Assembly: GCA_046153645.1 (NCBI GenBank)
Contig: JBJXGI010000074.1
Span: forward strand, 1-27,229
Direction: 5' to 3'
Source of the DNA: Elusimicrobiota bacterium
GTDB lineage: Bacteria > Elusimicrobiota > Elusimicrobia > F11
DNA length: 27,229 bases
Within the stretch, counting starts at the first letter, position 1, and each line of letters starts with the position of its first letter. Positions 1 through 27,229 of the stretch are shown here, one piece after another. The position numbers and the translations under genes are program-made. The notes beneath the pieces are model-generated. The model worked only from the letters and a program-made list of their open reading frames with translations. It was not told the origin of the DNA and did not search any database.

Positions 1-348
1 CATATTCCCCTCCGTGTCAGTGACGAGAGAAATAAAACCATGCTCTCCGATTGAAAATTTCCCTTTAAAAATTTTCCCGCCATGCGCCGAGGCTCTTTGC
101 TCCTCAATAGCACAATCATCGCAAGTAAAATAAACCAGGGTGCTGTTCCCGCCGGAAGTAAACCCTTCAATTTTTACAAGCGCCCCGGGGGCCCCATATA
201 ATTTCTGATCCATAGGAAAGGCCCACATCTCCATTCCAGGAAATTTCAATTCGCTAAGCTTTGTTTTAAATACATTTTCATAAAATAATTTTGCTCTCGA
301 CATGTTTTGAACATAGATCTCAAACCAGCCAACTTGATTATTTTTCAT
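1..348 (-). CDS. VOC/glyoxalase-family protein (3' end runs off the window)
   Basis: Not in the ORF track. Translated by hand from ATG at 348 (GGAG RBS upstream): MKNNQVGWFEIYVQNMSRAKLFYENVF...GNSTLVYFTCDDC...GEHGFISLVTDTEGNM. WFEI/FY and DxEGN motifs are typical of VOC proteins. Confidence 0.88.
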   Translation of the reverse strand, partial: MKNNQVGWFEIYVQNMSRAKLFYENVFKTKLSELKFPGMEMWAFPMDQKLYGAPGALVKIEGFTSGGNSTLVYFTCDDCAIEEQRASAHGGKIFKGKFSIGEHGFISLVTDTEGNM

Positions 349-408
349 ACCACATTCTCCAATTTTCTAGCTTTAGTTACTTTTAAATGGGTGTGGCGGC
401 CTAAATCC

Positions 409-993
409 TTACCGAGGCCCCGCTGAAAGACCTTTTTCAATCCGACGATCCGGAACTAGCCACATGATGGCCACCAGAATGTAAAGGGTTAAAGATATCC
501 AGGAATTGATGAGGGTCATTGGGACAGCCACGATATACATAACGAGAGAAATCCTTCCCTTCAAATCTGTCCCTAACGCTGTCGCCAGAACGGAATCTTT
601 CCCATGTGCCAAAACAAGCATTCGTGCAAGAATATGGTATGCGGTGCCTGCCAGCAGAAGATTTAAGCCATAAAGAGCTACAGGATACTGCGCAAAATGA
701 TTTTCTCCCATCCAAGCGGTAGTGAAGGGAACAAGGGAAAGCCAGAATAGCAGGTGCATGTTCGCCCAAAGGATGCCTCCATTTACCTGCTTGACAGCTT
801 GGAGCAAGTGGTGATGGTTGTTCCAATAAATTCCCAGAAAAACAAAACTTAACACATAACTAAGAAACACAGGTATTAAAGGAACCAGCGCTGTCAATTC
901 AGTTCCGTGAGGAACTTTCATTTCCAATACCATAATTGTGATAATAATGGCCAACACGCCATCACTAAACGCTTCTATCCGACTCTTTGTCAT
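409..993 (-). CDS. TMEM175-family (DUF1211) potassium channel
   Basis: N-terminal RIEAFSDGVLAIIITIM (RxxxFSD) signature, YWNNHH motif, about 6 TM helices. Confidence 0.92.
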   Translation of the reverse strand: MTKSRIEAFSDGVLAIIITIMVLEMKVPHGTELTALVPLIPVFLSYVLSFVFLGIYWNNHHHLLQAVKQVNGGILWANMHLLFWLSLVPFTTAWMGENHFAQYPVALYGLNLLLAGTAYHILARMLVLAHGKDSVLATALGTDLKGRISLVMYIVAVPMTLINSWISLTLYILVAIMWLVPDRRIEKGLSAGPR

Positions 994-1059
994 AAGTACC
1001 TCTTAAGAGTTGATTTAAGATGACCATCAAAAAAACCATCGCCACCGTATCTTCCCGCC

Positions 1060-1067
1060 ATTATACT
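1060..1067. promoter_or_regulatory. Overlapping divergent -10 hexamers
   Basis: ATTATACT gives TATAAT on - (1060-1065, toward TMEM175) and TATACT on + (1062-1067, toward the barrel gene) in the divergent gap. Confidence 0.35.
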
Positions 1068-1075
1068 TAAAACAA

Positions 1076-1597
1076 ATGATCCTCTCGAAAACCATGCGAC
1101 GAGCCTTCCTCTCTCTTTTAGGATCGCTATTATTATTCAGCTTTGCGCACAGCGAAGAGGTTCCGCACACTCTCGCACTGGGGGCCACCGTCATCGGTGC
1201 ACAGCTACATTGGGGTTTTTCAAGAAAGTCGGCCCTTGAAATACGAATGCTCAAGCACAAAGAGAATAACGATACCACCGAAAACACTCTAACCGCCTAT
1301 GCATACGGACTACGTACGTACCGTTATTTCAAACCCATCATGGCAGGCAAACGTACCCGTCTTTATATGGGGCTTGAGGCCGCCTCCACGCGAAGCACCT
1401 CCAGCACCTATGATTACAAAACAACTGGTTTTGCTTTGGGTGGTTTCGGCGGAACAGAAATTTATGTGTTGCGTCGCTTGTCTCTGGGCTTCGACCTTGG
1501 ACCGTATGTGGTTTCAAGCAAAGTGCGGGGCAGCGACACATCGAGTGGAGAAATATTGGTGGTGGTTAACACTTACATGAACTTTTATTTTTTATGA
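1076..1597 (+). CDS. Small outer-membrane beta-barrel-like protein (true start possibly ATG 1094)
   Basis: Signal peptide ending FAHS, alternating-hydrophobic strands (LYMGLEA, GGTEIYV, LSLGFDLGP), aromatic C-terminal strand NTYMNFYFL. Confidence 0.65.
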   Translation: MILSKTMRRAFLSLLGSLLLFSFAHSEEVPHTLALGATVIGAQLHWGFSRKSALEIRMLKHKENNDTTENTLTAYAYGLRTYRYFKPIMAGKRTRLYMGLEAASTRSTSSTYDYKTTGFALGGFGGTEIYVLRRLSLGFDLGPYVVSSKVRGSDTSSGEILVVVNTYMNFYFL

Positions 1598-2811
1598 AGA
1601 AATATTTATTTATCTTCAGTCTCACCATTTTTTCTCTGATGGCTGACGTCTATGCTGAGATACATTTCGGTTTGGGAAAAGCCGCAGCCAAACAGGCCTC
1701 AAAAGCCGTCGAGGAACAACGATCCAAAGACAACCAACTTAATCTTCCTGCGTGCACCGGTGAAGAGTACTCCGTCTCGCCGATCGATCTGGCCACCACC
1801 TTTCATTTAGAACCGCTGGGACATATGTCGGGCGTGGGCGGCCATCTTTTTCCGACGGACCATATTTATTTTTACGTGCTAAAATCGACCTCTGCCACCC
1901 CCACTTATAACATCTACGCCCCAGGTGACATGGCCATCACAAGCGTGGCGTCTTATCGCTACAACAATGCCAATCCAGTTTTTACCGACTACTCGCTGCG
2001 ATTTTCTCCATGCCAAGGTCTTTCCGGTTTCTATTATCACATGGGCGCTTTAAGCGCAGAACTGGAGGCAAAAATCGGCGCAATCAACGGCTCCTGCTAT
2101 AACTACACAGATGGTTCGATCACCCTTTGCTCGAAGGATATAGTGCTTTATGTGAAGGCCGGAGATTTATTGGGGACATTGATTGGCAAGGTGGGAAATT
2201 CTTTTACCGTTCTTGATTTCGGCGCCTACGATCACAACAAACCTGCGCTCGGTTTTATCAGCCCCGCGCGATACGCCAACCAAAACGAACGCTTCACCCG
2301 CTGCCCGGTAGAACCGTTTACTGACCCCGTGAAATCGATGCTCACGGCGCGCTTTGGAAAATATGACGGGACTGTTTTGCGCACCACCCCGCCCGTTTGC
2401 GGCGAGATCATGTACGACGTGGCCGGGACAGCGCAAGGTTTGTGGTATGTGGCCGGAACACCGATGGCGGCGGTGTCGGATCTTTCACCACATTTGGCTC
2501 TCGTGCCTGATAACGTACTGCCCTCGACCGGCGTTTTTTCCGTTGGAAATTCAATGAGCGCAAGCTCACTCGTCGGCACGCAATATTATTTTCAAACGGT
2601 GAACGGCGCTGGGCTCGTGAACCGCGATTTTGACGAAATAACCTCAGATGGGAACATTTATTGCTACGATAATTTTCAGAACCTGATCAATTCGATCATT
2701 TTGCTGCAGCTACCAACCTCCACCACACTAAAAATCGAACGTCAAACAGCCGCATCCTGCGGCGCCGGCCCGTGGTCGTTTACCAACAACGCCAGTAATT
2801 TTGAGCGGTAG
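1594..2811 (+). CDS. Secreted Cys-rich protein with degenerate M23/LytM-like fold
   Basis: Signal peptide (..DVYA), 8 Cys. IYAPGD, YYHM, VKAGDLLG and LDFG parallel M23 VYAxxDG, YxHL, VKAGQxIG and HLHF. ATGA overlap with the upstream gene. Confidence 0.55.
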   Translation: MKKYLFIFSLTIFSLMADVYAEIHFGLGKAAAKQASKAVEEQRSKDNQLNLPACTGEEYSVSPIDLATTFHLEPLGHMSGVGGHLFPTDHIYFYVLKSTSATPTYNIYAPGDMAITSVASYRYNNANPVFTDYSLRFSPCQGLSGFYYHMGALSAELEAKIGAINGSCYNYTDGSITLCSKDIVLYVKAGDLLGTLIGKVGNSFTVLDFGAYDHNKPALGFISPARYANQNERFTRCPVEPFTDPVKSMLTARFGKYDGTVLRTTPPVCGEIMYDVAGTAQGLWYVAGTPMAAVSDLSPHLALVPDNVLPSTGVFSVGNSMSASSLVGTQYYFQTVNGAGLVNRDFDEITSDGNIYCYDNFQNLINSIILLQLPTSTTLKIERQTAASCGAGPWSFTNNASNFER

Positions 2812-2863
2812 CCCAGCCAGGCATTTGGGTAAGATTCGTGATTTGGTACCGGTTCCTTAGAAT

Positions 2864-2913
2864 CGGAAGTCGGAAGGGGTCAACACGGAAGGGGTCAAGT
2901 CGCTACATGCGAC
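2864..2913 (+). repeat. Short direct repeats plus hairpin between convergent genes
   Basis: CGGAAGGGGTCAA at 2871-2883 and 2886-2898, extra CGGAAG at 2864-2869, hairpin GTCGC-TACAT-GCGAC at 2899-2913. Confidence 0.7.
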
Positions 2914-2917
2914 ATTT

Positions 2918-3154
2918 TTAGAAATGTTTGGAACGGAAGGCGCGGCCGGATTGCGTTTTTAAGTATTTCTCAAACCACACAGCCTTTGCGTCTTCCAAAA
3001 ACCAAAATGCTGCCGTCATCTTCCAAGGACGGAGAGTTCGAGTGTAGTCTGATTCTCCGTTATTGTGCTGCCTTAATCGCTGCTTTAAATCCTTTGTGAG
3101 ACCGATGTAATATTTTTGCTCATCCTGAAGACTTCTAAGAATATAGACATACAT
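2918..3154 (-). CDS. Stand-alone short GIY-YIG nuclease
   Basis: YVYIL...YYIG, RLRQHN, YT...RPW and E-KYLK motifs; GGAGG RBS upstream. Confidence 0.92.
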   Translation of the reverse strand: MYVYILRSLQDEQKYYIGLTKDLKQRLRQHNNGESDYTRTLRPWKMTAAFWFLEDAKAVWFEKYLKTQSGRAFRSKHF

Positions 3155-3191
3155 GACTTTCCCTCCATGATGGGTTTCAGAGGGGGTTTGT

Positions 3192-3282
3192 CCGTCTTCG
3201 CGGTGATTTACTTCGGTTAATCTGTGGAGGGGTTTACCACGTCGTAGCTGCGGCGCTTCTCAGCCGCGTCCAGCGAAGACGG
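3192..3282. repeat. Structured palindromic (REP-like) element abutting the tRNA 3' end
   Basis: Perfect 10-bp IR CCGTCTTCGC (3192-3201)/GCGAAGACGG (3273-3282) enclosing three small hairpins, one with a C-TTCG-G loop. Confidence 0.7.
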
Positions 3283-3356
3283 GTGATCGACGGGACTTGA
3301 ACCCGCAACCTCAAGGTCCACAACCTTGCGCTCTAACCAGTTGAGCTACGACCACC
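3282..3356 (-). tRNA. tRNA-His (GTG), encoded G-1, CCA not encoded
   Basis: G-GTGGTCG/CGATCAC-C acceptor, D arm GCTC/GAGC, anticodon arm CAAGG-TT-GTG-GA-CCTTG, T arm GCGGG-TTCAAGT-CCCGT. Discriminator C is followed by CG. Confidence 0.97.
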
Positions 3357-3368
3357 AAAGGGACGTGA

Positions 3369-3377
3369 ATATTAGCA
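3369..3377 (-). promoter_or_regulatory. Possible extended -10 promoter for tRNA-His
   Basis: TGCTAATAT (TGn-TAnnnT) about 12 nt upstream of the tRNA. Confidence 0.4.
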
Positions 3378-3388
3378 AAAAAACGAAT

Positions 3389-4321
3389 TTATTGAGGGAG
3401 GCTTTTAATGGTTTCTGAAATTTTCTTAAAAGACGTTTCATAATGAACCAAAACCATATTGCGTTTATTTGATCTTACATATCTTGTAATAGGTAATTCT
3501 TTTGCTGGTTGTGGCCGCTCTTTTCCAATAATAATTTGATATTCGAACTGAGGCCCCTTAATAAAAAAACTACCATACGGTTTATCAAATACGCCTTCTG
3601 AAATCGATTCTATTGATGCAAAATCTATAGCAGAAAGACCTTCAAGATCCACAATAAGATTTAATAAATAGGGTTCCGGATATTTTTTCCCAGCACTGGT
3701 TATCCACGTATTACTGTCTTTATTAACGGAATATTGAACACCAGGGAGATTAATCTGAAGAGAAGTTAAATCTTTTAAACTATCAGGAAAAAGTCGTTTT
3801 GCTCTAAAATAATTAGGGCCAAAGGCCAACTTATAGGGCATTAAATCTTTGGCAATATAAACCGCGTCTTGGCTAGAAAAGCGCATAAAAGATTCGTTAT
3901 AACCTGATGTCATTTTCCCCAAATAAATATCGAGCGTTGGTTTTGATAAATCAGTCGTAAATACTTGGAAACGAGGAGCTTTTTCTGGTTGTAGATCAAA
4001 CTGGTCAAATTTACTTTTATTGTTAGTAATAAGAGAAGAGACAGAAAACACTTTGGCCATTCTTAGCACGTCATTTACAAAAACAACATCGGCGGTGTCT
4101 TTATTTGGCGCCATTATCACCCATTCTTCTTCAACTTTTTCAAAAGTGTAAGACCCATATCGATTATCAATAATAAATTTCTTTACTTGAGAGAAATCAA
4201 CCTTTGCTAAGGGTTGTGATTCAGCGCGAAAAGATCGCCCTTTAAAAAAGAGCAACATAACCCCCACTGAAACAAAAGCGCACAAAATCAATAGGACGAA
4301 AAGTTTCTTCTTAAAATTCAT
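3389..4321 (-). CDS. DUF4340-domain membrane-anchored protein
   Basis: N-terminal TM, two repeats ending in 'IYLGK' and 'IIIGK', typical position after a GldG-like gene. Confidence 0.75.
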   Translation of the reverse strand: MNFKKKLFVLLILCAFVSVGVMLLFFKGRSFRAESQPLAKVDFSQVKKFIIDNRYGSYTFEKVEEEWVIMAPNKDTADVVFVNDVLRMAKVFSVSSLITNNKSKFDQFDLQPEKAPRFQVFTTDLSKPTLDIYLGKMTSGYNESFMRFSSQDAVYIAKDLMPYKLAFGPNYFRAKRLFPDSLKDLTSLQINLPGVQYSVNKDSNTWITSAGKKYPEPYLLNLIVDLEGLSAIDFASIESISEGVFDKPYGSFFIKGPQFEYQIIIGKERPQPAKELPITRYVRSNKRNMVLVHYETSFKKISETIKSLPQ

Positions 4322-5886
4322 AAGTCTTTATAAACGAGTGGGAGAAACGCCACTTTATTTTTCTGACGCCTCCACATAAGGAGCCCAATAAAAACGGTGA
4401 GAATAGGCAAAACCGTCATCATCGAATATCTCACTAAATTTCGACTCAAATCAGTCATTTCTCTCAAGGGTTTTCGAATAACACCCTTGGAGCGAATGGC
4501 CAGTAATTCCTCATCTTGGACACTCCAATCAATTAAATTCAAAAACAAATTTATATTCGATTGCCTGGCCGGATAACTTGAATTGACGAGTTTAGAAGTG
4601 CCAATAACAATCATTCTCCCCACTTTCCCCTCTTGTCCCACCACAAGTGGCGCAAATGTACCTTCAATAAGGGCTCCCATCACCGCATAGCCAGGTCCAC
4701 CTGTCGGAGGAACGGCTCTCTGGTCTAAAGGAGACAGTCTCGAGGGATTTGTATCTACATAACTTAATCGTGAGCCTCTAATAAGAGGAATATAATTTAG
4801 TCCTTGTTTTCGATCTAAAATTTCAATAGGAGAAGTGAAGGGCATAGATAAACCATCTATATTTTTAGTCGCCGGATATTGTCGATTTAAATCGGTTGCC
4901 CAAGGGAAATAAGGATATTGGAGTGTATATAACATCTGCGATCCCCCCTGAATGGCTCGAATTTGAATGGAGTCACACTGAGGATCAACAACAATTCCTT
5001 CTCCCAAACGAAAGCCCCATTGTTCAAAAAAAGTTTCAAAGCCAGTTTTAATGGGGGTTGCTGTAAAATTTTTAATATTAATATCGAAACGATCAATTAA
5101 GAGGCCAGCGGTTCCACCATTAACAACAAATTGCTTTAAACTATTAAATGCTTCTGGCTCCCACTCTTTTTTAGGGCCAATGACCCACAAAGATTTAATA
5201 TCCACGGGAATGGGATCTTTTAAGTTTATGACTCTAATTTCATAAAGCTGTGTCAAAGCAGGAGCTAAAAATTCAAGGTCTTCAGATGAAAAGTCTAACC
5301 CTTCGCCATTAGAAACAATTCCAATCGCTTTTTTAGTCGGGCTTATAAGTCGGCGAAGTCGTTGAGTTAACTCATACTCCAAACCATCGGTATTTTGAAT
5401 AATGGGGACCGATTCTTTTTTGTCTCCATAGAGGAGCCCAACCCCCATAAAACATTCTTTAATTTCTTGTCGGCCTTTGGCACGCACTTCCAACTGAAGT
5501 GGAGCAACTCCATCTGAAATAGCGCGTTCTCGCCCTTGATCGTATTTGGTTGGATCAAAGCGTTCAATGCGAATTTTTCCACCAGAAGCCCGCCTATATT
5601 CAGACAACAAGTCCAATGTAAATTGTTCATTTAGTTTAAAATTGGGTGGTAAATCGGAAGAAAAAATAACTCGAACAATAACGGTATCATCCAATTTTTT
5701 TAAAACACCTTTGGTTCCATCAGATATCGAATATAACCTACCTTCGCTTAAATCCAATCGCATCGGAACAAAACTAAAAATATAGTTAATCCCCAATAAA
5801 ATGATTGAGAGAAACCCAGCGCCAGTCCATGAAGAGAGGGTAAACTGTTTTCTAAATTTTTCTTGTTTTGTTTGAGTTGTATTCAT
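4318..5886 (-). CDS. GldG-like ABC transporter auxiliary component
   Basis: RLDLSEGRLYSIS motif, LEYELT, NLIDW...LLAIRSK, C-terminal TM followed by WRR. Confidence 0.85.
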   Translation of the reverse strand: MNTTQTKQEKFRKQFTLSSWTGAGFLSIILLGINYIFSFVPMRLDLSEGRLYSISDGTKGVLKKLDDTVIVRVIFSSDLPPNFKLNEQFTLDLLSEYRRASGGKIRIERFDPTKYDQGRERAISDGVAPLQLEVRAKGRQEIKECFMGVGLLYGDKKESVPIIQNTDGLEYELTQRLRRLISPTKKAIGIVSNGEGLDFSSEDLEFLAPALTQLYEIRVINLKDPIPVDIKSLWVIGPKKEWEPEAFNSLKQFVVNGGTAGLLIDRFDINIKNFTATPIKTGFETFFEQWGFRLGEGIVVDPQCDSIQIRAIQGGSQMLYTLQYPYFPWATDLNRQYPATKNIDGLSMPFTSPIEILDRKQGLNYIPLIRGSRLSYVDTNPSRLSPLDQRAVPPTGGPGYAVMGALIEGTFAPLVVGQEGKVGRMIVIGTSKLVNSSYPARQSNINLFLNLIDWSVQDEELLAIRSKGVIRKPLREMTDLSRNLVRYSMMTVLPILTVFIGLLMWRRQKNKVAFLPLVYKDL

Positions 5887-5888
5887 AT

Positions 5889-6626
5889 TTAAAAGCGCCG
5901 TGTTGTTAATCTTTGGACAGTTAAATATAAAAAGAAATAAATTAACGTTCCAAAATAAACGAAATCTCTCAAATCAAAAACACCACGCCCTAAAGTATTC
6001 AAATGAGAGAGAACCCCTATAAAATCTGCAAAACGCCCCTCAACACCAGGTAAAAGCGTGTAAAACTGCCCAATAAAAAAGAAACAAGACGTAAACAAAA
6101 TTCCAACGATCAGCGAAACCACCTGACTTTTGGATAGAGAAGAAGCAAAAAGTCCCATCGCGGCAAAAGAAAGGCCAACAAAATAAAGCCCTAATAACAT
6201 TCCCAAAGTCCCTCCCCAATCAAGGCCGCTCATATGATTGGTCGTTATTTTTGCAATAAACCCATGGATACTAAACCCAATGGTTAATGGAATCAATAAT
6301 AAAGCGACACCAAAATATTTTCCAAGCACAATTTCCCAATCTCGGATAGGCAAGGTTGCCATCGATTCAAAAGTGCCAGATCGTAATTCATCTGATATAA
6401 GCCCCATCGTTAAAGCGGGAATAACGATCCACATCGCCCAAGGGGCCAAAGCCCCAATTCCGCTGATAGAAGCTTGGTTTGAATCCAAATAATTAAAACC
6501 AAATATGCCACAAACAAAACCATAATAAAAAATAGCCACCACATATAAGATGGGGGATTCAACGGCATGACGAAAAGTTCGTCCCGCCAAAGTTTTAATA
6601 TTAAAAAAACTAAGATTTTTTTTCAT
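5889..6626 (-). CDS. GldF-like ABC-2 permease
   Basis: PALTMGLISDELRSGT, IVLGKY, RGVFDLRD, 6 TMs. Confidence 0.88.
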   Translation of the reverse strand: MKKNLSFFNIKTLAGRTFRHAVESPILYVVAIFYYGFVCGIFGFNYLDSNQASISGIGALAPWAMWIVIPALTMGLISDELRSGTFESMATLPIRDWEIVLGKYFGVALLLIPLTIGFSIHGFIAKITTNHMSGLDWGGTLGMLLGLYFVGLSFAAMGLFASSLSKSQVVSLIVGILFTSCFFFIGQFYTLLPGVEGRFADFIGVLSHLNTLGRGVFDLRDFVYFGTLIYFFLYLTVQRLTTRRF

Positions 6627-7567
6627 GGTTTTGTTTGAGTGGTTTGTGTTAAAGCTCTAAAAACTTCTTCGAGACTCAACTTTTTCATTTGGAGTGATAA
6701 AATAGGCCAATTTTTTGAACTTGCTAATCTAAAAATATCTTTTCTTAAATCATCCTCTGCTTTGGATTCCAAGATAAACCCAACGCCCTCTTGAGACGGC
6801 TCATCAATAAGTTTTGTCACTTTAGGGAAATTTTCTAGTTCATGACGAATGGTTTCTTTATCACCATCGAAACTCACCGACAATCGATTGACATCCTTAA
6901 GGCTTCCTCCCAAATCTTGCGGAGTTCCATCGGCGACCACTTTGCCTTTATTAATAATGAGAACTCTGTCACAGGTATGCTGAACTTCACTTAAAATGTG
7001 TGTGGATAAAATAAGCGTTTTTTCTTTCTTAAGATTTGAGATAAGAGATCTCACTTCTTGAACTTGATTGGGGTCTAAACCTGAGGTTGGTTCATCTAAA
7101 ATTAAAATATCAGGGTCATGAATAATCGATTGAGCAAGCCCCACACGCTGACGATACCCTTTTGACAATTCTCCTAATTTTTTTCCAATCATCGGGATTA
7201 ACGAACAAACTTTTAATACATGTTTCACTCGTTCCATTCGATGATCCAAATCAACCAGACCACGAAGTTTCCCTATAAAATGAAGGTAATCGGTCAGTTC
7301 AATATCTTCAGGTAAAGGATTGTTTTCTGGAAGATAACCACAACGCTGTCGAACTTGGATTGAGTTTTCAATTAAGTTTAAACCTAACAAGGTAGCTTCT
7401 CCATCATCAGGAGAAAGATACCCAGTTAAAAGCCGCATGGTGGTTGTTTTTCCAGCTCCGTTGGGACCTAAAAACCCAACAACCTGCCCCGTTTTGATTT
7501 CGAAACTAACACCATCAACCGCTTTGGTCGTTCCAAATTTTTTATGAAGGTTTTTTGCTTCAATCAT
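6623..7567 (-). CDS. GldA-like ABC transporter ATP-binding protein
   Basis: Walker A GPNGAGKT, signature LSKGYRQR, Walker B ILDEP. Confidence 0.93.
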   Translation of the reverse strand: MIEAKNLHKKFGTTKAVDGVSFEIKTGQVVGFLGPNGAGKTTTMRLLTGYLSPDDGEATLLGLNLIENSIQVRQRCGYLPENNPLPEDIELTDYLHFIGKLRGLVDLDHRMERVKHVLKVCSLIPMIGKKLGELSKGYRQRVGLAQSIIHDPDILILDEPTSGLDPNQVQEVRSLISNLKKEKTLILSTHILSEVQHTCDRVLIINKGKVVADGTPQDLGGSLKDVNRLSVSFDGDKETIRHELENFPKVTKLIDEPSQEGVGFILESKAEDDLRKDIFRLASSKNWPILSLQMKKLSLEEVFRALTQTTQTKP

Positions 7568-7968
7568 GCCGATAAACCTGTCTGAATCTCCAGTTGCTTA
7601 ATGCGGTATTCATGAATAATGGCAAATTTATCCAATGAATCCATTTTTTTAGCGTGGTCATCAAATCGATCTAAAATAATTCGAATATCAGCTTTAGTGG
7701 CCATATTTTCTTCAATTTTATTTACTCGTTCATCAACTCGAAGAATGGCTATTGCCAACTTTTCTACCTGAGCCCTAAGCTCTTCTTTTGTCGCCAACAG
7801 AGCAACTTTGCTATCAAACTCTTTCCGAGTTATTAACAAAGCTATTTTTTCCTCAAACTCTTTTCTAGTTACCAACATTGCAATTTTTTCATTAAACTCT
7901 TTTTTAGTAACTATTTTTTTCGATTCTTTAATAAACTTTTCTTCAGTTAGATAGTTTTGGTTTTTCAT
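7564..7968 (-). CDS. Coiled-coil protein with 13-aa tandem repeats
   Basis: LTEEKFIKESKKI/VTKKEFNEKIAML/VTRKEFEEKIALL/ITRKEFDSKVALL/ATKEELRAQVEKL, later MATKADI. GGAG RBS; ATGA overlap with the ABC ATPase. Confidence 0.8.
   Translation of the reverse strand: MKNQNYLTEEKFIKESKKIVTKKEFNEKIAMLVTRKEFEEKIALLITRKEFDSKVALLATKEELRAQVEKLAIAILRVDERVNKIEENMATKADIRIILDRFDDHAKKMDSLDKFAIIHEYRIKQLEIQTGLSA
7795..7911 (-). repeat. Intragenic 39-nt imperfect tandem repeat (3 core units)
   Basis: AAACTCTTT recurs every 39 nt on +; encodes the three most similar 13-aa units. Confidence 0.8.
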
Positions 7969-8005
7969 ATATTATTCTCCAATTTTAAGTTTGGAGGGGG
8001 CGCAA

Positions 8006-8014
8006 ATCATAGCA
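8006..8014 (-). promoter_or_regulatory. Possible extended -10 promoter for the repeat-protein/ABC operon
   Basis: TGCTATGAT just downstream of the mfd stop. Confidence 0.4.
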
Positions 8015-8021
8015 AAAGAAA

Positions 8022-11000
8022 TTATAAAAATGTAAGACGAATAAACTCGCCTAACGTATTTAGTGAATCCTCATTTTCGTCCTTAAAATAAACTCTTACG
8101 CCTTCAGGTTTTCCTGGAATCAACTGCATCGAATCTTCAGGTTGTGCAAGTAAAAGCTGGAACGATTTCTCCGAAAGTTTAAAGTTATTTTTAAAATAAA
8201 TCAAAATTCCATCTGACTCTTGGTGAACCTCGGCGATTCCATATTTTTTGGCCAACAGACGTAAAGCCGCTGCGTCAATTAACGTTTTGACTGGCTCCGG
8301 AAGCGGACCGCACCGATCTACGATTTCTTCTTTAATTTTGTTCAGACTTTCTTTATCCGCGGATAAAATTCTTTTATACATAACAACTCTTTCAGATTCT
8401 GAGGGTAAATAATCGTCCGGGATATAGGCCGATATAGACAATTCTAAAAGAGGCCCATTGGGATGAGAATCCACTTCCTCACCTCTCATTTTTTGAATTT
8501 CCTCATTTAAAAGTTTTCCGTAAGTTTCAATTCCGACAGCAGCAATATTTCCATGCTGTTGAGGCCCCAATAAATTTCCCGCTCCTCTAATTTCCATATC
8601 TCGCATCGCCAAACGAATTCCTGAACCAAGGGCGGTGAATTCTTTTAATGCTTCTAAACGTTTTTTCGCATCAGAACTTAAGCTGGCATTATCGTAAAAC
8701 AAATAACAATAGGCCTTGGTTTTAGATCGCCCCACACGGCCTCTCAACTGATAAAGCTGAGACAACCCCATTTCTTCCGCTTCCTCGATAATTAATGTAT
8801 TAACAGAAGGAATATCTAATCCGGATTCAATAATAGTTGTCGCTAAAAGAACATCAATTTTTTTATTAACAAAACCATGCATAGCATCTTCTAATTCTTC
8901 TTCTTTCATTTGACCGTGAACCATGGAAATTCGAACGGATGGAAGTAACCCCTCTAACCACGTTTTGCGCGCTTGTAATGTTTTGACCCGATTATGCACG
9001 TAAAAAACTTGACCTCCGCGGTCCAATTCTGATTGAACCGCTTTGACCATTAAATCTTCATTAAAAATTCCGACATGAGTTGATATGGGCAGCCTCCCTT
9101 CTGGGGGTGTTTCAATGACAGACAAATCTTTTATCCCCGCCATAGAGGAGGCCAACGTGCGAGGGATGGGAGTGGCGGTCAAGGAGAGAACATCAACCGT
9201 CTCACGCAAATTAAGCAATTTGCTTTTTTGTTTGACGCCAAAACGATGTTCTTCATCAATAATAAGAAGGCCCATGGCTGGGAAATGAATATCACTAGAC
9301 AATAAGCGATGAGTCCCAATCATAATGTCAATTCCGCCTTTGCCTAAACTCTCAATAATCTTTTTTTGGTCGTGTTTATCTTGGAATCGAGAAAGCAATT
9401 GAACCGTCACGGGATAATCCGCGAGACGTTCTGAAAAATTTCGAAAATGCTGTTCCGCTAAAATTGTGGTGGGGCATAAAAGTGCCACTTGTCTACCGGA
9501 AAGAGCGCATTTAAGCGCTGCTCTCATGGCAATTTCAGTCTTTCCGTAACCCACATCACCACAAACCAAACGGTCCATCGCTTTGGCGGTCATCATATCG
9601 GCTTCTACTTCTTCTAAGGTTTTCTTTTGATCGGGCGTTAATTTATAGATGAAACTCTCAGCAAATTCTTGTTCCAATTTTGTGGAAGGAGGAAAGGCAT
9701 GCCCGGGGCGAACCGAACGCTTGGCTGCTTTTTTCAAAAGATCTGCTGCGAGTTTGGCTACATCTTCTTTTACTTTTTCTCGAACACGGTCCCAAGCAGC
9801 CGTATCTAAACTAGAAAGTTGCGGTTTTTTCCCTTCGGCGCCCAAATACTTTTGAACTTGTTGAATTTCAAAAATAGGAACGTAAAGTTTATCCCCTCCT
9901 TTATATTCAAGGGCCAAATACTCTGATGCCATTTTGCTGACTTTTAATGTTCGAAGTCCCAAATAACGACCCACGCCATGTTTTTCATGAACCAAATAAT
10001 CATTGGGACGAATATCAAGCGGAGAACCAAGCGGACCCGCCCCTTCATATCGAGGCAAACGAACACGCTTTCGATAACGTCCAAAAATTTCACTGTTGGC
10101 CAGTAGTGCAAATCGAGATTCAGGATCAATAAACCCATGCTCAAGTTCTCCCACAACAAACAATGGCATCCAGGCGGGTTTTTTACCTGCAGCGCGTGTC
10201 ACTGGATCATTTAAGAGTTCATCTAAGCGGTCTCGCTCTCCATGGTTATGGCAAAACACCACCACTTTCCAGTCATCTTCATTCCATTTTTTAAGTTGCT
10301 CCCGAAGCATATCGATATGTCCCGAAAAACCGGGTGCCGCTTGATAAGAAAAATTTTGATCTGAATCGGCCAATGGAGAAAAATAAATCACACTCACATC
10401 TGAATCAATATAAGAAGTTAATTTTTCTTGCGCCGCTGTTGAAATGGGGTGAATGCGAAGTTCCGCCACGTAATCGGAGGATCTTTGAGTGGAAGCTTCA
10501 ATAACTCGAATGGCTTCAGCGGTATCAAAATTCCAAGTAATTCGAACAGGGGTCCCTTCTTCCCCCCATTGAACAGAAGCGCCCCCTTTATCAACAGATC
10601 GAACGTCTCCTGGAACAAAAATATCAATCACGTCTCCGCGAATGGCATATTCACCAATCGTTTCAACTCTTTCCGCACGCGAATACCCTGCCCGCGTTAA
10701 TACATCTTCAAAAGCGCTTCGGTTAATGGTAATTCCGGGTTTCAGTTTATAAGCTTTTTTTCGAAATTCTGCTTTCGGATCAACCGAACAATTTAGACCT
10801 TCTTTTGATGTGACCAAGATTTTATTTTCGCCAAAGGCCCACTCATACAATGACACCAAGCGCAGGGGTTCATCATCAAGCACAAAAGCGCCCACATGAA
10901 TTTTTCTCTCTGGAAAAATTTCTTTAGGAAGGCGGTAAAGAGCTTGAATATCTTCCGCCATCGACATCACGTCTTCTTCGTTTTCAACAACAAGCAATAT

Positions 11001-11105
11001 TTTGTTTTCCGGAAGGTGATGCGTGAGCCACCAAGGAAATGCACCACGTGGCATTCCAGCGATTGTTTGTTCGGAGGTTGGAGCTAAGGAATTCCTATAA
11101 ACCAT
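8022..11105 (-). CDS. mfd: Transcription-repair coupling factor
   Basis: UvrB-like GEYAIRG, RID VHEKHGVGRYLG, GDVGYGKT, DEEHRFG, QLRGRVGR, TRG motif DMEIRGAGNLLG. Confidence 0.97.
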   Translation of the reverse strand: MVYRNSLAPTSEQTIAGMPRGAFPWWLTHHLPENKILLVVENEEDVMSMAEDIQALYRLPKEIFPERKIHVGAFVLDDEPLRLVSLYEWAFGENKILVTSKEGLNCSVDPKAEFRKKAYKLKPGITINRSAFEDVLTRAGYSRAERVETIGEYAIRGDVIDIFVPGDVRSVDKGGASVQWGEEGTPVRITWNFDTAEAIRVIEASTQRSSDYVAELRIHPISTAAQEKLTSYIDSDVSVIYFSPLADSDQNFSYQAAPGFSGHIDMLREQLKKWNEDDWKVVVFCHNHGERDRLDELLNDPVTRAAGKKPAWMPLFVVGELEHGFIDPESRFALLANSEIFGRYRKRVRLPRYEGAGPLGSPLDIRPNDYLVHEKHGVGRYLGLRTLKVSKMASEYLALEYKGGDKLYVPIFEIQQVQKYLGAEGKKPQLSSLDTAAWDRVREKVKEDVAKLAADLLKKAAKRSVRPGHAFPPSTKLEQEFAESFIYKLTPDQKKTLEEVEADMMTAKAMDRLVCGDVGYGKTEIAMRAALKCALSGRQVALLCPTTILAEQHFRNFSERLADYPVTVQLLSRFQDKHDQKKIIESLGKGGIDIMIGTHRLLSSDIHFPAMGLLIIDEEHRFGVKQKSKLLNLRETVDVLSLTATPIPRTLASSMAGIKDLSVIETPPEGRLPISTHVGIFNEDLMVKAVQSELDRGGQVFYVHNRVKTLQARKTWLEGLLPSVRISMVHGQMKEEELEDAMHGFVNKKIDVLLATTIIESGLDIPSVNTLIIEEAEEMGLSQLYQLRGRVGRSKTKAYCYLFYDNASLSSDAKKRLEALKEFTALGSGIRLAMRDMEIRGAGNLLGPQQHGNIAAVGIETYGKLLNEEIQKMRGEEVDSHPNGPLLELSISAYIPDDYLPSESERVVMYKRILSADKESLNKIKEEIVDRCGPLPEPVKTLIDAAALRLLAKKYGIAEVHQESDGILIYFKNNFKLSEKSFQLLLAQPEDSMQLIPGKPEGVRVYFKDENEDSLNTLGEFIRLTFL

Positions 11106-12489
11106 TTTTTAACTCCATCCGATTCACAGACTCAATGTGAGAAGTCTGTGGAAATAGATCAACGGGGGTTGAAGATTTAAGATCATAATGAGAAGAGAGA
11201 ATTTTCAAATCTCTGGCTAATGTTGCTGGGTGACAAGAAATGTAAACTACTCTTTTGGGTTTAAACCATAAAATCCCTTTTAACACTTCGGGGTCACAAC
11301 CAGACCGCGGCGGGTCAAGCAAAACAATTAATTGAGATGACTTTAGCATCTCAAGTTTTAATGATTCTCTTAAAACCTGTTTTACGTCACCCTCAATAAA
11401 CTCAGCATTTTTTAATTTATTTAATTCGGCATTTATCTTGGCATCACGAATGGCCTGTGGAACCTCTTCAATACCAATAACCAAAGCCGCTTTTCTAGCC
11501 GCTAACAAAGTAGGTGCACCTACTCCACAATACAAATCAAGCACCGTATCAGTCGGTTCAATTTTCATTTCATCTAAGGCTTTTTGATAAAGTTTTTGAG
11601 CGGCACCATAATTCACCTGAAAAAAGGCCCCTGGAGAATAACGAATTTTAAGCCCCAAAACATTTTCTTCAATATAAGACGCGCCAGCCAAATGAATCCA
11701 TTGATAACCCAAAATCACATGAGACTGGGCCGACTGAACATTTTGATGAATGCCTATAACAAAGGGAAATCTATTATGAATTTCATCGGTGAATATTTTT
11801 TGATCAGGAAAATTTTCTTGAGCCGTAACTAAAATTAAAAAAGCTTCCCCTTTTTCGTTGTTGCGCACCAACAAATGGCGAATCCAACCACGGTGACGGT
11901 CTTCGTCGTAAACCGGCCATTTATTCTTAATCGCATATTCTTTTACAAACTTAACCAACTGAACCGATTCCTCGGTCTGAATCAAGCAATCGTCAAACTC
12001 AATAATATTGTGACTTTGTGGCGCAAAAAAACCTGCCACCAATCCTTTTGAACTCATTCCAAAGGGAACTTGCACTTTATTACGGTACCGCCAGATAAGC
12101 GGAGAATTTAACGTCTCAGCCACAGGTGGAGTGGGAAAACCACCAATTCTTTCGAGTGTTTCAATTAAAAGTTGTTTTTTGGTTTGGAGCTGAGATTCGT
12201 TTGACATCATTTGCCAATCACATCCTCCACACCAGGGTTTCTGAGAGTCGGCATCAAAGTGAGAGGGACAAGCGGGCTTAATTCTTTTAGGTGAAGCTTC
12301 AAGAATTTTGATAGGTAACCAGCGTGAATGGTTCTTTTTTTCCATTAAAAGCTTCACTTTTATTTTTTCATCCGCCAATGAATAAGGAACAAAAGCCGCT
12401 TGGCCCTGTTTTTCACCTTCTGCCAAACGCCCAATACCATCCCCATCAAGCGCAAGTCGATCAATTTTTAATTCTGTGGTTTTGTTCAT
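11095..12489 (-). CDS. rlmD: 23S rRNA (uracil-C5)-methyltransferase RlmD/RumA family
   Basis: TRAM N-terminus, Fe-S motif C...CGGC...C, FFQVN, DLYCGVG, DPPRSG, YISCHP, DLFPQTSHIE. Confidence 0.92.
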   Translation of the reverse strand: MNKTTELKIDRLALDGDGIGRLAEGEKQGQAAFVPYSLADEKIKVKLLMEKKNHSRWLPIKILEASPKRIKPACPSHFDADSQKPWCGGCDWQMMSNESQLQTKKQLLIETLERIGGFPTPPVAETLNSPLIWRYRNKVQVPFGMSSKGLVAGFFAPQSHNIIEFDDCLIQTEESVQLVKFVKEYAIKNKWPVYDEDRHRGWIRHLLVRNNEKGEAFLILVTAQENFPDQKIFTDEIHNRFPFVIGIHQNVQSAQSHVILGYQWIHLAGASYIEENVLGLKIRYSPGAFFQVNYGAAQKLYQKALDEMKIEPTDTVLDLYCGVGAPTLLAARKAALVIGIEEVPQAIRDAKINAELNKLKNAEFIEGDVKQVLRESLKLEMLKSSQLIVLLDPPRSGCDPEVLKGILWFKPKRVVYISCHPATLARDLKILSSHYDLKSSTPVDLFPQTSHIESVNRMELKNGL

Positions 12490-12495
12490 ATTCTT

Positions 12496-12517
12496 GTCAT
12501 CCCCGCAGAAGCGGAGA
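12496..12517. repeat. Short palindromic repeat of dRS3-like geometry
   Basis: GTC-ATCCCC-GCAGAAGC-GGAGA in the yunC-rlmD gap. Confidence 0.4.
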
Positions 12518-12521
12518 ACAA

Positions 12522-12809
12522 TTAGCCCATCTTCTCCAACGCTTCTTTTCCGGTCATGCCTTCTTTGACTCCTTTTTGCGCGGCAAAGGAAGTGAATCCT
12601 TGAATCTTGGCTTTAAGTAAGTCCTCTACCGTCATAACGCCACGCACGACTGCTGCGGCATCTCCTAATTTTTCTGCGGTTTCTAAATTTAAGTATCCAC
12701 ACATCACAAAACCACTCTTGGCTTTAGCTAAAACCAAGGGCGCTTTTGAAAATTTAATTTCAATTCCCTTGATAATCTGCCCATTTAAATCAATATCAAT
12801 GTTTTTCAT
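12522..12809 (-). CDS. YunC-like/DUF1805 protein
   Basis: GFVMCGYLN, AAVVRGV, GMTGKEAL motifs; 95 aa. Confidence 0.85.
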   Translation of the reverse strand: MKNIDIDLNGQIIKGIEIKFSKAPLVLAKAKSGFVMCGYLNLETAEKLGDAAAVVRGVMTVEDLLKAKIQGFTSFAAQKGVKEGMTGKEALEKMG

Positions 12810-12875
12810 CGTGCCACCTTCATAATCGTTTAGTAAAATTTGAGATAAATCCTACCATTTGAATGAAAGGACATC

Positions 12876-14690
12876 ATGATCACAATTAGAAATGTTTCAA
12901 AATCTTTTGGCGCTCAAACATTATTTGAAGATATTTCCCTTCAAATCAATCAAGACGACCGTTTTGCACTCGTAGGCCCTAATGGCGCCGGCAAATCAAC
13001 TCTATTTAAAATTATTATGGGAACCGAGCAACCCGATAATGGAGAGGTCGCTCTTCGAAGTGGCATTACCTTTGGTTTTCTACCACAAGAAACCCCCCAT
13101 CTCTCCGGGAAAACAGCACTAGAAGAAACCTTGGGTGATGACACCGGCGATTTCAAAAAAGAAGCTCAAGCAAAAAAAATCCTCATGGGGTTAGGGTTTC
13201 GCGTCACAGATTTTACTCGCTCCGTTCAAGAATTCTCTGGTGGATGGCAAATGCGCGTTATGATCGCTAAGCTTTTGGTGCAGGAACCTGACTTACTCAT
13301 GTTAGATGAACCGACCAATCATTTAGACTTAGAATCCCTTTTGTGGTTTCAAAACTATCTCATGAATTACCGTGGGGCCATATTTCTTATCTCTCACGAT
13401 CGAACTTTCATTAACACTGTCTGCGACCGTATTATTGAACTGAGAGATCACAATCTAAAAATTTATACGGGAACCTTTGAAGATTATCTAGATCAACGAA
13501 AGAAAGAAGAAGAAGAATTGGTTCAAGCTTATAAACGCCAACAAAAAGAAATCGAAGATTTAGAATTATTTATTAATCGATTTAGAGCCAAAGCCAGCCT
13601 TGCCGCTAGTGTTCAAAGCAAAATTAAATATTTAGAAAAAATGGAAAAGATTGTTTTACCTCCCGAACAAAAAACGGTTGGGTTTTCTTTTCCCCAACCC
13701 ACACGCTCTGGCCAAATTTCCATGGATCTTAAAGACATTTCCCAAAGTTACGATGGAAAAACTTTCATCTACAATAAAATGAATTTAACTTTAGAGCGTG
13801 GTCAAAAAATCGCGCTTGTCGGACCCAACGGGGCTGGTAAATCAACACTCATTAAACTTTTAGCAGGTCAAATTCCATTTCAGTCAGGAGAAAGGAAATT
13901 GGGCTTTAATGTTGAAGTGGGCTATTTCTCTCAACACCGAGCGGAAATGTTTACTCCCAATAGAACCGTATTTCAAATTGGGTGCGAAACACGCCGTGCC
14001 ATTTCAGAAACAACCATCCGAACCGTTCTGGGGAGTTTTCTTTTTCAAGGCGACGCTGTTTTCAAAAAAACGGAAGTGTTAAGCGGTGGAGAAAAAAGCC
14101 GACTGGGACTCGCCCGGCTATTATTAGATCCGCCGAATGTGATGCTCATGGACGAACCGACCACTCACTTAGATATGGCAAGCGTTGAGACATTAGTTGA
14201 AGCGCTCAAAGCCTTTGAAGGAACCTTGTGTTTTATCAGTCACGATGTGTATTTCATTCGACAATTGGCTGATCACATTATCCACGTCAATCAAGGAAAA
14301 ATCACCTGGTATCCAGGAAATTACGATTACTTCTTGCACAAAAAAGCATTAGAAGAAGGCGAAGAAGGTGAAATTTTCCGCTTGCAAGAAAAAGATGAAC
14401 AAAAACATAAAAGCCACAACGAAACTAAACCCGAACAAAGCGAGAAAAAATCAGGGGGCAAAAAAACCAAAGAACAAAAGCGCCTTGAAGCCGAAGAGAG
14501 AAATGCTCGTTACCGTGCAAGTCAAGAAAATGAAAAGAAAGGTGGTCAATTAAATTCGCTTAAAACAGAAGAAGAAAACATTTTGAACATTCTTTCGGAT
14601 CCGGCGTCTCACAGCAATCCGCAAAGAATTGCAGAATTATCCAAACAACTGGGTGAAATTCAAAGGAAGTTAAATGAATTACAAAAATAA
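12876..14690 (+). CDS. ABC-F family ribosome-associated ATPase
   Basis: Two NBDs (GPNGAGKS twice, FSGGW/LSGGE, DEPTNHLD/DEPTTHLD), helical linker, charged C-terminal extension, no TMs. Confidence 0.93.
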   Translation: MITIRNVSKSFGAQTLFEDISLQINQDDRFALVGPNGAGKSTLFKIIMGTEQPDNGEVALRSGITFGFLPQETPHLSGKTALEETLGDDTGDFKKEAQAKKILMGLGFRVTDFTRSVQEFSGGWQMRVMIAKLLVQEPDLLMLDEPTNHLDLESLLWFQNYLMNYRGAIFLISHDRTFINTVCDRIIELRDHNLKIYTGTFEDYLDQRKKEEEELVQAYKRQQKEIEDLELFINRFRAKASLAASVQSKIKYLEKMEKIVLPPEQKTVGFSFPQPTRSGQISMDLKDISQSYDGKTFIYNKMNLTLERGQKIALVGPNGAGKSTLIKLLAGQIPFQSGERKLGFNVEVGYFSQHRAEMFTPNRTVFQIGCETRRAISETTIRTVLGSFLFQGDAVFKKTEVLSGGEKSRLGLARLLLDPPNVMLMDEPTTHLDMASVETLVEALKAFEGTLCFISHDVYFIRQLADHIIHVNQGKITWYPGNYDYFLHKKALEEGEEGEIFRLQEKDEQKHKSHNETKPEQSEKKSGGKKTKEQKRLEAEERNARYRASQENEKKGGQLNSLKTEEENILNILSDPASHSNPQRIAELSKQLGEIQRKLNELQK

Positions 14691-16785
14691 GATTCTAGTC
14701 AATTCCTTAATAAAACTGTCATTAATGATATCGGCAGTTTTCATTCCATCTCTCTCTTTCCCCCAAAACAAACTCCATACAACCGTCACCTTAATTTCAG
14801 AAAGTGAACATATTCAACCCGGTCAACCCTTTTACGTTGGCCTTCTGCTTAAAATGGACCCGCATTGGCATATATATTGGAAAAACCCCGGTGATTCAGG
14901 TGCCCCAACAAAAGTAACGTGGAACCTCCCAAGAGGGATAACAGCCGGTGAATTGGAATGGCCCGCCCCTAAAAAAATAGTTTTAGCTGACATTGTCACT
15001 TATGGGTATGAAGAAGAGGTTCTCTTACTAGTAAAAATGACCCCCGCAACAAATATTTCAAATTCAATGCGGTTAGAAGCTAAAGTAAGCTGGCTTGAGT
15101 GCAAAGAAGAATGCATCCCTGGCAGCGGAAAAACGGAGATGACTCTTCCTGTCAAAAACGCGCCTTCTATGTCCGTTGAGAAAAACATTGAAAAATTTAA
15201 CCAAGCGCGATTCAAAATGCCCCTCAATCAGTCAAGTTGGAACGTGACTGTTAGCGAAAACAAAAACGTCTTTATCTTCACAGGAAAAACAAACGAGCAA
15301 GAAATATCAGAAACAGGACCCATTGTTTTTTTCCCACATGACTCGGATCTTATTTCTTACTCATCTGAACAAAAATTTTCAAAACAAAAAGATGGCTTTC
15401 GATTAGAAGCTCAAAAATCTGAGAGCCTAAAACAAATACCAGAAAAAATTGAAGGAGTTCTTTCTTCAGAACAAGGATGGAGAGGTAAAAATTCAGAGAA
15501 AGCCCTCTTGATCAATATTCCTATTTCTATTTTAGACTCAAATGAAACCAAACCTTCGAGAGAAATGAGCACTCTATTATCAGCGCTTCTTTTCGGCCTT
15601 ATAGGGGGTCTTCTCCTTAATTTGATGCCGTGCGTTTTGCCTGTGCTCTCAATTAAACTATTGGGACTCGTCAAACAAACCCAGGGAGATAAAAAGGAAA
15701 TTTGGACGCATTCACTTCTTTTTACTTTAGGTGTATTGATTTCTCTGTGGTCATTGGTTGGTCTTTTATTGATCTTAAAAAGTGGCGGCGCTCAGTTGGG
15801 CTGGGGATTCCAATTACAATCTCCCACATTTGTTTTTGTATTGATTGGATTATTTTTTCTGATGGCCCTTAATTTCTTCGGGATTTTCGAAATAGGAAGT
15901 TCACTCACACAAGTAGGCGACTTGACTCGAAAAACCAACGGCCATTTTGGCGCATTTTTAACGGGGGTGTTAGCCACGGTCGTAGCAACACCATGCACAG
16001 CACCCTTCATGGGAACGGCTTTGGGTTTTGCACTTTCACAACCAGCGATTATTACATTTCTCATTTTCACAGCATTGGGCATAGGTCTTTCAGCTCCTTA
16101 CATATTAATAGCAGCGCAACCTAGCTTCCTAAAATATCTTCCCAAGCCTGGAGCTTGGATGGAAACATTTAAAAATATCATGGGGTTTTTACTGTTTGCC
16201 ACAGTCACTTGGCTTTTTTGGGTTCTTAGTCTCCAAACAACCTCAGAGGCACTCGCTTGGGTCTTTTTAGGACTATTTTTACTTTCTTTATCAACATGGA
16301 TTTACGGAAAATATACGCTCCCCCATAAATCTCCTACAACAAGATGGATAGCAATTATTTTGGCTTTGGGACTGGGCGCGCTTGGCTTTTTCACAGGCTT
16401 TCATAAAATTCAAGACAAACCATCTTCCTCAACTGAAAAAACTTTAAATGACTGGGAACCTTACTCTGAAGAACGAGTTGAAGCCTTAAGAAAAGAAGGA
16501 CGAAAAGTGTTCGTTGATTTTACAGCTGGTTGGTGTCTTACTTGCCAAGTAAATGAAAAAACCGTTCTCTCAAAAACAAAAGTTCAAGAAGTCTTTAAAA
16601 GTGAAAATGTAGCCTTACTAAAAGCCGATTGGACTTTAAGAGATGAAAAAATCACTCAAGCCTTAGCAAAATTTGGAAGATCGGGAGTGCCTTTGTATGT
16701 TTACTATTCTCCCACATCATCAGAGGGTACTGTTCTTTCAGCTGTTTTAACGTCCGATTTAGTATTAGAGACCATCAAAAATTAA
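14674..16785 (+). CDS. dsbD: DsbD/ScsB-class protein-disulfide reductase
   Basis: N-terminal HWHIYWKNPGDSG...CKEEC, TM domain MPCVLP and TPCTAP, C-terminal thioredoxin WCLTC. Confidence 0.9.
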   Translation: MNYKNKILVNSLIKLSLMISAVFIPSLSFPQNKLHTTVTLISESEHIQPGQPFYVGLLLKMDPHWHIYWKNPGDSGAPTKVTWNLPRGITAGELEWPAPKKIVLADIVTYGYEEEVLLLVKMTPATNISNSMRLEAKVSWLECKEECIPGSGKTEMTLPVKNAPSMSVEKNIEKFNQARFKMPLNQSSWNVTVSENKNVFIFTGKTNEQEISETGPIVFFPHDSDLISYSSEQKFSKQKDGFRLEAQKSESLKQIPEKIEGVLSSEQGWRGKNSEKALLINIPISILDSNETKPSREMSTLLSALLFGLIGGLLLNLMPCVLPVLSIKLLGLVKQTQGDKKEIWTHSLLFTLGVLISLWSLVGLLLILKSGGAQLGWGFQLQSPTFVFVLIGLFFLMALNFFGIFEIGSSLTQVGDLTRKTNGHFGAFLTGVLATVVATPCTAPFMGTALGFALSQPAIITFLIFTALGIGLSAPYILIAAQPSFLKYLPKPGAWMETFKNIMGFLLFATVTWLFWVLSLQTTSEALAWVFLGLFLLSLSTWIYGKYTLPHKSPTTRWIAIILALGLGALGFFTGFHKIQDKPSSSTEKTLNDWEPYSEERVEALRKEGRKVFVDFTAGWCLTCQVNEKTVLSKTKVQEVFKSENVALLKADWTLRDEKITQALAKFGRSGVPLYVYYSPTSSEGTVLSAVLTSDLVLETIKN

Positions 16786-16811
16786 ATTCGTTATTTCCTA
16801 GGAGGAAAATT

Positions 16812-17432
16812 ATGCTTAAAAAGTTATCATTCTTCAGTCTTATCGCCGTTGCATTCACACTCTTCAGTTTCAAATCTATCCAAGCCGACCAACCTGAAAT
16901 CGGAAAACCAACTCCGAGTTTTACACTTTCTGACTCTAATGGAAAAAATCATTCCATTTCAGATTTTAAAGGGAAACATGTAATACTTGAGTGGATCAAC
17001 CTCAGTTGTCCTTTTGTCAGAAAACATTACGATACTGCCAACATGCAAAAACTTCAAAAAGAATGGACAGATAAGGGCGCCATCTGGCTTTCAATTGCTT
17101 CTTCGGCTGAGGGCAAACAAGGTTTTTTTAATGGAGCCAAATGGAATGAACTCATTAAAAAAGAAAATGCCAGTATGACGGCGGTTTTGCTCGATCCAGC
17201 AGGCAAGGTTGGAAAACTCTACGGAGCCAAAACAACTCCTCACATGTTTGTTATTGATCCCAAAGGAAACATAATTTACAAAGGGGCCATTGACGACAAC
17301 TCAAGTTATGACAAAGATGACGTTCAAGGTGCAAAAAATTACGTATCACAAGCCTTAACAGAATCAATGGCCAACAAACCAGTCAGCGTTCCTGTCACCG
17401 AACCCTACGGCTGTTCCGTTAAATACAAATAG
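16812..17432 (+). CDS. Exported redoxin (AhpC/TSA-like, PrxL-like) protein
   Basis: Signal peptide, LEWINLSCPFV, TTPHMF, YKGAIDD, C-terminal YGCSVKY; GGAGG RBS. Confidence 0.85.
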   Translation: MLKKLSFFSLIAVAFTLFSFKSIQADQPEIGKPTPSFTLSDSNGKNHSISDFKGKHVILEWINLSCPFVRKHYDTANMQKLQKEWTDKGAIWLSIASSAEGKQGFFNGAKWNELIKKENASMTAVLLDPAGKVGKLYGAKTTPHMFVIDPKGNIIYKGAIDDNSSYDKDDVQGAKNYVSQALTESMANKPVSVPVTEPYGCSVKYK

Positions 17433-17448
17433 AGATTTACTACTGATT

Positions 17449-17498
17449 CTCAAGAGTCCCTCTTTCTTGATTTAAAAAATCAAAAGTGGGACCTTGAG
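17449..17498. terminator. Long inverted repeat between convergent operons (likely bidirectional terminator)
   Basis: CTCAAG-a-GTCCC...TTGATTT/AAATCAA...GGGAC-CTTGAG. Confidence 0.6.
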
Positions 17499-17522
17499 GA
17501 CTGGTATCCATTCTTGTTTTTT

Positions 17523-18035
17523 CTACAAAACCGGGTTATGTGGTGATTTTAGTTTGCGCGAGGGAGAGATGGCCAAAAACCAAAGAAGCGCCACCAATAA
17601 AAATGCCAAACAAGATTGGAACATGAGAAAGCTAATGATCTTTAAATAGGCAAATTCTGGATTAACAAAACGCACAAGCCAACCTGCCGCCTCCCCAAGA
17701 AGAGCTGAAAAAAACGTTGTAAAAATAAAAACCAGTTTTGAGCCATAACGAAATGGAGCAAAAATCAGTAAATGTGTCAAAAGCAAAACCACAATGGCCA
17801 TCATAGGAAGATGCATGTGCGTTACTTCTAACATTGATGGATAAGAACGAGGCACAAGGAATTCTGACTCCGATCCCAAATAATAGTTTTGGACTGATAT
17901 TGGCGTTAATCCCATTTTTGAGAAATAGAGCAAGAAATTTGTTACCCAGAAGCCGATGAGGAACAAAAACGTAAGCGCGAGCGTCAATTTCATCAGAGGA
18001 TGGTTTTGAAACCCTCCTTTTTCCATGTACTTCAT
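17523..18035 (-). CDS. 4-TM membrane protein with HxH...H motif (possible heme b binding)
   Basis: LEVTHMHLPMM...LLTHLL (H73, H75, H88); ATGA overlap with the FMN-binding gene. Confidence 0.7.
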   Translation of the reverse strand: MKYMEKGGFQNHPLMKLTLALTFLFLIGFWVTNFLLYFSKMGLTPISVQNYYLGSESEFLVPRSYPSMLEVTHMHLPMMAIVVLLLTHLLIFAPFRYGSKLVFIFTTFFSALLGEAAGWLVRFVNPEFAYLKIISFLMFQSCLAFLLVALLWFLAISPSRKLKSPHNPVL

Positions 18036-18595
18036 TTCTTCTCCTTCAACTCTGGTTTAATGGCAACTTCAAATATCGCTAATATCCGGCGAACATTTTC
18101 TGTTATTGCTTGCGTTGTAAGCGTAGCGCCTGTCACGTTGCGAATACCGCGCTTGACCCATAAATCCTCATTTAGTTTTTTATTCGGAAAAAGTTCAAAC
18201 CATTTCTTGGGTGGCAAATAATCTGCCGGTTCATAAAAAGCAAGAATCTCAACCAATCGAAGGCTTCCATCTGGATTAACACAGGCCATCATCGTCTCGG
18301 GCATGGTGCGCACTCTATGGGAATTGAAAAATACAAATCCATTCGTTCCCCCATCCGCGTTTGTTCCCACATAATAGGTAACAAGACCAAAGTCTAGTTT
18401 CGATTTGGCCCGCAGTTCAATATTTTTTTTTTGTTCATCATTTAAATAGAGATTCTTTCGCTCAATAACTGTGCCAGAGGAAAACACCAAGTTGAGCGCT
18501 TGCCCTTGAGTCATAAAGGCCCGGCTCCAAACAGAACCGGGCTTCATGAGCAAGAAAAAACACATCAACCAGAATATTTTCGACAAAATACGCAT
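18032..18595 (-). CDS. Exported FMN-binding domain protein (ApbE substrate)
   Basis: Signal peptide and [S/T]GA[S/T] flavinylation motif RNVTGATLT. Confidence 0.88.
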   Translation of the reverse strand: MRILSKIFWLMCFFLLMKPGSVWSRAFMTQGQALNLVFSSGTVIERKNLYLNDEQKKNIELRAKSKLDFGLVTYYVGTNADGGTNGFVFFNSHRVRTMPETMMACVNPDGSLRLVEILAFYEPADYLPPKKWFELFPNKKLNEDLWVKRGIRNVTGATLTTQAITENVRRILAIFEVAIKPELKEKK

Positions 18596-18612
18596 TTAAC
18601 TTTGATCTAACT

Positions 18613-19932
18613 TTAGAATAAGTAACCGATACCAGCGTTGAATTGATCGATTCCGGTTCCGACTTGATTATCGATATCTTGAAAATCAAATTTAAGGACT
18701 GTATTTGGATGGGGCTTATAAGACAAACCATAAGTGAAAATAGTTTGACTATTGGCGGGGTTTTTTGAAAAACCAGATGGCACCTTTTGCTGGGTGTCCG
18801 TTCGCTCGTATCGGAAAAAAGAAGCCAGGTATTGTTTAGAACCAACAAGACTTAGCAGGTCAAAAGCAATCTCAGCATAACCTCCAAACTGTTTTTCACC
18901 AACAGAGGCCGTCGTCGAGCGGTTTTGAATGGAATTGAGGTCTGCCACGTCATCGATTTTGCTTTGAGCGTAAAGACCTTTTAATTCAAGTCCTTTATAT
19001 TCAGTCATAACATGAGTTTCCCATAATTTTACGTTGACGTCGATTTCATTTCCGTTACGCGTCACATCTTGACCAGCATTTCCATTATAATAAGATCCCC
19101 CCATCAGCGTGCCTTGAATGCCCTCATAGTCTAACCGTGCCACAAAAGCAAAATCTTCGGCAACGGACTTGGCTCCTTTGGAGCGCCCCCCTCGAATACC
19201 GCTCGAACTAAAACCATCAACACCCGAAAGCGTACTTGAAGAAGCTTGAAGCCCAGTAACAATATAAGTTCGATAATTGAAAGAGCCGGCTTGTCCGAAA
19301 ATTCCAACGCCGTTTTCACGCCAGGTTGTGGGAATAATATTGGTTTCAGTAAGCGTCCGTCGAGCCCCGTGAAAAAGAGTCGGTTCATGAAGCTCATTGG
19401 TGATACCCATCGGTACAAGAACCAACCCAGCTCGTGCGCCAAAAGCAGGGTTGGCAATGAAATCAAGGTAAGCAAACTCAACGCTGACCTCTCCGCGGGC
19501 ATTGGCCCCACCAGCCGTACTGCCATGTTCAAATTCAATCTCTGAATTAAATAAAATCTTATCTGTAAATTTGTGGCCCACATAAACAATGGCCCTCAGA
19601 AAATCCAACTCACTCTTTTTATTAGCCGCTAGGCCGGCATCTGTTCTGCTATCGAAATTTTGATAAATCATTTCACCATATCCACCGATGGATACACCTT
19701 TATTGACGTGATATACCTTAGAAGCGGCTGGCGAAAATCCGAATTTACTTTCATAAATAGGCTCTGATGCGACATCACCCAATTTTCCTTTTTCAATCTC
19801 CTGCGTCAGAATTTCAATTTTTCTCTCCATTTCTTTTTTCCAAGCTGCGTCACTGGCATCATCAGCTTGAAGCTGAATGACAGGGTGTAAACACATTCCC
19901 CCCATCATTATTGCCGCTATTAATTTCTTCAC
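18613..19932 (-). CDS. Outer-membrane porin with N-terminal coiled coil
   Basis: GTG start with GAGGAG RBS, signal peptide, IGGYGE, FNSEIEFEH, C-terminal GIGYLF. Confidence 0.85.
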   Translation of the reverse strand: MKKLIAAIMMGGMCLHPVIQLQADDASDAAWKKEMERKIEILTQEIEKGKLGDVASEPIYESKFGFSPAASKVYHVNKGVSIGGYGEMIYQNFDSRTDAGLAANKKSELDFLRAIVYVGHKFTDKILFNSEIEFEHGSTAGGANARGEVSVEFAYLDFIANPAFGARAGLVLVPMGITNELHEPTLFHGARRTLTETNIIPTTWRENGVGIFGQAGSFNYRTYIVTGLQASSSTLSGVDGFSSSGIRGGRSKGAKSVAEDFAFVARLDYEGIQGTLMGGSYYNGNAGQDVTRNGNEIDVNVKLWETHVMTEYKGLELKGLYAQSKIDDVADLNSIQNRSTTASVGEKQFGGYAEIAFDLLSLVGSKQYLASFFRYERTDTQQKVPSGFSKNPANSQTIFTYGLSYKPHPNTVLKFDFQDIDNQVGTGIDQFNAGIGYLF

Positions 19933-19979
19933 GTCATTATTCCTCCTTTTTATATTTTAAGAAACCTATTCAATCGAAC

Positions 19980-20864
19980 TTATGATTTTGGAAATTGAGA
20001 TGAAGGCATTTGTATCCATCCCTGCTCCGATGGAATGAGATACAGAACAGAAGAATTCTTAAATTGTTTTTCGATCATTTTAATGCCTTTTTCTGATCCC
20101 AAGACCAAGAGGGCCGTTGAAAGAGCATCGGCTTCTGTCGCAGTGGGAGAAACAACAGTCACGCTCCCCTTAAAATCAACAGGTTTGCCGGATCTTGGAT
20201 CAATAATATGGTTCTTTCGTTCAAGTTGGGATGAAGTGGATACGGATCCATTGGAAATATAAAAGGTGAGAACGTTTTTCTTAGGGTCTAATGGATCAAC
20301 CAGTGAAACGGGGTAGGGCAAATTCGACTGATTAAATACGAGGATGTTTCCCGAAAAATTAAGCTCTGCTGATTGAATACCATTTTGTTTTAATATAACG
20401 GTAGCTTTGTCGAGAGCGTAACCTTTCCCAATTCCTCCAAAATCAACTTGTATGTCAGAAGTTTGAAACGATAGGCTTTGGTCTTTTTCATTTAAAATGA
20501 TTTTCTGATAGCCGTTATTTTTCAAAGTAACATCAAAAGCGCCGTTGGTTTTTTCAGAAAATGATATTGACTCTCGCATAAGAGAAAACATGTCAAATGA
20601 ACAAAACTGAGTTTTTTGACTCGCCAAACGATTAACAGTTGAAACCTCACTAACAGCGCGATAGGCACTAAAAATATCTTCTAATCGAGAAATTTCAAGG
20701 AAAGCTTTCGTAATGGCGGTATTGACATGATCCTCGGTTTCTCCGATGGCGTGAATCTCACAGAGCGTCCCCATCAAATATTGAACGCGACTGACCTCAG
20801 CAGCATTTCCAACAAAAGAAGAAGCCCCCAACAAAAAAAAAGCAGATAAGATTTTTTTAAGCAT
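19980..20864 (-). CDS. apbE: FAD:protein FMN transferase
   Basis: LMGT, GAFDVT, DFGGIGKGYALD, HIIDPRSG, ADALSTA. Confidence 0.93.
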   Translation of the reverse strand: MLKKILSAFFLLGASSFVGNAAEVSRVQYLMGTLCEIHAIGETEDHVNTAITKAFLEISRLEDIFSAYRAVSEVSTVNRLASQKTQFCSFDMFSLMRESISFSEKTNGAFDVTLKNNGYQKIILNEKDQSLSFQTSDIQVDFGGIGKGYALDKATVILKQNGIQSAELNFSGNILVFNQSNLPYPVSLVDPLDPKKNVLTFYISNGSVSTSSQLERKNHIIDPRSGKPVDFKGSVTVVSPTATEADALSTALLVLGSEKGIKMIEKQFKNSSVLYLIPSEQGWIQMPSSQFPKS

Positions 20865-20896
20865 ATGTCCTCAAAAAGTAGTTTTAAACGAGTTCC

Positions 20897-20925
20897 ATTA
20901 TTTATTTTATTAGATATCATGTCAA
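20897..20925 (-). promoter_or_regulatory. Sigma70-type promoter of the apbE operon
   Basis: TTGACA (20920-20925), 17-nt spacer, AATAAT (20897-20902). Confidence 0.6.
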
Positions 20926-20933
20926 CATCTTAT

Positions 20934-20948
20934 TGATATTTTATTTCA
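20934..20948. promoter_or_regulatory. Fur-like 7-1-7 box
   Basis: TGATATT-T-TATTTCA, 10/14 match to TGATAAT-N-ATTATCA, 8 bp upstream of the -35. The AT-rich context weakens the call. Confidence 0.4.
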
Positions 20949-21081
20949 TATTAGGGAAAAGAATGCACTGAATCGAGAAAGGAAAAAACCTTGGCCCGGG
21001 GTAACGACTCTGGTTAAAGAGCAATGAGCATCAGGAGGGACTAGACAACTTTTATGTATCAATTGCTATTGAAATATATTT

Positions 21082-22539
21082 TCACAAAAGAGGACTAAAA
21101 AGGCGGGCACTGCCATCTCGAAGTCGCATCCACAGCGGACGGGAATCCACTTCTTCTAGAGTTACACTTCGAGACGCTTTTATTTTCAAATTGATCATTT
21201 CTTCAAGTTTCCGAGCCAAGGTGATATCGTAACACTCCACATTAAATTCAAAATTAAGCCTTAAACTTCGCTGATCCCAATTAGTTGAACCAAATAAACT
21301 CCACGCGCCGTCTACAACCATTAATTTGGTGTGATCAAAAGGCGGTTTAGAAAACCACACTCGACACCCTTTCTCAAGTAACTGCCAAAGCAGCGCTTGC
21401 GAAGCCCAGCGAATCATGACCATGTCATTACTCTCTGGAATAATAATATCGACTTCCACTCCACTCATCGCCGCCATGTTTAAAGCAGTAATTAAACTTT
21501 GATCCGGCACAAAATAGGGCGTCACAATTTTCACGCTTTTTTGCGCGTTGGCAAGAGCCCCCAAAATAGCCCAACGGCATATTTCAAAATTTTCATCAGG
21601 GCCATCTGCAATTCCTCTAGCTAAAGTAATCCCCGCTCGCCATAAAGGAGGAAACCATTTTTCCCCCTGAAGCACTTCTTTCGTCGAAAAAAACCAATCT
21701 TCAATAAAAGCTTCTTGCAATGAAAAAACAACGGGGCCTTCGCATTTAAAATGAAGATCAAAAGTGGGCTTTTTTGTTTTCAAACCGATGAGATTTTCCT
21801 CGTGAATATTCATCCCGCCCGTAAATCCAACTTTCCCATCAATCGTTAATATTTTTCGATGGTTCCTTAAGTTTAAGTAGGCCATTCGCCAAGGAGCCAG
21901 CGTGGGCATAAAATAAGCGACATTAATATTTTTTTCCGTCAAGCGTTTGTAAACTTTAGACCATTGATATCCAGATCCAACATCGTCGATCAGAGCACGA
22001 ATTTCCACTTTTCGCTTAGCCGCACGAGCGAGCGCTTGAATAATGAGCTCTCCGGCTCGGTCATTATTAAAAATGAAAGTAGAAAGTCCAATAGAATGCT
22101 CAGCTGAATCAATGGCCTGCACCATCTCTGGATAGGCCTCATCGCCATTGATAAGGGGAGTGATTTTATTCCCTTCCAAAAGAGGTTTTTTATCAACCTT
22201 TTCAACTAAACGAGAAACCGCGTTTAAATGACCCAGGGTCGGAGACAAAAGACTAATAACTTGAGATGAACTAACCACTGATTTTTCTATAGAAGGCGCA
22301 ACGGCAGAAATATTTTTTCGAATTTTAGATGCCTTTCTCTCAATACGATTAATTCCAAATAGATAGTAAAAAAGAGCCCCCAAATAAGGGAGAACCCAGG
22401 CAACCCCAACCCACAAAAGAGCTGACTTCGAGTCCCTTTTTCGAACAATCGCATGCATGGAGATAAAAAGCGATAAGAGAATTCCTGAAACCAGAAAAAC
22501 AATGTGAATTCTTTCAAGATGTATCAAAGAGAGATTCAT
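21082..22539 (-). CDS. cls: Cardiolipin synthase
   Basis: Two N-terminal TMs and two HKD motifs (HRKILTID, HTKLMVVD). Confidence 0.92.
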   Translation of the reverse strand: MNLSLIHLERIHIVFLVSGILLSLFISMHAIVRKRDSKSALLWVGVAWVLPYLGALFYYLFGINRIERKASKIRKNISAVAPSIEKSVVSSSQVISLLSPTLGHLNAVSRLVEKVDKKPLLEGNKITPLINGDEAYPEMVQAIDSAEHSIGLSTFIFNNDRAGELIIQALARAAKRKVEIRALIDDVGSGYQWSKVYKRLTEKNINVAYFMPTLAPWRMAYLNLRNHRKILTIDGKVGFTGGMNIHEENLIGLKTKKPTFDLHFKCEGPVVFSLQEAFIEDWFFSTKEVLQGEKWFPPLWRAGITLARGIADGPDENFEICRWAILGALANAQKSVKIVTPYFVPDQSLITALNMAAMSGVEVDIIIPESNDMVMIRWASQALLWQLLEKGCRVWFSKPPFDHTKLMVVDGAWSLFGSTNWDQRSLRLNFEFNVECYDITLARKLEEMINLKIKASRSVTLEEVDSRPLWMRLRDGSARLFSPLL

Positions 22540-22570
22540 ATTTTTTTATTTTTATGATATTACCTAATAC

Positions 22571-24040
22571 ATGAGGAGAATAATAATTTCCACCTACGCT
22601 CTAGCATTCTTTATTTTATCCCCGCCCTTATTCGCCAAACCGAAACTCATTGTTTTTATCATTATTGACCAGATGCGGGCTGATTACTTTGATCGCTTTT
22701 CTTCTCAGTGGGAAGGTGGTTTTAAAAAATTTCAAAACCAAGGTGCCTTTTTTAAGGAAGCGCATCACCGACATGTTCCCACTGAAACCGCTCCCGGCCA
22801 TGCGGTTATTTCAACAGGGCGATCTCCCAGGCAAAACGGCATTATTGGAAATGAATGGTATGATAGAAACTCAAAAAAAGTAACACCTTCAGTCTTTGAC
22901 CCCATATACAAATTAAGCCCAGAAAACCTTAAAACCCCGACACTGGGAGACATCTTAAAAGACCAAGACCCCACAACAAAAGTAGTTTCAATCTCACTAA
23001 AAGATCGATCTGCCCTATTTATGGGTGGCAAAAAAGCCAATTTAAGTATTTGGTTTGATCGGGGAAGAAAAAAGTTCGAGTCCTCCGCTTATTTTGCGCC
23101 GCTTCCTAGCACCATAGAAGAATTTAATCGTGAACTAAAACAAAATGAGCCCGCGCTTGATGGTTTTTCCCCAACAGCTGGTTTTGAATTTTCTCAATCA
23201 TCAAAAGCGGATTTCTGGTTATTTAAATTGGCTCTTTTTCTCTTAGAAAAAGAAAATTTAGGAAAAGATTCCAGCACGGACATTCTATCAGTGAGCTTTT
23301 CAACCCCTGACTATATTGGACATCGATTTGGCCCCGACAGTGAGGAAATTAAACGCGAATATCAATCCCTCGATTTAACTCTTCAAGATTTAATAGATGA
23401 AGTTTCGAGGCAGATTGGTGAAGATCAGATTTTATGGGTGTTAACCGCTGACCATGGAGTTCTTCCTATCCCAGAATCTAAAGAGGGTCTTAAAATGGGT
23501 GCTAAGCGGATTTTCGCAAAAAATTTAACCCAAGATTTTGAAGCTCGCCTCAAAAAAGTTTTCCCTGCTATTAAAGGGAAAATAATTTCACAATGCCTTA
23601 TTCCTGATGTTTATTTGGAACCTTCAATTATTCCGAAAAGGCCCCATGAGCGAGCGTTCTTTTTTGAAAAAATTTACGCCACTCTCATACAAAACCCTGA
23701 TATCGCAAACATTTATATCCCAGGTACATCGAAAAAAAACTCCGTTACAGAGAATTTCTATTTTGATCAAAGTTATTATGCAGGAAGATCGGGTGATTTT
23801 TTGGTACAGGTAAAACCAGGGATTCTCGTCACTGACAAAAAATCAGGAACCAGTCATGGAACCGTTTATAACTACGACACACATGTTCCTCTCATTTTTA
23901 TGGGCAAAGGAATCAAGCCTCAAATCATTACTCAAAAAGTCAGTACTCTCGATATTGTTCCCACTATTGCCAGTTGTTTGGACCTTTCTTTTCAATCATC
24001 GGAAGACTCGCAGTCTCTTTTAAATCTTATTAACAAATAA
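22571..24040 (+). CDS. PafA-like alkaline phosphatase superfamily protein
   Basis: Signal peptide, IDQMRAD, PTETAPGHA (Thr nucleophile), SLKDR, DYIGH, TADHG, SHG. Confidence 0.88.
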   Translation: MRRIIISTYALAFFILSPPLFAKPKLIVFIIIDQMRADYFDRFSSQWEGGFKKFQNQGAFFKEAHHRHVPTETAPGHAVISTGRSPRQNGIIGNEWYDRNSKKVTPSVFDPIYKLSPENLKTPTLGDILKDQDPTTKVVSISLKDRSALFMGGKKANLSIWFDRGRKKFESSAYFAPLPSTIEEFNRELKQNEPALDGFSPTAGFEFSQSSKADFWLFKLALFLLEKENLGKDSSTDILSVSFSTPDYIGHRFGPDSEEIKREYQSLDLTLQDLIDEVSRQIGEDQILWVLTADHGVLPIPESKEGLKMGAKRIFAKNLTQDFEARLKKVFPAIKGKIISQCLIPDVYLEPSIIPKRPHERAFFFEKIYATLIQNPDIANIYIPGTSKKNSVTENFYFDQSYYAGRSGDFLVQVKPGILVTDKKSGTSHGTVYNYDTHVPLIFMGKGIKPQIITQKVSTLDIVPTIASCLDLSFQSSEDSQSLLNLINK

Positions 24041-24084
24041 TCTACAGGAAATAACCACCGTCCCCATACAAAATGGCCAGAAAA

Positions 24085-24123
24085 TAGAAAATCCAGGTCG
24101 AGCATATCGGCCTGGATTTTCTA
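24085..24123. terminator. Bidirectional intrinsic terminator
   Basis: TAGAAAATCCAGG...CCTGGATTTTCTA, perfect 13-bp arms between convergent genes, T-rich on both strands. Confidence 0.85.
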
Positions 24124-24145
24124 GAACTACTATCGCTAATTTAAA

Positions 24146-24178
24146 TTAGCATCCGCAAGGGCTTTTAGGACCGAACAT
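24146..24178 (-). CDS. Putative 10-aa micropeptide MFGPKSPCGC
   Basis: GGAGGTGAT-ATT-ATG TTC GGT CCT AAA AGC CCT TGC GGA TGC TAA; lies between the peroxiredoxin stop and the terminator. Confidence 0.6.
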   Translation of the reverse strand: MFGPKSPCGC

Positions 24179-24242
24179 AATATCACCTCCAAATAAATTT
24201 AAAAAAAAATCCCCCATTGCAAGCTTCGAGGATGAGAACCAC

Positions 24243-24824
24243 CTATTTTACTGTCGCGAAATATTCTTTTGCACCTTTAGGATCGGCTTTCATGGTTTGA
24301 GCCCCAGGTTTCCAACTAGAAGGGCACACTTCGCCAGTTTTTTCTACTTGTTGAAAAGCAGCCAAAACTCTTAAAGTTTCTTCAGGATTTCTTCCCACGG
24401 CTAAATCATGAACCACTTCATAAGCAATTTGCCCTTTGGGATTAATAATGAATAATCCACGCAGCGCCAAACCAGCTTCTGTTAAAACGCCATAATCATT
24501 GGCAATCGTTTTATTCAAATCGGAAAGAAGAGGATAATTGATTTCGCCCAAACCGCCTTCTTTACGAGGGGTATTAATCCAAGCAAGGTGGGTGTAATGA
24601 CTATCAACGGAGCAACCAATAAGTTCGGCATTTAACTTCTTAAATTCCTCAGCTTTATTTGAAAAATCAACAATTTCTGTTGGACAAACAAAGGTGAAAT
24701 CCAAGGGATAAAAGAACAAAATAACCCATTTCCCTTTATATTGAGACAATGAAACATCTCGAAATTCATGACCAACGACGGCTTTGCCCTTAAAATCAGG
24801 GGCTGATTTTTGCACAAGACTCAT
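24243..24824 (-). CDS. ahpC: 2-Cys peroxiredoxin (Prx1/AhpC family)
   Basis: [17 protein letters not shown], resolving VCP, C-terminal YF. Confidence 0.93.
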
Positions 24825-24850
24825 AACTTTACTCTCCTTAGATGAAATAA

Positions 24851-25462
24851 TTATTTTTCTTCAATTGTAAGCTTCGTGATTGTAACAGCGGTTTTAGGGC
24901 GATCGTTCCCATCTTTATCAACTTTGCTAATTTTTTCTACCACGTCATAACCTTCTGTCACTTCACCAAAAATTGTGTGGTTATTGTTGAGCCATGGTGT
25001 TTTAGCGGTGGTCACAAAAAACTGACTCCCGTTCGTTCCAGGGCCTGCGTTGGCCATCGCCAAAATTCCTACTTTATCGAACGTTTTTCCTGAGGAAAAT
25101 TCATCTTGAAATTGATAACCAGGACCGCCGGTTCCGGTTCCAAGAGGATCTCCCCCTTGAATCATGAAATTAGGAATAACGCGGTGGAAAACAAGTCCAT
25201 CATAAAAAGCTCTTTTTGTTTTTTGACCGTTTTTGGGATCCACAAATTCTTTGGTTCCTTTGGCTAAATCAACGAAATTTTTTACTGTGATGGGCGCTTC
25301 AGCGGTAAAGAGTTTACAAGTGAATTTCCCAAGGGTTGTATCGAATACAGCATAGGTTGTTTTGTTACTCATAGATGATATTTTCTCCGTTTTAGATTGC
25401 GCGATAATGATCCCCGAAACAAGGGCCATACCGGCTAGAGTTAATGAAATCTTTTTAAACAT
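24851..25462 (-). CDS. Exported cyclophilin-type peptidyl-prolyl isomerase
   Basis: Signal peptide, [29 protein letters not shown]. Confidence 0.95.
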
Positions 25463-25565
25463 GAATTGTTACCTCCGTATGAAAAGTTTGTTTCATTACG
25501 ATGAGAATATCATTTTGTTCCAGAAGAATCGATAAGAGGCGTGCATTATTAAATCAGAAAATGGG

Positions 25566-26492
25566 CTATCCCTTGTCAGAGAGTAATTTTTTCTTAACAG
25601 TCTTTTCAAACTGAAGTAAATGAAGCAAGTTTTCAGTTTTATCTTTTCCCCAACGGCCGAACCAATATCCAAGGCGTTTTAATTGCAAATCGCTAGCAGA
25701 AAATAGCTGAGAAGGGACTGGCAATTGATGAATGACTTGGTCATCAATATGAGCATCTTCTTTGATAAAAAAGGCAAGAGCTCCCCACTTTTTTAAAAGA
25801 AATAACGCGGGGCGTGGATCTTGTTCTTTGAAGAGGTATTCTAATTCATGCCTTCGGCGAACCGGTGACAATAAATCCAGAAACTTTTTTTGGACAGCAA
25901 GAAAAATAAGGCGTTCTGTTTTTTCTTCTATATGAAGCCCCAGCCTTCCAGCAAACCGGGCAGCGCGAAAAACGCGTGTGGGGTCATCTTGAAAACTGAG
26001 GTCGTGTAAAACGCAAAGTTGCTTATTTTCAAGGTCTTTCAAACCACCAAAAGGATCTAACACCTCACCATAAGTAGACTTATTCAATGAGCAAGCGATG
26101 GCGTTGATCGAAAAATCTCTCCGTTTTAAATCAAGCGCCACAGTCGAAGCTTTGACAATAGGGAGTTGAGCTGGCTTTGGATAACTTTCTTCACGAGCCG
26201 TTACAACATCAACTTTTTGATCTTGGTTAAATATAAGTGAAAAGGTTAAAAATTGAGGATGAGAAACCATCTTGACCTTTAAATCTTCCGCTATCCTTTT
26301 CACCAGTAGCTCAACATTTCCCTCCGACATAAAGTCGGCGTCAAAAATAGGCCGATTTAAAATTAAATCGCGAACCACACCACCAACAATATATAAAGGA
26401 TATTTTTGTAGATCGGAGATGGCACTCATCTTTTGAAAAAGGTCTCTAAAAAATGGCGGGAGAGAAGAAAAGTGCTGCGAACTTAACTTCAT
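25566..26492 (-). CDS. Class II tRNA nucleotidyltransferase (CCA- or A-adding)
   Basis: VGGVVRD...DAD, RRDFSINA, DPFGG, SFQDDPTR. Confidence 0.88.
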   Translation of the reverse strand: MKLSSQHFSSLPPFFRDLFQKMSAISDLQKYPLYIVGGVVRDLILNRPIFDADFMSEGNVELLVKRIAEDLKVKMVSHPQFLTFSLIFNQDQKVDVVTAREESYPKPAQLPIVKASTVALDLKRRDFSINAIACSLNKSTYGEVLDPFGGLKDLENKQLCVLHDLSFQDDPTRVFRAARFAGRLGLHIEEKTERLIFLAVQKKFLDLLSPVRRRHELEYLFKEQDPRPALFLLKKWGALAFFIKEDAHIDDQVIHQLPVPSQLFSASDLQLKRLGYWFGRWGKDKTENLLHLLQFEKTVKKKLLSDKG

Positions 26493-27151
26493 TTTAAGGG
26501 AATAATAAGTTCAGGTTGTGATTGGATGCGTTCATAAGCAGAAACGTATATTTCAAGTTGATCATTCTCTTTTTTTATCCACTCAAGGCCTAATAAAATT
26601 TTATCGCGGTCGCTCCCAGGTAACGTTTCATCAAAAGGCAATACAATAGGCAATCCATAGGTTCTAGCATGAAACGGGCTGAGAAATCGGTATGTTTTTT
26701 TATTCTGGTCGCAAATGGTTTTGGCGATTTCTGACTGAAGAAGCATTTCGTCATCCCATTCTACAGTTGTAATCAAGTCATCTAAACCGAAGAAAGTAAG
26801 CGGGGCATAATCCAAGGTAATAGCTTCTTCATTATTTTCGTCTTCTGATATGGGAAATCTCAATTTTGAAAAATCTTCTTTAGTCTTAGCAATCCATTTT
26901 TCTTTTTCAGAAGCATGGTCAAAAGGGTAAACAAAGGCAAACAGTTCTGCTGTTTTATCATGATAAAGCAAAAAACTTTCAGCGTAGAAAAATTCTTTAC
27001 ATGATTCACATTGGGTCATATTGAGTTCACCACCCAACAAGATATCTCTTAGTTCGGGATCCTCATGAACACTAATTGACGACCAAACCTCTGTTTGATT
27101 GGGGTATTGACACTCTGGGCAAACCACATCTTTGGGGACAATAACTGACAT
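26489..27151 (-). CDS. CpXC-domain protein
   Basis: CPEC...CESC Zn-ribbon-like pair and LLYHD motif; overlaps the nucleotidyltransferase start. Confidence 0.75.
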   Translation of the reverse strand: MSVIVPKDVVCPECQYPNQTEVWSSISVHEDPELRDILLGGELNMTQCESCKEFFYAESFLLYHDKTAELFAFVYPFDHASEKEKWIAKTKEDFSKLRFPISEDENNEEAITLDYAPLTFFGLDDLITTVEWDDEMLLQSEIAKTICDQNKKTYRFLSPFHARTYGLPIVLPFDETLPGSDRDKILLGLEWIKKENDQLEIYVSAYERIQSQPELIIPLK

Positions 27152-27229
27152 ATACCCCTTTTTACATGAATTTTTAAGATTGGAAAATACAAAAAACCTT
27201 AAAAATAGTTATTGAAAAGAATCACACCC

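Follow-up and report, generated by a model that had tools for sequence, protein, structure and literature searches.

A conserved nine-codon gene of the class Elusimicrobia, predicted to encode a peptide ending in Pro-Cys-Gly-Cys, as a candidate gene-encoded dithiol

The stretch of DNA analyzed here (27,229 nucleotides; hereafter the window) carries on its minus strand a gene for a cyclophilin-type peptidyl-prolyl isomerase with a signal-like N-terminal segment (24851-25462), positioned 26 bases upstream of a gene for a typical 2-Cys peroxiredoxin of 193 aa (Prx; 24243-24824). The Prx displays the motif FTFVCPTE and a C-terminal VCP motif, clusters with proteins matching the Pfam families AhpC-TSA and 1-cysPrx_C, and its gene ends in a TAG stop codon at 24245-24243. 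Behind this stop, sequence and conservation revealed a micro-gene on the same strand (24146-24178) that consists of ATG (24178-24176), the nine codons TTC GGT CCT AAA AGC CCT TGC GGA TGC (to 24149), and TAA (24148-24146). The predicted product, MFGPKSPCGC, equals the family-typical MGPKSPCGC with one additional Phe codon behind the start. A Shine-Dalgarno (SD) site, GGAGGTGAT (24182-24190, minus strand), precedes the frame with 7 bases from GGAGG to ATG, and the sequence TATT... follows the site. We take GGAGGTGAT to be a perfect complement of the anti-SD sequence; the motif for the 3' end of 16S rRNA gave no match in the window's assembly. The micro-gene is predicted to be translated from this strong SD site of its own. 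A look through public sequencing runs turned up four DNA runs from a single biofilter-metagenome study and no RNA run. The original prediction had placed a micro-ORF with this product and an SD site between the prx stop and the terminator, and the sequence, the coordinates, and the 7-base spacing were all borne out. With a length of 33 bases, the micro-gene lies below what any gene caller would list and, just as had been claimed, is too short for the ORF list, which holds at this position only a 23-codon frame with its ATG at 24217 and without an SD site ahead of it.

The cyclophilin-prx-peptide unit is closed by an intrinsic terminator hairpin (24085-24123, minus strand), for which a 13-bp stem had been proposed and which, upon RNA folding, indeed formed 13 pairs and 3 inner pairs followed by a U-rich tail; beyond it lies a convergent gene (22571-24040, plus strand, from the ORF list). 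This terminator was missed by our promoter/terminator scan because the scan accepts only loops of 3-8 bases, and the same scan listed no promoter for the micro-gene. The spacer between the prx stop and the micro-gene contains a weak hairpin (ATCCTC/GGGGGAT) followed by U9 (24201-24233, minus strand), present in the minimum-energy fold and not in the centroid, which is possibly a partial terminator. By eye, relatives of the window's family show no such spacer hairpin and T-run, and their spacer is shorter, at 35-48 bases in 10 of 11. Searching positions 23500-25700 against Rfam 15 returned six matches, all with E ≥ 0.5 and far under the gathering scores, none of which overlaps 24146-24190. Two further genes of the window encode proteins with thioredoxin-like or CxxC features. 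One (16812-17432, plus strand), 6.7 kb from the micro-gene, encodes a 206-aa thioredoxin-like protein of the Redoxin type with a signal-like N-terminus that groups with a TlpA-like cluster. The other (26489-27151, minus strand) encodes a 220-aa protein that was given no family and has two N-terminal CxxC pairs (VVCPECQ ... CESCKE), and it overlaps the start of a CCA-adding-enzyme-like gene by 4 bases.

We examined conservation within the window's family (f1) by anchoring the comparison on prx synteny and not on the peptide motif. Prx orthologues were present in 11/11 genomes of the family, and behind every one of them we found an SD site, ATG, codons for GP[KRN][SK]PCGC, and TAA. In these relatives the SD site is mostly AGGAGGTG, the peptides read GPKSPCGC, GPNKPCGC, or GPRKPCGC after the start, and a GC-rich hairpin with a T-run follows soon after the micro-gene in 11/11 (by eye). 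Variation, which the original prediction had proposed to test for synonymous changes downstream of prx, is mostly synonymous: across 12 sequences including the window, 1, 2, and 7 columns vary at the first, second, and third codon position, respectively; pairwise codon differences amount to 182 synonymous vs. 56 non-synonymous; and the Ser codon is AGT, AGC, or TCT. Mean identity is 84% over the 27 bases of the frame vs. 28% over the following 27 bases. A BLASTN search with the whole intergenic stretch aligned to one relative only, over the frame itself, and to nothing else. When we scanned the 12 family genomes for the pattern GGN CCN NNN NNN CCN TGY GGN TGY stop, with the reversed pattern as control, each genome gave one match and the control gave none.

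The same pattern was then matched in 115/393 genomes of the class Elusimicrobia, with 3 control matches. A few pattern matches ending in TGG are chance; the genuine matches all have ATG (once GTG) directly before them or one codon upstream, together with an SD site, although neither ATG nor SD was part of the pattern's definition. A pattern that includes ATG and allows one mismatch was found in 113/393 class genomes vs. 0 control matches. By family, matches occur in f1 (11/11, plus the window), f5 (11/11), f4 (10/12), f13 (57/78), f12 (5/6), f3 (5/7), f9 (7/17), f2 (2/2), f11 (1/2), and f14, f8, f17, and f6 (1/1 each). The micro-gene was found in none of the genomes of f7 (0/145; genomes of 0.9-2.9 Mb, mostly 1.1-1.9 Mb), f16 (0/80), f10 (0/15), and f15 (0/2), nor in a sample of other classes of the phylum (0/109). 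Some genomes (G054, G014, G032, G041, G043, and others) carry two or three copies in different neighborhoods, for example one behind a thioredoxin gene and another beside a divergent Redoxin gene or a pirin/Zn-ADH pair.

Extending the scan to one genome per species of all prokaryotes gave at least 120 matches. Among those listed, 107 have both an SD site and a stop, 9 end in TGG, and 4 have a stop without an SD site. The latter four (Cyclobacterium, an archaeal MAG, and the related loci L228 and L231) we set aside as chance matches or C-termini of longer frames. Titles were available for 80 of the listed matches: 8 come from other taxa (Paraburkholderia, Cyclobacterium, Deltaproteobacteria, Myxococcales, Deinococcus, Phycisphaerales, an archaeon, and Synechococcus), all within the TGG or SD-less groups, and the remaining 72 are labeled Elusimicrobia, Elusimicrobiota, or merely 'bacterium'. 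The titles of the matches listed thus indicate that the lineage of the micro-gene is the class Elusimicrobia and that the window derives from a MAG of this class.

Aligning 115 unique loci from the class revealed the peptides MGPKTPCGC (70), MGPKSPCGC (21), MGPKKPCGC (10), MGPQKPCGC (5), MGPNKPCGC (4), MGPRKPCGC (3), MGPTKPCGC (1), and MGPEKPCGC (1). All 115 start with ATG, and the stops are TAA in 81, TAG in 19, and TGA in 15. Four-fold degenerate third positions hold 0.13-0.5 bit vs. 2 bits at the first and second positions, and the flanks hold approximately 0. A G-rich SD site is conserved at -14 to -9 with its peak at -10, and an exact GGAGG stands 4-10 bases ahead of the ATG in 104/115. 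Across the class, conservation of frame, SD site, and stop therefore reaches down to single codons, with an SD site and start at fixed spacing, synonymous-site changes, and unconstrained flanks as in protein-coding genes. That a frame of only 33 bases, listed by no gene caller, might be a chance open frame or a non-coding DNA or RNA motif is a reading to which we give almost no credence, given the codon-position pattern, the switch of Ser between AGY and TCN, the interchange of all three stops, the conserved SD site and start, the 0 control matches in 393 genomes, and the absence of Rfam matches near a gathering score. In four f4 loci (L084, L085, L086, and L090) we also noticed a common GC-rich hairpin (GGGGCACGGATCCCCCCGATGCCGTGCCCC), with TTTGG before it, 40-80 bases past the micro-gene, which may be a conserved terminator or small RNA element.

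The one-mismatch scan, which is able to reveal such changes, showed P3, P6, C7, G8, and C9 to be invariant in all copies. Changes outside these positions comprise MDPKKPCGC (4 copies), MAPKTPCGC (1), one copy at another locus with a GTG start, and an extra residue behind Met in three copies, namely Phe (the window), Ile (G002), and Met (L171); at least one basic residue precedes PCGC in nearly all copies. As read from these predicted peptides, the N-terminus is tolerant and the invariant part is Pro-Cys-Gly-Cys-COOH. The start Met is normally cleaved in Met-Gly and kept in Met-Phe, so the peptide of most species would become GPK(T/S/K)PCGC whereas that of the window would keep Met-Phe; its retention suggests that the N-terminus is not the business end.

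We next turned to the genes around the micro-gene. Approximately 6 kb per side was fetched for 40 copies, and the neighbors were clustered and named with Pfam; directly upstream genes (same strand, ending within 260 bases) were counted in 90 unique loci flanked by 800 bases or more per side. The upstream gene encodes a TetR regulator in 44/90 loci (in 37 of the 44, TlpA- or DsbA-like genes follow within 1 kb), a thioredoxin with WCGPC or WCAPC in 13/90, Prx in 10/90, TlpA in 1/90, and an enolase-family protein in 1/90, while 21/90 have none of these five tested families in that position. A thioredoxin-fold gene lies within 1 kb in 67/90 loci and, among loci whose sequence extends 5.5 kb or more in each direction, in 22/32 vs. 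5/64 control points 4 kb away. Rarer arrangements are TetR -> NmrA-like -> peptide, TetR -> nitroreductase -> peptide, TetR -> peptide -> Cu/Zn SOD, pirin -> peptide -> Zn-ADH, (MarR) YceI -> peptide -> Usp, and, in L119, a TlpA-DsbD fusion directly upstream of the peptide gene; some copies have unrelated neighbors (succinyl-CoA ligase, glycosyltransferases, an RND pump). Since synteny is inherited, the independent arrangements number approximately five or six and not 90. With few exceptions, they suggest a role in thiol, oxidant, electrophile, or soft-metal stress.

These arrangements bear on what the frame might do locally. The order cyclophilin-prx-peptide is constant in 10/10 f1 relatives with sufficient flank, so the link to cyclophilin holds within this family, and it holds there only. 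The idea of a specific Prx partner was not supported by the wider comparison: the micro-gene stands beside prx only in f1 (10/90 loci), in contrast to what would be expected of a dedicated Prx reductant such as AhpF or AhpD, and none of seven prx orthologues from other families (L014-L020) has such a frame downstream (0/7). Nor does the window's Prx lack a reductant. The genome (99.7% complete) encodes a thioredoxin reductase (419 bits, above the cut-off) and thioredoxins elsewhere, which indicates that the Prx has its canonical reductant. It is also conceivable, if very improbable, that the frame acts in cis (by coupling, attenuation, or as a Cys-tRNA or stalling sensor) and that its peptide is functionless in itself. 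Such a device would suit a frame in which two of nine codons specify Cys and which, in many loci, lies 2-19 bases past the TetR gene and 50-200 bases ahead of a TlpA-like gene; yet conservation across unrelated contexts covers the whole amino-acid sequence and not only the Cys codons, and in f1 no further frame stands between the micro-gene and the terminator with its convergent gene, leaving nothing downstream to regulate.

A further suggestion had been that of a RiPP-like precursor. Precursor genes can be very short: the microcin C precursor gene mccA has 7 codons and sets a precedent for a gene of fewer than ten codons that is translated into a functional peptide; and a C-terminal Cys is the substrate type of known peptide decarboxylases, so that the peptide could be matured into a RiPP or cofactor, for example by C-terminal Cys decarboxylation or cyclization. 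MccA is an antibiotic precursor that needs adjacent MccB-type maturases, whereas we saw none near the micro-gene, and no maturase-like or other modifying enzyme family is common to the Prx, Trx, TetR, and other contexts; a single radical SAM gene was found, at one locus only and 1.2 kb away. Nine residues also leave no room for a leader in a leader/core layout. The suggestion accordingly fared poorly, and we see only a slight chance that the peptide is such a precursor.

Metal binding has more in its favor. The peptide could be a minimal chelator of metals or metalloids, a one-motif analogue of metallothionein or phytochelatin. Through the C-terminal Cys-Gly-Cys and the Lys nearby, one or two peptides would hold each ion of Cu(I), Hg(II), Zn/Cd, or As(III), either to buffer the metal or to pass it on. 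CxC is a classic metallothionein motif, and the neighboring Lys is likewise found in metallothioneins. In locus L117 (G023:C26:66900-78900), a copy encoding MGPKKPCGC sits within a mer-like unit that spans approximately 560 bases on its upstream side and 260 on its downstream side, in the order MerR, a MerT-HMA fusion, a Cys-rich protein of approximately 160 aa, the micro-gene, and a 39-codon frame with its own SD site, a GTG start, one membrane helix, and two CC pairs. Another copy lies ahead of the Cu/Zn SOD gene, and TlpA-like proteins, which serve copper-centre assembly in other bacteria, are frequent neighbors. (At L117 itself, TlpA- and DsbD-like genes lie approximately 4.3 kb farther on.) Metal genes, however, were seen in only 2 of approximately 40 annotated neighborhoods, most contexts being of the Prx, Trx, or electrophile type. 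Known metallothioneins contain many Cys clusters in at least approximately 25 aa, whereas here a single CxC, with two Cys in 9-10 residues, falls far under any of them. We therefore rate a dedicated chelator as unlikely, with the proviso that this role overlaps that of a small thiol, because low-molecular-weight thiols buffer metals too.

Disulfide exchange is another chemistry that suits the motif. According to a preprint (bioRxiv 10.64898/2026.01.27.701630), H-Cys-Gly-Cys-NH2 has a strained disulfide, with a redox potential E0' of -0.167 V, and catalyzes disulfide formation, cleavage, and rearrangement, and designed, encoded CXC peptides (CXC-linker-HDEL) replace PDI in yeast. The micro-gene product shares the Cys-Gly-Cys motif whose redox potential and exchange activity were measured there; the designed peptides are man-made, with an N-terminal motif, and targeted to the yeast ER, whereas the Elusimicrobia peptide is natural, with its motif at a free C-terminus and no targeting signal. 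A natural CXC 'mini-PDI', exported or acting at the membrane together with TlpA-, DsbA-, and DsbD-like proteins, would agree with the genes downstream of 37/44 TetR-type loci, with the TlpA-DsbD fusion in L119, and with the ABC or RND transporter genes near some copies. We nevertheless regard it as quite unlikely: the peptide is without a signal peptide, no transporter is common to the contexts, Dsb-type genes are missing beside the copies of f1, whose neighbors are Prx and an exported cyclophilin, and in the preprint CGC is the weakest of the ranked peptides in isomerase activity.

The most frequent neighbor, the TetR regulator, matches TetR_N and TetR_C_13 in Pfam; in structure searches its best match was 3qbm (9e-16), and 1sgm and 4yze (YxaF and NemR) matched with E = 1e-8 and 1.4e-6, respectively. 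Its residues Cys101 and Cys105 are invariant within GC[KR]AGC. The two-Cys TetR protein GbaA is described as an electrophile/disulfide sensor for which a thiol-reactive ligand is postulated (PMC8693949), and the invariant Cys pair thus suggests that the Elusimicrobia regulator is of the same sensor kind. In f13, the TetR gene occurs in 58/78 genomes (E ≤ 1e-20; G329 has only a weak paralogue) and the micro-gene in 57/78; both are present in the same genomes and missing from the same genera. With the f13 TetR as query, the window's genome gave no match, and the Prx- and Trx-type loci are likewise without it. Among 61 TetR-adjacent loci, all of which keep the SD site, 21 read through in frame into the peptide, 10 have an in-frame stop before the ATG, and 30 are out of frame. 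In the read-through loci (including L122, L128, L129, L131, L132, L133, and L135), the TetR stop is lost and the frame crosses the SD site; near relatives are set apart by no more than a TAA or TAG within a linker of 4-6 codons. An AlphaFold2 model of the fusion gave a confident core (mean pLDDT 86.4) and an undocked fused tail at 51-54, a score too low to speak for or against docking.

Could the peptide then be a redox signal or sensor tail for this regulator? A free or C-terminally fused peptide would form a mixed disulfide with Cys101/Cys105 and thereby free the repressor, which would tally with the co-occurrence in f13, with the 21 loci that read into the peptide without a stop, and with the ligand postulated for GbaA. 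A comparable layout is known from large thioredoxin reductases and MerA, in which a flexible C-terminal tail with a vicinal Cys pair (GCUG, CC) shuttles electrons or metal to the active site of a partner, and the TetR-peptide fusions would carry a tail of this sort; these tails of the enzymes belong to the protein itself, whereas the Elusimicrobia peptide is free-standing in most genomes. We see a slim chance for this role, because most TetR-adjacent loci are out of frame or hold a stop while keeping the SD site, the modeled tail is undocked at its low pLDDT, adjoining genes are lost together anyway, and the window's genome, by the search with the f13 query, and the Prx- and Trx-type loci have the peptide without such a TetR. 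A Rosetta-stone argument from the in-frame fusions we rejected as weak, since in 30/61 loci the two frames do not match. We read the fusions as a side effect of the 2-19 base spacing, a hint of physical interplay and not evidence for it.

Beyond individual neighbors, we considered the thiol systems of the hosts. In the window's genome, a search for four thiol-pathway families (GshA, GCS2, GshB, and BshC) found none, and a glutaredoxin match was marginal (25 bits); other thiols, such as CoA, ergothioneine, or novel ones, may be present. A survey of 131 class genomes at least 90% complete found GCS2 in 3/131, all in f9, and BshC in 0/131; the two strong GCS2 matches (G019 and G306; f9) are in genomes without the micro-gene. 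The peptide-negative families f7, f16, and f10 are also without the glutathione and bacillithiol genes tested, and a complementary distribution of the peptide and these genes, which we had considered, was not seen class-wide.

A conserved frame in approximately one third of the genomes searched, together with thiol-stress neighbors, leads us to predict a two-cysteine peptide. Our preferred reading, to which we assign a probability of roughly 0.45, is that positions 24146-24178 (minus strand) hold a conserved gene whose predicted product likely serves as a small dithiol free to diffuse, taking the place of a low-molecular-weight thiol. The original interpretation is partly supported: the conserved coding unit and the thiol-redox neighborhoods fit the suggested ribosomally made low-molecular-weight dithiol or metal chelator. 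As a mechanism, the peptide would be made in quantity and act in trans in defense against peroxide, electrophiles, and soft metals. Its C-terminal Pro-Cys-Gly-Cys would alternate between the dithiol and a disulfide closed in an 11-membered ring, or capture soft metals or electrophiles, and the peptide would be recycled by thioredoxin and thioredoxin reductase. Co-expression would be with Prx in f1; in other families the partner would be Trx or a two-Cys TetR operon upon derepression. At the potential of approximately -0.167 V given in the preprint, a CGC disulfide is oxidizing relative to thioredoxin, so the dithiol would be a poor general reductant and might be more of an oxidant or isomerase. 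No dedicated reductase or transporter is common to the contexts.

Seen against known systems, the predicted dithiol resembles glutathione, bacillithiol, and mycothiol as a small cysteine-based thiol, with its gene likewise beside those for peroxidases, thioredoxin-fold proteins, and the electrophile response. The known compounds are monothiols made by enzymes, whereas the Elusimicrobia peptide is a predicted ribosomal product of a 9-10 codon gene and a vicinal dithiol. Bacilliredoxins also carry a CGC redox motif, in a folded protein of approximately 140 aa; a sequence relation to the peptide is neither possible nor claimed. To our knowledge, there is no known family of free-standing, ribosomally made thiol peptides shorter than 10 residues. 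In the literature searched, mostly without subscription journals, we found no description of GPKTPCGC, GPKSPCGC, or MGPKTPCGC; the only string match to KTPCGC was an unrelated vaccine paper, and queries on Elusimicrobia small ORFs or peroxiredoxin, on micropeptide low-molecular-weight thiols, and on Cys-Gly-Cys returned nothing relevant.

A bolder form of the proposal is that the class encodes its low-molecular-weight thiol directly, with a nine-codon gene giving the octapeptide GPK(T/S/K)PCGC, which would perform the jobs of glutathione (redox buffering, capture of electrophiles and metals, and feeding or relaying Prx/Trx chemistry) and be switched on by a two-Cys TetR sensor. This extension is tentative, and we think it rather more apt to fail than to hold. 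If true, it would be the first gene-encoded redox buffer and among the shortest functional genes known. The comparison also illustrates that synteny and codon-pattern conservation can reveal genes far under the length limit of gene callers. Should the peptide be produced and function in the way suggested, a redox or metal buffer would be the direct product of nine codons without a biosynthetic pathway; it would be a natural counterpart to the CXC peptide catalysts designed by chemists, and it would give a name to the missing thiol of a poorly known and mostly uncultured class.
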